Positions 1-64,000 of a stretch of DNA of 64,000 nt are shown piece after piece. The notes beneath the pieces were generated by a model, which made no database searches, was not told where the DNA came from, and was given only the letters and a program-made list of their open reading frames with translations. Source of the DNA: Escherichia coli phage vB_EcoM_Shy. The position numbers were made by a program, and so were the translations under genes. The stretch lies in sequence record MT833282.1; one strand, written 5' to 3'. Within the stretch, counting starts at the first letter, position 1, and every line of letters starts with the position of its first letter.

Positions 1-6452: not shown

Positions 6453-7187
6453 ATGAAAGAGATGACAGAACAAGGTAAGGAGATTTTTAGTCTCTTAAAA
6501 ACCGGTAGAGGGTTTTCTAATCCCCTTATTACTGGTGCAGCAGTTCTCGGTGGAACCGTAGCTGCCTCTACATCACTTGTAAGCTCTATTAGCTCTGTAA
6601 CAGACCCTACAATAAAGGATAAACTTGTTGCTGCTGGACTTACAACAGTTCTGCTTAACAGCTTTACAACGAGTCTGACAAGCACTACATCGACTACTAA
6701 AACGCTGACAGATTATGGTCAAAAGTCTATTGATGAGTTTTCATCACGTATGCAGGTAGCAAAAGGATATTCCAATGTTATGGGTGCAGCAGGAGAACAA
6801 GTCGGTTGTACGCCATTTAGTGGTATTATGGGCGTTGCTACAGAGTATGGTCAAAAAGCTATTGATACGATTAACAGTGCATTAGACGGTGTTAATGATG
6901 TATTAAGTGACTTACAAGACGCTATTGACAAAGGTCTTGATACTATTTCTGATTTAGCTAACCAAGCTGTTAGTAAGATTAATGAAGGTATCTCGAAGAT
7001 TACAGCTTATGCAGATGAAGTTGTGCAGATGATTGAAGAAGAAGCTGCCCTTATTGCAGAGTACCTTAAAACGAATATCAATGGGTTCTTAGCAGGTATC
7101 TTACCAGACTGGTTTGATGATGCTTGTAAAACTGGTGTAATTGATACTATTGCAACACCAGAAATGAAGAACGCATTACAGAAATAA
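6453..7187 (+). CDS. hypothetical protein (Ser/Thr-rich N-terminal half)
   Basis: ORF-track ORF 6390-7187 trimmed to the first ATG after tRNA-Phe, with RBS aaagg upstream. Confidence 0.55.
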   Translation: MKEMTEQGKEIFSLLKTGRGFSNPLITGAAVLGGTVAASTSLVSSISSVTDPTIKDKLVAAGLTTVLLNSFTTSLTSTTSTTKTLTDYGQKSIDEFSSRMQVAKGYSNVMGAAGEQVGCTPFSGIMGVATEYGQKAIDTINSALDGVNDVLSDLQDAIDKGLDTISDLANQAVSKINEGISKITAYADEVVQMIEEEAALIAEYLKTNINGFLAGILPDWFDDACKTGVIDTIATPEMKNALQK

Positions 7188-7188
7188 T

Positions 7189-7281
7189 GGAAGATTAACC
7201 CTAAAAGGTAAGGGAGCAGTTTGCTAAACTGCCAGTAGCTGAGAAATCGGTGTACCAGTTCAAGTCTGGTATCTTCCTCCA
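7189..7281 (+). tRNA. tRNA-Ser(GCT), long variable arm
   Basis: 93 nt; anticodon stem-loop gcagt-ttgctaa-actgc, long variable arm, T arm accag-ttcaagt-ctggt, CCA; starts 2 nt after the preceding stop codon. Confidence 0.65.
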
Positions 7282-7285
7282 ATTT

Positions 7286-7361
7286 GAATCCGTGACAGAA
7301 ATGGCTATGTACCTGTCTGCAAAACAGGTTTATAAGGGTTCGAGTCCCTTCGGATTCTCCA
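7286..7361 (+). tRNA. tRNA-Cys(GCA)
   Basis: acceptor gaatccg/cggattc, anticodon stem-loop cctgt-ctgcaaa-acagg, T arm aaggg-ttcgagt-ccctt, CCA. Confidence 0.7.
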
Positions 7362-7398
7362 AGTTATTTTACTCTCTCTCAATTAAAATAATAATAAT

Positions 7399-7458
7399 GC
7401 CCTGCTATAAGTATTCTTCCTTTCGCTACCGAAGAGTATTTTTAGACAGGGCTTTTTT
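7399..7458 (+). terminator. rho-independent terminator closing the tRNA array
   Basis: gccctg ... cagggc stem with nested hairpin, followed by tttttt. Confidence 0.5.
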
Positions 7459-7583
7459 ACAGAGTTATACTTTATAAGAAGACTTATACAGTATGTCTCT
7501 GACGTACATTGTGGTTTCTCCTTGACGGTCTCTGTACCGTCTTTTTTAAGGAGAAACATGGTTAATTATTTGGAGAAAACATA

Positions 7584-7784
7584 ATGAGCGAGACCGTTTA
7601 TAAAGAACTTTATGAAGCTAATAAGAAGCTAGAATTTATGCAGAATACTATCATGGCAATTGCAGATAGATTGTCTGTAGCAACAGGTATTGATATCAAA
7701 GAAGCCTCTATGGATGCACTTCTTGATGCTGTTGATGCAAAGTTCGAAGTTAAGAAAGAAGAGACTGCTACAGACTCTGAATAA
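7584..7784 (+). CDS. hypothetical small protein upstream of terminase
   Basis: 66-aa ORF with RBS ggaga 8 nt upstream. Confidence 0.5.
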   Translation: MSETVYKELYEANKKLEFMQNTIMAIADRLSVATGIDIKEASMDALLDAVDAKFEVKKEETATDSE

Positions 7785-7805
7785 TTCTATTTGCGGAGGT
7801 GCTTA

Positions 7806-9407
7806 ATGGACTTAAATGCTGTTAAGCAGAAGCGAGTGGAAGATGTTAGGAAAGTCCTAGCTGGAGAGTTGGGGCTTTCTGATGAAGTAAAAGAAATTAT
7901 CAAATCATTCGGTAAAGACCCCTCTAAATTCCTTCCAACTCAAATTCTGACTTTATTAAGATACACACCAGACCAAGTTAGACTTATCTTCAAATTGATG
8001 ACTGATAAGAACTATGTAGCCCCTCAGCCGGGTTCTCAAGAGGTCTTTTTAAATACTAATGCTGACTTGGTTCTCTATGGTGGTGCTGCTGGTGCTGGTA
8101 AAACTGCTGCATTGTTAATGGACTCTTTAAGATTTATTGAAGACCCTAACTATAACGCTGTATATTTCCGTAGAAATACAACACAGTTACAAGGTGGTTT
8201 ATGGCCTGCTGCAAAGAAACTATTTGGTAAGTTTGGTGGGGTTCCTCACGAGCAGAAGATGACTATCACATTCCCTTCTGGGGCAACTATCAAGTTCACC
8301 TACCTAGAACTTGAAAAGCACGCTGAAGGTCATCAGGGTATTGAATACTCAGCTATCTACTTTGATGAAGGTACACACTTCTCTGCTTCACAGATTTCAT
8401 ACCTACAGACCCGTCTACGTTCTGGTGCTGAAGGTGACTCATACATGAAGATTTCTATGAACCCAGATAGAGACCACTTCATTTATGATTGGGTAGAACC
8501 CTTCTTAGATGAAGAAGGTTACCCAGACCCTGAGAAGTGCGGTCGTATTCGTTGGTATGTTATGAATGATGGTGTGATGGTTTCTGATTGGGAAAGAGAC
8601 AAGATTCTTGAAATGTTCCCTCTTGAGATTCCTCAGACATACACCTTCATCTCTGGTACGATTGATGATAACCCAATTCTTGACTTCTTAGAACCTAAAT
8701 ATCGTGGTAAGTTGGAAAACAACACACCTGTAAACGTTGCAAGACTTCGTTTCGGTAACTGGAAGGCTCGTGCAGAAGGTTCAAACTATTGGCAAAGACA
8801 ATGGTGTGAGATTGTTGATTCACTCCCAGAAGATGTGTTTGATGTCAGAGCATGGGACTTAGCAGCAACTTTACCATCTGAGATTAACCCTAATCCAGAC
8901 TGGACAGCGGGTGTTAAGATGGGTAAATCTAAAAAAGACGGTTGCTATTATATCATTGATGTAGTAAGATTTAGAGATAGACCCTCTGGAGTCGAAACAC
9001 AAATTAATTTGACTGCTGAAAGTGACGGTAAGCGAACTGGTATTTTTATCCCTCAAGACCCAGGCGCTGCTGGTAAATCCTATGCAACATCCCTCATCAG
9101 GAAACTTGCCGAGAAAGGTTATCGCGCAAGAGCTAAACCAACAAATAAAGATAAAGTTACCCGCTTTGCGGGATTTTCTGCTGCTTCTGAAGCTGGACTT
9201 GTAAAAGTCTTGAGAGGTAGCTGGAACGAAGCTTACTTCCAAGAACTTGAAGGTTTTTGTGGTGATGGCAAAACTAAAGATGACCAAGTGGATGCTACCA
9301 GTGATGCTTTCAACAGTCTTAATGAAGTTAAATTATTCAAGCCACCATCAATGGGTGCTCACACAGACTTAGTGAGAGGAAACCCATACGAGGGGCTTAG
9401 ACGTTGA
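7806..9407 (+). CDS. terminase large subunit
   Basis: Walker A P-loop YGGAAGAGKT; start moved to ATG 7806 after RBS ggagg (ORF track used TTG at 7791); synteny with portal. Confidence 0.85.
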   Translation: MDLNAVKQKRVEDVRKVLAGELGLSDEVKEIIKSFGKDPSKFLPTQILTLLRYTPDQVRLIFKLMTDKNYVAPQPGSQEVFLNTNADLVLYGGAAGAGKTAALLMDSLRFIEDPNYNAVYFRRNTTQLQGGLWPAAKKLFGKFGGVPHEQKMTITFPSGATIKFTYLELEKHAEGHQGIEYSAIYFDEGTHFSASQISYLQTRLRSGAEGDSYMKISMNPDRDHFIYDWVEPFLDEEGYPDPEKCGRIRWYVMNDGVMVSDWERDKILEMFPLEIPQTYTFISGTIDDNPILDFLEPKYRGKLENNTPVNVARLRFGNWKARAEGSNYWQRQWCEIVDSLPEDVFDVRAWDLAATLPSEINPNPDWTAGVKMGKSKKDGCYYIIDVVRFRDRPSGVETQINLTAESDGKRTGIFIPQDPGAAGKSYATSLIRKLAEKGYRARAKPTNKDKVTRFAGFSAASEAGLVKVLRGSWNEAYFQELEGFCGDGKTKDDQVDATSDAFNSLNEVKLFKPPSMGAHTDLVRGNPYEGLRR

Positions 9408-9423
9408 TAGCTAGGTGAGAAGA

Positions 9424-10890
9424 ATGGCAGAAATTACAGAAACACAAGAAAGCTTACCACCATTTAGAATGGGTGAAGTAGGCTCTTTGGGTCTGAAGGT
9501 TAAGAATGGTAGAATCTATGAAGAACCTCGTCAGGCACTAAGGTTCCCTGAAAGTATTAAAACTTTCCAATTAATGATGCGTGACCCTGCTGTAGCAGCA
9601 TCTGTAAATATTATTAAGATGTTTGTCAGAAAAGTCAACTGGAGATTCGTACCTCCAAAGGGAAAAGAGCAAGACCCTAAAATGCTTGAAAGAGCAGACT
9701 TCTTTAATTCTTTAATGGATGACATGGAGCATGATTGGGCAGATTTTATTAACTCTGTAATGTCATTCTGCACTTATGGGTTCTGTGTTAACGAAAAGGT
9801 TTATAAGAAACGTCAGGGTAAAAAAGGAAAGTATCAGTCAAAATTTGATGATGGTCTAATTGGGTGGGCTAAATTACCAATCAGAAATCAATCAACGCTT
9901 GATAAGTGGTATTTTGACGAAGACTTTAGAAAAGTTACTGGTGTTAGACAAAATCTAAGAAATGTTTCACATATTGCTGGAGCAATTAATCTTGGGGAAA
10001 GACCACTAACAAGAAAACTTCCACGAGCTAAATTCATGCTGTTTAAGTATGATGATGAGTATGGTAACCCAGAAGGTCGTTCACCATTACTTAATGCTTA
10101 TGTACCGTGGAAGTATAAAGTACAGATTGAAGAGTATGAAGCTGTTGGTGTTTCAAGAGACTTAGTAGGTATGCCAAAGATTGGTTTACCACCAGATTAT
10201 CTGGATGAAAATGCAGAACCTGAAAAGAAAGCTTTCGTACAATACTGCAAAACTGTTGTTAATGATATGATTGCTAACGACAGAGCAGGTTTAATCTGGC
10301 CTAGATATATCGACCCAGATACTAAAGAGGATATTTTTGAGTTCTCATTAGTTTCTAGACAGGGTGCTAAAGCGTATGACACAGGTTCTATCATTGACAG
10401 ATATTCCAAGCAGATTATGATGGCATTTATGTCAGATGTTCTTGCTATGGGCCAATCAAAATATGGTTCATTCTCTCTTGCAGATTCTAAGACAAGCTTA
10501 TTAGCAATGTCAGTAGATATTCTGCTGAAGCAAATTAAGAACGTAATTAACCGTGACTTAGTTGCACAGACTTATGCTCTTAATATGTGGGATGATGAAG
10601 AACATGTACAAATCACATATGATGATATCGAAACTCCAGACCTTGAAGCAATTGGTTCTTATATTCAGAAGACTGTTGCAGTAGGTGCTTTGGAAGTTGA
10701 CAAAGAGCTATCTAATAAACTTAGAGAGCATATTGGTCTTCCTCCTGCTGATGAGTCTCAGCCAGTATCTGAAAAGCTTTCTCCAAATAGCCAAAGCCGT
10801 TCAGGAGATGGTTATAAGACCGCTGGAGAAGGTACTGCAAAGACACCTTCAGCGAAAGACCCAAGCACAGCAAATAAGGCAAATAAATAA
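9424..10890 (+). CDS. portal protein
   Basis: about 490-aa ORF immediately after terminase; ATG 9424 after RBS aggtgagaag; position and size typical of portal. Confidence 0.75.
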   Translation: MAEITETQESLPPFRMGEVGSLGLKVKNGRIYEEPRQALRFPESIKTFQLMMRDPAVAASVNIIKMFVRKVNWRFVPPKGKEQDPKMLERADFFNSLMDDMEHDWADFINSVMSFCTYGFCVNEKVYKKRQGKKGKYQSKFDDGLIGWAKLPIRNQSTLDKWYFDEDFRKVTGVRQNLRNVSHIAGAINLGERPLTRKLPRAKFMLFKYDDEYGNPEGRSPLLNAYVPWKYKVQIEEYEAVGVSRDLVGMPKIGLPPDYLDENAEPEKKAFVQYCKTVVNDMIANDRAGLIWPRYIDPDTKEDIFEFSLVSRQGAKAYDTGSIIDRYSKQIMMAFMSDVLAMGQSKYGSFSLADSKTSLLAMSVDILLKQIKNVINRDLVAQTYALNMWDDEEHVQITYDDIETPDLEAIGSYIQKTVAVGALEVDKELSNKLREHIGLPPADESQPVSEKLSPNSQSRSGDGYKTAGEGTAKTPSAKDPSTANKANK

Positions 10891-11390
10891 TGGCTGAAGT
10901 TATCTCTATTTCAAATGCTACACGAGTGCATTCGTATAGAGGTGTCCTTATCATTACTGATAAGCTATCTGTAGAGGCTGGCTCAAGGGTCAGTCTTTCA
11001 GGTTATGTTAGTGATGGTGGAATCTCTGACGTTTTCACTATTTGTAGGTTACTTGATGCACCAATGAGTGGAAAACCGTTTATTTCAGGAAATTGTAGTG
11101 AAATTGTTAAAATTCCATTTGACAGTTCATGCCTTTTGGGTGTAAAGTTATATAACTGCGAGAATAAACGTATCAATGTTAATAGCATTGAAGCCGCTTT
11201 CATTACCCTCGACACTGCATTTCAATCTCCAATGACAGTTAATAAAGAAACAAACAGACTTGAATACATTTTTTCACAAAATGATTACAAAGTACTTGTC
11301 AAAGGTAAAGTATATGATATGATTGTAAATGTGGTAGATGAATCTGGTAACCATTCAACAGTCCTTAAACAAAAAGTAAGGTTTAATTAA
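10890..11390 (+). CDS. hypothetical head-module protein
   Basis: 166-aa ORF, start overlaps portal stop. Confidence 0.55.
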   Translation: MAEVISISNATRVHSYRGVLIITDKLSVEAGSRVSLSGYVSDGGISDVFTICRLLDAPMSGKPFISGNCSEIVKIPFDSSCLLGVKLYNCENKRINVNSIEAAFITLDTAFQSPMTVNKETNRLEYIFSQNDYKVLVKGKVYDMIVNVVDESGNHSTVLKQKVRFN

Positions 11391-11722
11391 TGGGAACATT
11401 AACTATTGATGGTAAGAATAAAATCCTCGCCACGCTAACCCCAACGACTATTATTTTACACAATGTAGACCCAACGGCAGACCCTACAGCAAATAAGGTT
11501 ACTCAGCCAGTGGCTATTTATTTTTCTGAACCGGATAATGGCTTAATTGCCTCAGAAGACACAGTTAATATTACTGTTCCAGCTTCTGCAACGGTCTCAC
11601 ACTATAGCTTGTGGGATGCTAACGATAAATGCGTGGCAACTGGTGCTCTTAGCAAACCTCAATTCTTTGCTGAAGAAGGTATCTATGTTATCTCTTCAGT
11701 CTCTGTAGATTTAAACAAATAG
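11390..11722 (+). CDS. hypothetical head-module protein
   Basis: 110-aa ORF, ATGA start/stop overlap. Confidence 0.55.
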   Translation: MGTLTIDGKNKILATLTPTTIILHNVDPTADPTANKVTQPVAIYFSEPDNGLIASEDTVNITVPASATVSHYSLWDANDKCVATGALSKPQFFAEEGIYVISSVSVDLNK

Positions 11723-11733
11723 GGTGAGTAAAA

Positions 11734-13080
11734 ATGAGTTCGAATATCTTCAGACTTGCTGATAGATTATTCAACCAACCTTTACTAGCCACTGAATCAT
11801 TAGCTCACTCAGCAGCAACTTATGTGAATAACAGATTGCTGGGTGATGTCCAAGCAGCAGTAAACTTTGATAACCCAAAAGGTGATGCAAGAAGTCTTTT
11901 AAAAGTAAAAGATGACATTGCTATTATCCCTATTATGGGTGGTTTAACTCATCGTATGACATTCATTGATGCAATGTGTACAGGTGGTCTAAGCTCTTAT
12001 GAAGGTTTACGTAGAGGCTTTGACGAAGCTTTAGCAGATGAGTCAATCAAGACTATTGTTCTGCATATTGATTCTGGTGGTGGTGAAGCTTCAGGTTGCT
12101 TTGAATTAGCACGTCACATTATGGCTTCAAGAGGCCAAAAGAAAATTATTGCTTATGTAGATGAGTTCGCTTGTTCCGCTGCATATGCCCTTGCATCTTC
12201 TGCTGAAGAAATTATTGCATCACCAGATGCAGATGTTGGTTCTATTGGTGTAATCATGGTTCATCAGGAATTAACTAAGGCATTTGAAAAGAATGGCGTA
12301 ACAATTAACGTCATCAAAGCTGGTGAGTTTAAAGGTATGGGTTCGCCATTCCAAGCACTTTCAGAAGAAAGCAAAGAAAGACTTCAAAAGAGAATTAATG
12401 ATACCTACGCAACCTTTACAGGTTTTGTAGCTGAATCTCGTAATCTCTCTGAAGAAGCTGTAAAGAATACTGAGGCGAATGTTTATTCTGCTCAGGAAGC
12501 TCTTGAACTTGGTTTAATTAATTCAATCATGTCTCAAGATGATTTCTTAAATTACTTACAAGGTTCTGAAGAGGCTCCTGTAAGTTTAAACGTTAACAAT
12601 TCAGGTGAAGAAATGACTGAACAAGAAAAGCAAGAACTAGAAGCTTTGCGTCTTCAGGTTGCTCAAATGAAAGCTAAAGAACAGGAAGCTGCTTTGTCAG
12701 ATTTGACTAATAAGATTTCTGCTTCTGCTGAAGCTTTTGGATTTGATGCAAAAGAAGCTGCAACGACTATTTTAGGTGCTGGTCTTGATAACCCTCTGAG
12801 CGTTCTGTTTATGAATGCTATGGAAGGTGCTAACCAGAAACTTAATGAAACTATCGCGTCCCATGCTTCTGCAATGGAAGAAAAAGAATCAGAAATTACC
12901 AAGCTGAAAGAAACTGCTGGTGCTGTTCTTGAACATTCCAACGCTATGGAAGAAGTGGGTAATGACGGCGAAGCTGATTTAGTTGAAGAAGAAAAAGAAC
13001 CAGCTAAGAATGCTTCCGAAGACACCGCTGAACAACGCAAACTGGCTCTCCAGAATGCTCTAAAATCTCTTATCAAATAA
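11734..13080 (+). CDS. prohead protease (S49/ClpP-like) fused to scaffold-like C-terminal domain
   Basis: S49-like core IVLHIDSGGGEASG...VDEFACSAAYALA; acidic coiled-coil C-terminal half as in lambda C/Nu3. Confidence 0.8.
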   Translation: MSSNIFRLADRLFNQPLLATESLAHSAATYVNNRLLGDVQAAVNFDNPKGDARSLLKVKDDIAIIPIMGGLTHRMTFIDAMCTGGLSSYEGLRRGFDEALADESIKTIVLHIDSGGGEASGCFELARHIMASRGQKKIIAYVDEFACSAAYALASSAEEIIASPDADVGSIGVIMVHQELTKAFEKNGVTINVIKAGEFKGMGSPFQALSEESKERLQKRINDTYATFTGFVAESRNLSEEAVKNTEANVYSAQEALELGLINSIMSQDDFLNYLQGSEEAPVSLNVNNSGEEMTEQEKQELEALRLQVAQMKAKEQEAALSDLTNKISASAEAFGFDAKEAATTILGAGLDNPLSVLFMNAMEGANQKLNETIASHASAMEEKESEITKLKETAGAVLEHSNAMEEVGNDGEADLVEEEKEPAKNASEDTAEQRKLALQNALKSLIK

Positions 13081-13091
13081 GGAACACAATA

Positions 13092-13469
13092 ATGGCATAT
13101 CAAGGTTTTACTAAGTTAGGTAAAAGAGAACCTCTGAATGATATCATTCTTTGGGAACAGGTTACCCCAACAGGCCACTCTCGTAAAGAGTACACCCCAC
13201 AGGCATCTACAGAATATCGTGTAGGTGATGTTCTGAAGGCAGACGGTACTAAAGTTACAGCAGGGCAAGAAGCTCAGGCTGATTCGGTATGTATCGTTAA
13301 CTTCTATGCAGACCTGCAACTGTCTTACCACGGTCAGTTGAAAGTTGTTGGTATTTACCGCGACGCAGAACTAAAAGACCTGCTTACTCTTGAGTCAGGT
13401 GTTGATGCTGCCGCAGTCAAGACAGCTCTGGCTGCTAAAGGTATCGATTTCGTACCAACTGGCCTGTAA
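13092..13469 (+). CDS. putative head decoration protein
   Basis: 125-aa ORF between protease/scaffold and major capsid, the lambda gpD position. Confidence 0.45.
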   Translation: MAYQGFTKLGKREPLNDIILWEQVTPTGHSRKEYTPQASTEYRVGDVLKADGTKVTAGQEAQADSVCIVNFYADLQLSYHGQLKVVGIYRDAELKDLLTLESGVDAAAVKTALAAKGIDFVPTGL

Positions 13470-13502
13470 TAACAATAATAAGACATTCTGGAGAATTTTA
13501 CA

Positions 13503-14609
13503 ATGTTGACTAATTCTGAAAAAAGCAGATTTTTCCTTGCTGACCTGACTGGTGAAGTCCAGTCTATCCCAAATACTTATGGGTATATTTCCAACTTAGG
13601 TCTGTTCCGTTCAGCACCAATCACCCAAACTACTTTCCTTATGGATTTGACTGATTGGGATGTTAGCTTGCTTGATGCGGTAGACCGTGATAGCCGTAAA
13701 GCAGAGACTAGCGCACCTGAGCGTGTTCGTCAAATCAGCTTCCCAATGATGTACTTCAAAGAAGTTGAAAGCATTACTCCTGATGAAATTCAGGGTGTAC
13801 GTCAGCCAGGCACTGCAAACGAACTGACTACTGAAGCTGTAGTACGTGCTAAGAAGCTGATGAAGATTCGTACCAAGTTCGATATTACTCGTGAGTTCCT
13901 GTTTATGCAAGCTCTGAAGGGTAAAGTTGTTGATGCTCGTGGTACTCTGTATGCTGACCTGTACAAGCAGTTCGACGTTGAGAAGAAGACTGTTTACTTC
14001 GACCTTGACAACCCTAATGCTGACATCGACGCTTCTATTGAAGAACTGCGTATGCACATGGAAGACGAAGCTAAGACTGGCACTGTAATCAACGGTGAAG
14101 AAATTCACGTAGTTGTTGACCGTGTATTCTTCAGCAAGCTGACTAAACACCCTAAGATTCGTGATGCCTATCTTGCACAGCAGACCCCACTGGCTTGGCA
14201 ACAGATTACTGGTTCTCTGAGAACTGGTGGTACTGACGGCGTTCAGGCTCACATGAACACTTTCTACTACGGTGGTGTTAAGTTTGTCCAGTACAACGGT
14301 AAGTTCAAAGACAAGCGTGGTAAGGTTCATACTCTGGTGAGCATTGATGGTGCTGGTGCAGAGGTTGGTGTAGGACACGCTTTCCCTAACGTTTCTATGC
14401 TGGGTGAAGCAAACAACATCTTCGAAGTGGCTTATGGCCCATGCCCTAAGATGGGTTACGCAAATACACTTGGTCAGGAACTGTATGTATTCGAATACGA
14501 AAAAGACCGTGATGAAGGTATTGACTTCGAAGCTCACTCTTACATGCTGCCATACTGTACTCGTCCTCAGTTGCTGGTAGACGTTCGTTCTGACGCTAAA
14601 GACGAATAA
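13503..14609 (+). CDS. major capsid protein (lambda gpE-like)
   Basis: 368-aa ORF in capsid position with strong RBS; size and module order as lambda E. Confidence 0.8.
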   Translation: MLTNSEKSRFFLADLTGEVQSIPNTYGYISNLGLFRSAPITQTTFLMDLTDWDVSLLDAVDRDSRKAETSAPERVRQISFPMMYFKEVESITPDEIQGVRQPGTANELTTEAVVRAKKLMKIRTKFDITREFLFMQALKGKVVDARGTLYADLYKQFDVEKKTVYFDLDNPNADIDASIEELRMHMEDEAKTGTVINGEEIHVVVDRVFFSKLTKHPKIRDAYLAQQTPLAWQQITGSLRTGGTDGVQAHMNTFYYGGVKFVQYNGKFKDKRGKVHTLVSIDGAGAEVGVGHAFPNVSMLGEANNIFEVAYGPCPKMGYANTLGQELYVFEYEKDRDEGIDFEAHSYMLPYCTRPQLLVDVRSDAKDE

Positions 14610-14630
14610 TATTCTTAAGGAGGGTTATGA

Positions 14631-15080
14631 ATGTGTTATACAGGCGACCCAGCCAATAACCCTCTTGATAGAGTAAGAATCCTCTGCACAGACACCAATA
14701 ATGATGAAATTCTTATTGAACAGTCTGTGCTAGAGTGGTTCTATCTAGAATCTGGAAAGGATGAAAAGAAAGCAGCCATCAAAGCTCTTAAATATTTACT
14801 CTTTCAAGTAGCCAAGATGGGAGATGAGAAGGTTGGTGGTGTTTATTTACGTAACTCTTCCAGATTCAAATCTCTGAAAGCTGTTTATGATGACCTTGTT
14901 AAAAGCTCTGTTTCAGGACTACCCTATGCAGGTGGTATTAACCAGTGCGATATTGATATGCGTCGTCAGAATCCTTGCTCTGTCAAGAAATACACAGAAT
15001 ATGGTGATGCTGCCAGATACGAAGGCAGAGATTACTGCAACCGTGTTAATGGCGTATTTATTATCGAGCGAGATGAATAA
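14631..15080 (+). CDS. hypothetical head-completion / head-tail joining protein
   Basis: 149-aa ORF with RBS aaggagg. Confidence 0.55.
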   Translation: MCYTGDPANNPLDRVRILCTDTNNDEILIEQSVLEWFYLESGKDEKKAAIKALKYLLFQVAKMGDEKVGGVYLRNSSRFKSLKAVYDDLVKSSVSGLPYAGGINQCDIDMRRQNPCSVKKYTEYGDAARYEGRDYCNRVNGVFIIERDE

Positions 15081-15562
15081 TGGTTAAAAGGGTTATTCAC
15101 CCCGCTAGAGCAAAATTAGTCGGGGCTATGAAGAACTTGCAAACGGCTAATGCTCAAGTTGGGTATTTTCAAGAACAAGGTCAACATAGCTCTGGTTTTT
15201 CTTATCCTGCTTTAATGTATTTGCAAGAAGTTATTGGGGTTCCCTCAGCTTCTGGTAAAGTATATCGTAGGTTGTTTGAAATCACTATGATGCTAAACAG
15301 ACAGACCTTGTTAGAGCAGACTAAGAAGAATCTATATAAGCAACTTAGCAGTCTCAACACAGACCCTTCAAATACCTTAGAAGCATTTGCAAAGAATGCT
15401 CAAAAGGCAATTAAAAGAGGTTTTGGTAATTCTGCTATCCTCCCTCCTAACGCACCTTCCACAGTCAAGAAAAAAGGCTTTAATGCACCTCTTGTTGAGA
15501 CAGGTGACTTAAGGGATAACCTTGCTTATAAAATTTCTACTAAGAAGGGTATTAAAAAATGA
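15080..15562 (+). CDS. hypothetical head-tail joining protein
   Basis: 160-aa ORF, overlapping start/stop. Confidence 0.55.
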   Translation: MVKRVIHPARAKLVGAMKNLQTANAQVGYFQEQGQHSSGFSYPALMYLQEVIGVPSASGKVYRRLFEITMMLNRQTLLEQTKKNLYKQLSSLNTDPSNTLEAFAKNAQKAIKRGFGNSAILPPNAPSTVKKKGFNAPLVETGDLRDNLAYKISTKKGIKK

Positions 15563-15960
15563 GACTCTTAAACAGACACAGCTTTGTAGTAAAGCGCAAA
15601 GCCTCTGAAGATGGTTATTACAATGATGATGGTGATTGGGTAGCTTCACAAGATATTGTAGAGGTTAACTGTAAAGGTAATATCCAGCCATATATCAAAG
15701 GTTCTGTAAAGAATGGTACACAGATTGCTTTACCGGAAGGTATCAGACTTACCGATACAAGAATCCTGTATACTACATATAAACTTAGAACTTCAGATGA
15801 TGTAGAGTGGAATGAGTCTGACATTGTTATGATTGATGGTCATGAGTATGAAGTATTTATGACTATGGATTGGTCACAGCAATTAGCCCATACGTCCCAT
15901 TATGAATATATCATTATTAGAAGGGATAAAATGAATGCAGTTAGAAACAGCAGAACTTGA
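15559..15960 (+). CDS. hypothetical head-tail joining protein
   Basis: 133-aa ORF, overlapping start/stop. Confidence 0.55.
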   Translation: MRLLNRHSFVVKRKASEDGYYNDDGDWVASQDIVEVNCKGNIQPYIKGSVKNGTQIALPEGIRLTDTRILYTTYKLRTSDDVEWNESDIVMIDGHEYEVFMTMDWSQQLAHTSHYEYIIIRRDKMNAVRNSRT

Positions 15961-16534
15961 AAAAGGTCTAGTTAGAACCTTAGTGGATGTTATTGGTCAC
16001 AGACTAGCTCGTGATAAAAATAATAGACCAAATGTAATTAGAGCTTACCCTTCTGATAACTCAAATGACAAAGGTTTAAAACCTGACCAGCCATTTATTA
16101 CCGTATATTGTCAAGACGCTGCAACACCTTATGGTTGGGTTCTTGATAAGTTTGTTGAGGATGATGTAGTTTGCTACAGAATTGCTTTTCAGATTCCAGT
16201 ATTAATTACGGTAAATGGTAAAGGTGCTCACAGTATTATGCTTGAGCTTAAACAACGATTAGAGATGAGTTCAGTCAGAGATTTAATTCTTGAAGAGACA
16301 GGAGCTACAGTTTTAGACACTGGAGCTATCCCAAATGACTACACTTATCTTAATACAGATTTCGAAAATTCTGCACCTCTTGTTGTAACTCTTGTAAAAA
16401 ATTCAGTCCTGAAAGATGAACGTGGAAGTATTATTGAGCGTGTCATTGTTGATGGTGAATTAGTTTACGAAGAAGGACAAGAGCCACCAGAATATACTAT
16501 CCATCTAGATGTAGACTCCAAAGGGGTAAAATAA
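15935..16534 (+). CDS. hypothetical tail completion protein
   Basis: 199-aa ORF. Confidence 0.55.
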   Translation: MQLETAELEKGLVRTLVDVIGHRLARDKNNRPNVIRAYPSDNSNDKGLKPDQPFITVYCQDAATPYGWVLDKFVEDDVVCYRIAFQIPVLITVNGKGAHSIMLELKQRLEMSSVRDLILEETGATVLDTGAIPNDYTYLNTDFENSAPLVVTLVKNSVLKDERGSIIERVIVDGELVYEEGQEPPEYTIHLDVDSKGVK

Positions 16535-17887
16535 ATGTGGAATCCAATTGTTAATGTAGATATTACATTGAACACCGCAGGAACTACAAGAGAAGGTTTT
16601 GGGCTGCCACTATTTTTAGCTTCAACAGATAACTTTGAAGAAAGAGTCCGTGGTTACACTTCCTTAACTGAAGTTGCTGAAGATTTCGATGAAAATTCTG
16701 CTGCATATAAGGCTGCTAAACAACTTTGGAGTCAGACTCCTAAAGTAACTCAGCTTTATATTGGTAGACGTGCTATGCAGTACACTGTATCAATTCCTGA
16801 TGAGGTTACTGAGAGCACCGACTATTCTTTAACTGTAGCTGTGAGCGGTGGAGTTTCTCAGCCATTCCAGTACACTTCACAGTCAGAAGATACTGCTGAG
16901 AAGGTGCTACAGCAGCTTAAAACTCAGATTGAAGCAGAACCTTCTGTAAAAGACCTTGTTACTGTCAATGTAACTGGTGCTGGCGGTTCAGCAACAATGG
17001 TAATCACCAAAGCTGGTGTCAACGACTTCGTGAAGGTTACTACTACAGCACAAACAGTGTCAATTGCAAGCACAACTGCTGACACAGCATCGACTGCTCT
17101 GGCAGCTATTGAAGCGTATTCAACTGACTGGTATTTCATTGCAGCAGAAGACAGAACTCAACAGTTTGTCTTAGCAATGGCTTCTGAGATTCAAGCTCGT
17201 AAGAAGATTTTCTTTACAGCTAACTCTGATGTAGCAGCACTGCAAGGTACAGAATTAGCCAGTGCAAATGACGTTCCAGCACAACTTGCTAAGAATAAGT
17301 ACACTCGTACAGTTTGCTTGTGGCATCACACAGCAGCAGAAGACTACCCAGAAATGGCTTATATTGCTTATGGTGCTCCGTATGATGCAGGTTCAATTGC
17401 TTGGGGTAACGCACAGCTAACTGGTGTAGCTGCTTCTCTACAGCCATCTAATCAGAGACCTCTGACAAGTATTCAGAAGTCAGCTTTAGATGCACGTCAC
17501 TGTAACTTTATTGACCTTGATGGTGGTGTTCCAGTGGTTCGTAGAGGGATTACTTCTGGTGGGGAATGGATTGATATCATCCGTGGTGTTGACTGGTTAG
17601 AATCAGACCTGAAAACTTCTCTGAGAGACTTGCTAATTAACCAGAAGGGTGGTAAGATTACTTATGATGATACTGGTATTACCCGTATTCGTCAAGTCAT
17701 TGAAACCTCTCTGCAAAGAGCAGTCAACAGAAACTTCCTGTCATCTTACACAGTTAATGTTCCTAAAGCCTCTCAAGTTGCTTTGGCAGACAAGAAAGCT
17801 CGTATCCTGAAAGATGTTACCTTCGCAGGTATCTTAGCAGGGGCTATCTTGGATGTTGACTTGAAAGGTACAGTGGCTTACGAATAA
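16535..17887 (+). CDS. tail sheath-like major tail protein
   Basis: 450-aa ORF followed by a 148-aa tube-sized ORF, chaperone pair and tape measure (P2 FI-FII-E/E'-T order). Confidence 0.6.
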   Translation: MWNPIVNVDITLNTAGTTREGFGLPLFLASTDNFEERVRGYTSLTEVAEDFDENSAAYKAAKQLWSQTPKVTQLYIGRRAMQYTVSIPDEVTESTDYSLTVAVSGGVSQPFQYTSQSEDTAEKVLQQLKTQIEAEPSVKDLVTVNVTGAGGSATMVITKAGVNDFVKVTTTAQTVSIASTTADTASTALAAIEAYSTDWYFIAAEDRTQQFVLAMASEIQARKKIFFTANSDVAALQGTELASANDVPAQLAKNKYTRTVCLWHHTAAEDYPEMAYIAYGAPYDAGSIAWGNAQLTGVAASLQPSNQRPLTSIQKSALDARHCNFIDLDGGVPVVRRGITSGGEWIDIIRGVDWLESDLKTSLRDLLINQKGGKITYDDTGITRIRQVIETSLQRAVNRNFLSSYTVNVPKASQVALADKKARILKDVTFAGILAGAILDVDLKGTVAYE

Positions 17888-17902
17888 TAGAGGTAAATTG
17901 GA

Positions 17903-18349
17903 ATGGCTATGTATCAGCAATATTCCCCTAAAGACGTTGTGTGTAGCTGGAATGGTATTGCCATTGAAGGCTTTGCCCCAGATTCATTCTTACGTCTACA
18001 GAGAACATCACCACTTGTGACACCAGTTGTAGGTGCAGGTGGTCAGGTTGCTCTGACAAGAAATGCAGACAAGACAGGTACTATTGAGATTGAGCTAATG
18101 CAGACTTCTCTCTCTAATCAGATGCTTTCTGCAATTCAAGCTAAACAAGACAATATGGAACTTGAAGAAGATATCTCTTCTAACTTCGTAATCTACGACC
18201 CATCAGGCTCTGTTCTGGCAACTGGTATTAATGCTTGGTTGCAGGAATTACCACAGATTGAACTTGGTCGTGACCAGAACTCTAAAACTTGGATTTTTGG
18301 TTGTGAGAAGCTAGACTATACTTCTACAATTCCAGCGTCAAGTGTTTAA
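17903..18349 (+). CDS. tail tube protein (putative)
   Basis: 148-aa ORF after sheath-like gene; terminator follows at 18362. Confidence 0.55.
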   Translation: MAMYQQYSPKDVVCSWNGIAIEGFAPDSFLRLQRTSPLVTPVVGAGGQVALTRNADKTGTIEIELMQTSLSNQMLSAIQAKQDNMELEEDISSNFVIYDPSGSVLATGINAWLQELPQIELGRDQNSKTWIFGCEKLDYTSTIPASSV

Positions 18350-18361
18350 TAAATCCTATAA

Positions 18362-18393
18362 GGGGGAGACTTTAAAAGGTCTTCCCCTTTTTT
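18362..18393 (+). terminator. rho-independent terminator
   Basis: gggggagac-tttaaaag-gtcttcccc then tttttt. Confidence 0.6.
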
Positions 18394-18421
18394 GTTTCTT
18401 TTAAAGTATTAAGGAATCACA

Positions 18422-18820
18422 ATGAAAACAGAATCTAGAGTAATTAATGGTAAGAAAGTAAATATCGTTCTGCTTGGGGCAAGAGATGGTATTAAGATGT
18501 CTATGAAGTTGGGTAAAATTGTTGTTCCAACCTTTGCACAGATGCTGTCAAGCCTGACTGATAAAGATAAGAAAGAAGCTCCAATGGTTCCATTTAAAGA
18601 ACTTGTTGAAGCTTGTTTTGACAGAATTGAAGAAATTAACCTTGAAGAAATGGCTACCATGTTATTTCAAGGGGCAACTGTTGATGACTTCCCACTTAAT
18701 ATTGATACATACTTCCAAGCAAACTACGGTGAATTTATTGATTACTTAGCATTTGCGCTGGAGGCAAACTTCGGAAGTTTTTTCGAAGCAAGCATTTTCA
18801 AAAGCCTAACTTCTCAGTAA
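18422..18820 (+). CDS. tail assembly chaperone (gpE/gpG-like)
   Basis: 132-aa acidic ORF directly upstream of tape measure. Confidence 0.55.
   Translation: MKTESRVINGKKVNIVLLGARDGIKMSMKLGKIVVPTFAQMLSSLTDKDKKEAPMVPFKELVEACFDRIEEINLEEMATMLFQGATVDDFPLNIDTYFQANYGEFIDYLAFALEANFGSFFEASIFKSLTSQ
18778..18784 (+). other. candidate -1 programmed ribosomal frameshift site (T TTT TTC)
   Basis: slippery heptamer X XXY YYZ in zero frame of 18422-18820; the -1 frame is open from here through ORF 18823-19062. Confidence 0.45.
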
Positions 18821-18822
18821 AC

Positions 18823-19061
18823 ATGGGTAATACTCTACAGACACCACTGACTGATGCTGCTGTAGAGGCAACCTATGAAGAAGCAGACGAGATGAAATTT
18901 GTGCTTGCTATTTATGGTATGGAAGGGTGTAAAGAAACACTTGACCAACTCTTTGCTATGACATTCTCTGATTTATTATCATTGAGACAATTTCTTGAGA
19001 TTCAGAGGTCGTATAAAGAGGAAATTGCTTACAACGAACTTAGAAGAGCAGGAAAAATGTA

Positions 19062-19062
<1 letters not shown>
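18823..19062 (+). CDS. tail assembly chaperone extension (gpE'/gpT-like), probable frameshift product
   Basis: 79-aa ORF in -1 frame relative to 18422-18820, ends at tape measure start. Confidence 0.45.
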
Positions 19063-24446
<5,384 letters not shown>

Positions 24447-24447
<1 letters not shown>

Positions 24448-25916
24448 TGGCAGGATTAACTACAACAGGATTACAAACTCTAAGATATCAGGAGATTTTT
24501 GATAATATCAAATCAAGACTTCTTAGAGACATTTCACCAAACCTTGACGTTTCTGAAGATAGTCAATTAGGTCTCTTCCTAGCTTCAATTGCAAGGTCTT
24601 TAGCAGATACTCATGAGATTCTATCAGAAGTCTATGACGGTGGAACAATTGACAAGGCCGAAGGCTTTAACCTTGATGATATTACCGCTTTAAACGCTGT
24701 ATATAGGTATGTTGCACAGGCAACAAGAGGTCAGGTGGAGTTTACTGGAACCACTGGTGCTACTATTCCTTCAACAACAAGATTAAGAAGTACTGCCGGA
24801 AACATCTTTTACCCAGTTAACAACATTACACTTACCCCATCATATTGTGTTGAAGCTGTCCTTGAAGTTAACTCTTTACGAACTGATGCAGATTATGTTA
24901 TTATTATTGATAACGTCATTTTCTCATATAAACCAACCTCATCAGACACAATCACCACACTTCTAACAAAATTAGCAGAAGCTATTAATGGTGGTATTGT
25001 AGCAAAGGCAGAAGTCATTAATGATGGAGCATCATTGAGAGTCTATAAAGATGAGGGTGATATCATTGCCAGAACAAACCCTATGGTTGTCACTGCGACA
25101 ACATTTCTGACCTTTACAAAAATTACAACTATTTCAGATGTAGTAGCTGAAGAGGTGGGTGCTACCCCTGCTTTGGCTGGTACACTTATTGAGATTGAGA
25201 CAACTGTTGATGGTCTTGACAGTATTTATAACAGGTATGACTTAACAACTGGTAGAAATGAAGAAACTGACACAGAACTTAGACAGAGATATTTAGAATC
25301 CTTAGCAGTTACTGGTGTAGGAACTTTGGATGCAATTGTAGCTGCTGTTAAAAGAGTTCAAGGTGTCTCAGATGCTTCAGGTGTTGAAAATGATACTGAA
25401 GAGACAAACTCAGAAGGTCTTCCACCAAAATCTTTTAAGATTGTTGTAGTTGGTGGTCAAAATGATAATGTCGCTCAGGCAATCTGGGATACAAAGCCTG
25501 CTGGTATTAGGGCTTATGGCTCAATTTTTGGTACAGCCCATGATTTAGGTGGTTTGGCACATAATATTTATTTCAGCAGACCAACACCAAAATACGCATT
25601 TGTTAAGGTGTCTTACTCACTATATGATGAAGAAAGCTTGACAATCCCTGAAGAGGATATCAGAGACAGCATTGTACAAGGTATTAATGCCTACGGAAGA
25701 ACTCTTAAGGTTGGTAATGACGTTATCCCTAACAGAATCTATGGACATATCTATGACGTAATTAAAGGTATTGAGATTAATGAAGTCAAGGTGGCATTAT
25801 CAAACAGTCAATCAGTTCCACCTAGTGACGGACAATATACTACAGCAAGAATTACTGTTGACGGTGACCAATATACTGTTTGGGAAAGCAGCCAGTATAC
25901 CATCACTAAGGAGTAA
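24447..25916 (+). CDS. baseplate J-like protein
   Basis: 489-aa ORF in gpJ position. Confidence 0.55.
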
Positions 25917-25918
25917 TA

Positions 25919-26773
25919 ATGTTTGAAAAGATTGATAGTGTTTATTACAAAACACTTGATGAACGAACTGTAACACAGTTTAAAGATAAGTTTATCTACA
26001 CAAGTATCTTGAAAGCAATCACCGATGAGTTACAAACATTAGAGGATGTTTGCTGGCAGATGCACACAGAGAGAAATATTAGGACGTCAGTAGGCCAACA
26101 ACTTGATAATATTGGCTCACTGATTAAAGTTCCTAGACCTTTAGGTGCTGATGATGAAACATATAGAGCTATGCTTTATATCCAAATCTTCCTAAGACGC
26201 TCTGACACTACTCCAACATTCTTGCAAAAAGCAATTATGACACTGTATGGTGCAACTTTCTCTCAGATTTTTGAGCATATTACTCCTAAGACTGGTGGTA
26301 TCGTTATCCGTATCAACACTAGGAAAAGCGTTCTAGATGCTGCATATACACTGTCAAAGATTTCTGCAACAACTACTGGCTCCGCTGTTATCTTAAGAGA
26401 TGTTACTTTAAAGGGAACTGCTTGGACACCTGTAGAGGTTGCTGATTCATCACTTGCTATTGTTGATGATAAAGAGAACTGGTTTGTAACTGATGCTAAC
26501 AGAGGTCTTGTCACAAATAACACTGGTGGCTCTCTGGAGTCCAACCTAGTAGGGAGCCTTGCAGATGCTGGTGTTATTGATGGTTACTTTAAGGTTGACA
26601 GAACAGCAAACTCACAGAGCGATGATTATATGACTGTAGATAGGTCTAATAATAGCGGCTATTTCATCGTTGGTAAAGAAGCTATTGCAGGTGGTGCATA
26701 CGGAATCATGGCTGAGGTTGCACAAATTGTCAAAGGCAGAAAAGATAAATCACAACAAGAAGGAAATTCTTAA
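25919..26773 (+). CDS. baseplate protein (gpI-position)
   Basis: 284-aa ORF. Confidence 0.5.
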
Positions 26774-27075
26774 TGGCAGTTTTAAATTGGTCTACAAATG
26801 AAGTGGATACTGATGGTAATCAGTTAAAAGTTTTACCACCACCGGAAATTCAAGAGACAGGTCTTTTAAAGGGTGAGCCTATGGGTAGACAGTGGTTCAA
26901 CTATATTATCAACTACCTGCTGAATAAAGTAAACGGCACTGTCGGTGAAGTTCGCTCATATGCAACTGAGCAACCAGATTTAGTGGCTAATGGCTGGAAT
27001 CTGATTAAGTCTGAGACAGGGACTGCATCAACAAGTACAAGAAACCTTTACACATATGAATATGTAGGAGCTTAA
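26773..27075 (+). CDS. hypothetical protein upstream of tail fibres
   Basis: 100-aa ORF. Confidence 0.5.
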
Positions 27076-27077
27076 TA

Positions 27078-28253
27078 ATGGCAGTAGGTGAAATTCAAAT
27101 TAGTGCCTTGCCACAAGCGGCCTTACCAATTGATTTGAGTGATATCTTCCACCTTAAGCAAGGTGTTGAGGATAAAAGATGTACGCTTGAACAGTTGTTA
27201 GCACCTCACGCATCTTTGAGGAATAACCCTCATGGTGTAACTAAATCGCAAGTTGGCCTTGATAATGTTATTAACTCTCTTCAATTAGTTGCAGCTAATA
27301 ACTTGTCAGATATTGTAAATGTTGCTGAGGCAAGAGCAAATCTACAAATTATGTCGTCAGAGGAAGTGAATAACTTAATCCAGCAACATATCGACGACAA
27401 AAGTAACCCACACAATACAACGAAAGCACAGGTAGGGTTAAGTAATGTTCAGAACTGGACAACATCCAACCTGTACAATGAAGATGCTGATAAATATGCT
27501 ACCGCGAGAGCAGTGAATAATCTATACAAAGCTATCCAAGCATCATATCCAGTGGGGACTATTCATCTGTCTGTTAACTCTGCTAACCCATCCACTTACT
27601 TGCTTTGTGGAGGTACTTGGGAGTTGGTTTCTAAAGGTAGGGCGCTTGTTGGTTATGATACAGAAGCTAGACCTGTTGGTTCAACGTTCGGTTCTCAGAC
27701 TGTAGCATTAACAAATAATAATTTACCAGCACACACCCACTCTATCTATTTAACAGGTGGTGGTCACACACACTCTGCAAGCGTATCTATCTCTAGTTTT
27801 GATTATGGTTCAAAAAGTACATCAACTTTTGATTACGGTACAAAAACGACTAATAGTGCTGGTGCTCACACTCACACGTTTAGCGGCACGACAAGTAATG
27901 ATGGTAACCATAACCATAGAGTACCACTGAGAGGTAATGATAGAAGTGGGGGGGATGCTATTACTGCATCTGCTTATGCTGGGGTTAATAATAATACGTA
28001 TACTGATTTAGCAGGTGCTCACACCCATAGCTTCTCAGGCACAACTGCATCATCTGGTGCTCATAGCCATACTGTTGCAATTGGTGCTCATAGCCACACT
28101 GTTAATATTGGTTCACACAGTCATACGGGTACTGTTACTGTCTCTAACTCTGAACATACACACTCAGGAACATCTGGTTCTGTTGGTGGTGGTCAAGCTT
28201 TCAGTGTTGAGCAGCCATCTTTTGTCGTATATGTATGGCAGAGAACAGCTTAA
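27078..28253 (+). CDS. tail fibre protein with C-terminal His-box (HxH) tip
   Basis: C-terminal repeats GAHTHSFSGTT / GAHSHTVAIGAHSHTVNIGSHSHTG; paralogous to C-terminus of 28300-30669. Confidence 0.75.
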   Translation: MAVGEIQISALPQAALPIDLSDIFHLKQGVEDKRCTLEQLLAPHASLRNNPHGVTKSQVGLDNVINSLQLVAANNLSDIVNVAEARANLQIMSSEEVNNLIQQHIDDKSNPHNTTKAQVGLSNVQNWTTSNLYNEDADKYATARAVNNLYKAIQASYPVGTIHLSVNSANPSTYLLCGGTWELVSKGRALVGYDTEARPVGSTFGSQTVALTNNNLPAHTHSIYLTGGGHTHSASVSISSFDYGSKSTSTFDYGTKTTNSAGAHTHTFSGTTSNDGNHNHRVPLRGNDRSGGDAITASAYAGVNNNTYTDLAGAHTHSFSGTTASSGAHSHTVAIGAHSHTVNIGSHSHTGTVTVSNSEHTHSGTSGSVGGGQAFSVEQPSFVVYVWQRTA

Positions 28254-28261
28254 TTTCTTTA

Positions 28262-28285
28262 CAGGGGCTTTGTAGCCCCTTTTAA
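28262..28285 (+). terminator. rho-independent terminator
   Basis: aggggct-ttgt-agcccct then tttt. Confidence 0.5.
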
Positions 28286-28299
28286 GAGGAAAATTTATA

Positions 28300-30669
28300 A
28301 TGGCAGATTACAAATTGAGTCAATTAAACTCAATCGACACAATTCGTTCAGAAGACCTATTGCACATCAGAGTTAAGAAAAGACCTGAAATGTTGGGTGA
28401 CGAAGACCGTAGAATGACCTATCAAGACTTCTTAGCTTCCTTCAAACTAGAAAGGTTTGTTCAGATTGCTGGGAGTACTATGGTTGGGGATTTAGGTATT
28501 GTCAAGTTACTTTACGGTGGCAAGGCTGTATTTGACCCAACAGATTCTTCTGAGATTACTATTGGGGATATTTTAAAGACTTTTAAAATTAACTCAAATG
28601 GTCTTAAACTCACTATTGCAGATGCTTCAAGGTCGGCAACTGTTTATCATACTTTGAATAAACCAAGCCCTAATGAACTTGGTATGAGAACTAATGAAGA
28701 GAATGATGCAAGATATGCAAGGCTTGCTGTCACAAATAACTTCAGCATTAGGCAAGCAATCGTAACTGATGGTGAGCAGTTAACTCTTAAGAAGGCAACC
28801 AATGCAGGTGCTTCATATATTCAAGGTAGAGATGCTAATAACCAGCAAACTTGGTATGTTGGACAGGGAAATGCAAACAGCACTAATGTTTATTTGTACA
28901 ATCATGCTACTGGTGCAATGTTAACCCTTGATGCAACAGCAGCATTTAATAAGTCACTTAGAATCACTGGACAAGTTCAACCTTCAGATTTCTCTAACTT
29001 AGATGCTAGATACTTCACTCAGACAGTTGCTAATCAGAGATTTGCACAGTTAGCTGGTAATAACACTTTTACAGGTGCTAATACATTTAGGACTATGAGT
29101 ATTATCTCAAATGCTGCTGCTATCACACTACAATGTGCATCAGCAAATGAATCCCTGTATCTACTTGCAAAAGATTATCAAGGTGGTAACTTATGGTATG
29201 TTGGTAAAGGTAGCTCAGGTGATGGTGTAACTATCTACAACTATACCACTAACACCTCTTTGGTCTTAGATGCTGCTGGAGTATCAGCAAATAAAAATGT
29301 CAGAATCACTGGTCAAGTTCAACCTTCTGATTGGGCTAATATTGACTCTAGATACATTCCAGCAGGGACTTTGAGTAACCTTGCTAAACTGAGTGATGTG
29401 AATACTTTTAGGTCTGCGCAAGTTATTAAACAGAATGGTCCAGTGTTGCAGCTAAGGAATACTATTCAGGACAGGGAGCTATATATCTCTGCTCATAATG
29501 CTGATGATGTTAGAAAGTGGTACATCGGTAACGGGGATGCTAACCCAGCAAGGCTTATTATCCACAACGACAGAACTGCAACTACGATTTATATGCAAGA
29601 CGATTTCTTGCTGAATAAAACAGTTAGAATCACTGGTCAAGTTCAACCTTCAGATTTCTCTAACTTAGATGCTAGATATTATACGCAATCTGTTGCGAAC
29701 TCTAGGTACATGCTTGCTGTATCTACTGGTTCTGGTACAGAGGTTGGTGATGGAGATGGTATTGCTTGGAATGCTAGAACTGGTTTGTATAATGTTACAG
29801 GGAAATCTGGCGGTTCAACACAACTGGTTTATCAGATGTTTATCGGTGGTGGTTCAACACCAACTGCACAGTTGAAGTTTAGCTACGGGAATGGTGGTAT
29901 TTCGTACAGGACAGCACGAGATGGGTATGGTTTTGAGAAGGCATGGGCTAAAATCTATACAGACCAAGATAAACCAACACCTTCAGATATTGGTGCATAC
30001 ACTAAAGCAGAAACTGACCAGAAGATTGCAGAAGCAATTAGTGACTCTACAGACCTGAATAAAATCTATCCAGTAGGTATTGTAACGTGGTTTAACAGTA
30101 ATGTTAACCCTAATACAGCACTTCCTGGGTTAACTTGGACGTACCTGAACAATGGTGTTGGCAGAACTATTAGAATTGCAGCAGCAAATGGTTCAGATGT
30201 TGCTACAACTGGTGGTTCAGACTCTGTAACGTTATCTGTTGGTAACTTACCTTCACACACGCATAGTTTCTCTGCTACCACTTCATCATTTGATTATGGT
30301 ACTAAGACGACAAATACGACTGGCAACCATGCTCACAATAGAGGTAACATGGAAATTTCTGGTGTGGTTGGTTGGTTCAGAAGTGATAGCAGTGCATTCT
30401 ACACTGCGAGCGGTGCGTTTCAGATGGGTAGTTCTCAGGCTTCACATGGCTTCACAGGCTCTAACTTCACTTACGGTGCTGCTGCTGATTTCCACGCGTC
30501 AAGAACTTGGACAGGTGTAACCAACACAACAGGTAACCACAGCCACACTGTTGGTATTGGTGCTCACAGCCACACAGTTAGCGGTAACACTGGTGGTACA
30601 GGTTCTGGTTCAGCATTTAGTGTTACTAACCAGTTCTACAAGTTAATGGCTTGGGTAAGGACTGCTTAA
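28300..30669 (+). CDS. long tail fibre protein with three internal repeats and His-box tip
   Basis: 789 aa; three copies of (V/L)RITGQVQPSD(F/W)(S/A)N(L/I)D(A/S)RY; C-terminal GNHSHTVGIGAHSHTV. Confidence 0.8.
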   Translation: MADYKLSQLNSIDTIRSEDLLHIRVKKRPEMLGDEDRRMTYQDFLASFKLERFVQIAGSTMVGDLGIVKLLYGGKAVFDPTDSSEITIGDILKTFKINSNGLKLTIADASRSATVYHTLNKPSPNELGMRTNEENDARYARLAVTNNFSIRQAIVTDGEQLTLKKATNAGASYIQGRDANNQQTWYVGQGNANSTNVYLYNHATGAMLTLDATAAFNKSLRITGQVQPSDFSNLDARYFTQTVANQRFAQLAGNNTFTGANTFRTMSIISNAAAITLQCASANESLYLLAKDYQGGNLWYVGKGSSGDGVTIYNYTTNTSLVLDAAGVSANKNVRITGQVQPSDWANIDSRYIPAGTLSNLAKLSDVNTFRSAQVIKQNGPVLQLRNTIQDRELYISAHNADDVRKWYIGNGDANPARLIIHNDRTATTIYMQDDFLLNKTVRITGQVQPSDFSNLDARYYTQSVANSRYMLAVSTGSGTEVGDGDGIAWNARTGLYNVTGKSGGSTQLVYQMFIGGGSTPTAQLKFSYGNGGISYRTARDGYGFEKAWAKIYTDQDKPTPSDIGAYTKAETDQKIAEAISDSTDLNKIYPVGIVTWFNSNVNPNTALPGLTWTYLNNGVGRTIRIAAANGSDVATTGGSDSVTLSVGNLPSHTHSFSATTSSFDYGTKTTNTTGNHAHNRGNMEISGVVGWFRSDSSAFYTASGAFQMGSSQASHGFTGSNFTYGAAADFHASRTWTGVTNTTGNHSHTVGIGAHSHTVSGNTGGTGSGSAFSVTNQFYKLMAWVRTA

Positions 30670-30748
30670 TCCCTTGTTGACTGATTGTTAAGATGGTGTT
30701 AATATTCTTTATGGGTATTCTCACCATCTTGGCTGATGAGGTGATTAA

Positions 30749-30946
30749 ATGCCTACAATCCTAGCAATTCTTCTAAAAAATCTAGGTAGCTTCTTCTGGA
30801 AACTCATTTTATCCCTTCTAAGTGAATACATGATTGAGAAAGTGTTCTTTAGGCTTGCAAGATACCTTGCGAGTAAAACAGACACACCTATTGATGATGA
30901 GTTCGTAGATAACTTAGAAAAAGCTTTTAAGGGGGAGAATAAATGA
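30749..30946 (+). CDS. small membrane protein (holin-like candidate)
   Basis: 65 aa, hydrophobic N-terminus, charged C-terminus. Confidence 0.4.
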   Translation: MPTILAILLKNLGSFFWKLILSLLSEYMIEKVFFRLARYLASKTDTPIDDEFVDNLEKAFKGENK

Positions 30947-31314
30947 AGTGGCTAGAGGAAGCTTTTAAAAATAATATTGGTGCAATTGTAGTTGGTATTT
31001 TTAGTGTTATTGGGATGTATACCACCATGCAAGTTTCGGATGGTAAACAAGAAGTGTCTATCACAACAAAGTTACAGCAGTTAGATAATTATTCCAAAAG
31101 TAATTATTCAGCTATTCGTGATTTACAGTCTGATATGAGGCTGCTTCAGCTAGGGATGGAGAACCAGAAAGTCCAGTTAGAGAATGTTAAGGGTGAGAAC
31201 GCAAAACTTACCAAAACTCTTGATAAATTCTCTGATAGTGTGAACAATCTGGCTCAATCAGTATCAGCCCTCCAAGCTATTACTGAGAAGAACACAAAGA
31301 ATACTGAAAAGTAA
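30943..31314 (+). CDS. membrane-anchored coiled-coil protein (spanin-like candidate)
   Basis: 123 aa, N-terminal TM helix followed by heptad-rich region. Confidence 0.45.
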   Translation: MKWLEEAFKNNIGAIVVGIFSVIGMYTTMQVSDGKQEVSITTKLQQLDNYSKSNYSAIRDLQSDMRLLQLGMENQKVQLENVKGENAKLTKTLDKFSDSVNNLAQSVSALQAITEKNTKNTEK

Positions 31315-31320
31315 AGTTTA

Positions 31321-31350
31321 AGGCTCCTTTTTACGGGAGCCTTTTTTGTT
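31321..31350. terminator. bidirectional rho-independent terminator between convergent modules
   Basis: aggctcc-tttttacg-ggagcct flanked by T-runs on both strands. Confidence 0.6.
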
Positions 31351-32250
31351 TTACTTACCGACTGATAATGGTGCTTCAATCTTTCCTGCATGTTGGTAGT
31401 TGTTAATACCACCAATAAAGTCACTTGCAGTGAGATGTTTTAAGTCACTTAAAGTGTTAAGTGGGATACCAATCTCAAAAGTAGGTGCATGAAACTCTTC
31501 ATTATTCATCAGTTCATAAACCTGCTTCATATGATTCTGATAAATCTGAGTATCTCCAAAGACACCTATCAAGTACCGTGGAGTGTATCCAGTCATCTTG
31601 CAAAGAACTTCCAGAATAAAACCGTAAGATGCAATATTAAACGGAAGTCCTAAAAAGGTGTCTACTGAACGCTGATACCATTGTAAGTCAACTTCACCCT
31701 CGTTAGTAATATAAATCTGAAACAGAACATGACAAGGTGCTAGAGCCATTGAGTTTGCTGCAATATCTGCTGCATTCCAAGCATTAACAAGCATGTAACG
31801 GTCTGTGATATCACCCTTCATCTTTGTTACTAAGGTCTCTAACTGGTCTACAACACAACCATTATGACCTTCAAAGTTTCTCCACTGAACCCCGTAGATT
31901 CTCCCACCTGCATCTTCTAACCAATCTTGTTCAGAAGAATAATTAGAGCTTAACCAGCGTTTAAAATCATCTGACCAGATAGTCCAGCGTTCTCCGTCAT
32001 TTTCACCCCAAGTACGATAACGAAGTTCACCAAGCTTATTCTCGCCATTCAGGAACCATAAAGCCTCCCCAATAACTTGCCGTGTAAACACCTGTTTAGA
32101 TGTTAAAAGCGGGAAACCAGTTCGCATATCAAAACGAAACTGAGGTGGAGCAAATGCAGAGATAACATCTCCAGTTCGTGTAGTACGCAGTTCACCAACT
32201 GATAAAACATGGTTCAGGATATTTTTATAACTTGTATCTGCTTGTGACAT
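31351..32250 (-). CDS. thyA: thymidylate synthase
   Basis: 299 aa with ThyA active-site motif APCHVLFQ. Confidence 0.85.
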   Translation of the reverse strand: MSQADTSYKNILNHVLSVGELRTTRTGDVISAFAPPQFRFDMRTGFPLLTSKQVFTRQVIGEALWFLNGENKLGELRYRTWGENDGERWTIWSDDFKRWLSSNYSSEQDWLEDAGGRIYGVQWRNFEGHNGCVVDQLETLVTKMKGDITDRYMLVNAWNAADIAANSMALAPCHVLFQIYITNEGEVDLQWYQRSVDTFLGLPFNIASYGFILEVLCKMTGYTPRYLIGVFGDTQIYQNHMKQVYELMNNEEFHAPTFEIGIPLNTLSDLKHLTASDFIGGINNYQHAGKIEAPLSVGK

Positions 32251-32251
32251 A

Positions 32252-32797
32252 TCAAAAGTGTCCTTTTACTTGTGGTGTATAGATATCAAAAGTTGCTTTC
32301 CCATCTGCTGATGGTCTTGACTGAATCTTAGCAAAAATTTTACGGTCATGCAACTTATCAAAGAAGTTCTCAAAAGGTAGGTACACAGTTGCCTTTTCAG
32401 TCACTTCATGGAAAACTGTATGAAACACTACATCAGCATACGGTAAAGCACTGACAAGGATACCTGCACCACCAATTACGAAAACATCCTCTTCAATATT
32501 ACTGTCAAGATACTTTAAAAATGCTCCAAAAGAGTCTTGATGAGCTTTAGCAAACATAACATCATCTTTACTAAAGTCTATACCGTAATAAGGCACAGAG
32601 TTTGTTAAGATAAGGTTTTCACGTTCAGGTAAAGGATTACTTCCCAGAGTCTTGAAAGTCTCGTTACCCATTATCACTAAGTTGTCTTTAGTGAGTCTCT
32701 TAAACTCTTGCATATCCTCTTTATGTCTAGGCCACGGCATACCAGTTGGAGTACCAAACTCCCCATTTTCACCACTTGCAAAGATTAATTTAATCAT
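32252..32797 (-). CDS. folA: dihydrofolate reductase
   Basis: 181 aa; MIKLIFA...G..PW ... VIGGAGI pattern typical of DHFR; adjacent to thyA. Confidence 0.8.
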   Translation of the reverse strand: MIKLIFASGENGEFGTPTGMPWPRHKEDMQEFKRLTKDNLVIMGNETFKTLGSNPLPERENLILTNSVPYYGIDFSKDDVMFAKAHQDSFGAFLKYLDSNIEEDVFVIGGAGILVSALPYADVVFHTVFHEVTEKATVYLPFENFFDKLHDRKIFAKIQSRPSADGKATFDIYTPQVKGHF

Positions 32798-33054
32798 TTT
32801 GTAAACCCTCTCTTAATGAACCAGTTGATAACAGTCTTCACAGCTTTATTGCTATGATAGATTAAGTGTGGTGTGGGCTGGTATGAACCATAAGCCCAGA
32901 AAGCAATGATTTCACTACACCCTGTACACCTTGTACTCTCTTCAGCAATATGACCGTTGACTATTTCACTCACCTCGCCCTGTAAGTCTGTACATCCACA
33001 ATGTGGACAACGGATAGGTGTTCCATCAGACTCATAGCAGTGTTCAATTTTCAT
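32794..33054 (-). CDS. hypothetical Cys-rich (zinc-ribbon-like) protein
   Basis: 86 aa with CPHCGC and CTGC pairs. Confidence 0.5.
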   Translation of the reverse strand: MKIEHCYESDGTPIRCPHCGCTDLQGEVSEIVNGHIAEESTRCTGCSEIIAFWAYGSYQPTPHLIYHSNKAVKTVINWFIKRGFTK

Positions 33055-33570
33055 TTATTTAACCTCAAAAACTGGCTCAAGAGCCAATATAAAGTCTACA
33101 CAGTCATCTTCTTCATCCAGAATACCATCAAAGTTCTTAGGAACGAAGTCGAAGAGGCTCATAACAAAGCAGTCAGAAGTAACCCTAATAGTGCCTCCCA
33201 TATTCTCTACAGTCAACACTGTACGACTTTCTTTTACCTCTCGCAGAAGATTACTCACAAAGTCATCTAAGAAGTACTTCATCAGTGACTTAAAACCTTT
33301 AGGATAATCTGTACCAGAGTATGTTTCAATCTGAGGTACAAGCTTAACATTTATACTAGTCTTTGCTAAGAACGTGCTAGAGAACATACTATCAGGTAAC
33401 TTACAAACAGTCTTTCCAGTACCTTCATGTTCAATCTCAACAAAACCAGCTTCGTCGCCACATGTAACTATTTTAAAAGATGCTTCATTCTCATACTGTG
33501 AAGCCATAAACTTTTTAAGCATTTCCTTAAGGAAATCTGCATGAGCATCTTGTAAGTAGATATCAATCAT
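33055..33570 (-). CDS. hypothetical protein
   Basis: 171-aa ORF. Confidence 0.55.
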   Translation of the reverse strand: MIDIYLQDAHADFLKEMLKKFMASQYENEASFKIVTCGDEAGFVEIEHEGTGKTVCKLPDSMFSSTFLAKTSINVKLVPQIETYSGTDYPKGFKSLMKYFLDDFVSNLLREVKESRTVLTVENMGGTIRVTSDCFVMSLFDFVPKNFDGILDEEDDCVDFILALEPVFEVK

Positions 33571-33583
33571 AGTTAATCACCTA

Positions 33584-33943
33584 TTATGGGAACAGACACT
33601 TGATGTCATCATTTTTGAAAACGAAACTTGTGTAGTTGTGACCATCAACATCCAGCCAAACCGCCTGAACATCGACACCATCAAGATTGTGGTAAAGCTC
33701 TTTGATGAAGTGGTCTTTCACAATCTGGCTGCTAGTGGTTTCCAGCTTAATGTTTGAGATTGCTGAACCTACAGCCATATAACCCATGACACGTTTCTTC
33801 TCAGTATGCTTAATCTTACCATCTTTGTAAGCCATAATGAGATTGGAGAGAATCTTTACACCATAATACTTTTCAAGGTGAGTAGGTGCACCATAAAAGC
33901 CTAATGCGAAGTTTTCAGAGTGGATAATGTTTTCACGTTTCAT
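33584..33943 (-). CDS. hypothetical protein
   Basis: 119-aa ORF. Confidence 0.55.
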   Translation of the reverse strand: MKRENIIHSENFALGFYGAPTHLEKYYGVKILSNLIMAYKDGKIKHTEKKRVMGYMAVGSAISNIKLETTSSQIVKDHFIKELYHNLDGVDVQAVWLDVDGHNYTSFVFKNDDIKCLFP

Positions 33944-33944
33944 A

Positions 33945-34274
33945 TTAATCTGCCAACCTTAAATTAAAATTAACACCAAATTTTTCACATACTTCCAACA
34001 TAAACTCGAGAGAGACATTACCAGTGAGGTTGATTATGTTGGATACACGAGCCTGAGAGATACCACAAATTTTAGCAACTTGCTCTTGAGAAAGACCTCT
34101 GGATTTAATCTCTCTCTTAAAACGATGTGCAACGAAATCTCTCATTTCGTCTACATCCATTGGACAAATATAACTCTCCATTTCAGCTTCTCTGTCAGCC
34201 TCCCAATCATCTTGTGGAGCATAAGGGTCAAAAACCTCATTCATCTTTCTTCTTCCGTTTACGTGAAGTGTCAA
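33945..34274 (-). CDS. helix-turn-helix (XRE-like) DNA-binding protein
   Basis: HTH-like segment LSQEQVAKICGISQARVSNI. Confidence 0.6.
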   Translation of the reverse strand: MTLHVNGRRKMNEVFDPYAPQDDWEADREAEMESYICPMDVDEMRDFVAHRFKREIKSRGLSQEQVAKICGISQARVSNIINLTGNVSLEFMLEVCEKFGVNFNLRLAD

Positions 34275-34449
34275 TCAATGAATCTATGTTTGTAGCCCTA
34301 ACCTTTTCACGTTCATCGTTAAGATAATCATCAAGAGCCTTCTCAATCTGTGAATCATCTTGACAGATAACTGTAAAGACTGTAAAGCCGTCTGTATCAT
34401 CAATTATCTTACCATAACCGCTTCTGGGATGTAACTTTTTAAGAGCCAT
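34237..34449 (-). CDS. hypothetical small protein
   Basis: 70-aa ORF. Confidence 0.45.
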   Translation of the reverse strand: MALKKLHPRSGYGKIIDDTDGFTVFTVICQDDSQIEKALDDYLNDEREKVRATNIDSLIDTSRKRKKKDE

Positions 34450-34450
34450 A

Positions 34451-34834
34451 TCAAATACCTGTGCAGCTTCTGTTTTCTAAGAAATACTCAACACCATACA
34501 TAGCTTTTTGCATCAAATCTTCTTTAAACTGAATACGATGATTAAGCATAGCCTGTACATCAATATCATCATGGTGCTTTTCTTTAATATTTGCAGATTG
34601 CAGGAAATACTCTCCAAGAACACGATACTGATAGTCAGTTACCTTGTCAGTCATCTCTGTTAAAGACTCTTCAGAGATTGGTTTAAGTAACTCACCATTA
34701 GCCAAAGCAACACCTTTAACAATCTGACAAGTGTCTTCTGGAACACCTGATAAGTCCACATTTGGAAGTTCTGTTGCATTGACTGGTAAATTCATTGCCA
34801 TAACCATTGCAGCAGCTAGTAAAATCTTTTTCAT
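34451..34834 (-). CDS. secreted/periplasmic hypothetical protein
   Basis: N-terminal signal peptide MKKILLAAAMVMAMNLPVNA. Confidence 0.6.
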   Translation of the reverse strand: MKKILLAAAMVMAMNLPVNATELPNVDLSGVPEDTCQIVKGVALANGELLKPISEESLTEMTDKVTDYQYRVLGEYFLQSANIKEKHHDDIDVQAMLNHRIQFKEDLMQKAMYGVEYFLENRSCTGI

Positions 34835-35021
34835 AATGACCTCAAAGTTATATTAAATTTTGTATTACATTGAGTATAAAAATAAGCTATAACACCTGAC
34901 TTGTCAACAGATTTTATAGCTTATTTGGCAGATTTTTTATAAGGCTACTGCCATCCTTCCATACCAAACCCTACCGAACAGAACCATGCTTTGCCATACT
35001 GGACAACACCTGACCAGACAT

Positions 35022-35085
35022 CACTTAAAAACCCTTTTCAAAGACTCTTAAGTGATGTAATCGAATTTTAATGTAGCTCCGATTA
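35022..35085. repeat. module A1: hairpin H1 (35022-35054) plus hairpin H2 (35058-35085)
   Basis: H1 stem cacttaa/ttaagtg, loop aaacccttttcaaagactc; H2 stem taatcg/cgatta, loop aattttaatgtagctc; then actacccatacc. Confidence 0.55.
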
Positions 35086-35100
35086 ACTACCCATACCTTG

Positions 35101-35180
35101 CATTACTTCACCAAACCGTACATTACTTCACCAAACCATACATTACCAGACCATGCCACACCTGTCCAAACTCAACCTCA
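35101..35180. repeat. tandem pentanucleotide array (ACCNN on plus strand) organised as 20-bp iterons
   Basis: 16 consecutive pentamers in phase; cattacttcaccaaacc(g/a)ta repeated twice exactly, then two degenerate copies. Confidence 0.7.
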
Positions 35181-35242
35181 TTAAAAGACCCTCTTTAAAG
35201 ACCTTTTAATAAGGTAAGTCTCATTTTAATGTAGCTGAGACT
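35180..35242. repeat. module A2: hairpin H1 (35180-35210) plus hairpin H2 (35217-35242)
   Basis: H1 stem attaaaag/cttttaat, loop accctctttaaagac; H2 stem agtctca/tgagact, loop ttttaatgtagc; near-identical copy at 36572-36634. Confidence 0.6.
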
Positions 35243-35244
35243 AA

Positions 35245-35310
35245 CTACCCATACCAGACCCTACCTTACCAAACCAGACCTCACCCTACCCCACCATACC
35301 GTATACTACC
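35245..35310. repeat. tandem pentanucleotide array (CNNAC/ACCNN)
   Basis: about 13 phased pentamers: catac cagac cctac cttac caaac cagac ctcac cctac cccac catac. Confidence 0.65.
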
Positions 35311-35339
35311 TCATTAAAAGACCCTGTTTAAAGACCTTT

Positions 35340-35366
35340 TAAAAAGGAGCCTCCGAAGAGGCTACC
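35340..35366 (-). terminator. rho-independent terminator for minus-strand gene 35375-35815
   Basis: minus strand reads agcctc-ttcg-gaggct followed by cctttttaaaa. Confidence 0.5.
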
Positions 35367-35374
35367 CAGTCAAC

Positions 35375-35815
35375 TTAGAAAGGTTTTCTGCGTTGCTTGT
35401 TAATGTTAGCTTTCATAGCAGCTAAATGGTTTTGCTGTTCAATCAGTCGTGAACGTTCTTGATGGCTAAGTGCCATAGTGTTCACATTCTCAATCGCTTG
35501 AGTAGCTTGCTTTAAAGCACGACCAATCTTACCAGACATTTTACGTTTTGCAATAGTTGCTTGATGCTTAGGTTCGACAACACGATAACCAACACCCATT
35601 GAAGCAACCAGATAAATCTTCTCTTCTTTAAGAAGCTTCTCAATAAACTTCTCAAGTCGGTTTAGACGTGTAAGTGCATAAGCCTTCATTTCATCTTCGT
35701 ACTTAACAATGTCGCCTTGATAAGTTGGCTTCACAATACCTAAGAAGGTGTCCATCTCAGAATGTGATACAGTGTCACCGTAACTAAACTTTGCTGCTAA
35801 TGCTTTTGTATTCAT
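35375..35815 (-). CDS. hypothetical protein (cassette gene 2)
   Basis: 146-aa ORF, basic C-terminus; flanked by repeat regions. Confidence 0.55.
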   Translation of the reverse strand: MNTKALAAKFSYGDTVSHSEMDTFLGIVKPTYQGDIVKYEDEMKAYALTRLNRLEKFIEKLLKEEKIYLVASMGVGYRVVEPKHQATIAKRKMSGKIGRALKQATQAIENVNTMALSHQERSRLIEQQNHLAAMKANINKQRRKPF

Positions 35816-35817
35816 AA

Positions 35818-36423
<606 letters not shown>

Positions 36424-36480
36424 TTAGTTGATTGTTAAGTTGTTTGTAAAGAACCCTCAACAGAAGACTCTTTAGAAACT

Positions 36481-36508
36481 TGGTAGATTTTTAACGTGGC
36501 TACTACCA
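36481..36508. repeat. module B0: hairpin H2 variant
   Basis: stem tggtag/ctacca with loop atttttaacgtggcta (compare aattttaatgtagctc at 35064-35079), followed by tccacccatacc. Confidence 0.55.
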
Positions 36509-36520
36509 TCCACCCATACC

Positions 36521-36569
36521 GTGCCACACCACACCGGACTATACCATGCCCAACCCTACTACACCAGAC
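36521..36569. repeat. tandem pentanucleotide array (NNACC)
   Basis: gtgcc acacc acacc ggact atacc atgcc caacc ctact acacc agacc. Confidence 0.6.
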
Positions 36570-36571
36570 CT

Positions 36572-36634
36572 TATTAAAAAACCCTCTTAAAGACCTTTTA
36601 AAAAGGTAAGTCTCATTTTAATGTAGCTGAGACT
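36572..36634. repeat. module B1: hairpin H1 plus hairpin H2 (copy of A2)
   Basis: aaaaccctcttaaagaccttttaaaaaggtaagtctcattttaatgtagctgagact nearly identical to 35183-35242. Confidence 0.6.
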
Positions 36635-36647
36635 AACTACCCATACC

Positions 36648-36734
36648 TTACCGCACCGGACATTACCGGACCGCACATCACCGCACCAAACCAAACATCA
36701 CATTACCTGACCTCACCGCGCCTTACCATACCTC
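36648..36734. repeat. tandem pentanucleotide array (NNACC), about 17 units
   Basis: ttacc gcacc ggaca ttacc ggacc gcaca tcacc gcacc aaacc aaaca tcaca ttacc tgacc tcacc gcgcc ttacc atacc. Confidence 0.7.
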
Positions 36735-36766
36735 ACTTAAAAACCCTCTTAGAAGACCCTTAAGTG
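36734..36766. repeat. module B2: hairpin H1 variant
   Basis: stem cacttaa/ttaagtg with loop aaaccctcttagaagaccc (same stem as A1). Confidence 0.5.
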
Positions 36767-36794
36767 ATGCTGGTGAGTACCCGTTGGTTTATGC

Positions 36795-36822
36795 TGCTCA
36801 GTATACTCACCAAATTTTCTAT
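36795..36822 (-). promoter_or_regulatory. sigma70-type promoter on minus strand (TTGACA-16-TATACT)
   Basis: minus strand reads gttgacatagaaaatttggtgagtatact; would transcribe leftwards through region B into 36420. Confidence 0.45.
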
Positions 36823-36834
36823 GTCAACAACTTT

Positions 36835-37938
36835 TTATTCGTAGTCTCGAATAACTAACCCAACAGGGAACTGTAAAGAACCTTTACGAGTCATCTTCTG
36901 GAACTGAACCGTCAAAGGTTTCCCGATAAACTCTTCAGGATGTTCAGCAAGATACTGTTTCTTCTCATGAGTAGTCTTCCATGAGACATCTACAAAGACG
37001 TTAGGAAGAGTCTCTACAACGAACTTGCCATGACCACGCTTATCAGTCTTTACACCAGTCACTTTAAACTCTTCAGTGTGCATCTTCTTGTGCTTAATCA
37101 AGAAGTATGAACGGTGACAACACTCATAGAAGGAGTCTTCAGAGATTGAACGGTACATTGCACCTTCAAACTTAGCTTCAACCCACTTATCATGAGCTTC
37201 ATCAAACTCTTCCCAAGAATTTACACGACGAGACTTAACAGGGATAACTTTACAGCCATCTCTAAAGTCATTCAATGGTGAAGTCTCAATAATATCTCTA
37301 CGCTCAGGCCACGTCTTAGTACTGTCACAGATATCATACCAGTAAAACTTGAGCAAGTGTCTGTCAGGATTGTCTTCATTTTTAATCATAGAGACAATAT
37401 CTTCTAAGTCCCATCCATGAGCATAAATCTCACCATCAAACTCATCAACATCTTTGTGGAGCCTTAACATTGCCATAATGTCAGGTATTAGCTCAGTAGG
37501 GATTTTATAAACAGTATTCTCACGAGAGTATGCTGTAAATACACTACCAATGCTTAAGTGCCTTGAAATCCTACAACGGACACCATCAAGTTTCGGTTGA
37601 GCATCAGCAGGAAATTTCAAATACTTTGCATGGCTAACCTTTGCAGCATCATGAGCAAGCTGTACACCTACCTTCTCAGTGTTCTGTGCAGACTCTTTTG
37701 TGTAAGCATAACCTTTACGGTCAACCTGCTTTTTATACTTAGCAGCAACTTCAAAGAGAGCTTGCTGTTCAGCATTACGCTCATTCTTTTTACCGATGTT
37801 TTTAGGTTCTGCTGTATACTCTTCAAACATCATCTTGCCATTTTCTTTACCGTAGGTTGTAATAACTTTGTCACCTACAGCAACGCATGACCAGACGTTA
37901 AAAGAGCCGTCTTTATTTTGTTTGTACAGTATTGTCAT
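36835..37938 (-). CDS. ATP-dependent DNA ligase
   Basis: adenylation motif I KxDGxR (PKLDGVRCR); start trimmed to MTILYKQ with RBS agga. Confidence 0.75.
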   Translation of the reverse strand: MTILYKQNKDGSFNVWSCVAVGDKVITTYGKENGKMMFEEYTAEPKNIGKKNERNAEQQALFEVAAKYKKQVDRKGYAYTKESAQNTEKVGVQLAHDAAKVSHAKYLKFPADAQPKLDGVRCRISRHLSIGSVFTAYSRENTVYKIPTELIPDIMAMLRLHKDVDEFDGEIYAHGWDLEDIVSMIKNEDNPDRHLLKFYWYDICDSTKTWPERRDIIETSPLNDFRDGCKVIPVKSRRVNSWEEFDEAHDKWVEAKFEGAMYRSISEDSFYECCHRSYFLIKHKKMHTEEFKVTGVKTDKRGHGKFVVETLPNVFVDVSWKTTHEKKQYLAEHPEEFIGKPLTVQFQKMTRKGSLQFPVGLVIRDYE

Positions 37939-37939
37939 T

Positions 37940-38131
37940 TTATTCCTCTGAGTGATACCAAGTATTGCAAGCATTACATGCGTAAAGCTCTAAGTCATTT
38001 TTATCTGGTTTATGAAAACAGTTTGCTCCGCAGTGGCAACGAAACGGCTTTCCACCAACTGTCAGGATGAAGGATTGAACCTTTCCATCAGGAGTTCGTA
38101 CAGCATTTTTATGCTTATCTTCTTTACTCAT
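37940..38131 (-). CDS. small Cys-rich zinc-ribbon protein
   Basis: 63 aa; CHCGANC ... CNACN. Confidence 0.5.
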   Translation of the reverse strand: MSKEDKHKNAVRTPDGKVQSFILTVGGKPFRCHCGANCFHKPDKNDLELYACNACNTWYHSEE

Positions 38132-38291
38132 TTGTGCTCTTACCTTTGTCAGATTTCATATAGGACATGTTACTATTCCTTTTAATAAAATGTACAACGC
38201 ATTTTGGTGTATCTTTTGCATCTTTGATGTGCAACCTTTCGAAGCTGTGTACTGTGAAGATTGCATCTGTCATTGTTTGCTTAGTTTTCAT
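38124..38291 (-). CDS. hypothetical small protein (55 aa, below ORF-track cutoff)
   Basis: hand-translated MKTKQTMTDAIFTVHSFERLHIKDAKDTPKCVVHFIKRNSNMSYMKSDKGKSTNE; start/stop overlaps couple it to both neighbours. Confidence 0.35.
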   Translation of the reverse strand: MKTKQTMTDAIFTVHSFERLHIKDAKDTPKCVVHFIKRNSNMSYMKSDKGKSTNE

Positions 38292-38494
38292 TTTCTCTTA
38301 CCACCAATCTCTACGTCAATAACTTGAACATCACCAGCAACATCAAACTTATGAATGACACTTTCCACAGTGTAAGTCCAACCATCAATATGAACCAATT
38401 CACCTTCTCGTGGGACGATTGGGTTACGTTGAGCTACGGTTGTAGTGGAGTGAACAACATCATAACAGTAGATATAGTTTACTAAGGCTTCCAT
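38288..38494 (-). CDS. hypothetical small protein
   Basis: ORF-track ORF trimmed to MEALVNY start with RBS gagg, avoiding overlap with lipoprotein gene. Confidence 0.4.
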   Translation of the reverse strand: MEALVNYIYCYDVVHSTTTVAQRNPIVPREGELVHIDGWTYTVESVIHKFDVAGDVQVIDVEIGGKRK

Positions 38495-38504
38495 CTTGAA
38501 AACC

Positions 38505-38741
38505 TCACTCAATAACAGTAGTGTGTGATTGGCCATTTTTGCCATAGCTATAAGATGTTGTTGTTTGAGAATTTGGACATCTGACAACAACAATATCTCT
38601 GCTTATGGCATCACCATGTAACTTATAGACTTTGCAATCTTGCATCTCTGGTGGGAGGCTATAAGAAGCGTTTTTGTCCTCGTAAGAGGGATTACAGCCA
38701 GATAGAAAGATAACACTAAGCACAATTACTGCTTTCCACAT
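38505..38741 (-). CDS. putative lipoprotein
   Basis: signal peptide MWKAVIVLSVIFLSGC with lipobox L-S-G-C. Confidence 0.6.
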   Translation of the reverse strand: MWKAVIVLSVIFLSGCNPSYEDKNASYSLPPEMQDCKVYKLHGDAISRDIVVVRCPNSQTTTSYSYGKNGQSHTTVIE

Positions 38742-38927
38742 AATACTTCTCCTATTACTGTTCACGATGTTCTACTTCTCTGTACGTTCGTCGATAGTTT
38801 ATAATAAGCTGTGCTAACTCGTTGCTTTTAACATCTGAACGTAGAAGTTGCCAATCAAAACCTTTGCCGACTCTTCCATATAAACTAAAGAATTTTACTT
38901 TGCGTTTCATTTTGGTATCTCCAATAC

Positions 38928-39140
38928 TCAGATGTCAATGCTAATACGTTCACCTTTAAGGACTCCTGTACGGTCCCTTGCAATCTTACCGTCAACAATA
39001 AGAATATGCGCAGACCTTAAAGACTCACTATTAAAACCTTTTACGAACTTGCTGGGCATCACCACAATAAGCATCTCTTGAATCAGCTCTGGAGTATAGC
39101 AATTGTCGTGAAGTTGCTGAATAACGTCTGAAAGTGTCAT
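38928..39140 (-). CDS. hypothetical small protein, paralog of 39343-39561
   Basis: shares ...DGKIARDRTGVLKGERISID versus ...GGKIAKDKTGYLKGERVNIE. Confidence 0.5.
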   Translation of the reverse strand: MTLSDVIQQLHDNCYTPELIQEMLIVVMPSKFVKGFNSESLRSAHILIVDGKIARDRTGVLKGERISIDI

Positions 39141-39346
39141 TTTTGATGTCTCCAATACTCAATATCAATAAGTTCTTGTGCAATGCTTTTCAGATTACCT
39201 TTCAAGAAAACCTTCTCAGAACCTGAAAGAGATGAATTGTCAATTAGCCTGTTCATTCTCTCAAACAACTTCTGCTTACGATTCTTGATAGTTTCCTTTG
39301 AAGCACCTTTCATCATCGCTGCATGGGTTCTTCCACGGTGGCTCAT
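39137..39346 (-). CDS. hypothetical small basic protein
   Basis: 69-aa ORF between the two paralogs. Confidence 0.45.
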   Translation of the reverse strand: MSHRGRTHAAMMKGASKETIKNRKQKLFERMNRLIDNSSLSGSEKVFLKGNLKSIAQELIDIEYWRHQK

Positions 39347-39561
39347 AGTAAACTCTCAATATTTACACGCTCACCTTTTAAGTAGCCTGTCTTATCTTTT
39401 GCGATTTTACCTCCAGCAATAAAGATATCTACTCTACGTAGAACTTCAGGGTTTACCTTCAAATTCCTACAGCTACTACAAAGAACAATAAACATCCCTT
39501 CAATCTCTTTTTGAGAATAACCTGCACATTGCAACTGAACTTCAATCTCTGAAAGCGTCAT
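39343..39561 (-). CDS. hypothetical small protein, paralog of 38928-39140
   Basis: 72-aa ORF with conserved C-terminal motif. Confidence 0.5.
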   Translation of the reverse strand: MTLSEIEVQLQCAGYSQKEIEGMFIVLCSSCRNLKVNPEVLRRVDIFIAGGKIAKDKTGYLKGERVNIESLL

Positions 39562-39622
39562 GTGACCTCCTATACAAGATACAGTATAAGGTACTCTTCC
39601 ATGAGCACCTTGTCAATACTAA

Positions 39623-42322
39623 TTAGTGTACTTCAAGCCAGCTTTTACCAACCTTACCAGTACCTGTAACAAGTGTTTCTTTCTTAAGACCTAAGTTTTT
39701 AGAAGCTTGTCCATAATACCAGTCAGTAACTGCTTTCACATCTGCCGTCATACTCTCTGGACATTCCCAACTCGTCTCATCGTGATATGCGCAGAGCAAA
39801 CGAGCACCAATAGCTGGTTGACGACCATTTAACTTCATCAAACCTTCGTCAATCATACGACGACAAGCAAGGTTAATTGCCTCATTTTGAATCTGAGCCT
39901 CTGAACCCATCAAAAGATAGTTCAACAGTTTGTGTGGAGATTTACACCACAACCAAGCTCCAGCAACCCTTACAAAACCCCCTTTAGAGATTGCAGCAGT
40001 CTTACCAAACACCTCTTCAAGTGCCTTTTTAGTCGCTTTGTAGTCAGCTTCCAAGTCATCTAGCAGCTTCTTAATCTTAGGCAAACGGATAAAGTAAGTC
40101 TGTTTAGTCAGTGCACCTTCCTGAGTAGTTGCAGCTTTAATTGTCTTAGCAAACTTCTCATCACCTGCACCAAACAGTAGTGCATAGATACCATTCTTAG
40201 CTTTCTTACGACCCTTGCTAATCTCATGAAGAAGGTTCTCATCCTGAGTAGCTCGACAAGTCAAGATATCCTGCTCATCATTCAAGCTAAAGTAAATACT
40301 GTTCAGTGTGTGTGCATCAGTCCCTGAATAGACAACGTAAAGGTCATTCTCAGAGTCATAACGCAGATACTTGTCAACTTCTGGGTTAAGGTACTCATCA
40401 AAATGTTTGCAGTAATAGCGTCCATCTTCTTGACGAATAAACTCAATCTCTTCTTTACCTTGCGTTACCGCTTTGGTGAAGTCTTTGTCACCCATAAAGT
40501 TACAAAGGAGAACTAGCTGGGCTGAGTTCATGTCTACAGAGACAACGTTAGTACCTTCTTCACAAATCCACACTGCCCTCATTGGTTCCCCATAGACAGC
40601 AGCACCAGACGGTACGTTTACAATACCATATTGTGTCATACGTCCAGTTGAAGTACCAAACACCATTGCACCAGCACTAAGGCGACCATCAGGACGAATC
40701 TGGTTCAACCAACCTTTTTCATCATCCTTTGAGTTCTCAATAGTTCTGCGTCGGTGCATCAAAGTATAGTATTTAGCAATCTTCTGTCCAAGCTCACCTT
40801 CAATCGTATCATAAGATGATTCAGTAAGTTTTGGTGAAGTACGGATTAAGCAAGGCTCAAGCAAATCTGTGTACTTTTTCACAGACCAGTTATGCTCAAT
40901 GTACTGGACACCTTCGTGTTCAACATAACTCAAACCACATCGTTCAACCATCTCCTGCCACTTAGGATGCTTTGTAATCATCTTTTTGTTGTCTTTGAAA
41001 CGACAAACTTTGACAGGACGACCGTCAGAGTCTTTCTTGTAGTTCCAGTCATCTGGAATCCAACCAACTGATTTCAAGTAGTCTTTAACAACTGCTACCT
41101 GAGTCATACGAGAAACTTCGAACTCAATTGGTGTATATGGTGCATCAATCAAACCTGTGTAGCGACTTGACTCAAGCTCAAAGTGGTTAACGACATGGCT
41201 GTTATAGTACTTCACAGTTTTAACTGTTTTTACTGGCTTCCAGTCTTTGCACTTCTTACCAATCTTTGCATTCAACTCATTGCAAATTGCACGAGCATCC
41301 TTCATTGCTACAAAGCCTTCCTTGTACTCTTCACCAGTTACAGAGTTGGTTGGTGTATAGCAATTCCGCTTTTCAATGTTAAAAATCTTTGTAGTTGGCT
41401 TACCAAATGGCTTGATTTCGTATGTCTGCATTTCACCATTACGTACCTGCTGACGATACTTTGTCTTAGGGTACTTGGTAATTCTCTTCAGTCCATCTGC
41501 ATGACCGAATGCTTCAACATACTCATTCCAAGCTTTTGCAAATTCTTCTCCAGTGACTTTACCTTTGGTCTTAATAGTTGGTGGAAGGTGTGGTTCAACT
41601 TCTGAAGCAAGCTCATTAGTCAACTTGTCAAGTTCCTTTACATGGAACTCCATAAGCTCTTTATCAGCTTTCCAACCATTGATAGCCTGTTGACTCATCC
41701 AGAAAGATGTTTCTTTAGCTCGCATGTAGGTTTCATAAGTATCTACGCCACACTTCTTCAGCTTGAGGTATTCATTATCCAGTGCACGTTTAGTTTTGGC
41801 GTTAATACGGATATCTTCTACAACACGAGTGAAGATTTCTGCATTCCACACACCCCAATGTTCAATCTCTGGTTTACGGACACCAACACGAGCACCCCAT
41901 GCTGCCAATCCATGAGCACCTTTATAGCCCTTTGGAGTTGGTCTATCCATCCACTGAACACGAGACTGGATAAGAGAATCCTGAAAGAAATTACTCCACG
42001 GTTTACACTTTGGATTATCAAAGTTCCACAAATCAGGTGCAATGTGATTGAAAACCCACCAGTCATATCCTAGACCATTATGGATGCAAAGTCGTTTTGC
42101 CTTTAACGCAAACTCAACACCTTCACGCAAGCCACCCTTAATGTACTTGGTATACTTGTGACCGAGTATAGGCTCGTCTGTAAAGACCCATACAGGTGGC
42201 TCTTCATCGTCAGATTTATAATCTGCGAAAGCCATTACGTGCACTTTAGTGAACTCAAGGAGTAAACCATCAGTTTCTGTATCACCAACTAAATGTAAGT
42301 TTTTAAAATCTACGTTTTCCAT
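39623..42322 (-). CDS. DNA polymerase, family A, with N-terminal exonuclease region
   Basis: about 900 aa; Pol A motif C-like LLCAYHDE; N-terminal DTETDG acidic motif; start trimmed to MENVDF with RBS gagggag. Confidence 0.85.
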   Translation of the reverse strand: MENVDFKNLHLVGDTETDGLLLEFTKVHVMAFADYKSDDEEPPVWVFTDEPILGHKYTKYIKGGLREGVEFALKAKRLCIHNGLGYDWWVFNHIAPDLWNFDNPKCKPWSNFFQDSLIQSRVQWMDRPTPKGYKGAHGLAAWGARVGVRKPEIEHWGVWNAEIFTRVVEDIRINAKTKRALDNEYLKLKKCGVDTYETYMRAKETSFWMSQQAINGWKADKELMEFHVKELDKLTNELASEVEPHLPPTIKTKGKVTGEEFAKAWNEYVEAFGHADGLKRITKYPKTKYRQQVRNGEMQTYEIKPFGKPTTKIFNIEKRNCYTPTNSVTGEEYKEGFVAMKDARAICNELNAKIGKKCKDWKPVKTVKTVKYYNSHVVNHFELESSRYTGLIDAPYTPIEFEVSRMTQVAVVKDYLKSVGWIPDDWNYKKDSDGRPVKVCRFKDNKKMITKHPKWQEMVERCGLSYVEHEGVQYIEHNWSVKKYTDLLEPCLIRTSPKLTESSYDTIEGELGQKIAKYYTLMHRRRTIENSKDDEKGWLNQIRPDGRLSAGAMVFGTSTGRMTQYGIVNVPSGAAVYGEPMRAVWICEEGTNVVSVDMNSAQLVLLCNFMGDKDFTKAVTQGKEEIEFIRQEDGRYYCKHFDEYLNPEVDKYLRYDSENDLYVVYSGTDAHTLNSIYFSLNDEQDILTCRATQDENLLHEISKGRKKAKNGIYALLFGAGDEKFAKTIKAATTQEGALTKQTYFIRLPKIKKLLDDLEADYKATKKALEEVFGKTAAISKGGFVRVAGAWLWCKSPHKLLNYLLMGSEAQIQNEAINLACRRMIDEGLMKLNGRQPAIGARLLCAYHDETSWECPESMTADVKAVTDWYYGQASKNLGLKKETLVTGTGKVGKSWLEVH

Positions 42323-42579
42323 TTTTACTCCCTCTAAAATCATTAACCTCATACATTACTGCAAAAAATTATAAAAAGCAAGTTGACAATGTACTTGACA
42401 AGGTGTTAATCTTTGCGAAGTGGGTTTTTACTTAAAAGGTTACTTAACAGTTTAACTATACAGATACTTTAAAACTCTTAAAAGATTATTTAATAGCTTT
42501 TAAAAAGCTTTAAAGTATAACGTATAGAATACGTTAAGATAAAAGATTAAAACTTAATAGTTACTTAAAAGAGGCTTAC

Positions 42580-43002
42580 ATGCAGAAAATGTTTGTTCAC
42601 CCAGACATAGCTGACTTTGTTAGAGCTTTGCAGAAGTTGGAAGAACTTGACATTGCTGCTCAACGGGAATATGCTCACCATCACAGGAGAATGGTTGATA
42701 TACAACATGAAATAGAGTTGTCTGAAAACTATGAAGATGACTTAAAATGCTCTGTGTTTGAGCATATGAAAGATGTTGCTACAGCGAGACGTAAAGCTAA
42801 AGACACAGTTGCTTTACTAGATTCTCTTAAAAAGAGGTTGCAAAGTGGTACAGACCTGTGTAATCTAGCATCACTGATTAATGATGTTGAAACTTCTTGG
42901 GATAGACATTACTATCCACGTTCTGAAAAGACACTTGACTTTTCTTCATCAGAAAACTTAAAATGTTCTAGAAAGAAACTTAACCAACTGAGAGAGAAAT
43001 AA
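42580..43002 (+). CDS. hypothetical protein
   Basis: 140-aa ORF, first gene of the rightward operon. Confidence 0.55.
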   Translation: MQKMFVHPDIADFVRALQKLEELDIAAQREYAHHHRRMVDIQHEIELSENYEDDLKCSVFEHMKDVATARRKAKDTVALLDSLKKRLQSGTDLCNLASLINDVETSWDRHYYPRSEKTLDFSSSENLKCSRKKLNQLREK

Positions 43003-43003
43003 T

Positions 43004-43816
43004 ATGAATACTACTGTAGACCAGATGCTTGAAGAAAAAGGTATTGACGAAGCATTCTTAATCAATGCCGTAGAAAGCATGGCTATGATTCTTCGTGGAA
43101 ATAACTACACAGAACAGTTTATGCCTGCAAGCTATAACTTGCCTAAAGACAAGTCTGATAACGGTGCTTTTGCAGAACAGGTTAATATGATGCTGTGTGA
43201 TAAAACACTTGCTTTAGCATCTATCGTTGTAGGTGTTGATGCTCTTGCAGAGTTCATTTTCTATGAGATGCAGAAAAATGACTATATTGCCATGACCTCT
43301 GAAGAAAAAGACTCGCTACTGCTCTTAGGTTATGATGAGCTAGTTGACCTGTTAATTTCGTCAACAAGTGCTGTTATGGCTGCTCTTGAGAAGCGAATGG
43401 AAGAGAAGCTGTCACGATATGAAAAACTTGATTGGGGTGTAGAAGAGCTAAACCCACGAATCAAAGAGATTATCCAGCAAACTAAAGACTCTTTAGCAGA
43501 AGCTGTGAAAGATGATTCTGTAGCTGATGTAGAACCACTACAGGTGAAGGTTGCTCTGATGATTCCAGCTATTTCTACAATGATGAATATCGTTGCACTA
43601 ATCCAACTTTCTCAGATGTTGGGTGTAACCATTGAGTTCGTTGAGGAGATGACTGGTGGTGTCAGTATGCAAGCAATCAATGATGTTTTGGTAAACATTG
43701 GTGCTTCAATCATTGAAGAGAAGCTGCGTATTAACTTCGGTGATGATTTTGTGAAGCAAATCTCAGCTATGGCTGAAAAAGAGTATTCACAGATTACTAG
43801 TGACCAACTGCGCTAA
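43004..43816 (+). CDS. hypothetical protein
   Basis: 270-aa ORF. Confidence 0.55.
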   Translation: MNTTVDQMLEEKGIDEAFLINAVESMAMILRGNNYTEQFMPASYNLPKDKSDNGAFAEQVNMMLCDKTLALASIVVGVDALAEFIFYEMQKNDYIAMTSEEKDSLLLLGYDELVDLLISSTSAVMAALEKRMEEKLSRYEKLDWGVEELNPRIKEIIQQTKDSLAEAVKDDSVADVEPLQVKVALMIPAISTMMNIVALIQLSQMLGVTIEFVEEMTGGVSMQAINDVLVNIGASIIEEKLRINFGDDFVKQISAMAEKEYSQITSDQLR

Positions 43817-43834
43817 GTCTTTATAAATCTTACA

Positions 43835-43858
43835 AGCCTCCTTAGTTGGGGGCTTTTT
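43835..43858 (+). terminator. rho-independent terminator
   Basis: agcctcc-ttagtt-gggggct then tttt. Confidence 0.45.
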
Positions 43859-43877
43859 AGTAATTAAGGGAGATAAA

Positions 43878-44621
43878 ATGAGTAATATTATTGCATTTAC
43901 TGGAAAGGCACGTTCTGGAAAAGACACCTCATGTTCTATTGTTAAGAATATTTTAGAAGATGAGTATGGCTACAATGTTGCAGTAATGGCATATGCAGAC
44001 AATCTTAAGCTATCTGCATCAAAGATATTTGACCTGACTTGGAATGACCTGTACGGTGAAACTAAAGAGACTCCACAGGTCTTTGATTTATCATACTCTG
44101 AACTTATGACTAAAGTTACGGAAGCTATGGAGTTCACCTTCAGAGATGAACGTTACCATATGGACTTTAAGCTTATGTCAGAGTTAACCGGACGATTAAT
44201 CATGGAACTTAAGAAGGTTGCTAAACCGACTCTATTGACACGTCTGGGATTTAGCAAAAAGTATAAATTCTCATCAAGACAAATTCAACAGATTTGGGGC
44301 ACTGAAGTAATCCGTAAAGTCATGGGTGACAAGTTCTGGTCTAAAGACCTTGAAAAAAGGATGGTAAACTTCTTTGACGTTTGCTCACTTAGGAATCAAG
44401 AAGGTGTTGTTTTAATCAGTGACTTAAGGTTTGACTCTGAAGCTGAGTGGCTGAGTAGATTTGCACACCAAACTATTGAAGTAAAAAGAGACAATGTGGA
44501 CAAGGTTTCATCACATGTTTCAGAAAATGGAATTTCTACCAAATATGCGCGTGACATTATTCATAATAATGGTACTCTTGAAGACCTTGAAAGCAAGCTA
44601 AGAGCTATCCTGAAAATTTAA
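43878..44621 (+). CDS. deoxynucleoside monophosphate kinase (T4 gp1-like) candidate
   Basis: N-terminal P-loop FTGKARSGKDT as in phage dNMP kinases. Confidence 0.6.
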   Translation: MSNIIAFTGKARSGKDTSCSIVKNILEDEYGYNVAVMAYADNLKLSASKIFDLTWNDLYGETKETPQVFDLSYSELMTKVTEAMEFTFRDERYHMDFKLMSELTGRLIMELKKVAKPTLLTRLGFSKKYKFSSRQIQQIWGTEVIRKVMGDKFWSKDLEKRMVNFFDVCSLRNQEGVVLISDLRFDSEAEWLSRFAHQTIEVKRDNVDKVSSHVSENGISTKYARDIIHNNGTLEDLESKLRAILKI

Positions 44622-44629
44622 AAGAGAGA

Positions 44630-44830
44630 ATGAAGATGAGAGTAAAAGATAATTTTAAAGTTATTGACCATCGTTTAGTGGAACTCTCATCTCTTTCCAA
44701 TGAGGTAATGATTGAACGTCTTAAGAGAGTTGAATCACGAAGGAAAGAGATTGCAGATGAAATCCATGAACTGGACAAGATTGAAAATGGATTGAAGGCA
44801 GAACTACAACGAAGAGGTGCTAATGTCTAA
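44630..44830 (+). CDS. hypothetical small coiled-coil protein
   Basis: 66-aa ORF. Confidence 0.45.
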   Translation: MKMRVKDNFKVIDHRLVELSSLSNEVMIERLKRVESRRKEIADEIHELDKIENGLKAELQRRGANV

Positions 44831-46808
44831 AGGTCGTAAATTGAAAGAAGCTGGTCAGTTTATTGGTCATTGTGCATGTCCACGTTGTGGTTCATCAGAT
44901 GCTGGTTCAATCTACCATCATGACGATGATTCTTATTCGATGACTTGCTTTAGCTGTAACAAAGGTTTCCCAGAGTGGGATTTTGATAAAGGACAAATCG
45001 TGAGCACTTATTCTACTGGTTCAGATAATAAAAACCGTACTTTCCGTGGAATGGATTTAGACGATGTAAAAGAAAACCTAGAAGCAATGGACTTGAAAGA
45101 CAGGAAGATTCCTGCAAAAGTTCTTGAACGCTTAGGTATCAAGGTTGACATTGACAGTGACGGCGAAATTGACGCGCATTTCTATCCAACTTACAAACGT
45201 AATGAAGATGGTAAGCTAGAGCACGTCGGTTATCGTGTACGTCACCGTTACCCAGAAGACCACCCAAAAGAACATCTACGCGGTAAGTTAAAAGACTTTT
45301 CAGGTGGTGTTGGGGACATTAAAGGTGAACTGGCAATGTTCGGTTCATGGATTGCTCCAGAAGGTGGTAACCGTCTATTCATTTGGGAAGGTGAGATGGA
45401 ATGTGCCACAGCAATCTACATGACTTCTCTGGCGATTAAAGATAAGTCTCGTCGTAAGAATTACTGTCACGTATCTGTTCCATCAGGTGCAAACATTAAG
45501 TCTATCAAAGACAACTATCAGTACATTACATCATTTGATGAGATTTACTTGTGCTTTGATAACGATGAAGCAGGTGCTAAAGCTACCAAAGAAGCTGCTG
45601 GTATCCTACCTATTGAGAAGGTTCGTTTATTCCAGTACCCAGAAGGCGTAAAAGACCTTAACGAATGGTGGACAAAGTTCTATAAAGAGAAAGACACAGT
45701 TCTGGAAGGATTTAAACAGCGTATCTACAACGCACCTCGTTACTGCCCTGCTGGTATCAAGAACTTCGCAGATGGTTTTGAGGCAATGAAGAATCGTGGT
45801 CAGATTCCATTGATTCCTTTCCCAGAATCTTTCGGAGATTTGAACAGGTTGACTTATGGTGGTTATGGTTTAGGTGAGATTACAACTCTGGCAGCACCAT
45901 CTTCAGTAGGTAAATCAGCATATACCCGTGAAATGATTTACACTGCTTGGAAGGAAACCGATTATAATATTGGTGTAATTCCTGTAGAAGATACCTATGA
46001 AGAGTTGATGGAGATGCTCTGTGCAATTCATCTAAGCAAGCAGATTTCTGAGATTCCTTATGATGAACGTGATTGGGATGAATTGAAGGAAGCACACGCA
46101 GAACTATCTAAAGGTCGTCGTATCCATATCGTTGACCATCAAGGGGCAATTGACCAAGATAACCTACTGGAATTTGTTGACTATCTTGTTAACAGCTTAG
46201 ATTGCAAGATTATCATTCTTGACCCTATCACGTTAGCTCTGTCACGTTCAGATACGGATGAAGAGGAAGTTTTGTCTGAGCTATTGCGTCGTTGCAAACG
46301 CTACCAGTATGCACAGGTAAACGTATGTCACGTTCGTAAGAGTGCAGGTGGTCAGAAAGCTAACTCTGAAGGTGGAGATATCTCTGAAGAGGATATTAAG
46401 GGTTCTGGTGCATACTTCCAGATTTCCATGAACAACATTCTGTTAATGCGTAACAAGGTTGACCCAGACCCAGTTAAGAAAAACTTGACAAAAATCAAGT
46501 TAACTAAGTGTCGTCGTCATGGTAAGTCAACAGGTATTGCTGGTCATACTTGGTACAATCCAGATACAGGACGTCTTATCAAAGCTTCTGGATGTGGTGT
46601 TGATATTGATGGTGCAGCAGAAAATATTCGTCAACAGTTTGGTATTGGTGAAGCTGAAGACCATTATGATGACTCTTTGCCTCATTATGAGGATGAAGTG
46701 TTTGACCGTGAGACTGGTGAAGTCTATACTGAAGAACAGCGTCAAAGCTCAACGATTCCACCTGTATTAAGTGAGGATGCAGATGACTGCCCGTTTGAAA
46801 CTGAGTGA
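44817..46808 (+). CDS. DNA primase/helicase (T7 gp4-like)
   Basis: N-terminal zinc ribbon CPRCGSSD...CFSCNKG, central primase region, C-terminal helicase Walker A AAPSSVGKSA. Confidence 0.85.
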   Translation: MLMSKGRKLKEAGQFIGHCACPRCGSSDAGSIYHHDDDSYSMTCFSCNKGFPEWDFDKGQIVSTYSTGSDNKNRTFRGMDLDDVKENLEAMDLKDRKIPAKVLERLGIKVDIDSDGEIDAHFYPTYKRNEDGKLEHVGYRVRHRYPEDHPKEHLRGKLKDFSGGVGDIKGELAMFGSWIAPEGGNRLFIWEGEMECATAIYMTSLAIKDKSRRKNYCHVSVPSGANIKSIKDNYQYITSFDEIYLCFDNDEAGAKATKEAAGILPIEKVRLFQYPEGVKDLNEWWTKFYKEKDTVLEGFKQRIYNAPRYCPAGIKNFADGFEAMKNRGQIPLIPFPESFGDLNRLTYGGYGLGEITTLAAPSSVGKSAYTREMIYTAWKETDYNIGVIPVEDTYEELMEMLCAIHLSKQISEIPYDERDWDELKEAHAELSKGRRIHIVDHQGAIDQDNLLEFVDYLVNSLDCKIIILDPITLALSRSDTDEEEVLSELLRRCKRYQYAQVNVCHVRKSAGGQKANSEGGDISEEDIKGSGAYFQISMNNILLMRNKVDPDPVKKNLTKIKLTKCRRHGKSTGIAGHTWYNPDTGRLIKASGCGVDIDGAAENIRQQFGIGEAEDHYDDSLPHYEDEVFDRETGEVYTEEQRQSSTIPPVLSEDADDCPFETE

Positions 46809-47064
46809 TAGTTATAAAAGAGAGGGGTTCATACCCTTCTTTGAAGAAAAAAGTTTAAATGAATTTCAGGAAGAGTGTTTGACAAAGATTGATAGGTTCT
46901 ATAGAATGCTCCTCATGAAATGCAATGGGGAGGTTGAGATAAAAGAAGATTTCTACCAAAGCACGATTACAGTCATCGTTGCACTGCCTCAGCATAATAT
47001 CAGTTGGCTGTTTATAATTAAAGAAAATGTGTTTGAATATCAAGTATATCGGAGAATATCATGA
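46771..47064 (+). CDS. hypothetical protein
   Basis: 97-aa ORF overlapping helicase 3' end. Confidence 0.4.
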   Translation: MRMQMTARLKLSDSYKREGFIPFFEEKSLNEFQEECLTKIDRFYRMLLMKCNGEVEIKEDFYQSTITVIVALPQHNISWLFIIKENVFEYQVYRRIS

Positions 47065-47210
47065 AACACTCTAAAGCATTTGAAAAAGTTTTTGGGGATT
47101 CCTTAAAAGCCACTGCTGGAAAACCAGCAAAATACTATGAAGAGAAGCGTGTAAGAACTGGAAAAACTGCACGTAAAGCAGCTTCTAAAGATAAGCACAA
47201 CTTCCAGTAA
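47061..47210 (+). CDS. hypothetical small basic protein (49 aa, below ORF-track cutoff)
   Basis: ATG 47061 preceded by RBS ggaga; hand-translated MKHSKAFEKVFGDSLKATAGKPAKYYEEKRVRTGKTARKAASKDKHNFQ. Confidence 0.4.
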   Translation: MKHSKAFEKVFGDSLKATAGKPAKYYEEKRVRTGKTARKAASKDKHNFQ

Positions 47211-47217
47211 TTAATGT

Positions 47218-47246
47218 TTGACAATAGAGTATCAACAAATTAGAAT
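47218..47246 (+). promoter_or_regulatory. sigma70-type promoter (TTGACA-17-TAGAAT) overlapping an inverted repeat
   Basis: -35 at 47218-47223, -10 at 47241-47246; agagtatc/ggtactct inverted repeat spans the spacer. Confidence 0.45.
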
Positions 47247-47282
47247 TGGTACTCTTCATAAATTGAGATAGAGGTTTAAATA

Positions 47283-48140
47283 ATGTCTAAAGTTGTTAAA
47301 ATGAAAGCTCCGGTAGAGAAGTACAACGGTACTGAACGTCAAACTCTGCGTTACCTTCTGAAAGATGTTTGGTTTTATTACCTGAACACTTCACCACGTC
47401 CGGGAAAAGGTAAATCCATTGATAAGAAATTCCCAGGCAAAGACTGTAACTACAGTGTTTCAATTCTGGCAGAAGATGGTAACAAGCTGTTTAAAGAGTT
47501 CACTAAGTCTAAGAAAAACCCAGAAGGTTGGGATAAAGTTACTACTGAAGCAGTTGATGCAGATGACTTTGAAGAGAAGTTTGGTTGCAAACCACCATTT
47601 GAAGCAGACACTTACTACATCTTGAAAGTAAGTCGTGCAGCAGCTTATAAGGATGGTGCTGTGTGGACAGCTAAACAGTCATTCCCTGTAATGCTGATTG
47701 AAGAAGTAAATGGTAAGCGTGTAGCTGTTAAACAGCCGATGAAGAAAATCAAAGCTCAAGCATCTGACAAACATGAAGATGACAAGAACTATGATGTAAT
47801 TCATCCAGATATCGCAGTCGGTAACGGTTCTTTTGGTAGTGTGATTCTTTCTACTCACTTCTACACTTTTGAGAACAATGTTCTGACAAAACCTATTCAG
47901 GAACAGTTTATCATTGATACACTTGTACCTTACACTGGTGGTAATGGTGCTAATGGCGAACCTGAACTGGATGAAGACGAACTGGCTATGCTTGGCCTTG
48001 ATGGTGTTGAAGATAACGGTGAAATCACTGAAGAAGATGCAACAGACCACAAACCTTCGAATGATTCTGATGATGGTGACGATGAAGACTTACCAGACCC
48101 AGATGACGAAGAAGATGAAGACTTCGATACAGAAGACTAA
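47283..48140 (+). CDS. single-stranded DNA-binding protein (T7 gp2.5-like) candidate
   Basis: 285 aa with strongly acidic C-terminal tail DDGDDEDLPDPDDEEDEDFDTED; between helicase and exonuclease. Confidence 0.55.
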   Translation: MSKVVKMKAPVEKYNGTERQTLRYLLKDVWFYYLNTSPRPGKGKSIDKKFPGKDCNYSVSILAEDGNKLFKEFTKSKKNPEGWDKVTTEAVDADDFEEKFGCKPPFEADTYYILKVSRAAAYKDGAVWTAKQSFPVMLIEEVNGKRVAVKQPMKKIKAQASDKHEDDKNYDVIHPDIAVGNGSFGSVILSTHFYTFENNVLTKPIQEQFIIDTLVPYTGGNGANGEPELDEDELAMLGLDGVEDNGEITEEDATDHKPSNDSDDGDDEDLPDPDDEEDEDFDTED

Positions 48141-48158
48141 TCTCTAAAAGTTACTTTA

Positions 48159-48187
48159 AAGCCCTGTACTTAGTATGGGGCTTTTTC
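48159..48187 (+). terminator. rho-independent terminator
   Basis: aagccc ... ggggct stem then ttttt. Confidence 0.45.
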
Positions 48188-48202
48188 ATATGGAGAGTCA
48201 CA

Positions 48203-49243
48203 ATGGAGAAGTATACGCTAACAAAACTTCCCGATTCAGTTACACATGTCTTTATTGACTCTGATAGTATTGCCTATAAGGGTGCTTGTGTAGTTGAGAA
48301 AGCAAAATATAAATACGTCAATAAACTCACAGCAGAAGAATCTGAACCATTTGATAATGCAAAAGATGCCGCAAGATGGTTAGCAGACCAGAGAATCCTT
48401 GTAGAAGAGCTTGGCCTAACATTTGATGAAGATGAATGGGAAAGACAGACTTGGAAAGAAGCTAAGAGTGAAAAAGAAGCTATAATGGCGACTCAGCAGG
48501 TTCTTCAGGAATGGCTTAAGGTTGTTGGTAAAGAAAGAACTTGGGTAGGTTACTTAACAGAGAAGGGTGTACATAAACATAAAGACGTTAAAGGTCTTGA
48601 GCACCAATATCAAGGTAACCGTAAAGATGCCGTCACACCAACACACTTAGTCGCTTGTCGTGAATATCTTTTATCCAGACCAGAGTTCAAACTCTTAAAG
48701 GGTGGATTCGAAGCTGATTCAATCGTAATTGCTAAAGCTGAAAAGATGGGTAAGAAAGCTGCTCTTATGAGTATTGACAAAGACCTTCGACAAGCTGAAG
48801 GGACTTATTGTATTGATATGACTTATGAAAAGTCACCACTAATTTTTATTGCTGATAATAATGTTGGTGATATCTGGGATTGTCCTATCAAATCAAAACC
48901 AAAAGCTGCAAAAACAGTTGGTGTAGGTTTTAAATTCTTGTGTTATCAGGCTGTTGCTGGAGATAATGCAGACAACTACTTCGGCCTTAAAGGTGCTGGC
49001 AAAGTAGCTGTGATGAATGCTTTAGATGGTAAAGAGACATACAAAGAGTGTCTTGATGCTATCTATGAACTCTATGCTAAAAAAGACTCTTATACCTATG
49101 TGTCATGGGATGGACAGACTGTCACAAAGACACCGTTAGAGTTAATGGAACAGCATTTCTGGATAGCATATCAAGAGAGAAATCCAAAAGATAATTTCTC
49201 TTTTAAGAAATATAATTGGGAGCCGTGTATGAATGAAGATTAA
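48203..49243 (+). CDS. 5'-3' exonuclease / flap endonuclease candidate
   Basis: 346 aa; N-terminal acidic cluster VFIDSDSIAYKG; position after SSB as in T7 gene 6. Confidence 0.5.
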   Translation: MEKYTLTKLPDSVTHVFIDSDSIAYKGACVVEKAKYKYVNKLTAEESEPFDNAKDAARWLADQRILVEELGLTFDEDEWERQTWKEAKSEKEAIMATQQVLQEWLKVVGKERTWVGYLTEKGVHKHKDVKGLEHQYQGNRKDAVTPTHLVACREYLLSRPEFKLLKGGFEADSIVIAKAEKMGKKAALMSIDKDLRQAEGTYCIDMTYEKSPLIFIADNNVGDIWDCPIKSKPKAAKTVGVGFKFLCYQAVAGDNADNYFGLKGAGKVAVMNALDGKETYKECLDAIYELYAKKDSYTYVSWDGQTVTKTPLELMEQHFWIAYQERNPKDNFSFKKYNWEPCMNED

Positions 49244-49730
49244 AGGATTTGGCAATTGTCCTACCTATGGTCATTGGGTATCTTTATGTGGGGAAGTTGA
49301 CCCCACTAAACATTTTGGTTTTGTCTATTTAGTACACTGTAAGAAGACCGGACAATATTATATCGGAAAGAAACAGCTTAATAGTGTGACCAAAAGAAAA
49401 GTTGCTGGCAAGACTCGGAAGAAAGTAGTCACTAAGGAGAGTGATTGGATGACTTATGAGACTTCTTCTGAGTATATTAAAAAAGATATTGAGAGCTTTG
49501 GAAAAGAATTTTTTGACTTTTACATTATCCAAACCTACTACACGAAAGGTGGTCTAGTTTATGGTGAAGCAAACCTCCAACATAAATTCGATGTAATGAC
49601 AAAAAGGATTGACTCTAAGCTCAGACTCTTCTACAATGCCAATATTGCAGCAATTAAGTTTATCACTAAAGAAACTTATGAAGATGCTGAAAAAAGAATC
49701 CATAAGGTAATGAAAGCAAATTGTGCTTGA
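49233..49730 (+). CDS. GIY-YIG-like nuclease domain protein (candidate)
   Basis: GFVYLVHCKKTGQYYIGKK matches the GIY-x9/10-YIG spacing. Confidence 0.45.
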   Translation: MKIKGFGNCPTYGHWVSLCGEVDPTKHFGFVYLVHCKKTGQYYIGKKQLNSVTKRKVAGKTRKKVVTKESDWMTYETSSEYIKKDIESFGKEFFDFYIIQTYYTKGGLVYGEANLQHKFDVMTKRIDSKLRLFYNANIAAIKFITKETYEDAEKRIHKVMKANCA

Positions 49731-49736
49731 TAACTA

Positions 49737-49982
49737 TTGAGAGAGAATAAAATGTTTAACAAAAGTAAAGCTGTGAGTCATGTAGCAAAGGTTGACAGCA
49801 AGATTGAAGAACTTGAGCGCATTCTTGCAAATGCCAGAGAGTCAATAATTAAAGAGGTTGAAGCTGTTGAATCTCAAATGCAGCACCTAATGCTTAAACG
49901 TCAAGAGTTACGTGAGCATCTGGAATATATTGAAACACGAGAGCTAAAAGTTAACAGATTTTTAAGGAGTCCGAATGTTTAA
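49737..49982 (+). CDS. hypothetical coiled-coil protein
   Basis: 81-aa ORF. Confidence 0.45.
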   Translation: MRENKMFNKSKAVSHVAKVDSKIEELERILANARESIIKEVEAVESQMQHLMLKRQELREHLEYIETRELKVNRFLRSPNV

Positions 49983-50730
49983 CTCAAGAGAATCAGTAAA
50001 AAACTGGAATCTTCGTTGCGGAAACACCCAAAAGCAACCTTACAGTGATGAGTATTGGGAATCTTTGAAATCCCAATCTCTGTGTATGCTTGAAGAAGCA
50101 AAAGAGCTTGTAAAAGCAATTGAAGAGAAAGACCCCATTGAGACACTGGATGCTCAGGCAGATTTGCAATACGTTCTTGACGGTCTGATTTATCTGTCAC
50201 AACATGACCACAATGGCGCTATGGAAGCTGTTTGTCATAATAATGACCTGAAGTATACAGACGACTATGAAGAAGCTTTAAAACGTCTTGCAGATATTGA
50301 GAAGCGTACTGGTCAAGAGTGTATTATCAGAATGTCAGTAGTTGATGGTAAAGAGTGGTATGCGATTGTCCGTGCAGCCGATGGGAAGATTATGAAGCAA
50401 TCAAATCTCCCTAAAGTACAGCTTGGTGAATACATTGTAGAACTTGAAAGCCAAGAACTTTTTGTGGTAGTATCTGAGACATGCGTTATCTGCAAAGGTA
50501 TTGTAGGTAGCTTAAAGGATTTGGGTGTAGATGGTTTTGTAGAAGTTAATCCAATTACCTCTAAAGCAGATAAAGATTTCTGTAAAGAGAATGGACTATG
50601 GATTGCAGATATTGTCTACTACGATGGTGAGCAGTTCCATGTAACCTCATACCCGAAACTGAATTATGATGCTAATAACCTGAAGTGCTGGTTAAAAGGG
50701 GTTGGTTATAATGGATTCACAGAACATTAA
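49975..50730 (+). CDS. MazG-like nucleotide pyrophosphohydrolase domain protein (candidate)
   Basis: N-terminal EEAKELVKAIEEKD ... DAQADLQYVLDGL resembles the all-alpha NTP-PPase EExxE...D motif. Confidence 0.45.
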   Translation: MFNSRESVKNWNLRCGNTQKQPYSDEYWESLKSQSLCMLEEAKELVKAIEEKDPIETLDAQADLQYVLDGLIYLSQHDHNGAMEAVCHNNDLKYTDDYEEALKRLADIEKRTGQECIIRMSVVDGKEWYAIVRAADGKIMKQSNLPKVQLGEYIVELESQELFVVVSETCVICKGIVGSLKDLGVDGFVEVNPITSKADKDFCKENGLWIADIVYYDGEQFHVTSYPKLNYDANNLKCWLKGVGYNGFTEH

Positions 50731-51034
50731 TAAAGAAGGTGTGGCTCAGAAGAGCCACTTCTCAAACTACAATATCTCTATGACGGTGTTTATGAATGAC
50801 CCGTTACTTGAGAAGTATGGTGAGACTCCAGATACACTTCTGGATAATGAACAAGTTTTAAAAGCAGTTCTGTACAAATACGGGATTGATATTGAGAAAG
50901 AGTATTCTTTTGAAATCTGTCAACACAGGAATACTTTTGGTAAAGTTGTAATGGCTCCACTCTTCATGGGTGTAGAAAGAACCGACTATGGTTGGTTATA
51001 CCTAAAAAGAAACTTGGAGAAATACCGTGTCTAA
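50702..51034 (+). CDS. hypothetical protein
   Basis: 110-aa ORF. Confidence 0.5.
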   Translation: MVIMDSQNINKEGVAQKSHFSNYNISMTVFMNDPLLEKYGETPDTLLDNEQVLKAVLYKYGIDIEKEYSFEICQHRNTFGKVVMAPLFMGVERTDYGWLYLKRNLEKYRV

Positions 51035-51368
51035 AGCAAAAAAGTTATCTTATGATGACATTATCTCAGGTGCTAAGTTAGGTGTTGACAGTATCGGACA
51101 AGACGTTAAGCACGGAGACACAGTTATGTACTGTGATGACCGAAGAGGGAGAAGTGCAATCTTGTTTGGAAGAATTGTTTGCAAGATGCGAGGTAATTAC
51201 GTTGTTGCAGACATGGATGTGAACGTTACACAAAAACTTGAAACACTTATGGATGATAATACATCATCATCATGGTTCTTCCTGAATTGTATGCACACTT
51301 CTTCAGTCACAAAAGTAAGTGATAAGTTTTACGATATGTGGCAGAATGAGCAAATTTTCAAGATTTAA
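51027..51368 (+). CDS. hypothetical protein
   Basis: 113-aa ORF. Confidence 0.5.
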   Translation: MSKAKKLSYDDIISGAKLGVDSIGQDVKHGDTVMYCDDRRGRSAILFGRIVCKMRGNYVVADMDVNVTQKLETLMDDNTSSSWFFLNCMHTSSVTKVSDKFYDMWQNEQIFKI

Positions 51369-51374
51369 ACTAGG

Positions 51375-51396
51375 GAGCCTCTTCGGAGGCTCTTTT
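51375..51396 (+). terminator. rho-independent terminator
   Basis: gagcctc-ttcg-gaggctc then tttt. Confidence 0.6.
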
Positions 51397-51414
51397 CATC
51401 TGTAGGATTTAAAA

Positions 51415-53649
51415 ATGATTAAGACAATTAAAAAATCAAACGGTACAGTAGTAAACTTTGACCCAGAAAGACTGAATAAGTGGGCATCATGGGCAGATAA
51501 GCGTGGTATTATCTGGTCAGAAGTCACTATGGAAGCCATGAAACGTGTCTATGAAGGTTGCACTACAAAAGAGATGCACCAAGCCATGATTGATGTTTGT
51601 GTTGATAAACAAACTCAAGAGTACTCAGATATGGCTGGACGGCTACTTCTGGGAATTATCTACAAAGAAGCCTTTGGAGGCTTTACTAAGGTTCCTACGC
51701 TGGTTACCTTCGTTAAAAATATGGAGAGAGCAGGACTTTGGGAGAAGATGGACTATTCTCAGGAAGAGCTTGAATATCTGCAAGGGTACATTGTGCACTC
51801 AAAAGATATCTCTTACGGTTATGCAGTCCTGAAACAGTTCAGAGACAAGTATGGTATCCGTGATATTAAAACGGGAAGACTTTTTGAGTCACCACAATTT
51901 ATGTTTATGGGTATGGCTATGAAAGCCTTTGAGAAGCAACCAAAGCACCGTAGACTGCAAGATGTTATCAAGCTGTACACTTACCTATCTGACCTGAAGA
52001 TTAACGCTCCTACGCCTTATCTGAATGGTTTAAGAGCTACTAAATCAGGTTATGCGTCATGCTGTTTGATTAAGGCGAATGATACCGCTGAATCACTTGG
52101 TATTGCTGCAAAGGTTGCTTATGATATGACTACAAAGCAAGCTGGTATTGGGATGCTGATGGAGACTCGTACTATTGGTGATGGTATCCGTCAAAATACT
52201 ATTGAGCACATGGGTAAACTACCTTATTACAAGCTTGTACGTTCATCTGTAGAGGCAAACAAACAAAAGAGCCGTGGTGGTTCAGCTAACAACTTCTACA
52301 CCGCTCTAGACCCGCAGATTGAAGATTTACTGCGTTTGAAGCACCCTACAACGGTTCCTTCGAAACGTATTAACGAGATGGACTACTCATTTGGTACAAA
52401 TGATTATTTCTGGCAGTGTGTTCAATATGATACAGACTGGTTGCTATTCTCTTACAAGGATGCACCAAAGCTCTATGACATGTTCTACACAGCATCTGCT
52501 GATGAGTTTGCTATGGCAGTTGGTCACGCAGTACATTCAGGTGTTAAGCACAGACGGGTGAAGGCTCGTGAAATTGCTAAACTGTTTATCCAGCAGCGTT
52601 ATGCAACAGGCCGTGTGTACCCATTCTTCACGAATAATGCAAACACACATACACCATTTAAAGAGCCTTTGAAGATGTCAAACCTTTGTATGGAAATTGT
52701 GTTGCCAGTGTACGGCTTTGAGAAAGAGACAGACCTTTACAGAGATGATGCTGTGAAAGAGGATGGTGAGGTAGCTCTTTGCTTCCTAGCTAGTTTGGTT
52801 GCAGGGAGAATTTCAGAAGATGAATACGCTGACGTTGCTTATTATGCTCTTGCAATGGTTGACTCCGTTATTGACCTTATGGATTATCCGTATCCGTCGA
52901 TGCGTAACCATGTTCAGAAGCGTCGTTCTGTTGGTATTGGCCTTACAAATGTGGCTCATTACCTTGCAAAAAACTACGTGAACTACTCTTCAAGAGCAGG
53001 TAAGACGAAGCTTCATGAGCTTGCTGAAATGCACTCTTACTACTTACACGAAGCTTCTTTAAGACTTGCTAAAGAACGTGGTGTACCTGAGTATATGCAG
53101 TTCACTAAGTATCCTGAAGGTTGGGTTCCTCCGAAGACAGCTAACAGGAAGATTGATGAGAAGCATGATGCAAAACTTCGTTATGATTGGGATGACTTAG
53201 CACAACGTATTAAAGAAAATGGTGGAATCCGTAACTCTGTATTAGAAGCTTACATGCCTAATGAGAGTTCTTCACTGGCAACTAATACGACAAATGGCTT
53301 GTACCCAATTCGTGACTTTATTTTAACTAAAAAGTCTGCAACTGGTAACGTACTGTTTATTGTTCCAGATTACGAAGAGTTGAAGTATGTCTATGAAATT
53401 GCTTGGGATATTGACACCTTTGACCTGATTGATTGTTATGCAATTGTTCAAAAGTTCACTGGTCAAGCTATCTCTTCAGATTTCTATGTTGACTACGCAA
53501 AAGCTAAGAAGGTATCATTGGCTCAAGCTTTGAAGTATATGATTTATGCCAACTCAGTAGGTATGAAAACCATGTACTATCTCAACAGCCGCATTGGTGT
53601 AGGTAAATCTGCACTGCAAGATGCTTATTGCGAGGGTTGTGGTGTTTAG
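51415..53649 (+). CDS. nrdA: ribonucleotide reductase class I large subunit
   Basis: 744 aa; N-terminal ATP-cone-like segment; followed by NrdB and NrdH. Confidence 0.85.
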   Translation: MIKTIKKSNGTVVNFDPERLNKWASWADKRGIIWSEVTMEAMKRVYEGCTTKEMHQAMIDVCVDKQTQEYSDMAGRLLLGIIYKEAFGGFTKVPTLVTFVKNMERAGLWEKMDYSQEELEYLQGYIVHSKDISYGYAVLKQFRDKYGIRDIKTGRLFESPQFMFMGMAMKAFEKQPKHRRLQDVIKLYTYLSDLKINAPTPYLNGLRATKSGYASCCLIKANDTAESLGIAAKVAYDMTTKQAGIGMLMETRTIGDGIRQNTIEHMGKLPYYKLVRSSVEANKQKSRGGSANNFYTALDPQIEDLLRLKHPTTVPSKRINEMDYSFGTNDYFWQCVQYDTDWLLFSYKDAPKLYDMFYTASADEFAMAVGHAVHSGVKHRRVKAREIAKLFIQQRYATGRVYPFFTNNANTHTPFKEPLKMSNLCMEIVLPVYGFEKETDLYRDDAVKEDGEVALCFLASLVAGRISEDEYADVAYYALAMVDSVIDLMDYPYPSMRNHVQKRRSVGIGLTNVAHYLAKNYVNYSSRAGKTKLHELAEMHSYYLHEASLRLAKERGVPEYMQFTKYPEGWVPPKTANRKIDEKHDAKLRYDWDDLAQRIKENGGIRNSVLEAYMPNESSSLATNTTNGLYPIRDFILTKKSATGNVLFIVPDYEELKYVYEIAWDIDTFDLIDCYAIVQKFTGQAISSDFYVDYAKAKKVSLAQALKYMIYANSVGMKTMYYLNSRIGVGKSALQDAYCEGCGV

Positions 53650-53704
53650 TTTTAATAACTACGAGGGTCGTAAAAGACCCTCTAAAATTAACTTTGGAGA
53701 AACT

Positions 53705-53962
53705 ATGAAAGACTTAATAGAAAAACATGAGAGACCAATATACTTGTTCTACAAACCCCGCAAAACATTATACTACGTGAGCAGCACAGGCATCATGATA
53801 AAGCAGAATGATGACTTATGGGTCACTGGAGCCTCTTACATCTCTACAGCAGATGGTAAAATCTACGCAAGACCTTATGAGATGTTCAATGAAGAAAATT
53901 GGGAAGTTTTAGACAGAAAACAAGCCTTAGAGATGATAAAGAAAGGAGAAATCACGCTATGA
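53705..53962 (+). CDS. hypothetical small protein between nrdA and nrdB
   Basis: ORF 53621-53962 trimmed to MKDLIEK start with RBS ggaga. Confidence 0.4.
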   Translation: MKDLIEKHERPIYLFYKPRKTLYYVSSTGIMIKQNDDLWVTGASYISTADGKIYARPYEMFNEENWEVLDRKQALEMIKKGEITL

Positions 53963-55032
53963 TTAACCAACACCCAATCTTTTTAGGTGGTGAGAGAAAA
54001 ACATTCGACTCACTTAATAAGCACTACCCAAAAATCTTTGAGCTATATAAACAACAAAAAGCACAAGACTGGTCAGAAGATGAGTTCCCTTTTGAACAAT
54101 CACGTCTTGATTTTGAGAGTGTCCCAGCATCAATGTCAGGTGTAATGCTTGAGATTCTTAAGTGGCAATGGGAAGCAGATACTCAAGTTGCTAAGAGTTT
54201 AGCGTTTGCCTTTGCACCATTCATCTCTGATGACATTTATGCAACTGCAATTATGAAGCAGTCTGAGATTGAAAACCTACATGCTCTTACTTACTCGGAG
54301 ATTGTCAGACAATGTATTAAAAATCCTGAAACAATCTTAGATGAGATTAACCAGAACATTGCTGTACAAGACCGATTAAAAACTGTGAATCGTGTTCTTG
54401 AAGAATTACTAGATGAAGGCATAAACTATCGTCTGAGTTATGTCCGTGACTCGCTTCTGGACAAAGACCCTTTACACTTCCATAAAGTGATTCTAAAAGG
54501 TCTATTTGCAGTGACTGCACTTGAAGGTATTTCTTTTATGGCATCTTTTGCATGTACTTTTGCACTTGATGCTCAAGATAAATTTCAAGGTATTGCTCAA
54601 GCTGTCCAGAAAATTATGCTTGACGAAATCCTTCACACTAAAATTGATATTGAAGTTTTAAAAGAAACTTTAAGAGATGATGAGTGGCAAAAAGCTTTCC
54701 AACAAATTCTTCCAGAGATTAAAGTAATCTTAGATGAAGTAGTTGAAAGTGAAGAGAAATGGTCGTATTATATCTTCTCCGAAGGACGTGCTGTAGTTGG
54801 GTTAAATACAAAGCTTCTTCATGAGTGGGTTTACTATAATGCTGCCCCACTGTATGATATGTTTGGCATTCCCAGAGATTTTGTAGCTCCTAAAGAACCA
54901 CCTTTGAAGTATATGATTAAGAAGATGGAAATTGATAAAGAGCAGAATGCTAATCAGGAGCAACAGAACGGTGCGTATTTATTGAATACTGTTGTAGATG
55001 ATTTGAATAGTGGATTTTTAGAGGTTCCTTAA
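53959..55032 (+). CDS. nrdB: ribonucleotide reductase class I small subunit
   Basis: 357 aa from MINQHP start with RBS aaaggag; E-x-x-H-type motif SEIENLHALTYSE; downstream of nrdA. Confidence 0.8.
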   Translation: MINQHPIFLGGERKTFDSLNKHYPKIFELYKQQKAQDWSEDEFPFEQSRLDFESVPASMSGVMLEILKWQWEADTQVAKSLAFAFAPFISDDIYATAIMKQSEIENLHALTYSEIVRQCIKNPETILDEINQNIAVQDRLKTVNRVLEELLDEGINYRLSYVRDSLLDKDPLHFHKVILKGLFAVTALEGISFMASFACTFALDAQDKFQGIAQAVQKIMLDEILHTKIDIEVLKETLRDDEWQKAFQQILPEIKVILDEVVESEEKWSYYIFSEGRAVVGLNTKLLHEWVYYNAAPLYDMFGIPRDFVAPKEPPLKYMIKKMEIDKEQNANQEQQNGAYLLNTVVDDLNSGFLEVP

Positions 55033-55274
55033 TGACTTATGTAATTTACTCCAAAACTGGATGCCCTCAGTGTGAGACTGCAAAGAATTTTGCGAAAGCT
55101 CGTGGTATTGACCATGTTGTGAGAATGTTGGGGCAGGATTATGAACTGTCAGACCTGATTGATATTGCACAGATGCCAGTTCGTCAGATGCCATTCATCA
55201 TGAAAACTGATGGTCAAAATCTAAAACCTGTTGGAACGCTACAGAATTTCATGGCAGAGGTGAATAATGCTTAA
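55032..55274 (+). CDS. nrdH: glutaredoxin-like protein
   Basis: 80 aa with redox motif CPQC near N-terminus; adjacent to nrdAB. Confidence 0.7.
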   Translation: MTYVIYSKTGCPQCETAKNFAKARGIDHVVRMLGQDYELSDLIDIAQMPVRQMPFIMKTDGQNLKPVGTLQNFMAEVNNA

Positions 55275-55473
55275 ACGCCTTTGGGAAGGCTTGGTTGTTG
55301 ATGCACCAGCCATTGTGATTGGTATGCTTGTTGTTAACCTATTTACTGATTTTGAACAAGGTTCATTGTTTGGAGCCATGTTACTATGGGTTATCTTTGA
55401 AATATTAGAGATACAGCTAGGCATTACTGAAAAACTAAGAAAACTTGTTTCGAAGTTTTCTAAAAAGATTTAA
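55267..55473 (+). CDS. small membrane protein
   Basis: 68 aa, hydrophobic. Confidence 0.4.
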   Translation: MLKRLWEGLVVDAPAIVIGMLVVNLFTDFEQGSLFGAMLLWVIFEILEIQLGITEKLRKLVSKFSKKI

Positions 55474-55480
55474 AATGAAA

Positions 55481-55502
55481 GGGTCTCTTCGGAGACCTTT
55501 TT
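55481..55502 (+). terminator. rho-independent terminator
   Basis: ggtctc-ttcg-gagacc then ttttt. Confidence 0.6.
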
Positions 55503-55521
55503 AGCATGTAAAGGGGCAATA

Positions 55522-57666
55522 ATGAACAAAGTACAGATTATTAAAAAGAACGGCTCACTTGAAGAACCTGATATCAAAAAAGTTTTAGCAGCAGTAACTA
55601 AGTCAGCTAACAGGGTTGGGTATAAAGAACTCCCACCAGATGTTACCCAAGCTCTTGAGTCAGCATTTATGAGGATTCTGGTAAAGTCCACTAAGCAGAA
55701 TAATTTGCTCATCTCGGTAAACGATATTCACAGTATTGTTGAAGGTGCTTTGGCAGAAGTCAATCACGAGATTTATGAGTCTTACTCAACATACAGAAAT
55801 TACCGTAAAGAGGTTGCTCAAAATTGGGATGAGCTTTACCAAAAGACTAAAGACACACTCTTCTTAGGTGACCGTGAAAACGCTAACTTTGACAGTAGTT
55901 TAATTTCTACAAAAGGCTCAATTATTCGTGGTTACCTGACTAAAGAAATCTTTAAACAGTACCATTTAACACCAGAGGAACTTGAAGCCATTGAAAAAGG
56001 GTTTATCTACATCCATGACTTAAGAGACCTAATTTTTGGTGGGATTAACTGTTGCCTGTTTGACATTGGTAAAGTACTGAAAGGTGGCTTTGAAATGTCT
56101 GGCATCGAATACTGTGAACCGAAGTCTGTACTGTCAGCCTTACAGGTTATCGGTGATGTAGTTCTTTCAGCAACTGCACAGCAATTTGGTGGCTTTACTT
56201 TAGCAGAGATTGATAAGGTGCTTGTACCGTATGCTAAGAAGTCTCTACGCTATCATGCTGAGAAAGCAGCATCTTACGGTATTCCTAAAGAACATTACCA
56301 TAATTATGTCATGGAGCAGCTACAGATTGAATTAACTCAAGGTTTCCAGTCACTAGAGATGAAGCTAAATACTGTACCTTGTAGCCGTGGTGATTTCGCA
56401 TTCACAACTTTAACATTTGGTTTACTTGACTCAGACATGTCTAATGAAGACAACCGACTACAATACATGATTGCAAACACCATTCTTGATGTTCGCATGA
56501 ATGGACAAGGTAAGAGTAAGAAGCCTGTTGTATTCCCTAAACTGGTTTATATCCATGACCAGAAGAGACACGATGAGAATATCTGTCAAGGTCAACTTTA
56601 CAGTAAAGCTATTGAGTGTTGCTCTAAAGCAATGTATCCAGATTTCTTAAGCGTATCTGGTCATGGTGCTGTAGCAGAGGCTTTTGAGCGTTCTGGCAAG
56701 GTAATTTCACCGATGGGTTGCAGAGCTTTCTTGTCCCCATATCTTAACGAGAATGGAGAAGAGTTCTACGTTAGTCGTGCTAATATTGGTGCTGTATCTT
56801 TGAACTTACCTATGATTTACCAGTATTCTAAAGAGAGTGGTTTAGATTTCTGGAAAGAGCTTGATAAGTACCTAGAGATGATTCGCAGCTTCCACAAGAA
56901 ACGCTATGAAATGATTGCTAATATGCCAGCAAGTTCTAACCCTCTTGCATTCACACAAGGTGGTCTGTACAAAGGGACTAAGAAACCTACTGACAAGGTT
57001 GGTTGGAATATCGTGAAGTCCTTCACAGCTTCTTTTGGGGTTACTGCACTTGATGAGTTATCTGTTCTTGCTGAGGGTAAACGACTTCATGAAGTTGGAA
57101 GCTGTAGTTTTGCATACGATGTTCTGGCATACATTAACATGAAAACTGAGGAGTTTAAAAATGAAGATGGCTTCTTATATGCCGTCTATGGTACTCCAGC
57201 AGAATCACTTTGTGGAACTCAGCTAAAACAGTTCAGAGATATGTTTGGCGTTATCAAAGGTGTTTCTGATAAGGAATACTTTACAAACAGTTTCCATATG
57301 AATGTTGCAGCAGACATCTCACCATTTGAGAAGCAGGACTTAGAAGAGCCATTCTTCCATATCTGTAGAGGCGGCAGAATCCAGTATGTGAGGGTGGCTA
57401 ACCCAGAAAACTTACCAGCACTTAAAAGTTGTATTACAAGAGGTATGTTGAAGGGTTTTTATCAGGGACTTAACTTTGACTTAGCAATCTGTGAACATTG
57501 TGGTAACAGACCAAAGGCTGATGTTGAAGAATGTGAGGTTTGCCATTCACATGACATCTCTGTGATTAACAGAGTGTGTGGGTATCTTGGGTGGACTAAG
57601 ATTAAAGGTGAATCCCGAATGAACGATGCAAAAATTGCTGAGATTCGTGATAGAGTCTCTATGTAA
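55522..57666 (+). CDS. nrdD: anaerobic ribonucleoside-triphosphate reductase (class III)
   Basis: 714 aa; C-terminal glycyl-radical motif RVCGYLG preceded by Cys cluster CEHCG...CEVC. Confidence 0.85.
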   Translation: MNKVQIIKKNGSLEEPDIKKVLAAVTKSANRVGYKELPPDVTQALESAFMRILVKSTKQNNLLISVNDIHSIVEGALAEVNHEIYESYSTYRNYRKEVAQNWDELYQKTKDTLFLGDRENANFDSSLISTKGSIIRGYLTKEIFKQYHLTPEELEAIEKGFIYIHDLRDLIFGGINCCLFDIGKVLKGGFEMSGIEYCEPKSVLSALQVIGDVVLSATAQQFGGFTLAEIDKVLVPYAKKSLRYHAEKAASYGIPKEHYHNYVMEQLQIELTQGFQSLEMKLNTVPCSRGDFAFTTLTFGLLDSDMSNEDNRLQYMIANTILDVRMNGQGKSKKPVVFPKLVYIHDQKRHDENICQGQLYSKAIECCSKAMYPDFLSVSGHGAVAEAFERSGKVISPMGCRAFLSPYLNENGEEFYVSRANIGAVSLNLPMIYQYSKESGLDFWKELDKYLEMIRSFHKKRYEMIANMPASSNPLAFTQGGLYKGTKKPTDKVGWNIVKSFTASFGVTALDELSVLAEGKRLHEVGSCSFAYDVLAYINMKTEEFKNEDGFLYAVYGTPAESLCGTQLKQFRDMFGVIKGVSDKEYFTNSFHMNVAADISPFEKQDLEEPFFHICRGGRIQYVRVANPENLPALKSCITRGMLKGFYQGLNFDLAICEHCGNRPKADVEECEVCHSHDISVINRVCGYLGWTKIKGESRMNDAKIAEIRDRVSM

Positions 57667-57675
57667 AACTTGACA

Positions 57676-57715
57676 AGGTGATGTGGGTCTTGATAGGCTT
57701 ACATCACCTTTTTTA
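57676..57715 (+). terminator. rho-independent terminator after nrdD
   Basis: aggtgatgt ... acatcacct stem then tttttt. Confidence 0.55.
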
Positions 57716-57820
57716 TTGGATGTTAGACATGGCAGAGAGTATTATTGGGTTGTTCATAGGTTCTGTCTTACTAGGGTTCTTTTTAGGACTTTCTTATTGT
57801 GAATTAAGAGGCAAGTTAAA

Positions 57821-58021
57821 ATGCTTAAAATATCAAAAACACTGATACCTATATTCCACATACTAATCTTCTTCTTTGGAGTTAGTGTCATGGTATGGGG
57901 TTTTTCAGACCCACAATGGAGTTTCTCATATCATGGTCAGATGGATTTATGGTCATGCTTCAAACCATTTTTAGGGTTAGCTATAGCATTCAGTGCATTA
58001 CCAACTAAGGTGAAATTATGA
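57821..58021 (+). CDS. small membrane protein
   Basis: 66 aa, two hydrophobic segments. Confidence 0.4.
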   Translation: MLKISKTLIPIFHILIFFFGVSVMVWGFSDPQWSFSYHGQMDLWSCFKPFLGLAIAFSALPTKVKL

Positions 58022-58413
58022 TTAAGCTCAACCAGAAACAGTTAGAGTGGATTAAAGACTATGCCTCAGAGTGTGGCTCTTGTGAGAAGAATCACGTAAG
58101 GTACTCAACATTCCATACAGTTTTCACATTGTATGTTGGCGACAACGTTCTAAGTGATTCCGTAGAAGATGGTGTACCGTTACCTAATGAATTACTTGAC
58201 AAATTAGCTGTAGTTACTGGAACGTGGAGTGAAGAAGATGGTCACGAACTATCTGACGATGTTGTCTTCTACAGTCTTGAAAATATTATGAATCCAGAGT
58301 ACATTATGCTAATGACTTGTGCACAAGACTGTGTACCATTACAAAACTTCATTAAAGAGCACTGTGAGGAGTTTATTACTAAACAGGTTCCTTGTCAGGT
58401 GGTTTTTGAATGA
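58018..58413 (+). CDS. hypothetical protein
   Basis: 131-aa acidic ORF. Confidence 0.5.
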   Translation: MIKLNQKQLEWIKDYASECGSCEKNHVRYSTFHTVFTLYVGDNVLSDSVEDGVPLPNELLDKLAVVTGTWSEEDGHELSDDVVFYSLENIMNPEYIMLMTCAQDCVPLQNFIKEHCEEFITKQVPCQVVFE

Positions 58414-58462
58414 GTAAAACAATTCGAAGAAAAGGTTTGAATAATATTGGTGAGGTAACTAG

Positions 58463-58948
58463 ATGAATTACATGGAGATTCGACCATTTGACACAGCTAA
58501 TGGTGAAGGGGTTCGTGTAAGCCTCTTCGTAGCTGGTTGTAAGCATCACTGTGAAGGCTGCTTTAACAGGGAGTCTTGGAAGTTTAATGCTGGTAAAGAG
58601 TTTACTTATGCAAACCTCTACGGCATCATCAAGCTAATGGATGATAATGCTATCAGTGGGCTGTCAATACTTGGTGGGGAGCCTCTGGATGACAGAAATA
58701 TTCAAGAGGTCACCAACATATGCAAACGTATTAAAACTGTTTACCCAGAAAAGTCTATATGGCTTTGGACAGGTTTTCAGTTACACGAAAAAATTCACCT
58801 AGATGTGATGAAATATGTTGACGTGGTGATTGATGGTAAGTATGATGCTTCTAAACCAACAGTTAAACCATATCGTGGTTCTGATAACCAAAACCTCTGG
58901 AGAAAAGAGTATGGGTGGCAAGGCGATTGTCAATGGCGAGCAGAATGA
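58463..58948 (+). CDS. nrdG: anaerobic RNR activating protein (radical SAM)
   Basis: CxxxCxxC radical-SAM motif FVAGCKHHCEGCFN. Confidence 0.8.
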   Translation: MNYMEIRPFDTANGEGVRVSLFVAGCKHHCEGCFNRESWKFNAGKEFTYANLYGIIKLMDDNAISGLSILGGEPLDDRNIQEVTNICKRIKTVYPEKSIWLWTGFQLHEKIHLDVMKYVDVVIDGKYDASKPTVKPYRGSDNQNLWRKEYGWQGDCQWRAE

Positions 58949-59186
58949 TTATTCTGGCAAGTGGACTTACGACATCAACAAGTTAGATGCTTGGATGATT
59001 TACACAAGAGAAAAGTTTGGCGAACGTTCATTATGTGCTCTTGCAACGATGGTGAAGAACGTTACCTTTGTCATCCATGAATCAGATAAATTTGGAGACT
59101 TCTACAGGATTCAAAACATCAGAGAAGGTGTAACTCCAATAGGAATCACTGAAGAAGAACTTCATAAGTTCTGTATTAAACTTTAA
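58908..59186 (+). CDS. hypothetical protein
   Basis: ORF 58830-59186 trimmed to MGGKAIV start with RBS ggagaaaag; overlaps nrdG 3' end out of frame. Confidence 0.4.
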   Translation, partial: SMGGKAIVNGEQNDYSGKWTYDINKLDAWMIYTREKFGERSLCALATMVKNVTFVIHESDKFGDFYRIQNIREGVTPIGITEEELHKFCIKL

Positions 59187-59201
59187 TGAGAGAGACTAAA
59201 A

Positions 59202-59468
59202 ATGGGAATTTTAGGTAATATGAAAGCTGGCTTCTTGAAGGCACTGGCAAAAGCAGCAGCAATCATTTCTATGACTGGAAAGCAGGTTGGTGTAGATGCT
59301 TCAGCAGTTGCACAAGTTCTTGCAAGCCAAATTGAACAGCATCCTTACATCTACGTAGGCCGTGGCAAAGGTGGTAAGAAACAAGCACATCGACCAACTG
59401 GTGCAGCAGCAATTAAACGTGCAGCTAAAAAAGCTCGTAACCGTAAACGTAACAAGAAGGCTAAATAA
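59202..59468 (+). CDS. hypothetical protein with highly basic C-terminus
   Basis: 88 aa ending KRAAKKARNRKRNKKAK. Confidence 0.5.
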   Translation: MGILGNMKAGFLKALAKAAAIISMTGKQVGVDASAVAQVLASQIEQHPYIYVGRGKGGKKQAHRPTGAAAIKRAAKKARNRKRNKKAK

Positions 59469-59470
59469 TC

Positions 59471-59791
59471 ATGAGCAAAGTTTATAACACTCGTAAATTA
59501 CAGATTTTCGTACTGTGCCAGTTTATGGCTAAAGAGTATAACTACTACTATTGTGGTACAGGATTCATTAGTGATAATGACGGCTCATATCTACCATTCA
59601 AAGAGGCTGTAAAACTCTTCAATGAAGAGAAAAGCTCTAAGAAAGATATTGAAAAGGTTAAGCTAACCTACAGCAAGAAAGATAAGAAGATTATCTGCCT
59701 AGATAACTTTGTGAAAGTTACTGGAGAAGCAAAAGAGTTTATGGATGAGAGTGAAATCTCATTCACAAGCATCTTGAAAGTAGCTCAGTAA
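59471..59791 (+). CDS. hypothetical protein
   Basis: 106-aa ORF. Confidence 0.5.
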   Translation: MSKVYNTRKLQIFVLCQFMAKEYNYYYCGTGFISDNDGSYLPFKEAVKLFNEEKSSKKDIEKVKLTYSKKDKKIICLDNFVKVTGEAKEFMDESEISFTSILKVAQ

Positions 59792-59842
59792 ACAGATACT
59801 ATAAGGGGACTGTAAAGGTTCCCTTTTTATTTTGGAGATAAT

Positions 59843-60358
59843 ATGTATCTGTCAAATCTGAAACGTTCGGTTGCAATGTCAGTTCTAAGACTCAGCTTTG
59901 AGGAACGTCAAGAGTTCATTGACACCCACCAATATGACCCTTCTAACTCTAATCACATGATTCTCTGGAATCGTGATAGTACTCGTGAAAGAGCACTATT
60001 CCGCTATTACCCACATTACACCATAGATAACCTGTATGGATGTTTTGTTGTAAAGAACACCATTACAGTACTCAATAAGCTTTGTAGATACACAGGTAAC
60101 CAGTCTTTCACATTAGGCCACCACAAACCCGTTACAAAAGGTGGTGAGCATCACTGTGCAAACTGGTTTATTCAGACTAAAGCTGATAATCAGAAGCAAG
60201 GAGACAGCCTTCTAAGCACCCCTAAGATGACCTATGAAGAGCAAGAGAAATATATCAAAAATAATATGCCAGGTGTGCTTGACAACAACTATACAGATTT
60301 GGCAATATCTCTCCTGTTGAAGTTCGAGACAGTTTATAGGGCAACTTACAATGGCTAA
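59843..60358 (+). CDS. hypothetical protein, possible HNH-like nuclease
   Basis: 171 aa; His-rich segment LGHHKPVTKGGEHHCANW; weak. Confidence 0.35.
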   Translation: MYLSNLKRSVAMSVLRLSFEERQEFIDTHQYDPSNSNHMILWNRDSTRERALFRYYPHYTIDNLYGCFVVKNTITVLNKLCRYTGNQSFTLGHHKPVTKGGEHHCANWFIQTKADNQKQGDSLLSTPKMTYEEQEKYIKNNMPGVLDNNYTDLAISLLLKFETVYRATYNG

Positions 60359-60629
60359 AGAGAAGTGGGAAATTTTACCATTAGTGAGTGAAGGTGGTAA
60401 CGGTTGTGAGATGTACATGATACGAGGTCATGTTCCAGAACCAATTGCACTTGAGATGGTAAATAATTTTACAGATGGTTCTTACAAAGACTTGGGAGAG
60501 CCAACTGTAAAGCATCAATGGGTTAAACCTGTACCAGACAGCACAGGCAACTGTAGTGTACTCTACCACGTTGTAGACCCCGTGAAATGCAAATCTGCAA
60601 TGGCAGTAACAAACGTAACTTTTGATTGA
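60351..60629 (+). CDS. hypothetical protein
   Basis: 92-aa ORF. Confidence 0.5.
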   Translation: MAKEKWEILPLVSEGGNGCEMYMIRGHVPEPIALEMVNNFTDGSYKDLGEPTVKHQWVKPVPDSTGNCSVLYHVVDPVKCKSAMAVTNVTFD

Positions 60630-61522
60630 GAGAGAAAACTATGAAGACATCTATTCGTGTTATAATTCATTCACCGACAAAAGGGTCTCATGAAGAAGAG
60701 TTTAACATTATCCAGTTCCCTTCTGGTGAGATTGGTGGACACTTTTCACAAGAGCTTGTCGATTTTACTGCTTATGCAGCATCATCCATTAACAATGTGA
60801 TTATGATTGTAAAAGGCTACGACAAGGACACATTGTTTGCTGTGGCACTTGCTAAAGAGGCAATTGATGATTTGATTCCTCATGATTATGCCTTAAAGAC
60901 TGTCATCTTTTACTACTTACCAAATGCACGATATGACCGTCACATGTTTAAAGGTGATGCAGCAGCTTTGAAGGTTTTTGCTAAACAGGTTAATGCAATG
61001 GGTTTTGGCGCGGTCTGTGCAGTTGACCCTCACAGTTATGTGCCAGATAACCTGTTTAACTGCTTCCAAAGTATTCCTCAAAATGAAATTGCAGTCCACT
61101 ATGCAAATGACCCACTGGTTGATTACTTAGTAGCCCCAGATGCAGGTGCTTCTAAGAAGATTGCAGAAACTGCTAAAGAGGTGGATAAACCACACATCAC
61201 AATGTCTAAAGTACGTAACCTTAAGACTGGTGAAATTACTGGTATGCGAATCCTTGATGATGTTGATTTGACCGATAAAACTGTTATGATTCTCGACGAT
61301 ATCTGTGATGGTGGTCGAACCTTCATAGAAGCAGCTAAACATCTTCGTGAAGCAGGTGCAAAACGTGTGGAACTCTATGTAACACATGGCATCTTCTCTA
61401 AAGGTGTTGAAAACCTTCTTGACAATGGTATTGACCACATCTACACTACAAACTCTTTAGGGGAAGCTAAAGACCGTGGTTTAACACATTATGGTCAAGT
61501 TACTGTAGCAAACCTTGATTAA
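60626..61522 (+). CDS. Prs-like phosphoribosyltransferase (ribose-phosphate pyrophosphokinase family)
   Basis: PRPP-binding-type motifs VAPDAGASKK and ILDDICDGGRTF; immediately upstream of NAMPT-like gene. Confidence 0.75.
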   Translation: MREKTMKTSIRVIIHSPTKGSHEEEFNIIQFPSGEIGGHFSQELVDFTAYAASSINNVIMIVKGYDKDTLFAVALAKEAIDDLIPHDYALKTVIFYYLPNARYDRHMFKGDAAALKVFAKQVNAMGFGAVCAVDPHSYVPDNLFNCFQSIPQNEIAVHYANDPLVDYLVAPDAGASKKIAETAKEVDKPHITMSKVRNLKTGEITGMRILDDVDLTDKTVMILDDICDGGRTFIEAAKHLREAGAKRVELYVTHGIFSKGVENLLDNGIDHIYTTNSLGEAKDRGLTHYGQVTVANLD

Positions 61523-61531
61523 AACTTTATA

Positions 61532-61554
61532 GGGGGCTTTTAAGCCCCATTTTG
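61532..61554 (+). terminator. weak terminator-like hairpin
   Basis: ggggc-ttttaa-gcccc then attttg. Confidence 0.35.
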
Positions 61555-61568
61555 AGAGAGATTAAAAG

Positions 61569-63350
61569 ATGACTAAATCACTTTATGCAGTACCAGCAAG
61601 TTTAAACGCAGATGCTTACAAATCTGGTCACATTTACCAGTATCCTAGTGCAACAGAATACTTGATGTTCAACCTGACACCACGTAGTGATAAATGGTTT
61701 AACAGTCCTTTAGCAATTGACGGTGTAGTGGCTTTTGGTATTCAACGTTTTGTTAAAGACTACTTAATAGACCACTGGAACGCCACCTTCTTCGAACGTG
61801 ACAAAGAAGAAGCAATTGACGAAATCTTAGAAGTCATGAATGGTGTTCTGGGTAAAGATGCTATTGGTCGTGAACATTGGGAAGCACTTCACGACTTAGG
61901 TTATCTACCAGTTGAAGTATACGCTGTAGAAGAAGGCACAGTTGTTCCTATGCGTGTACCAATGATTGTCTTCCAGAACACTGTTTCAGGTTTCCATTGG
62001 GTAGCGGGGTATCTGGAAGATGCTTTCTCTGCTGAGATTTGGAAGGCTTGTACCATTGCAACTATTGCATTGCACTACAAACGTATCTGTAAGAAGTGGT
62101 CTGACCTTACTTGTGATAACGACTTACATTTGCCTTATCAGTGCCATGACTTTGCTATGCGTGGTATGTCCGGCTTTACCGATGACGCATTTAACGCTGT
62201 AGGACACTTAACCAGCTTTAAAGGAACTGATAGTTTCCCTGCTGTATATACAGCTAAACGCATCTATGGACAGTCCTACCCAATCTCTGATATTGGTAGC
62301 TCTGTACCAGCCACTGAACACTCTGTAATGTGTGCAAACATTGCTTGGGAAGGTGGTAATGAGTTGATTGAAGAAGAAAGACGCTTTAAAGGTGAGTTAC
62401 AAACCTTCCGTCGTTTCTTAACAGAAACTTACCCAACTGGTATTGCAAGTGTTGTTTCAGACACTTATAATTTCTGGAGAACTGTATCAGAAATCTTACC
62501 AGCGCTTCGTAAAGAGATTATGGAACGTGATGGCAAACTGGTCATTCGTCCTGACTCTGGCGACCCTGTACATATTGTCACAGGTTATAAAGCAATCCAC
62601 TTAGAGTGTGCTAAAAAGGCTTATTACGAACACCTAAGCAAGCTGGAAGCCAGCGACACAATGCTGAATGCTGTTCTGAACATGAAGCTTGAAAACATCA
62701 ACTATGGTATTGCTGGATGGCTACTGTCAGAAGGCTACGAAATGGTTGTTGACAGAGAAGACTTTGAAGCTGCTGATACAGTGCTGTTGAAAAATGCTTA
62801 TATGGTTGGTTCTGCAAACGTTGTCACACGCCCTGTAGCAGAGATTGATGGGGCTATTAAGACCCTGTATAACATCTTTGGAGGGACCATCAACTCTAAA
62901 GGTTTTAAGGTACTGGATGAGCACATTGGACTTATCTATGGTGACTCTATCACGTTGGAACGTGCAAACGAAATCCTGAAGCGTTTGTATGAAATGGGTT
63001 TTGCAAGCTCTAACGTAGTGTTTGGTGTAGGTTCTTACACTTACCAGTACATGACTCGTGACACCTTTGCATTTGCTGTTAAAGCAACTCTTGCAAGCAT
63101 TGGTGGTAAAGAGATTATGCTTGCAAAAGACCCTAAAACAGATAGTGGTGTTAAGAAGTCTGCTTTTGGTGGTGTAGCACCTATGTGGGATGGTGATAAG
63201 CTGAAAGCTGTAGATGGCTATGGATTCCAGAGCTTTGAAGATGTACTTGAGCATCCAGCTTGTGCTTTACGTTTAGTCTTTAGTGAATCTGAGCAGTTTG
63301 GCTACACAACTCTTGGTGATATTCGAAATAATATTGACAAGCAACTCTAA
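61569..63350 (+). CDS. nadV: nicotinamide phosphoribosyltransferase-like enzyme
   Basis: 593 aa; N-terminal NADAYKSGH motif typical of the NAMPT family. Confidence 0.8.
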   Translation: MTKSLYAVPASLNADAYKSGHIYQYPSATEYLMFNLTPRSDKWFNSPLAIDGVVAFGIQRFVKDYLIDHWNATFFERDKEEAIDEILEVMNGVLGKDAIGREHWEALHDLGYLPVEVYAVEEGTVVPMRVPMIVFQNTVSGFHWVAGYLEDAFSAEIWKACTIATIALHYKRICKKWSDLTCDNDLHLPYQCHDFAMRGMSGFTDDAFNAVGHLTSFKGTDSFPAVYTAKRIYGQSYPISDIGSSVPATEHSVMCANIAWEGGNELIEEERRFKGELQTFRRFLTETYPTGIASVVSDTYNFWRTVSEILPALRKEIMERDGKLVIRPDSGDPVHIVTGYKAIHLECAKKAYYEHLSKLEASDTMLNAVLNMKLENINYGIAGWLLSEGYEMVVDREDFEAADTVLLKNAYMVGSANVVTRPVAEIDGAIKTLYNIFGGTINSKGFKVLDEHIGLIYGDSITLERANEILKRLYEMGFASSNVVFGVGSYTYQYMTRDTFAFAVKATLASIGGKEIMLAKDPKTDSGVKKSAFGGVAPMWDGDKLKAVDGYGFQSFEDVLEHPACALRLVFSESEQFGYTTLGDIRNNIDKQL

Positions 63351-63364
63351 AAGTATATGATAAG

Positions 63365-63386
63365 AGGCTCCTACGGGAGCCTTTTT
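63365..63386 (+). terminator. rho-independent terminator
   Basis: aggctcc-tacg-ggagcct then tttt. Confidence 0.6.
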
Positions 63387-63403
63387 AATTTCTGGAGAAG
63401 ATT

Positions 63404-63739
63404 ATGAAAATCAAAGAAATGAATATCAATATTGTCTTAGAAGAACGTTGGGAGAACATCAAGAAGCCTGAAAATGGTCATAAGTTCCTCAACAAAATCT
63501 TAGTAGCAGCTAAAGAAGAACTGACTGGCAAGGTTGCAGCAGCAATCACAATAAAGGTCTGTGTAAAAGGTCTTCCAGACAATCACCAATTTGCACTTGA
63601 CGAGTTTAAAGAAAGCTTCTACAATCCAAACAAACAGATGCTTGAAAGTAACTTTGCAGTATCTACAAGTATCGTCCATGACAGAAGCTTTATCCTTTAC
63701 AAGAATATGAGAGGTGAGTCATGCAAGCATATTGGATAG
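63404..63739 (+). CDS. hypothetical protein
   Basis: 111-aa ORF. Confidence 0.5.
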   Translation: MKIKEMNINIVLEERWENIKKPENGHKFLNKILVAAKEELTGKVAAAITIKVCVKGLPDNHQFALDEFKESFYNPNKQMLESNFAVSTSIVHDRSFILYKNMRGESCKHIG

Positions 63740-63897
63740 AAATTTTACTGTCACTTGGTAGTGTAGCAGTGTTTGTTTACCTTCTTTGCAAGTACTATGC
63801 AGAGCACAAAAAATGTGACTTCTGTAATGGAGAAGGTTATACAAGAGCAGGTTGTTGCCCTATGTGTGGCGGTTCTGGTAAAATGTTTAATAAGTAA
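63721..63897 (+). CDS. small membrane protein with DnaJ-like CxxCxGxG zinc motif pair (58 aa, below ORF-track cutoff)
   Basis: hand-translated MQAYWIEILLSLGSVAVFVYLLCKYYAEHKKCDFCNGEGYTRAGCCPMCGGSGKMFNK. Confidence 0.35.
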   Translation: MQAYWIEILLSLGSVAVFVYLLCKYYAEHKKCDFCNGEGYTRAGCCPMCGGSGKMFNK

Positions 63898-64000
63898 CTT
63901 AACAGTAAACTAAGAGGAAAGTATTATGCGCATGGTAAATGACCACGCAGAAGTGATTAAGAGTTCAACTTCTTTAGAGACGTCTCAGGCACAGATTACA

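Follow-up and report, generated by a model that had tools for sequence, protein, structure and literature searches.

[quoted passage not shown]

The DNA analyzed here, a stretch of 64,000 nucleotides from Escherichia coli phage vB_EcoM_Shy (record MT833282.1; hereafter the window), carries a pair of tail assembly chaperone reading frames at positions 18422 to 19062, placed between a tube-like gene and the tape measure gene. The surrounding bases, 17900 to 19300, are 99.6% identical to Escherichia phage SP22, which assigns the phage to Felixounavirus, and they share 95 to 99% identity with some 200 Felix O1-like phages that infect Escherichia, Salmonella, or Shigella. Upstream of the pair are the genes for the neck terminator (15935 to 16534), the sheath (16535 to 17887; phrog_205, 2e-125), and the tube-like protein (17903 to 18349; KPP10_Orf10, phrog_280). 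On the other side, the tape measure protein gene occupies 19062 to 21290 of the plus strand (Pfam TMP_3, 9.9e-17; phrog_4036, 1532 bits), and a gene for a Dit-like protein lies 3′ of it. A terminator scan identified a strong intrinsic terminator on the plus strand in the gap between the tube-like and chaperone genes (about 18360 to 18399), with a 13-bp stem, six GC pairs, and a T-run; the same site is annotated as a terminator in phages wV8, AYO145A, and Mijalis. It probably reduces how much the chaperone and tape measure genes are transcribed and expressed, compared with the sheath and tube genes.

The first reading frame of the pair (ORF1, 18422 to 18820, plus strand, 132 amino acids) has codon starts congruent to 2 mod 3. 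The Shine-Dalgarno (SD) sequence AAGGA (18411 to 18415, plus strand) lies 6 nt 5′ of its ATG and would serve a single start for both of the products considered below. The second reading frame (ORF2, 18823 to 19062, 79 amino acids) is in the −1 frame relative to ORF1, and its ATG stands two bases past the ORF1 stop codon, TAA. Direct reading of the sequence places the heptamer TTTTTTC at bases 18778 to 18784 of the plus strand, 34 nt 5′ of the ORF1 stop. Its first base is the third base of a Ser codon, AGT, and the Phe codons TTT (18779 to 18781) and TTC (18782 to 18784) follow, so the register T_TTT_TTC is that of a zero-frame X_XXY_YYZ motif. On translation, the −1 frame opens at 18742, after a TGA at 18739 to 18741, and closes at the stop codon at 19060 to 19062. 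The ORF1 frame and the −1 frame are therefore both open from 18742 to 18817, with the heptamer inside that stretch, and the +1 frame is closed throughout. These readings confirm what the initial annotation had claimed of the locus, namely, that the heptamer is in the zero frame near the end of ORF1, that the −1 frame is open from there through ORF2, and that the pair stands directly upstream of the tape measure gene, the TMP_3 gene starting at 19062.

Standard zero-frame decoding of ORF1 gives a short tail assembly chaperone of 132 amino acids, TAC-N. A −1 shift on the heptamer would give a longer one, TAC-NC, predicted as join(18422..18784, 18784..19062) and 213 amino acids in length. The predicted junction reads ...ANFGSFF|RSKHFQKPNFSVNMGNT... 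(also given as ANFGSFF|RSKHFQ...), and the GluC peptide predicted to cross it is ANFGSFFRSKHFQKPNFSVNMGNTLQTPLTDAAVE. The −1 part of TAC-NC (18784 to 19062, plus strand) comprises 92 amino acids, RSKHFQKPNFSVNMGNT...GKM and then the stop; it is supported by translation, by the match of ORF2 to phrog_4963, and by a joined coding sequence in the record of phage Mijalis that is described below. The listed ORF2 is just the 3′ portion of this part. The TAC-NC stop codon overlaps the tape measure ATG by one base (TAATG).

ORF1 matched the Pfam family Phage_TAC_15 (PF21822) with 71.7 bits against a cut-off of 22 (E 1.1e-19) over profile positions 1 to 124 of 127, and it matched phrog_1613, "tail assembly chaperone," at 2.6e-49. 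The database homologs of the chaperone all carry PF21822. ORF2 gave no Pfam match at an E value of ≤0.01 and matched phrog_4963, which is also named "tail assembly chaperone," at 2.8e-55. When the 213-amino-acid fusion was used to search a protein database, the matches were TAC-N homologs of 124 to 136 amino acids only, and a search by sequence for relatives of solved structure returned none (best E value, 0.62).

The heptamer on its own is weak evidence for recoding. In-frame X_XXY_YYZ motifs are common, occurring 59 times in the 15,797 codons of the plus-strand ORFs of the window, and at that rate there is about a 9% chance of encountering one in the 25-codon overlap. The heptamer could thus have arisen by chance and cause no recoding, in which case the −1 ORF would be either a small independent gene or nonfunctional. 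Among the 74 such heptamers on both strands of the window, however, only the one at 18778 to 18784 has at least 50 open −1 codons after it, and it has 92.

The decisive evidence came from relatives of the locus. In total, 78 loci were gathered from annotated phage records, IMG/VR contigs, and one Erwinia metagenome-assembled genome (MAG), the IMG/VR contigs being located with an alignment of diverse chaperone homologs. Two were set apart: Escherichia phage CL1, in which the frames are fused, and one contig (L030) that keeps the heptamer and ends before the −1 stop. The remaining loci represent 47 distinct −1 parts, which range from 35 to 65% GC and down to 23% protein identity. The motif NNT_TTT_TTY was present in register and within the open −1 stretch in all 47, including each of the 20 lineages that fall below 50% identity. 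Measured from the slip site, the −1 parts are 78 to 105 amino acids long regardless of the ORF1 stop, which lies anywhere from 27 to 132 nt downstream, and they align as homologs of one another across lineages. At the 11 distant loci whose ORFs were tabulated, the −1 stop falls no more than about 45 nt from the position at which the next long ORF starts, with an overlap between the two frames in 5 cases; in four of five distant loci scanned, the upstream gene belongs to the same tube-like family as that of the window. A search for prophage copies in bacterial genomes found one locus, that of the Erwinia MAG, with the same heptamer.

The initial annotation had stated that a slippery site not conserved in relatives would speak against a frameshift, and conservation is what was found. 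Over 20 lineages of less than 50% identity and a wide range of GC content, the heptamer persists at the same position, the −1 frame stays open, and the −1 part keeps a similar length. ORF2, in addition, falls in a conserved phage family, phrog_4963. The comparative data effectively refute a chance heptamer, to which we give next to no credence.

The slip site is under nucleotide-level selection. The codon before the T-run is AGT in most loci, TCT in eight, and ACT in one, and its third base is always T. The sole locus with ACT, which encodes Thr (IMGVR_UViG_3300028410_000099, bases 1831 to 1839), has kept the third-position T, which points to a constraint on nucleotides rather than on amino acids. 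In the 15 high-GC loci, the neighboring genes use NNT for Ser at a frequency of 0.17 and TTT for Phe at a frequency of 0.27, yet NNT_TTT is found in 15 of 15. With one representative for each of the 20 lineages of less than 50% identity, the chance probabilities multiply to 10^-17, a figure that overstates independence because the loci are phylogenetically related but that is still decisive. One of the two peptide patterns used for collecting distant loci was ExNF[GS]SFF, so the presence of Ser-Phe-Phe is partly subject to ascertainment bias, but the choice of codons is not. In a blastn search, Erwinia phages resembling phiEa21-4 matched the query DNA only at 18767 to 18807 (92.7% identity). 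This is a 41-nt island of DNA similarity centered on the heptamer, shared with phages whose chaperones are about 40% identical in protein. We regard the conservation, which goes far beyond chance, as decisive evidence for the predicted frameshift. It also illustrates cleanly how selection acts on the nucleotides of a recoding site, with the third-base T and the TTT fixed in 20 lineages over a 30-point GC range, and it therefore offers a reliable landmark for locating the site across the Phage_TAC_15 family.

The same codon data bear on the proposal that the locus contains two separate genes, with ORF2 translated from ATG 18823 by termination-reinitiation and the heptamer merely encoding a conserved Ser-Phe-Phe. 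The closeness of that ATG to the ORF1 stop, its retention in 23 of 27 close relatives, and the separate genes annotated in most database records are all in keeping with such a proposal. However, a conserved peptide does not call for synonymous Ser and Phe positions that are fixed against a strong GC bias, nor for a Thr codon at one locus. No Shine-Dalgarno sequence precedes ATG 18823, and its AUG is base-paired within a local hairpin. A 98%-identical relative (IMGVR_UViG_3300045988_004167) has ATA in place of the ATG, 45 nt after the heptamer, and the listed ORF2 start is thus dispensable. In the Erwinia and Yersinia loci and in most of the distant ones, a start near the ORF1 stop is lacking, and the first −1 ATG lies 111 to 207 nt past the slip site or is absent. 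At every locus, the −1 frame is open upstream of any ATG as far back as the heptamer. We find two separate genes very unlikely. The comparison indicates that ORF2 is not an independent gene, and some separate ORF2 product made by reinitiation at ATG 18823 is possible.

An extra T that fuses the two frames was found by blastn with a 60-nt query in 1 of 292 phage records, that of Escherichia phage CL1 (OK040806.1). This record has seven T's at 1179 to 1185, a site that corresponds to 18778 to 18784 of the window, instead of six, and its chaperone is a single 642-nt in-frame coding sequence. The seventh T reflects either a sequencing error in the homopolymer or a rare mutation that leaves the chaperone always fused. 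The rarity of fusion indicates that selection keeps two frames, as is expected if both the short and the long forms are needed.

An extra T in the transcript would have the same outcome as the one in the CL1 record, and the 213-amino-acid protein might accordingly be encoded by a fraction of mRNAs in which RNA polymerase has added one U on the T6 run. Such transcriptional slippage yields exactly the fused ORF, and from sequence alone it is inseparable from ribosomal slippage. A weak terminator-like stem also stands directly 5′ of the T-run, at 18758 to 18774 (CTGGAG/CTTCGG, six pairs including G-T). It is at chance level, however, as the terminator scan found 2 such stems against 1.3 expected. 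The efficient cases in bacteria involve runs of about nine A's or T's (PMC5009743), whereas each of the 47 distinct loci has a run of six to eight T's here and the runs show no tendency to lengthen, which makes transcriptional slippage unlikely. In addition, the motif is the textbook heptamer for tandem slippage, in register, and the cases of P2 and lambda, which are alike in arrangement, are reported as translational frameshifts. We consider slippage by RNA polymerase extremely unlikely and ribosomal frameshifting the preferred reading.

The initial annotation had suggested a search for a downstream stimulatory hairpin or pseudoknot. Folds of the single sequence and of an alignment detected none. 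The 50 nt after the heptamer fold at −3.2 kcal/mol, no better than shuffled sequences (z = +0.95), and eight aligned Ounavirinae sequences had a consensus fold of −1.33 kcal/mol and almost no covariation. A 100-nt fold had a minimum free energy of −24.5 kcal/mol (z = −1.74) and contained only a distal hairpin. That hairpin (18822 to 18877, plus strand), which begins 37 nt past the heptamer, pairs the ORF2 AUG (18823 to 18825) and includes a perfect 8-bp stem, CTCTACAG/CTGTAGAG. We rejected it as a classical stimulator, since it is too distant, its z score is not significant, and it is not conserved in the eight-sequence alignment fold. Mooglevirus relatives have a different hairpin, ACCCC...GGGGC, at its position.

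Upstream of the slip site, an internal SD-like GGAGG (18760 to 18764, plus strand) lies 13 nt 5′ of the heptamer and is a candidate −1 stimulator. An SD sequence located 5′ of a slip site stimulates −1 shifting when the spacing is 9 to 14 nt (PMC5009743). An SD-like 4-mer with a spacer of this length was present in 39 of the 47 distinct loci but in only 2.4% of control windows. The element overlaps a conserved Leu-Glu-Ala/Val motif, of which the Glu codon is GAG rather than the synonymous GAA in 12 of 17 lineage representatives, a modest excess over the 7.4 expected. The terminator-like stem described above covers the GGAGG as well. The Erwinia and Yersinia phage relatives lack the SD-like element. 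It is plausible that GGAGG helps slippage, as a helper and not as a requirement. In this respect, the locus may resemble Escherichia coli dnaX and the insertion sequence (IS) elements, but the dnaX-type cassette also includes a 3′ stem-loop 5 to 9 nt downstream and the heptamer A_AAA_AAG, and here there is neither, with a U-run instead.

A broader proposal, which we put forward tentatively and hold to be doubtful, is that the −1 shift of the Phage_TAC_15 family is tuned by an internal SD-like GAGG or GGAGG 13 nt upstream and not by 3′ RNA structure. If this is true, it would be a structure-free, SD-stimulated U-run frameshift conserved across phages of 35% to 65% GC. The papers on phages Moogle, Mijalis, and Adele, discussed below, mention neither the upstream SD-like element nor the evidence from synonymous codons. 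The window carries a cluster of 26 tRNA genes at 2281 to 7361. Two of them, tRNA-Phe(GAA) at 6361 to 6436 and tRNA-Ser(GCT) at 7189 to 7281, read the slip-site codons UUU and UUC and the preceding AGU, respectively. The phage tRNA-Phe(GAA) and tRNA-Ser(GCU) might contribute to SD-tuned slippage.

Given the observed frames, register, and gene context and the selection seen on slip-site nucleotides, we consider it very probable that a programmed −1 ribosomal frameshift yields the TAC-N and TAC-NC proteins of this Felix O1-like myovirus. Every ribosome would initiate at ATG 18422, and the majority would decode to the TAA at 18818 to 18820 and release TAC-N. A minority would slip back one base at U_UUU_UUC (18778 to 18784), where the tRNA-Phe(GAA) molecules occupying the P site and the A site would re-pair to UUU UUU. 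After the slip, the codon CGA at 18784 would be read, and translation would continue to the stop at 19060 to 19062, giving TAC-NC. By analogy with the lambda G/GT and P2 E/E+E′ proteins, the short form would cover the tape measure protein in many copies, the long form, which is rare, would recruit tube subunits through its −1-encoded domain, and neither form would be present in the virion. A literature search found no experiment that showed the fusion protein of a Felix O1-like phage.

The slippage, presumably ribosomal and possibly aided by the upstream GGAGG, is likely to be inefficient. In E. coli, UUN and AAN are the most shift-prone A-site codons, and the heptamers that shift best are homogeneous ones, whether all pyrimidine or all purine (PMC4066793). 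In the same organism, however, a U-run heptamer is a weaker slip site than A_AAA_AAG (PMC5009743). The weaker heptamer, together with the lack of a downstream structure, points to a probably low shift efficiency, and this fits a low-level shift such as that of lambda G and GT, at about 30:1.

The initial annotation had described the locus as the conserved G/GT (P2 E/E′) arrangement. This held for gene order, frames, register, and conservation, but not for sequence homology to P2 E, of which none was found; the sole Pfam match of ORF1 at an E value of ≤0.01 was Phage_TAC_15. P2 and the phage studied here are both myoviruses with a sheath, a tube, a chaperone pair, and a tape measure, the order in P2 being FI-FII-E/E′-T. 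In each, the first ORF has a U-run heptamer close to its end, TTTTTTG in P2 and TTTTTTC here, with only the last base differing. No downstream hairpin accompanies P2 E/E+E′ (Christie et al. 2002, summarized in PMC3091744), and the chaperone gene of vB_EcoM_Shy likewise has none. The products differ in size, 91 and 142 amino acids in P2 against 132 and 213 here.

The lambda G/GT system was described by Levin et al. (1993) and Xu et al. (2004, 2013, 2014). There, translation from one start, with low-level −1 slippage close to the 3′ end, gives short and long proteins at a fixed ratio of about 30:1; the short part is the partner of the tape measure protein and the −1 domain that of the tube protein, and both proteins are absent from virions (reviewed in PMC5009743). 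The logic is the same here, although the ratio and the interactions are measurements made with lambda. Three features of the G/GT-type genes of Xu, Hendrix, and Duda (2004), namely, the location, a −1 overlap that is independent of a start codon, and a conserved in-register heptamer, were found at this locus. For a pair of this type, both products would also be expected to occur in a fixed ratio, to be required for tail assembly, and to be missing from the virion. Lambda is a siphovirus with the heptamer G_GGA_AAG and a chaperone of a different protein family, whereas the phage here is a myovirus with a U-run and a Phage_TAC_15 protein.

Frameshifting in this gene has been noted before. According to the genome papers of the Felix O1-like Citrobacter phages Moogle (PMC4319497) and Mijalis (PMC5543628), each of these phages has a translational frameshift in its tape measure chaperone, and the GenBank record of Mijalis (KY654690), about 81% identical in DNA to the window, gives a joined coding sequence on the same AGTTTTTTCGA site. 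Moogle and Mijalis have the same gene, heptamer, −1 ORF, and position between tube and tape measure, with no biological difference from the locus described here. A 2025 paper on Pseudomonas phage Adele reported that 159 genomes of Vandenendeviridae and 231 of Andersonviridae, the family of Felix O1, share a conserved GTTTTT slip motif and an uninterrupted −1 frame (PMC12846349). In light of these reports on Moogle, Mijalis, and the Andersonviridae, the frameshift is already known at the comparative level. It raises no new biological question. In long-tailed phages, frameshifting of the chaperone gene is textbook knowledge, and it is ordinary here.

The main value of the result is for annotation. 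The 79-amino-acid ORF2, here and in most of roughly 290 related GenBank records, is best annotated as the 3′ part of a 213-amino-acid joined chaperone rather than as a gene of its own. Most Felixounavirus records, those of the closest relatives of the window included, present two separate genes or "hypothetical proteins." Several give the chaperone a wrong name, such as "head closure protein" or "tape-measure protein." In Erwinia phage phiEa21-4 (EU710883.1), the −1 extension at 1570 to 1805 is unannotated and appears as an "intergenic" gap.

Follow-up and report, generated by a model that had tools for sequence, protein, structure and literature searches.

Short and long tail-fibre genes of Escherichia coli phage vB_EcoM_Shy: domain organisation and probable cassette exchange at conserved linkers

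A pair of fibre genes next to the baseplate genes

The stretch of DNA analysed here, referred to as the window, comprises 64,000 nt of Escherichia coli phage vB_EcoM_Shy (MT833282.1), and all coordinates given are window positions. Its region 27078-30669 harbors two open reading frames on the plus strand, one of 391 aa for the short tail fibre (STF, 27078-28253) and one of 789 aa for the long tail fibre (LTF, 28300-30669), exactly where an initial annotation, made from the letters, had placed two tail-fibre genes. Their identity as tail fibres was confirmed by matches to PHROG tail-fibre families (E=3e-139 and E=0) and by orthology to gp26 and gp27 of Bas63 (Escherichia phage JohannRWettstein, Felixounavirus), whose fibres were analysed by cryo-EM (PMC12609058, 2025). 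The STF shares 74% protein identity with Bas63 gp26 and the LTF 69% with gp27, in both cases over the full length (391/382 and 789/784 aa, respectively; E=0 for both).

The gene order of the window corresponds to that of bas63_0023 to bas63_0031 and is also the same in five GenBank relatives: a baseplate J-like gene, genes for proteins of 285 and 100 aa, STF, LTF, genes for proteins of 65 and 123 aa and then, on the opposite strand, thymidylate synthase. The fibre pair is located directly 3' of the baseplate genes, ahead of the lysis genes and thymidylate synthase. When 26600-31400 was scanned for promoters and terminators, sites were not in excess; the sole convincing terminator in this interval (31320-31343) follows a holin-annotated gene. 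In the Bas63 virion, two trimeric fibres are bound to baseplate wedge proteins, an arrangement known only for this phage by cryo-EM (PMC12609058), and both fibres of the window presumably form trimers as well. The Bas63 gene-essentiality preprint (PMC11482910) holds nothing specific on gp26 or gp27. No tail-fibre chaperone gene adjoins the fibre genes, whereas folding of the T4 gp37 tip requires gp38 and gp57A (PMC3157838); therefore, fibre assembly may differ from that of T4. The parts of the two genes are as follows.

27078-27482, + strand: STF residues 1-135, N-terminal baseplate-binding region (role from PMC12609058) and shaft; 74% identity to Bas63 gp26
27483-27722, + strand: STF residues 136-215, collar domain; Pfam Gp10_C, matches 2XGF and the T4 gp10 C-terminal domain (2FKK)
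27723-27923, + strand: STF residues 216-282, ascending needle strand with four HxH motifs (219, 230, 264, 278); aligned to 2XGF
27924-28013, + strand: STF residues 283-312, head (distal tip) between the ascending and descending strands; aligns with the T4 gp37 head region
28014-28253, + strand: STF descending needle strand (residues 313-365) with five HxH motifs (315, 329, 338, 347, 360), C-terminal tail and stop codon
28300-28659, + strand: LTF residues 1-120, baseplate-binding domain followed by the first shaft domain (B1), conserved genus-wide; 69% overall identity to Bas63 gp27
28660-28728, + strand: LTF residues 121-143, linker 1, KPSPNELGMRTNEENDARYARLA, left junction of cassette B2; identity transitions cluster here
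28729-28959, + strand: LTF residues 144-220, body of repeat 1 (B2), exchangeable shaft-domain cassette; Pfam gp37_trimer
28960-29052, + strand: LTF residues 221-251, linker 2 or DNA core 1, RITGQVQPSDFSNLDARYFTQTVANQRFAQLA; repeat family D1, breakpoint at 28960-28980
29053-29295, + strand: LTF residues 252-332, body of repeat 2 (B3), exchangeable cassette; Pfam gp37_trimer
29296-29382, + strand: LTF residues 333-361, linker 3 or DNA core 2, VRITGQVQPSDWANIDSRYIPAGTLSNLA; family D1, breakpoints at about 29300 and at 29365-29375
29383-29619, + strand: LTF residues 362-440, body of repeat 3 (B4), exchangeable cassette; Pfam gp37_trimer
29620-29721, + strand: LTF residues 441-474, linker 4 or DNA core 3; family D1
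29722-29967, + strand: LTF residues 475-556, fifth shaft domain (B5), exchangeable cassette; Pfam gp37_C (PF12604), related to Mu tail fibre protein S
29968-30039, + strand: LTF residues 557-580, linker 5, KPTPSDIGAYTKAETDQKIAEAI, right junction of B5
30040-30249, + strand: LTF residues 581-650, collar domain, conserved and paralogous to the STF collar
30250-30342, + strand: LTF residues 651-681, ascending needle strand with HxH motifs at 653 and 677 and the SSFDYGTKTT motif; left junction of the head cassette at about 30309
30343-30531, + strand: LTF residues 682-744, head (distal tip) cassette, larger than that of Bas63
30532-30669, + strand: LTF descending needle strand with two HxH motifs (747, 756), then a conserved C-terminal tail and the stop codon; head-cassette right junction

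His-box tips and shaft repeats

A tip of the T4 gp37 type is made of a collar, an intertwined trimeric needle whose chains extend outward and then double back, and a small receptor-touching head domain at the turn. Along the axis of the T4 needle, metal ions (Fe2+) are coordinated by six histidines, supplied by the HxH motifs of three chains. The two His boxes quoted in the initial annotation are GAHSHTV, at residues 327 to 333 of the STF, and GNHSHTV, at residues 745 to 751 of the LTF. They belong to sets of nine HxH motifs in the STF (four on the ascending and five on the descending strand) and four in the LTF (two and two), whereas means of 1.4 (P<5e-5) and 0.27 (P=1e-4), respectively, were obtained in 20,000 composition-preserving shuffles. 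The C-terminal domains are indeed paralogous, as had been proposed, with a BLASTP alignment of STF residues 136 to 342 and LTF residues 563 to 760 (E=2e-13, 33% identity over 228 columns). The suggested resemblance to the metal-binding tips of T-even fibres was likewise upheld: STF residues 146 to 361 match the crystal structure of the T4 gp37 tip (2XGF, chain positions 18-229) with an E value of 9e-28, and the LTF does so at E=1.4e-5 as a single sequence and at E=3.5e-12 when represented by a profile of its tip family. By homology to T4 gp37, both tips probably bind metal. The STF collar scores 68 bits against Pfam PF21939 (Gp10_C; gathering cut-off, 27 bits). The LTF collar, at 24 bits, stays under that cut-off, and we assign it to Gp10_C because it is paralogous to the STF collar and its homologues carry PF21939.

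As judged from the alignment, the window tips share with the T4 gp37 tip (residues 785-1026, PDB 2XGF) the collar-needle-head organisation, the presence of HxH motifs in the outgoing as well as the returning strand, and two sequence motifs, FDYGTK and GAHxHTV. In T4, however, the tip is borne on a four-protein kinked fibre with chaperones gp38 and gp57A, whereas here it ends single-protein fibres on the baseplate, and the HxH layers number nine (STF) and four (LTF) compared with seven in T4 gp37. Each Bas63 fibre, short or long, terminates in an HxH-containing tip of collar, needle and head that resembles T4 gp37 (PMC12609058). Relative to these, the window STF has nine HxH motifs instead of seven and a different head, while the window LTF has four instead of six and a 63-aa head in place of a shorter one; its B2, B3, B5 and head cassettes are alleles other than those of Bas63. 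The receptor reported for Felixounavirus is lipopolysaccharide (LPS), which these fibres would be expected to recognise. An AlphaFold2 monomer model of the LTF tip (residues 560-789, 70-sequence alignment) was poor (pLDDT 64, pTM 0.31), with confidence below 50 in the head; a trimer model would be needed. A Foldseek search of the PDB with this model yielded no match at E<0.5, the top one, T4 gp10, being nonsignificant. In the N-terminal part of the STF, two NPHxxTKxQxGLxNV helix-turn motifs are found at residues 50 and 110, and the STF gene also carries a 27-nt tandem His-box repeat (28044-28112).

The LTF shaft is composed of five domains with short conserved xQPSDxxNxDxRY linkers between them. 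The initial annotation had reported three direct repeats of roughly 110 aa, and these correspond to residues 131 to 244, 245 to 358 and 359 to 466 (114, 114 and 108 aa), which are pairwise 36 to 42% identical (E about 1e-19 to 1e-30). This was seen by pairwise comparison of the cut-out units; BLASTP of the whole LTF against itself returned the self-match only. At the DNA level, the reported repeat cores (around 28957, 29300 and 29621) were found at 28948-29033, 29290-29375 and 29614-29699, spaced by 342 and 324 nt, although their description as nearly identical was somewhat overstated, since they agree at 81 to 86%. Cores 1 and 3 are 86% identical over 86 nt with a longest exact run of 41 nt, cores 2 and 3 are 82% identical over 65 nt (exact run, 26 nt), and cores 1 and 2 are 81% identical over 54 nt (exact run, 14 nt).

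Pfam PF20744 (gp37_trimer) matches the LTF with 212.3 bits (cut-off, 21.7 bits) over three stretches, one per repeat. A profile of the repeat bodies matches residues 368 to 436 of T7 gp17 (E=6e-8), a region known as its pyramid domain (PDB 4A0T, 7BOZ). B5 matches PF12604 (gp37_C) with 71.5 bits (cut-off, 22.5 bits) and Mu tail fibre protein S (PDB 8JU3, also 5YVQ), the former structure with an E value of 7e-22. Unlike T7, which has a single pyramid domain just ahead of its tip, the window fibre has three related copies in tandem in the shaft, followed by the Mu-S-like domain and then by a T4-type tip. The long fibre of Bas63 has a multidomain shaft, described with five structurally similar domains (PMC12609058). 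Nevertheless, we count three sequence repeats in the LTF, because hmmsearch and hhalign found no homology that would make B1 and B5 further copies. The Bas63 shaft was also likened structurally to the T4 gp34 repeats (PMC12609058); a search for rod-type repeats of this kind (PDB 5NXH), by phmmer or with the repeat profile, retrieved no gp34 chain at E≤1.

Mosaic variation among related fibre loci

The initial annotation regarded the repeats as a substrate for recombination, and comparison of the fibre loci of related phages supported this, with stepwise identity changes, mosaic breakpoints at repeat cores and His boxes, reassorted alleles and one cassette moved between positions. In close relatives, DNA identity of about 100% gives way to about 45% where a conserved linker or His box is reached. 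HMD-P10 is 100% identical to the window over 28980-29640 and about 45% identical over 28740-28975, and both HMD-P10 and JN01 fall from identical to about 45% at about 28730, at linker 1. The phages pEP20, E9 and NBEco004 are 97 to 100% identical to the window over repeat bodies 1 and 2 and then about 45 to 60% identical over 29365-29972; from about 29972, in linker 5, these three and JN01 are again at least 95% identical to it. Linker 3 is the densest site of identity transitions, and linker 4 forms a conserved island (85%) within a divergent block in phage E9. Linkers and needle strands, 29% of the length, contain 77% of the identity transitions; breakpoints necessarily fall at the edges of conserved segments, and position alone is no proof of crossover inside the linkers.

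Among 28 phages, the LTF N-terminus, linkers 1, 2, 3 and 5, the collar and the descending needle have only one to three alleles each: two for residues 1 to 120 (at 90%, with zero identity transitions) and two each for linker 5 and the collar. In contrast, 12 alleles were counted for B2, 16 for B3, 18 for B4, 18 for B5 (one form being about 60 aa longer) and 17 for the LTF head, and linker 4, with 16 alleles, shows far lower DNA conservation than the remaining linkers. In the STF, the head is the most variable segment (9 alleles in 30 phages). The allele combinations of B2 to B5 and the head are reshuffled among the 28 phages, and each window cassette is common to a different set of GenBank phages, the LTF head being shared at ≥94% only with KEP2, JN01, pEP20 and HMD-P10.

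To account for the variability of shaft domains 2 to 5, which was unexpected, the Bas63 paper (PMC12609058) first considers mutation in place: point mutations would accumulate under relaxed constraint or positive selection, and the cores would be kept by structural constraint only, with no role as junctions. Such constraint is certain, since the linkers are conserved in protein too. However, this account is already contradicted by phage pairs whose DNA is 100% identical up to a linker and about 45% identical beyond it, by the change of the differing cassette from pair to pair, and by a four-gamete-type test, which the allele combinations fail, as B2/B3 pairs A/A, A/C, D/C and D/D are all present. 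A cassette that keeps 94% nucleotide identity over 290 nt at different repeat positions also argues against it, and we consider it very improbable. L006, Alf5, pinkbiff, Tribble and LinBro carry this cassette at position 2, whereas BPS17W1 and about 15 further isolates of Salmonella phages have it at position 4.

Mosaic patterns and a change of position might also arise as assembly artefacts, if short reads collapse or are misjoined at repeated cores; the cores are repeated inside the LTF gene, and some of the loci are metagenome-derived contigs. Yet the same patterns appear in independent isolate genomes (HMD-P10, pEP20, JN01, E9, NBEco004, Alf5, pinkbiff, Tribble, LinBro, BPS17W1 and about 15 more), and the exact repeats, at ≤41 nt, are expected to be under the usual read length. 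Moreover, B4 cassettes of other phages resemble the B2 cassette of Bas63 with only 73% protein identity, a level that indicates divergence and not misjoining. An artefact therefore seems extremely unlikely.

A further explanation is that the repeats serve mainly for recombination within one genome, through unequal crossing-over that alters fibre length or gene conversion between the two tips. The exact matches of 41 nt (cores 1 and 3) and 26 nt (cores 2 and 3) would suit such events, and in linkers 2 and 4 the same codon is used for 18 of 24 identical residues, where codon usage would predict 11, a hint of some concerted evolution. In some phages, the STF and LTF tips also reach 53% protein identity. 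Nevertheless, each of the 28 long fibres has three repeat units, neither more nor fewer, the Bas63 paper (PMC12609058) reports no variation in domain number, and the LTF length differences in the 28 phages (777-849 aa) stem from alternative B5 and head cassettes. In the window, the two fibre genes share 33% protein identity, and their DNA similarity is limited to the His-box and FDYGTK stretches (37-43 nt at 81-86%), including an 86% match between 28062-28104 (STF) and 30538-30580 (LTF). The longest exact run common to both genes is 12 nt; exchange between them is therefore unlikely, and the tips were rejected as a current recombination substrate. We regard recombination within the genome as the main use of the repeats as improbable, if less so than the two preceding explanations. 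The recombination seen is between phages and between repeat positions, with copy number unchanged.

Overall, we consider it very likely that this region of the window encodes both baseplate fibres of a Felix-O1-like myophage of the genus Felixounavirus and that the conserved linkers act as crossover sites for cassette swaps. The linkers and the FDYGTK and His-box strands, which stay about 90 to 100% identical in DNA, would serve as sites of crossover, through which coinfecting relatives may swap shaft-domain bodies and the tip head as whole cassettes, and cassettes might occasionally move between repeat positions. The sequence comparisons indicate that the variability of the LTF shaft domains comes from recombination rather than drift.

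Fibre and adhesin swaps through conserved motifs are established in T-even phages (Tetart 1996 and 1998, as cited by Trojet et al. 2011, PMC3157838). T-even distal fibre and adhesin genes resemble the present locus in having hypervariable segments flanked by short conserved motifs, where exchanges give rise to chimeric fibres. Unlike in T-even phages, whole shaft domains of a single-protein fibre are exchanged here besides the tip, as judged from the sequences, and the repeated linker lets a cassette change position. Both the anatomy and the variation by cassette swapping are already known for phages, also across related phages, and the finding, while correct, is an ordinary one. General comparative papers on Felixounavirus mention fibre diversity only in passing.

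A putative pool of shaft cassettes and host range

One cassette is found at position 2 of Alf5 and other E. coli phages, yet at position 4 of BPS17W1 and other Salmonella phages. This move points to a broader possibility, toward which we lean slightly: the LTF shaft domains of Felixounavirus may form one pool of interchangeable cassettes, with the QVQPSD...RY linker as a portable crossover site through which they would pass from phage to phage and from one repeat position to another. In the literature searched, no paper was found describing such a shared pool for Felixounavirus. If true, it would explain the variability of shaft domains 2 to 5 that was called unexpected and left open in the Bas63 study (PMC12609058). 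It would also imply that the shaft domains, as well as the tip, are under host-driven diversifying selection, e.g., for sideways glycan binding or defence evasion.

For Salmonella and E. coli alike, Felix-O1-like phages are widely used in typing, biocontrol and therapy; the host range of these phages is set by their fibres. The practical value of the present analysis is a map of exchangeable cassettes and their junctions (linkers 1 to 5, the FDYGTK motif and the His box), which offers ready splice points for engineering chimeric fibres. By analogy, and from the host labels in the records, cassette swaps may affect host range. Adaptive LTF mutations at residues 497 and 534 have been reported in a Salmonella Felixounavirus (PMC6669636). 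O157:H7, E. fergusonii and Shigella are the isolation hosts of most phages that carry the head type of the window LTF.

Two adjacent fibre genes in a Felixounavirus neighbourhood

By Megablast, the region belongs to the genus Felixounavirus (Felix-O1-like myophages); 238 phage records were matched, and Escherichia phage HMD-P10 was the top match (96.6%, with 94% of the query covered). The two adjacent tail-fibre genes proposed in the initial annotation, here called STF (short fibre) and LTF (long fibre), are both real open reading frames, and their products fall in PHROGs tail-fibre families (E=3e-139 and E=0). Upstream of the pair lie a Baseplate_J-like gene, a gene for a baseplate protein of 284 aa and an ORF of 100 aa. 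Downstream are genes for a 65-aa membrane protein and a 123-aa protein (a holin in the annotation of relatives), followed by convergent thymidylate synthase and DHFR genes.

Features of the fibre region
26773-27075, + strand: 100-aa ORF (phrog_4141, without Pfam match), equivalent to gp25 of phage Bas63
27078-28253, + strand: STF gene, 391 aa
28300-30669, + strand: LTF gene, 789 aa, adjacent to the STF gene
30749-31314, + strand: 65-aa membrane protein (phrog_402), then the 123-aa protein, a holin by the annotation of HMD-P10 and JN01
31320-31343: hairpin terminator between the convergent genes

As seen, the STF and LTF are full-length orthologues of gp26 (74% identity) and gp27 (69%) of Bas63, a Felixounavirus with fibres studied by cryo-EM, and the gene order is identical. 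The 100-aa ORF is conserved, being found between the baseplate genes and the STF gene in every relative examined, and its product may be a fibre adaptor or an accessory protein of the baseplate. No fibre chaperone gene like gp38, gp57A or Tfa follows the fibres (30749-31314, + strand). We also observed that the start contexts of the 100-aa ORF, STF and LTF (26757-26782, 27062-27087 and 28284-28309; repeat family D4) are near-identical (...TAATGGCAG...), that all three products begin with MA(V/D), and that TAA immediately precedes each ATG. At the first two, the upstream gene ends with this TAA, an abutment that suggests translational coupling at the starts of the 100-aa ORF and the STF gene.

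Tips and shaft repeats of the two fibres

HxH repeats had been noted at both C-termini, and they are present nine times in the STF and four times in the LTF, including the quoted GAHSHTV and GNHSHTV, against means of 1.4 and 0.27, respectively, in composition-preserving shuffles; the count of the LTF was reached in just 1 in 10,000 shuffles. The two C-terminal regions are indeed paralogous (BLASTP E=2e-13, 33% identity), and their resemblance to the tips of T-even fibres was borne out by matches of the STF and of an LTF profile to the T4 gp37 tip. In Pfam, the STF matched Gp10_C, and the LTF matched three gp37_trimer stretches, gp37_C and Gp10_C (sub-threshold).

Structure matches of the fibre proteins
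STF 146-361: T4 gp37 receptor-binding tip (2XGF), E=9e-28
STF collar region: T4 gp10 C-terminal domain, E=6e-6
LTF 647-768: 2XGF, E=1.4e-5
LTF tip family (70-sequence profile): 2XGF, E=3.5e-12
LTF 477-576: Mu tail fibre protein S (8JU3), E=7e-22
LTF repeat bodies (30-sequence profile): T7 gp17 residues 368-436, E=6e-8

The matched residues of T7 gp17 correspond to its pyramid domain, preceding the T7 fibre tip. An AlphaFold2 monomer model of the LTF tip was poor (pLDDT 64), and a Foldseek search with it gave no significant match. The tip module is widespread. Genomes of Providencia, Erwinia, Photorhabdus, Serratia and other Enterobacterales encode tail-fibre proteins, probably of prophage origin, that contain it at 43-50% identity.

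The three direct repeats reported in the LTF were recovered as segments of 114, 114 and 108 aa (residues 131-244, 245-358 and 359-466), which are 36-42% identical in pairwise comparisons (E from 6e-19 to 1e-29). Their most conserved DNA, cores 1, 2 and 3, lies at 28948-29033, 29290-29375 and 29614-29699. The initial annotation gave the coordinates and the repeat structure correctly, but its description of the cores as nearly identical was a mild overstatement, because their identity is 81-86% and exact matches extend over at most 41 nt (cores 1/3), 26 nt (cores 2/3) and 14 nt (cores 1/2). The repeat bodies are the second to fourth of five shaft domains (B1 to B5); B1 and B5 showed no similarity to the LTF repeat profile, which leaves three of the five domains as repeats homologous in sequence. 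In the linkers that contain cores 1 and 3 (linkers 2 and 4; 28960-29043 versus 29626-29709), the same codon is used at 18 of 24 identical residues, with 11 expected from codon usage, which hints at gene conversion or a recent common origin of these cores. Recombination of the STF and LTF genes with each other was also considered and rejected, since the longest stretch of exact identity between them is 12 nt.

The anatomy of such fibres is already in the literature, because a 2025 cryo-EM study of Bas63 described gp26 and gp27 as short and long fibres of 430 Å and 630 Å, respectively, both terminating in a T4-gp37-like collar, an HxH needle and a head, the long fibre having five beta-structured shaft domains with helix-turn motifs between them (PMC12609058). 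The fibre pair is thus an already described feature of a well-known phage genus. Compared with Bas63, the window differs in the number of HxH motifs, with nine rather than seven in the STF and four rather than six in the LTF, and its LTF head is larger (63 aa). The same study called the variability of shaft domains 2-5 "not expected" and offered three explanations, namely, relaxed constraint, variable host recognition and escape from a defence system; the word "recombination" does not occur in it (PMC12609058).

Mosaicism and exchange of LTF cassettes

Stepwise identity was calculated between the window and five close relatives, HMD-P10, pEP20, E9, NBEco004 and JN01. HMD-P10 is 100% identical to the window across 28980-29640, but in the body of repeat 1 (28740-28975) the identity is about 45%. 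Phages pEP20, E9 and NBEco004 are 97-100% identical across repeat bodies 1 and 2, then diverge over the body of repeat 3 and B5 (about 29365 to 29972; 45-60%) before returning to at least 95%. In JN01, all shaft cassettes differ from those of the window, and between them the cores form islands of 85-97% identity. Identity switches in the shaft at 28730, 28960-28980, 29300, 29365-29375 and 29972, and around the tip head at about 30309 (after SSFDYGTKTT) and about 30527 (the His box). The comparison shows stepwise mosaicism. When a hidden Markov model with two states, high and low identity, was applied to all 351 usable pairs, 77% of the identity transitions fell in linkers and needle strands, which make up 29% of the length, and only 2-4% fell within each of B2, B4, B5 and the head.

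Alleles were then defined as single-linkage clusters at 90% DNA identity among 28 full-length LTFs (from 24 related viral contigs, 5 GenBank loci and Bas63). Allele numbers were 12 for B2, 16 for B3, 18 each for B4 and B5, and 17 for the head; one to three were counted for the N-terminus, the collar, the descending needle strand and every linker (1, 2, 3 and 5) except linker 4, which has 16. The alleles are reshuffled, as B2/B3 pairs A/A, A/C, D/C and D/D are all present, and the number of repeats does not vary in this set, being always three. GenBank searches with each window cassette alone returned differing phage sets, and no record in these searches carried the full combination; HMD-P10 lacks only the B2 allele of the window.

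Protein identity between alleles is about equal within a position (median 35-42%) and between positions (33%), and two clusters contain cassettes from more than one position. B2 of the viral contig L006 (L006:6088-6487) and B4 of BPS17W1 (L017:6780-7180) share 94.9% protein identity and 94.1% DNA identity over 290 nt, and B2 of Bas63 clusters with B4 of 13 other phages, with up to 73% protein identity. Such a change of position could arise as an assembly artefact, but for the first of these two cases GenBank isolates carry the cassette in both placements (matches H154-H177), and this explanation is therefore ruled out. In Alf5, pinkbiff, Tribble and LinBro, all E. coli phages, the cassette directly adjoins linker 1 (position 2; 99.8% identity), and it lies about 670 nt further downstream, at position 4, in about 16 Salmonella phages in total, including BPS17W1, BPS15S6, RPN213, NJ12 and D1-2 (93.5-95%). 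One cassette at two positions shows that the repeated linker permits out-of-register exchange. Together with the stepwise mosaicism and the reshuffled alleles, it supports the proposal that the repeats are a substrate for recombination. The initial observation is confirmed and its interpretation supported.

Putative mechanism and distribution of variants

In the best-supported reading of these analyses, the STF and LTF would form two trimers with metal-stabilised T4-type tips, and the fibres would diversify through homologous recombination at the conserved linkers and at the His-box or FDYGTK strands. The same strategy of recombination at conserved motifs was shown experimentally for T-even fibres and adhesins, as related in PMC3157838 (Tetart 1996, 1998). 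The sole part that may be new is the shuffling of shaft-domain cassettes, including the change of position.

That the shaft or tip cassettes matter is weakly suggested by the isolation hosts of one head type and by adaptive LTF substitutions. The head type of the window (30343-30531; four HxH, 63-aa head) is rare, being matched by only 12 GenBank records, mostly from phages with E. coli O157:H7, E. fergusonii or Shigella flexneri as isolation host; a tip with six HxH and a shorter head occurs in 19 of the 28 aligned LTFs. The LPS core of O157:H7 and S. flexneri is of the R3 type, and tips with four HxH and the large head might bind R3-core LPS. In a Salmonella Felixounavirus, adaptive long-fibre substitutions were reported at residues 497 and 534 (PMC6669636), which would lie within B5 if the numbering corresponds. 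Evolution of the STF proceeds more by lineages of the entire tip, and its head is variable.

We also observed that in some records a small indel divides the LTF gene into two ORFs, and REP5-7 and ST11 have split fibres in their annotation as well. These splits could be sequencing errors or real frameshifts.

Indels splitting the LTF gene
Escherichia phage EC6, L009:7395-7440: 1-nt insertion in a T-run
Salmonella phage Si3, L020:7060-7105: 2-nt deletion inside linker 4

Finally, GU169904.1 (Staphylococcus phage SA1) contains Felixounavirus LTF-like DNA at 84848-85903 (76% identity; match H99), and this record is probably chimeric or mislabelled.

Follow-up and report, generated by a model that had tools for sequence, protein, structure and literature searches.

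In the lytic phage T7, the family-A DNA polymerase gene (gene 5) is followed by the short, non-essential ORFs gp5.5, gp5.7 and gp5.9. The two related genes described here, called A and B, resemble these by positional analogy, being small genes after a family-A polymerase gene. Their closest described relatives are the members of PHROG 4230, namely Felix O1 ORF93/Felix01p173, JH2_060/JH2_062, Shigella phage Sf19 gp75 and Citrobacter phage Moogle gp37; A and B match this group end to end and at equal length, occupy the same position between polymerase and ligase, and are members of it. The gene between them, M, is likewise similar end to end to the members of PHROG 5180, which include Felix O1 ORF94/Felix01p174 and Erwinia phage phiEa21-4 gp83. 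PHROG 5180 is wider than the A/B family and is found in T4-like Karamvirus and Aeromonas phages away from A/B-type genes. No description of the two-copy arrangement of PHROG 4230 was found in the literature searched, nor was functional work on A, B or M.

Matching of the ORF numbering to sequence identified Felix O1 ORF93 as the A ortholog and ORF94 as M. The ORF93 transcript has been detected by RT-PCR with a maximum at 25 min, and ORF96 (polymerase) and ORF88 (ligase) have the same 25-min maximum (Whichard et al., PMC3185647 Table 3). Given this shared timing, the 'early region' in which the sequence-only reading had placed the genes is roughly right, with the correction that they are replication-module genes and that the 25-min maximum of Felix O1 ORF93 is a middle peak.

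Gene order between polymerase and ligase

The window, the whole 64,000-nt stretch of Escherichia coli phage vB_EcoM_Shy (MT833282.1) that was analysed, is Felixounavirus DNA with 98.7% identity to Escherichia phage SME50. The region matched 252 phage records, and Felix O1-like myoviruses (Felixounavirus and its relatives) make up nearly all of these. B, M and A, like the polymerase and ligase genes on either side of them and the other genes listed here, are encoded by the minus strand. First comes the gene for the family-A DNA polymerase (39623-42352), and after it a 61-nt spacer (39562-39622) that runs from the polymerase stop to the start of B (39343-39561; 72 aa; PHROG 4230), the promoter-proximal gene. 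M (39137-39346; 69 aa; PHROG 5180; three predicted helices) comes next and then, downstream of M, A (38928-39140; 70 aa; PHROG 4230), present here as the 'A1' allele ending in ...ISIDI*. On the 3' side of A there follow, in order, a 51-aa gene (g51), a gene for a small predicted lipoprotein, a 68-aa gene, a 63-aa gene and the ATP-dependent DNA ligase gene (36835-37974).

The TGA stop of B overlaps the ATG of M, and the TGA stop of M overlaps the ATG of A (ATGA in each case). A and B both start with ATG; a longer A of 75 aa from a TTG start is possible, and the SME50 annotation uses the ATG at 39140. M is a small basic protein of pI 10.3, with 15 K+R against 7 D+E, so the description of A and B as flanking such a protein was correct.

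The gene two places downstream of A (38505-38741, minus strand; PHROG 902), within the replication module, encodes the predicted lipoprotein, which has a signal peptide and a lipobox (..VIFLSGC) and which we take to recall, in position and type, the superinfection-exclusion lipoproteins of phages. The 63-aa protein immediately upstream of ligase (37940-38131, minus strand) has a four-cysteine pattern, CHC...C....C..C, that is typical of a zinc ribbon, and most relatives have kept it, even the distant contig L033.

A conserved, promoter-like spacer

On the minus strand, the 61-nt spacer contains TTGACA (39611-39616), an inverted repeat GGTGCTC/GAGTACC (39603-39609 and 39590-39596), TATACT (39583-39588) and a Shine-Dalgarno sequence GGAGG (39566-39570). 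TTGACA is thus separated from TATACT by 22 nt that hold the hairpin-like sequence GGTGCTC-ATGGAA-GAGTACC. The spacer hardly varies among Felixounavirus, Mooglevirus and Suspvirus and is, in a comparison of four genera, more conserved than the adjoining coding DNA. Distant relatives have at the same site a canonical TTGACA-N16-TATAAT with a short hairpin (loop GGAAG) between the two hexamers; the equivalent spacers lie at 4690-4790 in contig L028, 500-580 in L032 and 236-316 in L033. From these sequence features, the spacer may be a regulated promoter. An Rfam scan of 38000-40000 gave only a below-threshold miRNA match.

The 22-nt spacing between TTGACA and TATACT is too long for a plain sigma-70 promoter, unless TACCTT, at 17 nt, is the -10 element. 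Two further TTGACA...TATACT elements are present on the same strand in the replication module, at 34873-34907 (23-nt spacer) and 36800-36827 (16-nt spacer). Together with the element at 39583-39616 this makes three matches, against 0.23 expected by chance.

A and B are full-length paralogs

A and B are 45% identical over 69 residues in a gapless alignment (BLASTP, E=2e-17). The Smith-Waterman score of the whole proteins is 126, compared with 22.5 ± 4.2 (maximum 46) for 2000 shuffles, giving z=24.6. The sequence-only reading had rested on a motif shared by the C-terminal parts of the two ORFs, which is indeed present (DGKIARDRTGVLKGERISID in A and GGKIAKDKTGYLKGERVNIE in B). The similarity extends over the full length, however, and the motif is its strongest part: the C-terminal part alone gave z=16.5, and the N-terminal 44 residues alone z=7.1. 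Since the whole-protein value is so high and both halves are significant, the similarity is far above what is expected at random for such proteins. Both proteins also fit the phrog_4230 profile end to end, A with E 6.2e-42 (residues 1-69 on positions 1-69 of 72) and B with E 7.4e-37 (residues 1-72 on positions 1-72 of 72). A family HMM found exactly two copies in the 64-kb window. Thus, A and B are true full-length paralogs of one uncharacterised family.

The duplication is old and the genes are conserved

The sequence-only reading held the pair to be a recent local duplication of the kind seen in fast-evolving loci for host takeover or anti-defence. In a codon alignment, A and B have a nucleotide identity of 54% and a third-position identity of 43.5%, with dN=0.58 and a saturated dS of 1.6. 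With dS near 1.6 and nucleotide identity of only 54%, the A/B duplication must be old. Orthologs of each copy are found in other genera, those of B in Mooglevirus at 91% nucleotide identity and those of A in Suspvirus at 88%. A neighbour-joining tree of 17 members separated an A clade, which includes the type found in L021, from a B clade, which includes several metagenomic types and L033. Members from L028 and L032 were placed between the two clades in this tree, whose resolution is low. Even so, A and B diverge in it no less deeply than the lineages do from one another. Neither of the marks of a recent tandem duplicate, a low dS and coalescence within the genus, was found for A and B. What stands of the earlier claim is that two paralogs share one locus, and local duplication has some physical support from a repeat of the 3' end of M (below); it was not recent.

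A and B gave dN/dS values of 0.12 and 0.11, and M a value of 0.07, in estimates made with orthologs from 20-odd related loci. All three genes are under purifying selection and none is fast-evolving, contrary to the earlier reading.

Distribution and gene-content turnover across relatives

A tblastn census over 50,697 phage records identified ∼254 that carry the family. Most have A only (∼187, ∼74%), while B only (∼35, ∼14%) and both copies (∼30-34, ∼13%) are less common. A orthologs, with 83-100% amino acid identity, were found in ∼217 phage records; B orthologs, with 72-92% amino acid identity, occur at the same position in Mooglevirus and some Felixounavirus. Intact M (at least 60% identity) is present in ∼206 records and is 100% identical at the amino acid level in many, leaving ∼48 of the ∼254 family-carrying records without intact M.

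Several arrangements were seen. The order pol-B-M-A of the window is shared by SME50 and UAB_Phi87. In L008, L009, L011 and L014 the order is pol-M-A; the 61-nt spacer is again present, and M begins at the very point at which B begins in the window. Felix O1 and many others have pol-HNH-M-A. The Mooglevirus phages Sf19, KMM4 and Moogle lack A and have pol-B-M followed by another gene, and Suspvirus SUSP2 lacks M and has pol-HNH-A. In L021 a third sequence type, nearer to A, occupies the B slot. As to the presence or absence of the genes across related phages, which had been proposed as a check on the duplication, B is variable, and A-only, B-only and two-copy states all exist.

L014 lacks B, yet its M, g51, lipoprotein gene and 3' end of the polymerase gene are 98-99% identical in nucleotide sequence to those of the window, so that B is a presence/absence polymorphism among close relatives. 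The window and Sf19 copies of B are 91% identical in nucleotide sequence, compared with 87-88% for the flanking polymerase and M genes. Genomes with and without B differ in the 4 nt before the start codon and, over the final ∼25 nt of the spacer, in linked SNPs. These linked differences give the two states the appearance of haplotypes that were exchanged, not of deletions arising anew each time, and they speak against a simple ATGA-microhomology deletion, which was considered as the source of the B-less genomes. The pattern suggests allele-like exchange by recombination between the states with and without B. Overall, the locus has a high turnover of gene content, comprising presence or absence of B, HNH insertions and alternative downstream cassettes.

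In many relatives an HNH-AP2 homing endonuclease gene is inserted exactly between the polymerase stop and the conserved spacer. Examples are L002 1755-2295 (Felix O1 ORF95), L010, L020, L021 and L005; there is no such gene in the window. Whether it is inserted does not depend on B, since in L020 and L021 the HNH gene coexists with a family member that occupies the B slot.

When 1.84 billion representative proteins were searched with a profile, only 12 clusters of the A/B family were returned, and the family is therefore very narrow. Deep synteny was read from contigs encoding three of the most divergent members. L028 has the order polymerase, 75-aa gene, family member, ligase; L032 has the polymerase end, an 83-aa gene, the family member, two small genes and ligase; and L033, in which only the end of the polymerase gene is present, has a spacer and then the family member. 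Thus, the seat of the family downstream of the polymerase and behind a promoter-like spacer has been kept far beyond the genus. Divergent lineages usually have a single family copy near the promoter, and for this reason we regard the B slot as ancestral.

A repeat of the 3' end of M and the origin of the two slots

The 3' end of M (39137-39169, minus strand; ATTGATATTGAGTATTGGAGACATCAAAAATGA) is one copy of a 33-nt direct repeat. The other copy (38907-38939, minus strand; ATTGACATCTGAGTATTGGAGATACCAAAATGA) covers the last three codons and stop of A, the spacer between A and g51, and the start of g51. The copies differ by a 1-nt indel, which in the second copy creates the stop codon of A. The 16-nt core of the repeat has two matches in the 64-kb window, both exact, where 0.11 would be expected with up to two mismatches permitted.

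Several loci carry the A1 allele (...ISIDI*), as do SUSP2 and pEC-M719-6WT.1; in these two phages the M-3' relic follows A although M is missing or truncated. The A2 allele of Felix O1 (...IDILELL*) ends like B (...IESLL*) and has an ATGA overlap with the next gene; it shares the 9-mer ATTGACATT with M.

The 3' end of M recurs at several cassette junctions in the Felix O1-like group. In Escherichia phage pEC-M719-6WT.1 (L031), positions 2028-2775 are a patchwork of spacer, A, a short M-3' relic and g51, continuing with part of a gene resembling Mooglevirus gp73, a relic of 20 M codons and another cassette.

On the simplest readings of these sequences, the repeat at the 3' end of A marks either the recombination of cassettes or the duplication, long ago, of two genes together. 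In the latter case, a unit consisting of a family member and M may have been duplicated in tandem and its second M then lost by deletion. Alternatively, repeated recombination at the 3' end of M may have supplied a ribosome-binding site and start context to whichever gene came next. The promoter-proximal slot, here filled by B, looks ancestral, and the copy downstream of M (A) would have been derived from it long ago; this direction is taken from synteny and from the low-resolution tree of 70 residues. A picture identical to that left by duplication would result if one copy had been acquired horizontally from a diverged relative.

Predicted fold and family relationships

An AlphaFold2 model of A, made with a 15-sequence family alignment, has a mean pLDDT of 93.7 and a pTM of 0.79. 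The predicted elements are helices at 3-12 and 17-21, a strand at 25-28, a helix at 38-43 and a hairpin at 46-49/52-56, after which comes the invariant segment D56-x-T-G-x-L-K-G-E. The model predicts a small alpha/beta fold that has no solved neighbour. A Foldseek search of BFVD found resemblance to uncharacterised proteins of phiEco32 (73 aa, TM 0.64) and EP335. In these phiEco32-type podovirus proteins (UniProt B0FIR2, probably phi32_100, and EP335 A0A2Z3DNU6) the same fold is predicted (Foldseek probability 0.99-1.00, TM 0.60-0.64), and they have the motif h-L-I-I-D-G-x-h-h-K-x-R-x-G in common with the A/B family. The sequence similarity, however, is marginal: the family HMM picked phi32_100, which ends in ...HYLIIDGVLVKSRHGW, with E 0.036 among 758 ORFs of the phiEco32 genome. 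Their genes also differ in lying in an early gene block by a putative transcription regulator.

M belongs to PHROG 5180 (E 2.3e-46, residues 1-69 on positions 1-69 of 69). It is predicted to form three helices (pLDDT 85.5), and its structural neighbours are generic helical proteins only. Its N-terminus, MSHRGRTH..MM.G.S.ETIKNRK, is almost invariant; a NUMOD3-like reading of this segment was rejected, there being no such Pfam match. Erwinia Kolesnikvirus, T4-like Karamvirus and Aeromonas phages have homologs of M with 50-59% identity, which lie directly downstream of small two-TM membrane proteins and not of A/B-type genes (L026 3001-3252; L027 3980-4228).

Pfam, NCBIfam (above curated cut-offs), PADLOC and the PDB gave no match for A, B or M. 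In PADLOC, which holds defence rather than anti-defence proteins, A and B had no match at E≤1, and M had a single local match, to 'Orf5' (13.9 bits, E 0.0036). Neither Walker A/B motifs nor a significant structural or sequence match pointed to an ATPase core of the RecA/DnaB type. These searches of Pfam, NCBIfam, PADLOC and the PDB thus gave nothing in favour of a host-takeover or anti-defence role.

Similarity of A-type proteins to WaaK

WaaK, the LPS N-acetylglucosaminyltransferase, attaches to the LPS core the GlcNAc that serves Felix O1 as receptor. LPS has been described as the receptor of Felix O1 (PMC12048535, citing Hudson 1978), and WaaK as needed for O-antigen ligation (PMC12048535). 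The only NCBIfam match of A below E=0.05 was to the WaaK family NF012028, at 19.2 bits against a curated cut-off of 618 and covering profile positions 124-170 of 380. All six A-type sequences matched NF012028 (E 5e-4 to 8e-5), whereas none of the nine other family sequences in the same alignment, B-type and related metagenomic types, did so. Residues 4-49 of A are 30% identical over 46 aa to residues 122-166 of WaaK of the E. coli R2 core (L035 1261-2403), with a pairwise BLASTP E of 7e-6. Smith-Waterman comparison of A-type proteins with WaaK gave z values of 5.5-10.5 against shuffles, while B and all other family members scored at background. No comparable score was obtained with 13 other waa-locus proteins. 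The family profile gave an hhalign probability of 8.6% with WaaK, and a blastn search with gene A found no match in 5,426 E. coli genomes.

What A shares with WaaK, a GT4/GT-B enzyme, is thus a local beta-alpha-beta segment of 46 aa. A differs in having 70 rather than 380 aa, no second Rossmann domain and no catalytic motifs. GT4/GT-B enzymes have two Rossmann-like domains in ∼350-400 aa and a catalytic C-terminal domain; A shows neither, nor a match above the cut-off, and at 70 aa it cannot be an active GT-B enzyme.

Function and alternative explanations

Taken as a whole, the observations are probably best explained by A and B being ancient PHROG 4230 paralogs that are retained separately as cassettes of the replication operon and that act as dispensable binding proteins. 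The family, of ∼70-aa alpha/beta proteins, would be restricted to Felix O1-like (Ounavirinae-type) phages and would have its home in an operon extending from the promoter-like post-polymerase spacer to the DNA ligase gene. Its two slots appear to hold independently retained cassettes, with A only in most Felixounaviruses, B only in Moogleviruses and both in a minority. B, M and A would be co-translated by way of the ATGA overlaps, and the natural single-copy genomes suggest that each copy is individually dispensable. We infer that A and B are non-enzymatic and contact a partner through the invariant C-terminal D56-x-T-G-x-L-K-G-E segment, the partner being most plausibly a DNA replication or repair component or a host factor. 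The two copies may be partly redundant or partner-specialised, and M would be an independent, more widespread small basic protein and not an obligate partner. The grounds for binding are small size, absent catalytic signatures, a conserved exposed motif and the gene neighbourhood, and a role as a dispensable protein-binding accessory factor is accordingly put forward as a tentative best guess. Against this explanation we count the phiEco32 structural relative, which is found among early genes and not beside replication genes.

It is rather unlikely that B, M and A instead form one functional module, either a hetero-oligomer in which M is bracketed by related subunits or a regulator with two effectors, the stoichiometry being kept by translational coupling. 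Such a module would fit the ATGA overlaps at both junctions, the lack of a strong Shine-Dalgarno sequence for M when B is present, and the finding that in Felixounavirus and Mooglevirus most genomes have one or more family members next to M. However, the three genes do not co-occur obligately across genomes: B is optional, M is found behind small membrane proteins, with no family member, in Erwinia Kolesnikvirus and T4-like Karamvirus, and the family exists without M in SUSP2, pEC-M719-6WT.1, L028, L032 and L033, with about a fifth of the family-carrying records having no intact M. M and the family are thus separable, which argues against an obligate three-part module. The view from which the analysis started, a recent tandem duplication with fast arms-race divergence at a hot spot for host takeover or anti-defence, we judge improbable. 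It draws on the plasticity of the locus, with B variable among near-identical genomes, HNH insertions and alternating downstream cassettes, and by analogy on T7, where the small orphan genes downstream of the polymerase are host-directed. Its 'recent' and 'fast' parts are nevertheless contradicted by the saturated dS and low nucleotide identity of the pair, by the orthologs of each copy in different genera and by dN/dS values of ∼0.1, and Pfam, NCBIfam and PADLOC lend it no support. The ORFs might be taken for decaying pseudogenes or chance reading frames within a non-coding spacer, given their shortness, lack of annotated function and frequent labelling as hypothetical. This idea is refuted by purifying selection on all three, intact orthologs in >250 genomes, the confident fold prediction for A, the tight spacing and apparent translational coupling, and the RT-PCR detection of the Felix O1 ORF93 transcript (PMC3185647).

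The similarity to WaaK raises a more specific alternative, in which A-type proteins are derived from, or mimic, a segment of host WaaK and A interferes with completion of the LPS core. The match of all six A-type sequences to NF012028, the local identity and z values that other waa-locus proteins do not approach, and the use of LPS as the Felix O1 receptor (PMC12048535) all agree with it. Nevertheless, it seems very improbable to us: the similarity is confined to the A clade, its significance is borderline after multiple testing, the first helix of A is aligned to a stretch of WaaK that is expected to be a strand, and the low hhalign probability, the bit score far under the cut-off and the lack of a nucleotide match in E. 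coli genomes weigh further against it. The fuller version, in which A is an exapted WaaK-segment mimic acting on LPS core completion or O-antigen ligation while B keeps an ancestral, different partner, is an equally long shot. If it were true, such a mimic could, for example, keep infected cells or debris from being bound by progeny phage or by superinfecting phage.

Implications for Felix O1-like phages

The finding on A and B is ordinary in kind: they are real paralogs of ancient origin, situated where the replication module has an accessory stretch prone to recombination, and their family is already catalogued (PHROG 4230) and uncharacterised. 'Hypothetical proteins' annotated in >250 Felix O1-like genomes can now be recognised as ancient paralogs of one orphan family, which is mostly a matter of housekeeping; it has been mapped which genomes hold which copy, and the idea of a recent, fast-evolving duplication has been corrected. 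Broader interest would follow only if the low-probability WaaK-mimic reading were true. The M-3' repeat at cassette junctions provides a concrete example of the reshuffling of small-gene arrays in Felix O1-like phages. Since Felixounaviruses have wide use in typing, biocontrol and therapy directed at Salmonella and E. coli, knowledge of their dispensable small-gene cassettes aids genome engineering. With a confidently predicted fold that has no solved relative and a conserved seat between polymerase and ligase, the family is a cheap target for pull-down and knockout experiments.

Follow-up and report, generated by a model that had tools for sequence, protein, structure and literature searches.

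The window, meaning the whole 64,000 nucleotide stretch of Escherichia coli phage vB_EcoM_Shy DNA (record MT833282.1) analysed here, derives from a Felixounavirus (Felix O1-like) and is collinear with the genome of Escherichia phage JohannRWettstein (Bas63, record MZ501086) at 91 - 96% DNA identity. Two co-directional genes lie on its + strand with 46 bp between them, a Prs-family gene directly adjoining a NAMPT-family gene, which is the NARP1 arrangement. The first, adps (60641..61522), would encode a Prs-like ADP-ribose pyrophosphokinase of 293 aa and the second, namat (61569..63350), a NAMPT-like nicotinamide ADP-ribose transferase of 593 aa, the assignments being based on matches to Prs-family and NAMPT-family profiles and on orthology to Bas63 genes 79 and 80 respectively. 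An initial annotation had placed an adjacent pair of these families at 60626 - 63350 and the pair is real, both members being + strand open reading frames with E-values far beyond chance. The end of that span is correct, but at its start 60626 marks no more than a first TTG in the open frame, and translation more probably begins with the ATG at 60641, because the resulting 293 aa product aligns without gaps with annotated Bas63 gene 79 and because a GAGAGAG motif precedes the ATG of both adps and namat.

The genes flanking the pair are the same as in Bas63, with the pair positioned after nrdD/nrdG and accompanied by the same small ORFs, but bas63_0081, which follows namat in Bas63, is absent from the window. 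The complete adps-namat pair was found in 236 phage records. There is no third gene between adps and namat, the 46 bp spacer containing a stem-loop (61533..61548, + strand; GGGGGC-UUUU-AAGCCCC then AUUUU) with a fold energy of -14.1 kcal/mol (z = -2.2), the stem of which is kept in Bas63 whilst the loop differs. This hairpin was rejected as a terminator, since the required T-run is absent and it was not called by a terminator scan. A terminator-like hairpin of 10 pairs followed by a T-run is found at 63362..63385 (+ strand), 12 nt past the namat stop codon. PADLOC matches at the locus (ShosT, PsyrT) were weak and generic, involving only the PRTase domain, and were judged to be irrelevant.

An obvious consideration in assigning a function to the pair is whether the names offered by the databases can be taken at face value. 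The Pfam and NCBIfam names for the two proteins are ribose-phosphate diphosphokinase and nicotinate/nicotinamide phosphoribosyltransferase, and GenBank labels all of their relatives in the same way, which would favour a conventional salvage pair in which PRPP would come from a true Prs and NMN from a NadV/Nampt, with NadR or NadD of the host completing NAD+. The Adps sequence does not sit comfortably with this proposal. It matches TIGR01251 (116 bits; 116.4 against a cut-off of 113), PF00156 and PF14572, but TIGR01251 is a broad subfamily model and the only Prs model to be passed, as every canonical Prs equivalog cut-off in NCBIfam was missed (42 - 102 bits against cut-offs of 296 - 536, with the best score of 102 falling against a cut-off of 296). 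Adps is 36% identical to the Adps of Bacillus phage SPbetaL1 (SpβL1) and 29% identical to E. coli Prs, the sole canonical Prs compared, the corresponding scores being 103 and 61 bits. None of its best 120 database relatives was named as, or was as long as, a canonical Prs, and the best relatives listed were 185 - 310 aa in length and came exclusively from phages or paired bacterial loci. The alignment with Bas63 gene 79 extends over the full length without gaps and 226 of the 293 residues are identical (77%).

The catalytic Lys190 of Adps (codon 61208..61210, + strand) aligns with K162 of SpβL1 Adps, with K194 of E. coli Prs and, through SpβL1 K162, with its counterpart K197 in B. subtilis Prs, and is invariant across 90 diverse homologues; a K162A substitution in SpβL1 Adps has been reported to abolish NARP1 activity. 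ARxDR, DPHS and the loop with DD219-220 are retained as well, and of 61 positions conserved in the clade 59 are kept. Pyrophosphoryl transfer, and the attack of nicotinamide on C1 of an activated ribose, are the chemistry of the Prs and NAMPT families, and the window pair shares both this catalytic chemistry and its folds with E. coli PrsA and Haemophilus ducreyi HdNadV. PrsA differs, however, in being longer (315 aa against 293 aa), in having DLHA where Adps has DPHS and VR where Adps has KK at positions 172-173, and in the sequence of the phosphate (ribose-5-phosphate) loop, which is DTGGT in PrsA and DGGRT in Adps. The literature offers no sequence signature by which Adps could be told from Prs, and the assignment rests on probable clade membership, as judged from score comparisons, model cut-offs and the list of database neighbours, together with adjacency to namat and orthology. 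These support the identification of the 60641..61522 product as a predicted Adps rather than a canonical Prs.

In the case of Namat the family assignment is clear from NF006629 (466 bits, E=9e-140), PF04095 and PF18127, and the protein is 98% identical to the product of Bas63 gene 80 (579 of 593 residues, full length, no gaps). Its best sequence match in the PDB is the SpβL1 Namat (9W5W/9W5X, E=3e-128), and an AF2 model (pLDDT 93.4) gave 9W5X as its best Foldseek match with a TM of 0.95. The active-site comparison proposed in the initial annotation showed the catalytic core to be kept in full, like Adps K190, with D15, Y17, F195, D221, H251, R327 and D329 all in invariant columns and corresponding to D13, Y15, F189, D215, the catalytic His, R306 and D308 of the SpβL1 enzyme. 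One homologue of 843 aa (P0064) that had been considered as a possible Adps-Namat fusion proved to be a Namat interrupted by an intein.

It is the substrate selectivity clamp that distinguishes a Namat from its NMN-forming relatives. In the published signature the clamp loop either has Arg at position 3 or has Lys/Tyr with a stacking residue directly after it, and the Bas63 loop has been described as being of the Lys type, in which the residue after the Lys stacks on the adenine. The loop in the window protein (residues 38-51, PRSDKWFNSPLAID; 61680..61721, + strand) is identical to that of Bas63 and reads S40-D41-K42-W43, whereas SpβL1 Namat uses Arg40 in place of Lys42-Trp43. The clamp helix is published as GSXΦXΦXΦTRD with aromatics at motif positions 3 and 7, and is matched by GSYTYQYMTRD at residues 488-498 (63030..63062, + strand). 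Aromatics are lacking from this helix in the controls, namely HdNadV (9KE8; GAQTYQRNTRD), in which Gln and Arg take the place of the two adenine-stacking aromatics of Namat, Xcc Nampt (GGALLQKVDRD) and KP15 NadV (GGGLLQEVTRD), where the non-aromatic Nampt-type GGGLLQEV stands against Tyr and Tyr in Namat. Judged from these motifs, the window Namat carries a predicted adenine clamp that is absent from the true NadV and Nampt controls. Clustering with NadV, which the initial annotation had named as evidence against an NAD+ reconstitution role, was not seen, the Namat-specific clamp occupying the place of NadV/Nampt sequence.

NARP1 was defined genetically in Bas63, where Adps is the product of gene 79 and Namat that of gene 80 (Osterman et al., bioRxiv 10.1101/2024.02.11.579819). 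Bas63 lacking genes 79-80 becomes sensitive to SIR2-HerA, and a separate study found that plating of Bas63 Δg79 or Δg80 dropped by 1e4-1e6. ADPR-pyrophosphate (ADPR-PP) was detected only when wild-type Bas63 infected defence-carrying cells, and the rescue required neither host pncC nor nadR. The in vitro activities leading from ADPR to ADPR-PP to NAD+ have been shown for the SpβL1, DyoEdafos and P. foliorum enzymes only, and the chemistry has to be taken from the SpβL1 homologues because the Bas63 Adps did not purify. In a published survey Namat adjoined 97% of Adps-clade genes.

The initial annotation had suggested that the pair might constitute a two-enzyme phage pathway for NAD+ reconstitution, and this is supported by the orthology of both proteins (77% and 98% identity, in the same synteny and genus) to the products of Bas63 genes 79 and 80. 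The window pair also shares genome position, gene order and spacing with bas63_0079 and bas63_0080. It is very probable (roughly 0.94) that adps and namat form a minimal two-gene NARP1 operon of a Felixounavirus, and as such it belongs to an already characterised pathway and is not a new candidate. Orthology, gene arrangement and the conservation of catalytic and specificity residues form the basis for this reading in the present analysis, whilst the chemistry and the anti-defence phenotype would carry over from the literature on the Bas63 orthologues or SpβL1 homologues. It is inferred that the window proteins, and especially Adps with its different N-terminal domain allele, act as do their Bas63 and SpβL1 counterparts; identity to the biochemically characterised SpβL1 pair is only 36% for Adps and 43% for Namat. 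In the proposed sequence of events a host defence NADase of the SIR2, TIR or SEFIR type would split NAD+ into ADP-ribose and nicotinamide, and Adps would use ATP to pyrophosphorylate the ADP-ribose to ADPR-PP, which Namat would join to nicotinamide to give NAD+ directly, with neither an NMN intermediate nor an NMN adenylyltransferase. The rebuilt NAD+ would then permit phage replication despite NAD+-depleting abortive-infection systems.

The conventional PRPP/NMN salvage pair, which the initial annotation had offered as its alternative, does have one biochemical observation in its favour, in that Namat keeps PRPP-dependent NMN synthesis in vitro, and so some conventional salvage activity of Namat is possible. 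As an account of the pair, however, salvage is very unlikely. Apart from the missed Prs cut-offs and the presence of a clamp that true NadV lacks, the Prs substrate gave no product with SpβL1 Adps, and Namat produced only NAD+ when it was given both substrates. Furthermore, the Bas63 counter-defence survives in a ΔpncC ΔnadR host and the diagnostic metabolite in Bas63 infection is ADPR-PP rather than an excess of NMN.

A second pathway that counters the same NAD+-depleting defences and also employs a NAMPT-family enzyme is NARP2, of the Vibrio phage KVP40 type, in which Nampt/NadV is combined with the bifunctional NMNAT-Nudix protein NatV. NARP2 starts from PRPP and proceeds via NMN, with an NMNAT being required, and on this model the Prs-like enzyme would supply PRPP and a NatV-like phage NMN adenylyltransferase would be encoded elsewhere in the genome. 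A distant NMNAT is conceivable given that the window represents 64 of ~87 kb. Nevertheless, no Pfam match to CTP_transf_like (NMNAT) or Nudix was obtained in 29 ORFs of the 64-kb window, 9 of them neighbours of the pair and the other 20 non-structural and of >=100 aa; the separate NMN adenylyltransferase that the initial annotation had regarded as counter-evidence was thus not found among them. Nor is an NMNAT annotated in the full genome of the collinear Bas63, and the published survey met no phage with NARP1 and NARP2 together. The NARP2-type KP15 NadV is only 27% identical to the window Namat, which has the adenine clamp in place of the GGGLLQ helix. A NARP2-type arrangement is consequently given the lowest probability of the readings considered and is close to negligible.

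Amongst the forms of NARP1 already described, two share the Adps and Namat core but possess an extra gene, which in NARP1-AP encodes Adpp, a Macro-domain ADPR-1''-phosphatase, and in the other form RyDEP, a RyR-domain cADPR glycosidase. The window pair has no third gene beside or between its members, and neither the flanking ORFs nor the others scanned gave a Pfam match to Macro or RyR domains. The SpβL1 system (Namat crystal structures 9W5X and 9W5W; NAR 2026, PMC12774641) has the same two-gene layout, catalytic residues and clamp-helix class, but its Namat lacks insertions of ~86 aa and ~15 aa that are present in the window protein. It is predicted that the phage resists NAD+ depletion of the SIR2-HerA, type I Thoeris, DSR1/2 and SEFIR types but, following published logic, aRES-type cleavage of NAD+ should still be effective against it because Adpp is absent. 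Felix O1-like phages are used in biocontrol of Salmonella and E. coli and in diagnostics. A reading made from the sequence by itself had correctly picked out a recently discovered counter-defence pathway, the genes of which are still wrongly labelled Prs and NadV in databases, and what is new beyond the known NARP1 is confined to observations on the Adps allele and the Namat insertion.

The N-terminal domain of Adps (residues 1-175; 60641..61165, + strand) represents an allele distinct from that of Bas63. Protein identity between the two is 65% in this domain and 95% in residues 176-293, and DNA identity falls from 90 - 100% to 59 - 70% exactly at the adps start codon, recovering by ~61200. 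Two discrete allele classes of the domain occur in Felixounavirus-like phages and both are widespread (154 and 94 phage records). The sharpness of the domain-bounded drop and the wide occurrence of each class raise the question of whether the pair, whilst being NARP1, has an Adps functionally altered relative to that of Bas63, whether in its substrate range, its regulation or its oligomerisation, or through evading a host factor that recognises Adps. Such an alteration is considered unlikely. Both alleles contain every motif that is conserved throughout the Adps clade, and clade-wide the N-domain has evolved more quickly than the C-domain. Furthermore, since DNA divergence about equals protein divergence, the domain has the look of old divergence plus recombination rather than of recent adaptive change.

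The larger insertion in Namat is a lineage-specific subdomain of ~86 aa (residues ~341-426; 62589..62846, + strand) which sits just after the catalytic RPDSGDP strand. It is shared with Bas63 Namat, as are the clamp loop and clamp helix, and is absent from SpβL1 Namat, HdNadV and human NAMPT. The insertion is confidently folded in the model and fast-evolving, and no recognisable fold relatives were found for it. Neither the insertion nor the differing Adps N-domain allele is described in the NARP1 literature examined. That the N-domain replacement and the insertion have functional meaning, as an arms-race hotspot within the known pathway, is an unlikely proposition; if they do, they could reflect adaptation to host factors sensing or inhibiting NARP1, or escape from such factors, an altered substrate range, or the docking of Adps so that labile ADPR-PP could be passed on.

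Upstream of the pair lie two further + strand genes, orf171 (59843-60358, 96% identical to bas63_0077) and orf92 (60351-60629, 97% identical to bas63_0078), which are to be regarded as context and outside NARP1 proper. A hairpin scan identified a terminator-like hairpin upstream of orf171 (59803-59825) and, because both genes sit between this hairpin and adps, they are probably co-transcribed with adps-namat. Bas63 gp77 has been reported to counter retron Ec67. The orthologue of gp77 is encoded in the same apparent transcription unit as adps and namat, an association that is without description in the NARP1 literature examined.

The two genes that the initial annotation proposed as an NAD+ reconstitution pair are confirmed at 60626-61522 and 61569-63350, both in + orientation. 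The first product is indeed Prs-like, matching PF00156, PF14572 and TIGR01251 (116.4 bits, barely over the model cut-off of 113), and the second belongs to the NAMPT family (NF006629, 466 bits, E=9e-140; also PF04095 and PF18127). The extent of the first gene requires adjustment: the frame is open from the TTG at 60626, but the start is most likely the ATG at 60641, because the resulting 293-aa product is colinear with the annotated orthologue of Escherichia phage JohannRWettstein (Bas63) and because GAGAGAG precedes both this ATG and that of the second gene. The preferred reading, NAD+ reconstitution, is borne out, the genes being orthologues of Bas63 genes 79-80. The pair is the already published NAD+ reconstitution pathway 1 (NARP1), in which Adps converts ADP-ribose to ADPR-pyrophosphate (ADPR-PP) and Namat forms NAD+ from ADPR-PP and nicotinamide, and the phage belongs to the genus in which NARP1 was discovered.

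NARP1 was defined through deletion of Bas63 genes 79-80 (Osterman et al., bioRxiv 10.1101/2024.02.11.579819). The same study reported that the deletion cost the phage both its resistance to SIR2-HerA and its ability to restore NAD+, that ADPR-PP was a new metabolite seen only with wild-type Bas63 in defence-carrying cells, and that rescue was independent of host pncC and nadR. Since the Bas63 protein failed to purify, homologues from Bacillus phage SPbetaL1 (SpβL1) were used in vitro: Adps made ADPR-PP from ADP-ribose and ATP and yielded no product from the Prs substrate, Namat supplied with both PRPP and ADPR-PP gave NAD+ as sole product, and activity was abolished by Adps K162A or Namat R306G. 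NARP1 and NARP2, the route via NMN, co-occurred in no phage of the published survey. An independent screen, PhageMaP, found that Bas63 lacking g79 or g80 plated 1e4-1e6 lower on Sir2-HerA cells, the effects being smaller for retron Ec86 and for hhe (bioRxiv 10.1101/2024.10.10.617714).

The alternative is a conventional PRPP/NMN salvage pair, and here the affinities of the first protein are informative. It falls below all NCBIfam Prs equivalog cut-offs (e.g. 102 bits vs 296), and its identity to SpβL1 Adps is 36% (103 bits) against 29% (61 bits) to E. coli Prs. Among its best 120 database relatives there is no canonical Prs by name or length; those listed are of 185-310 aa, and their sources are phages or else bacterial loci of taxa in which Namat homologues also occur. 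K190 is invariant when 90 diverse members of the clade are aligned and corresponds to K162 of SpβL1 and K194 of E. coli; the protein matches 59 of the 61 clade-conserved positions, at many of which E. coli Prs differs (DLHA for DPHS, VR for KK172-173 and, in the phosphate-binding loop, DTGGT for DGGRT). Adps has no published sequence signature; all of these indications agree, making a place with the Adps clade rather than with canonical Prs probable. Homologues of both proteins are also carried on Enterobacteriaceae chromosomes (Cronobacter, Klebsiella, Superficieibacter, Kosakonia and relatives; P0068-P0120, P0190-P0240), with a Namat of ~496 aa (~46% identity) and an Adps of ~285 aa (~40-48%), which would fit the reported bacterial NARP1 loci. 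One PHROG profile, phrog_12872 (547 positions), is matched by Adps at positions 38-224 and by Namat at 360-534, suggesting that some phages may encode fused Adps-Namat proteins. An 843-aa metagenomic Namat homologue (P0064) has its catalytic RPD|SG motif split by an intein (…VVRPD-CYDDK…VVISGN-SGTPED…).

Namat is distinguished from Nampt by a two-part adenine-binding selectivity clamp (2026 structures 9W5X and 9W5W; PMC12774641), one part of which is a variable loop supplying either Arg or else a Lys/Tyr with a stacking residue directly after it. The loop of the second protein, S-D-K42-W43, is identical to that of Bas63 Namat, the Lys-type example of that work. At the clamp-helix position it reads GSYTYQYMTRD, whereas the corresponding sequence is GAQTYQRNTRD in H. 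ducreyi NadV (9KE8), GGALLQKVDRD in Xanthomonas Nampt and GGGLLQEVTRD in NadV of the T4-like phage KP15; the two clamp-helix aromatics are present in none of the three true Nampt/NadV controls. The catalytic core is wholly conserved (D15, Y17, F195, D221, H251, R327, D329), and a confident AlphaFold2 model (pLDDT 93.4, pTM 0.91) has Namat 9W5X as its top solved-structure match (TM 0.95 over the target), with HdNadV and mammalian NAMPT ranking behind. A separate NMN adenylyltransferase, whose presence the initial annotation counted against its preferred reading, was not found, nor was a Nudix, Macro-domain Adpp (NARP1-AP) or RyR-domain RyDEP protein, in Pfam scans of 29 ORFs (nine neighbouring, and 20 non-structural of at least 100 aa) within the window, which spans 64 of the genome's ~87 kb. 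The collinear Bas63 genome annotation has no NMNAT, Nudix, Macro or RyR entry.

The residual interest lies in replacement of the Adps allele and in a Namat insertion, both of which go beyond the published description of NARP1. Over its entire length the window is collinear with Bas63 (MZ501086), a member of Felixounavirus, sharing 91-96% DNA identity with it in a circularly permuted arrangement, 1-7583 corresponding to Bas63 79621-87100 and 7584-64000 to 1-56454. The locus is 97% identical to that of Salmonella phage SLAM_phiST56, and the whole pair occurs in 236 phage records, nearly all Felix O1-like (Escherichia, Salmonella, Shigella and Citrobacter hosts). The pair has the same flanking genes in both phages, nrdD, nrdG and then small ORFs; nrdD is intact in the window (55522-57666, 714 aa), whereas in Bas63 (46630-49516) an intron with a homing endonuclease interrupts it, and ~740 bp of Bas63 are missing from this region. 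Also missing are bas63_0072 and bas63_0081, and ~1.2 kb at 35335-36514 has no Bas63 counterpart, holding two - strand ORFs, 35375-35815 and 35818-36420, neither of which matches Pfam. ARAGORN places 26 + strand tRNA genes at 2281-7361, corresponding to the Bas63 tRNA region. In the replication module, 49233-49730 encodes a SegE-like GIY-YIG homing endonuclease (PF19835, E=9e-28), and the product of 49975-50730 has a MazG/PRA-PH-like pyrophosphohydrolase domain (PF01503, E=6e-6).

Against this background Namat is 98% identical to Bas63 gene 80 (579/593), while Adps is 77% identical to gene 79 (226/293, gap-free). Precisely from the adps start codon, DNA identity drops from 90-100% to 59-70%, to rise again ~500 bp downstream, so that the N-terminal domain (residues 1-175; 60641-61165) is only 65% identical in protein and the C-terminal domain 95%. 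Two adps allele classes are widespread in Felixounavirus-like phages, with 154 records at least 90% identical to the window type and 94 at 60-80%, the class to which the Bas63 allele belongs; Namat, by contrast, is 95-99% identical in 203 records. As catalytic motifs are kept in both alleles, the window type probably retains function, the genetically tested allele being of the Bas63 type.

Felixounavirus Namat carries an insertion of ~86 aa (residues 341-426) directly after the catalytic RPDSGDP strand and a second of ~15 aa (residues 258-272), neither of which is present in SpβL1 Namat, HdNadV or NAMPT. The larger is predicted with high confidence, both alone and in context, to form an α/β subdomain, for which neither PDB nor BFVD gave a significant fold relative. 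Among Ounavirinae-like phages it is conserved in length, but its sequence changes far more rapidly than that of the core (e.g. 45% vs 80-85% identity); the cited NARP1/Namat papers do not discuss it.

Upstream of adps are two small ORFs, orf171 (59843-60358, 96% identical to bas63_0077) and orf92 (60351-60629, 97% identical to bas63_0078). The block of orf171, orf92, adps and namat is enclosed by two terminator-like hairpins (59803-59825 and 63362-63385), an arrangement suggestive of a single transcription unit. Sigma-70-like promoter matches directly precede both hairpins (TTGAAA-17-TACTAT in the promoter-hairpin stretch 59774-59825; TTGACA-16-TATGAT, 11/12, in that at 63334-63385), and a short GC hairpin between adps and namat (61533-61548) shares its stem, but not its loop, with Bas63. 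Bas63 gp77, named as a GIY-YIG protein, is reported to counter retron Ec67 (PhageMaP, bioRxiv 10.1101/2024.10.10.617714); the Pfam scan found no GIY-YIG domain in orf171 or orf92, and PHROGs gave a weak HNH-like match alone (phrog_2214, E=1.6e-4). Elsewhere, 43878-44621 encodes a deoxynucleotide monophosphate kinase of the T5 type (PF21448, E=4e-23). A phage dNMP kinase is described as the trigger of Kongming, an NAD+-depleting system that can be countered by NARP1 (NAR 2026, PMC12774641), and by analogy this kinase, Kongming and NARP1 may be linked in the present phage.
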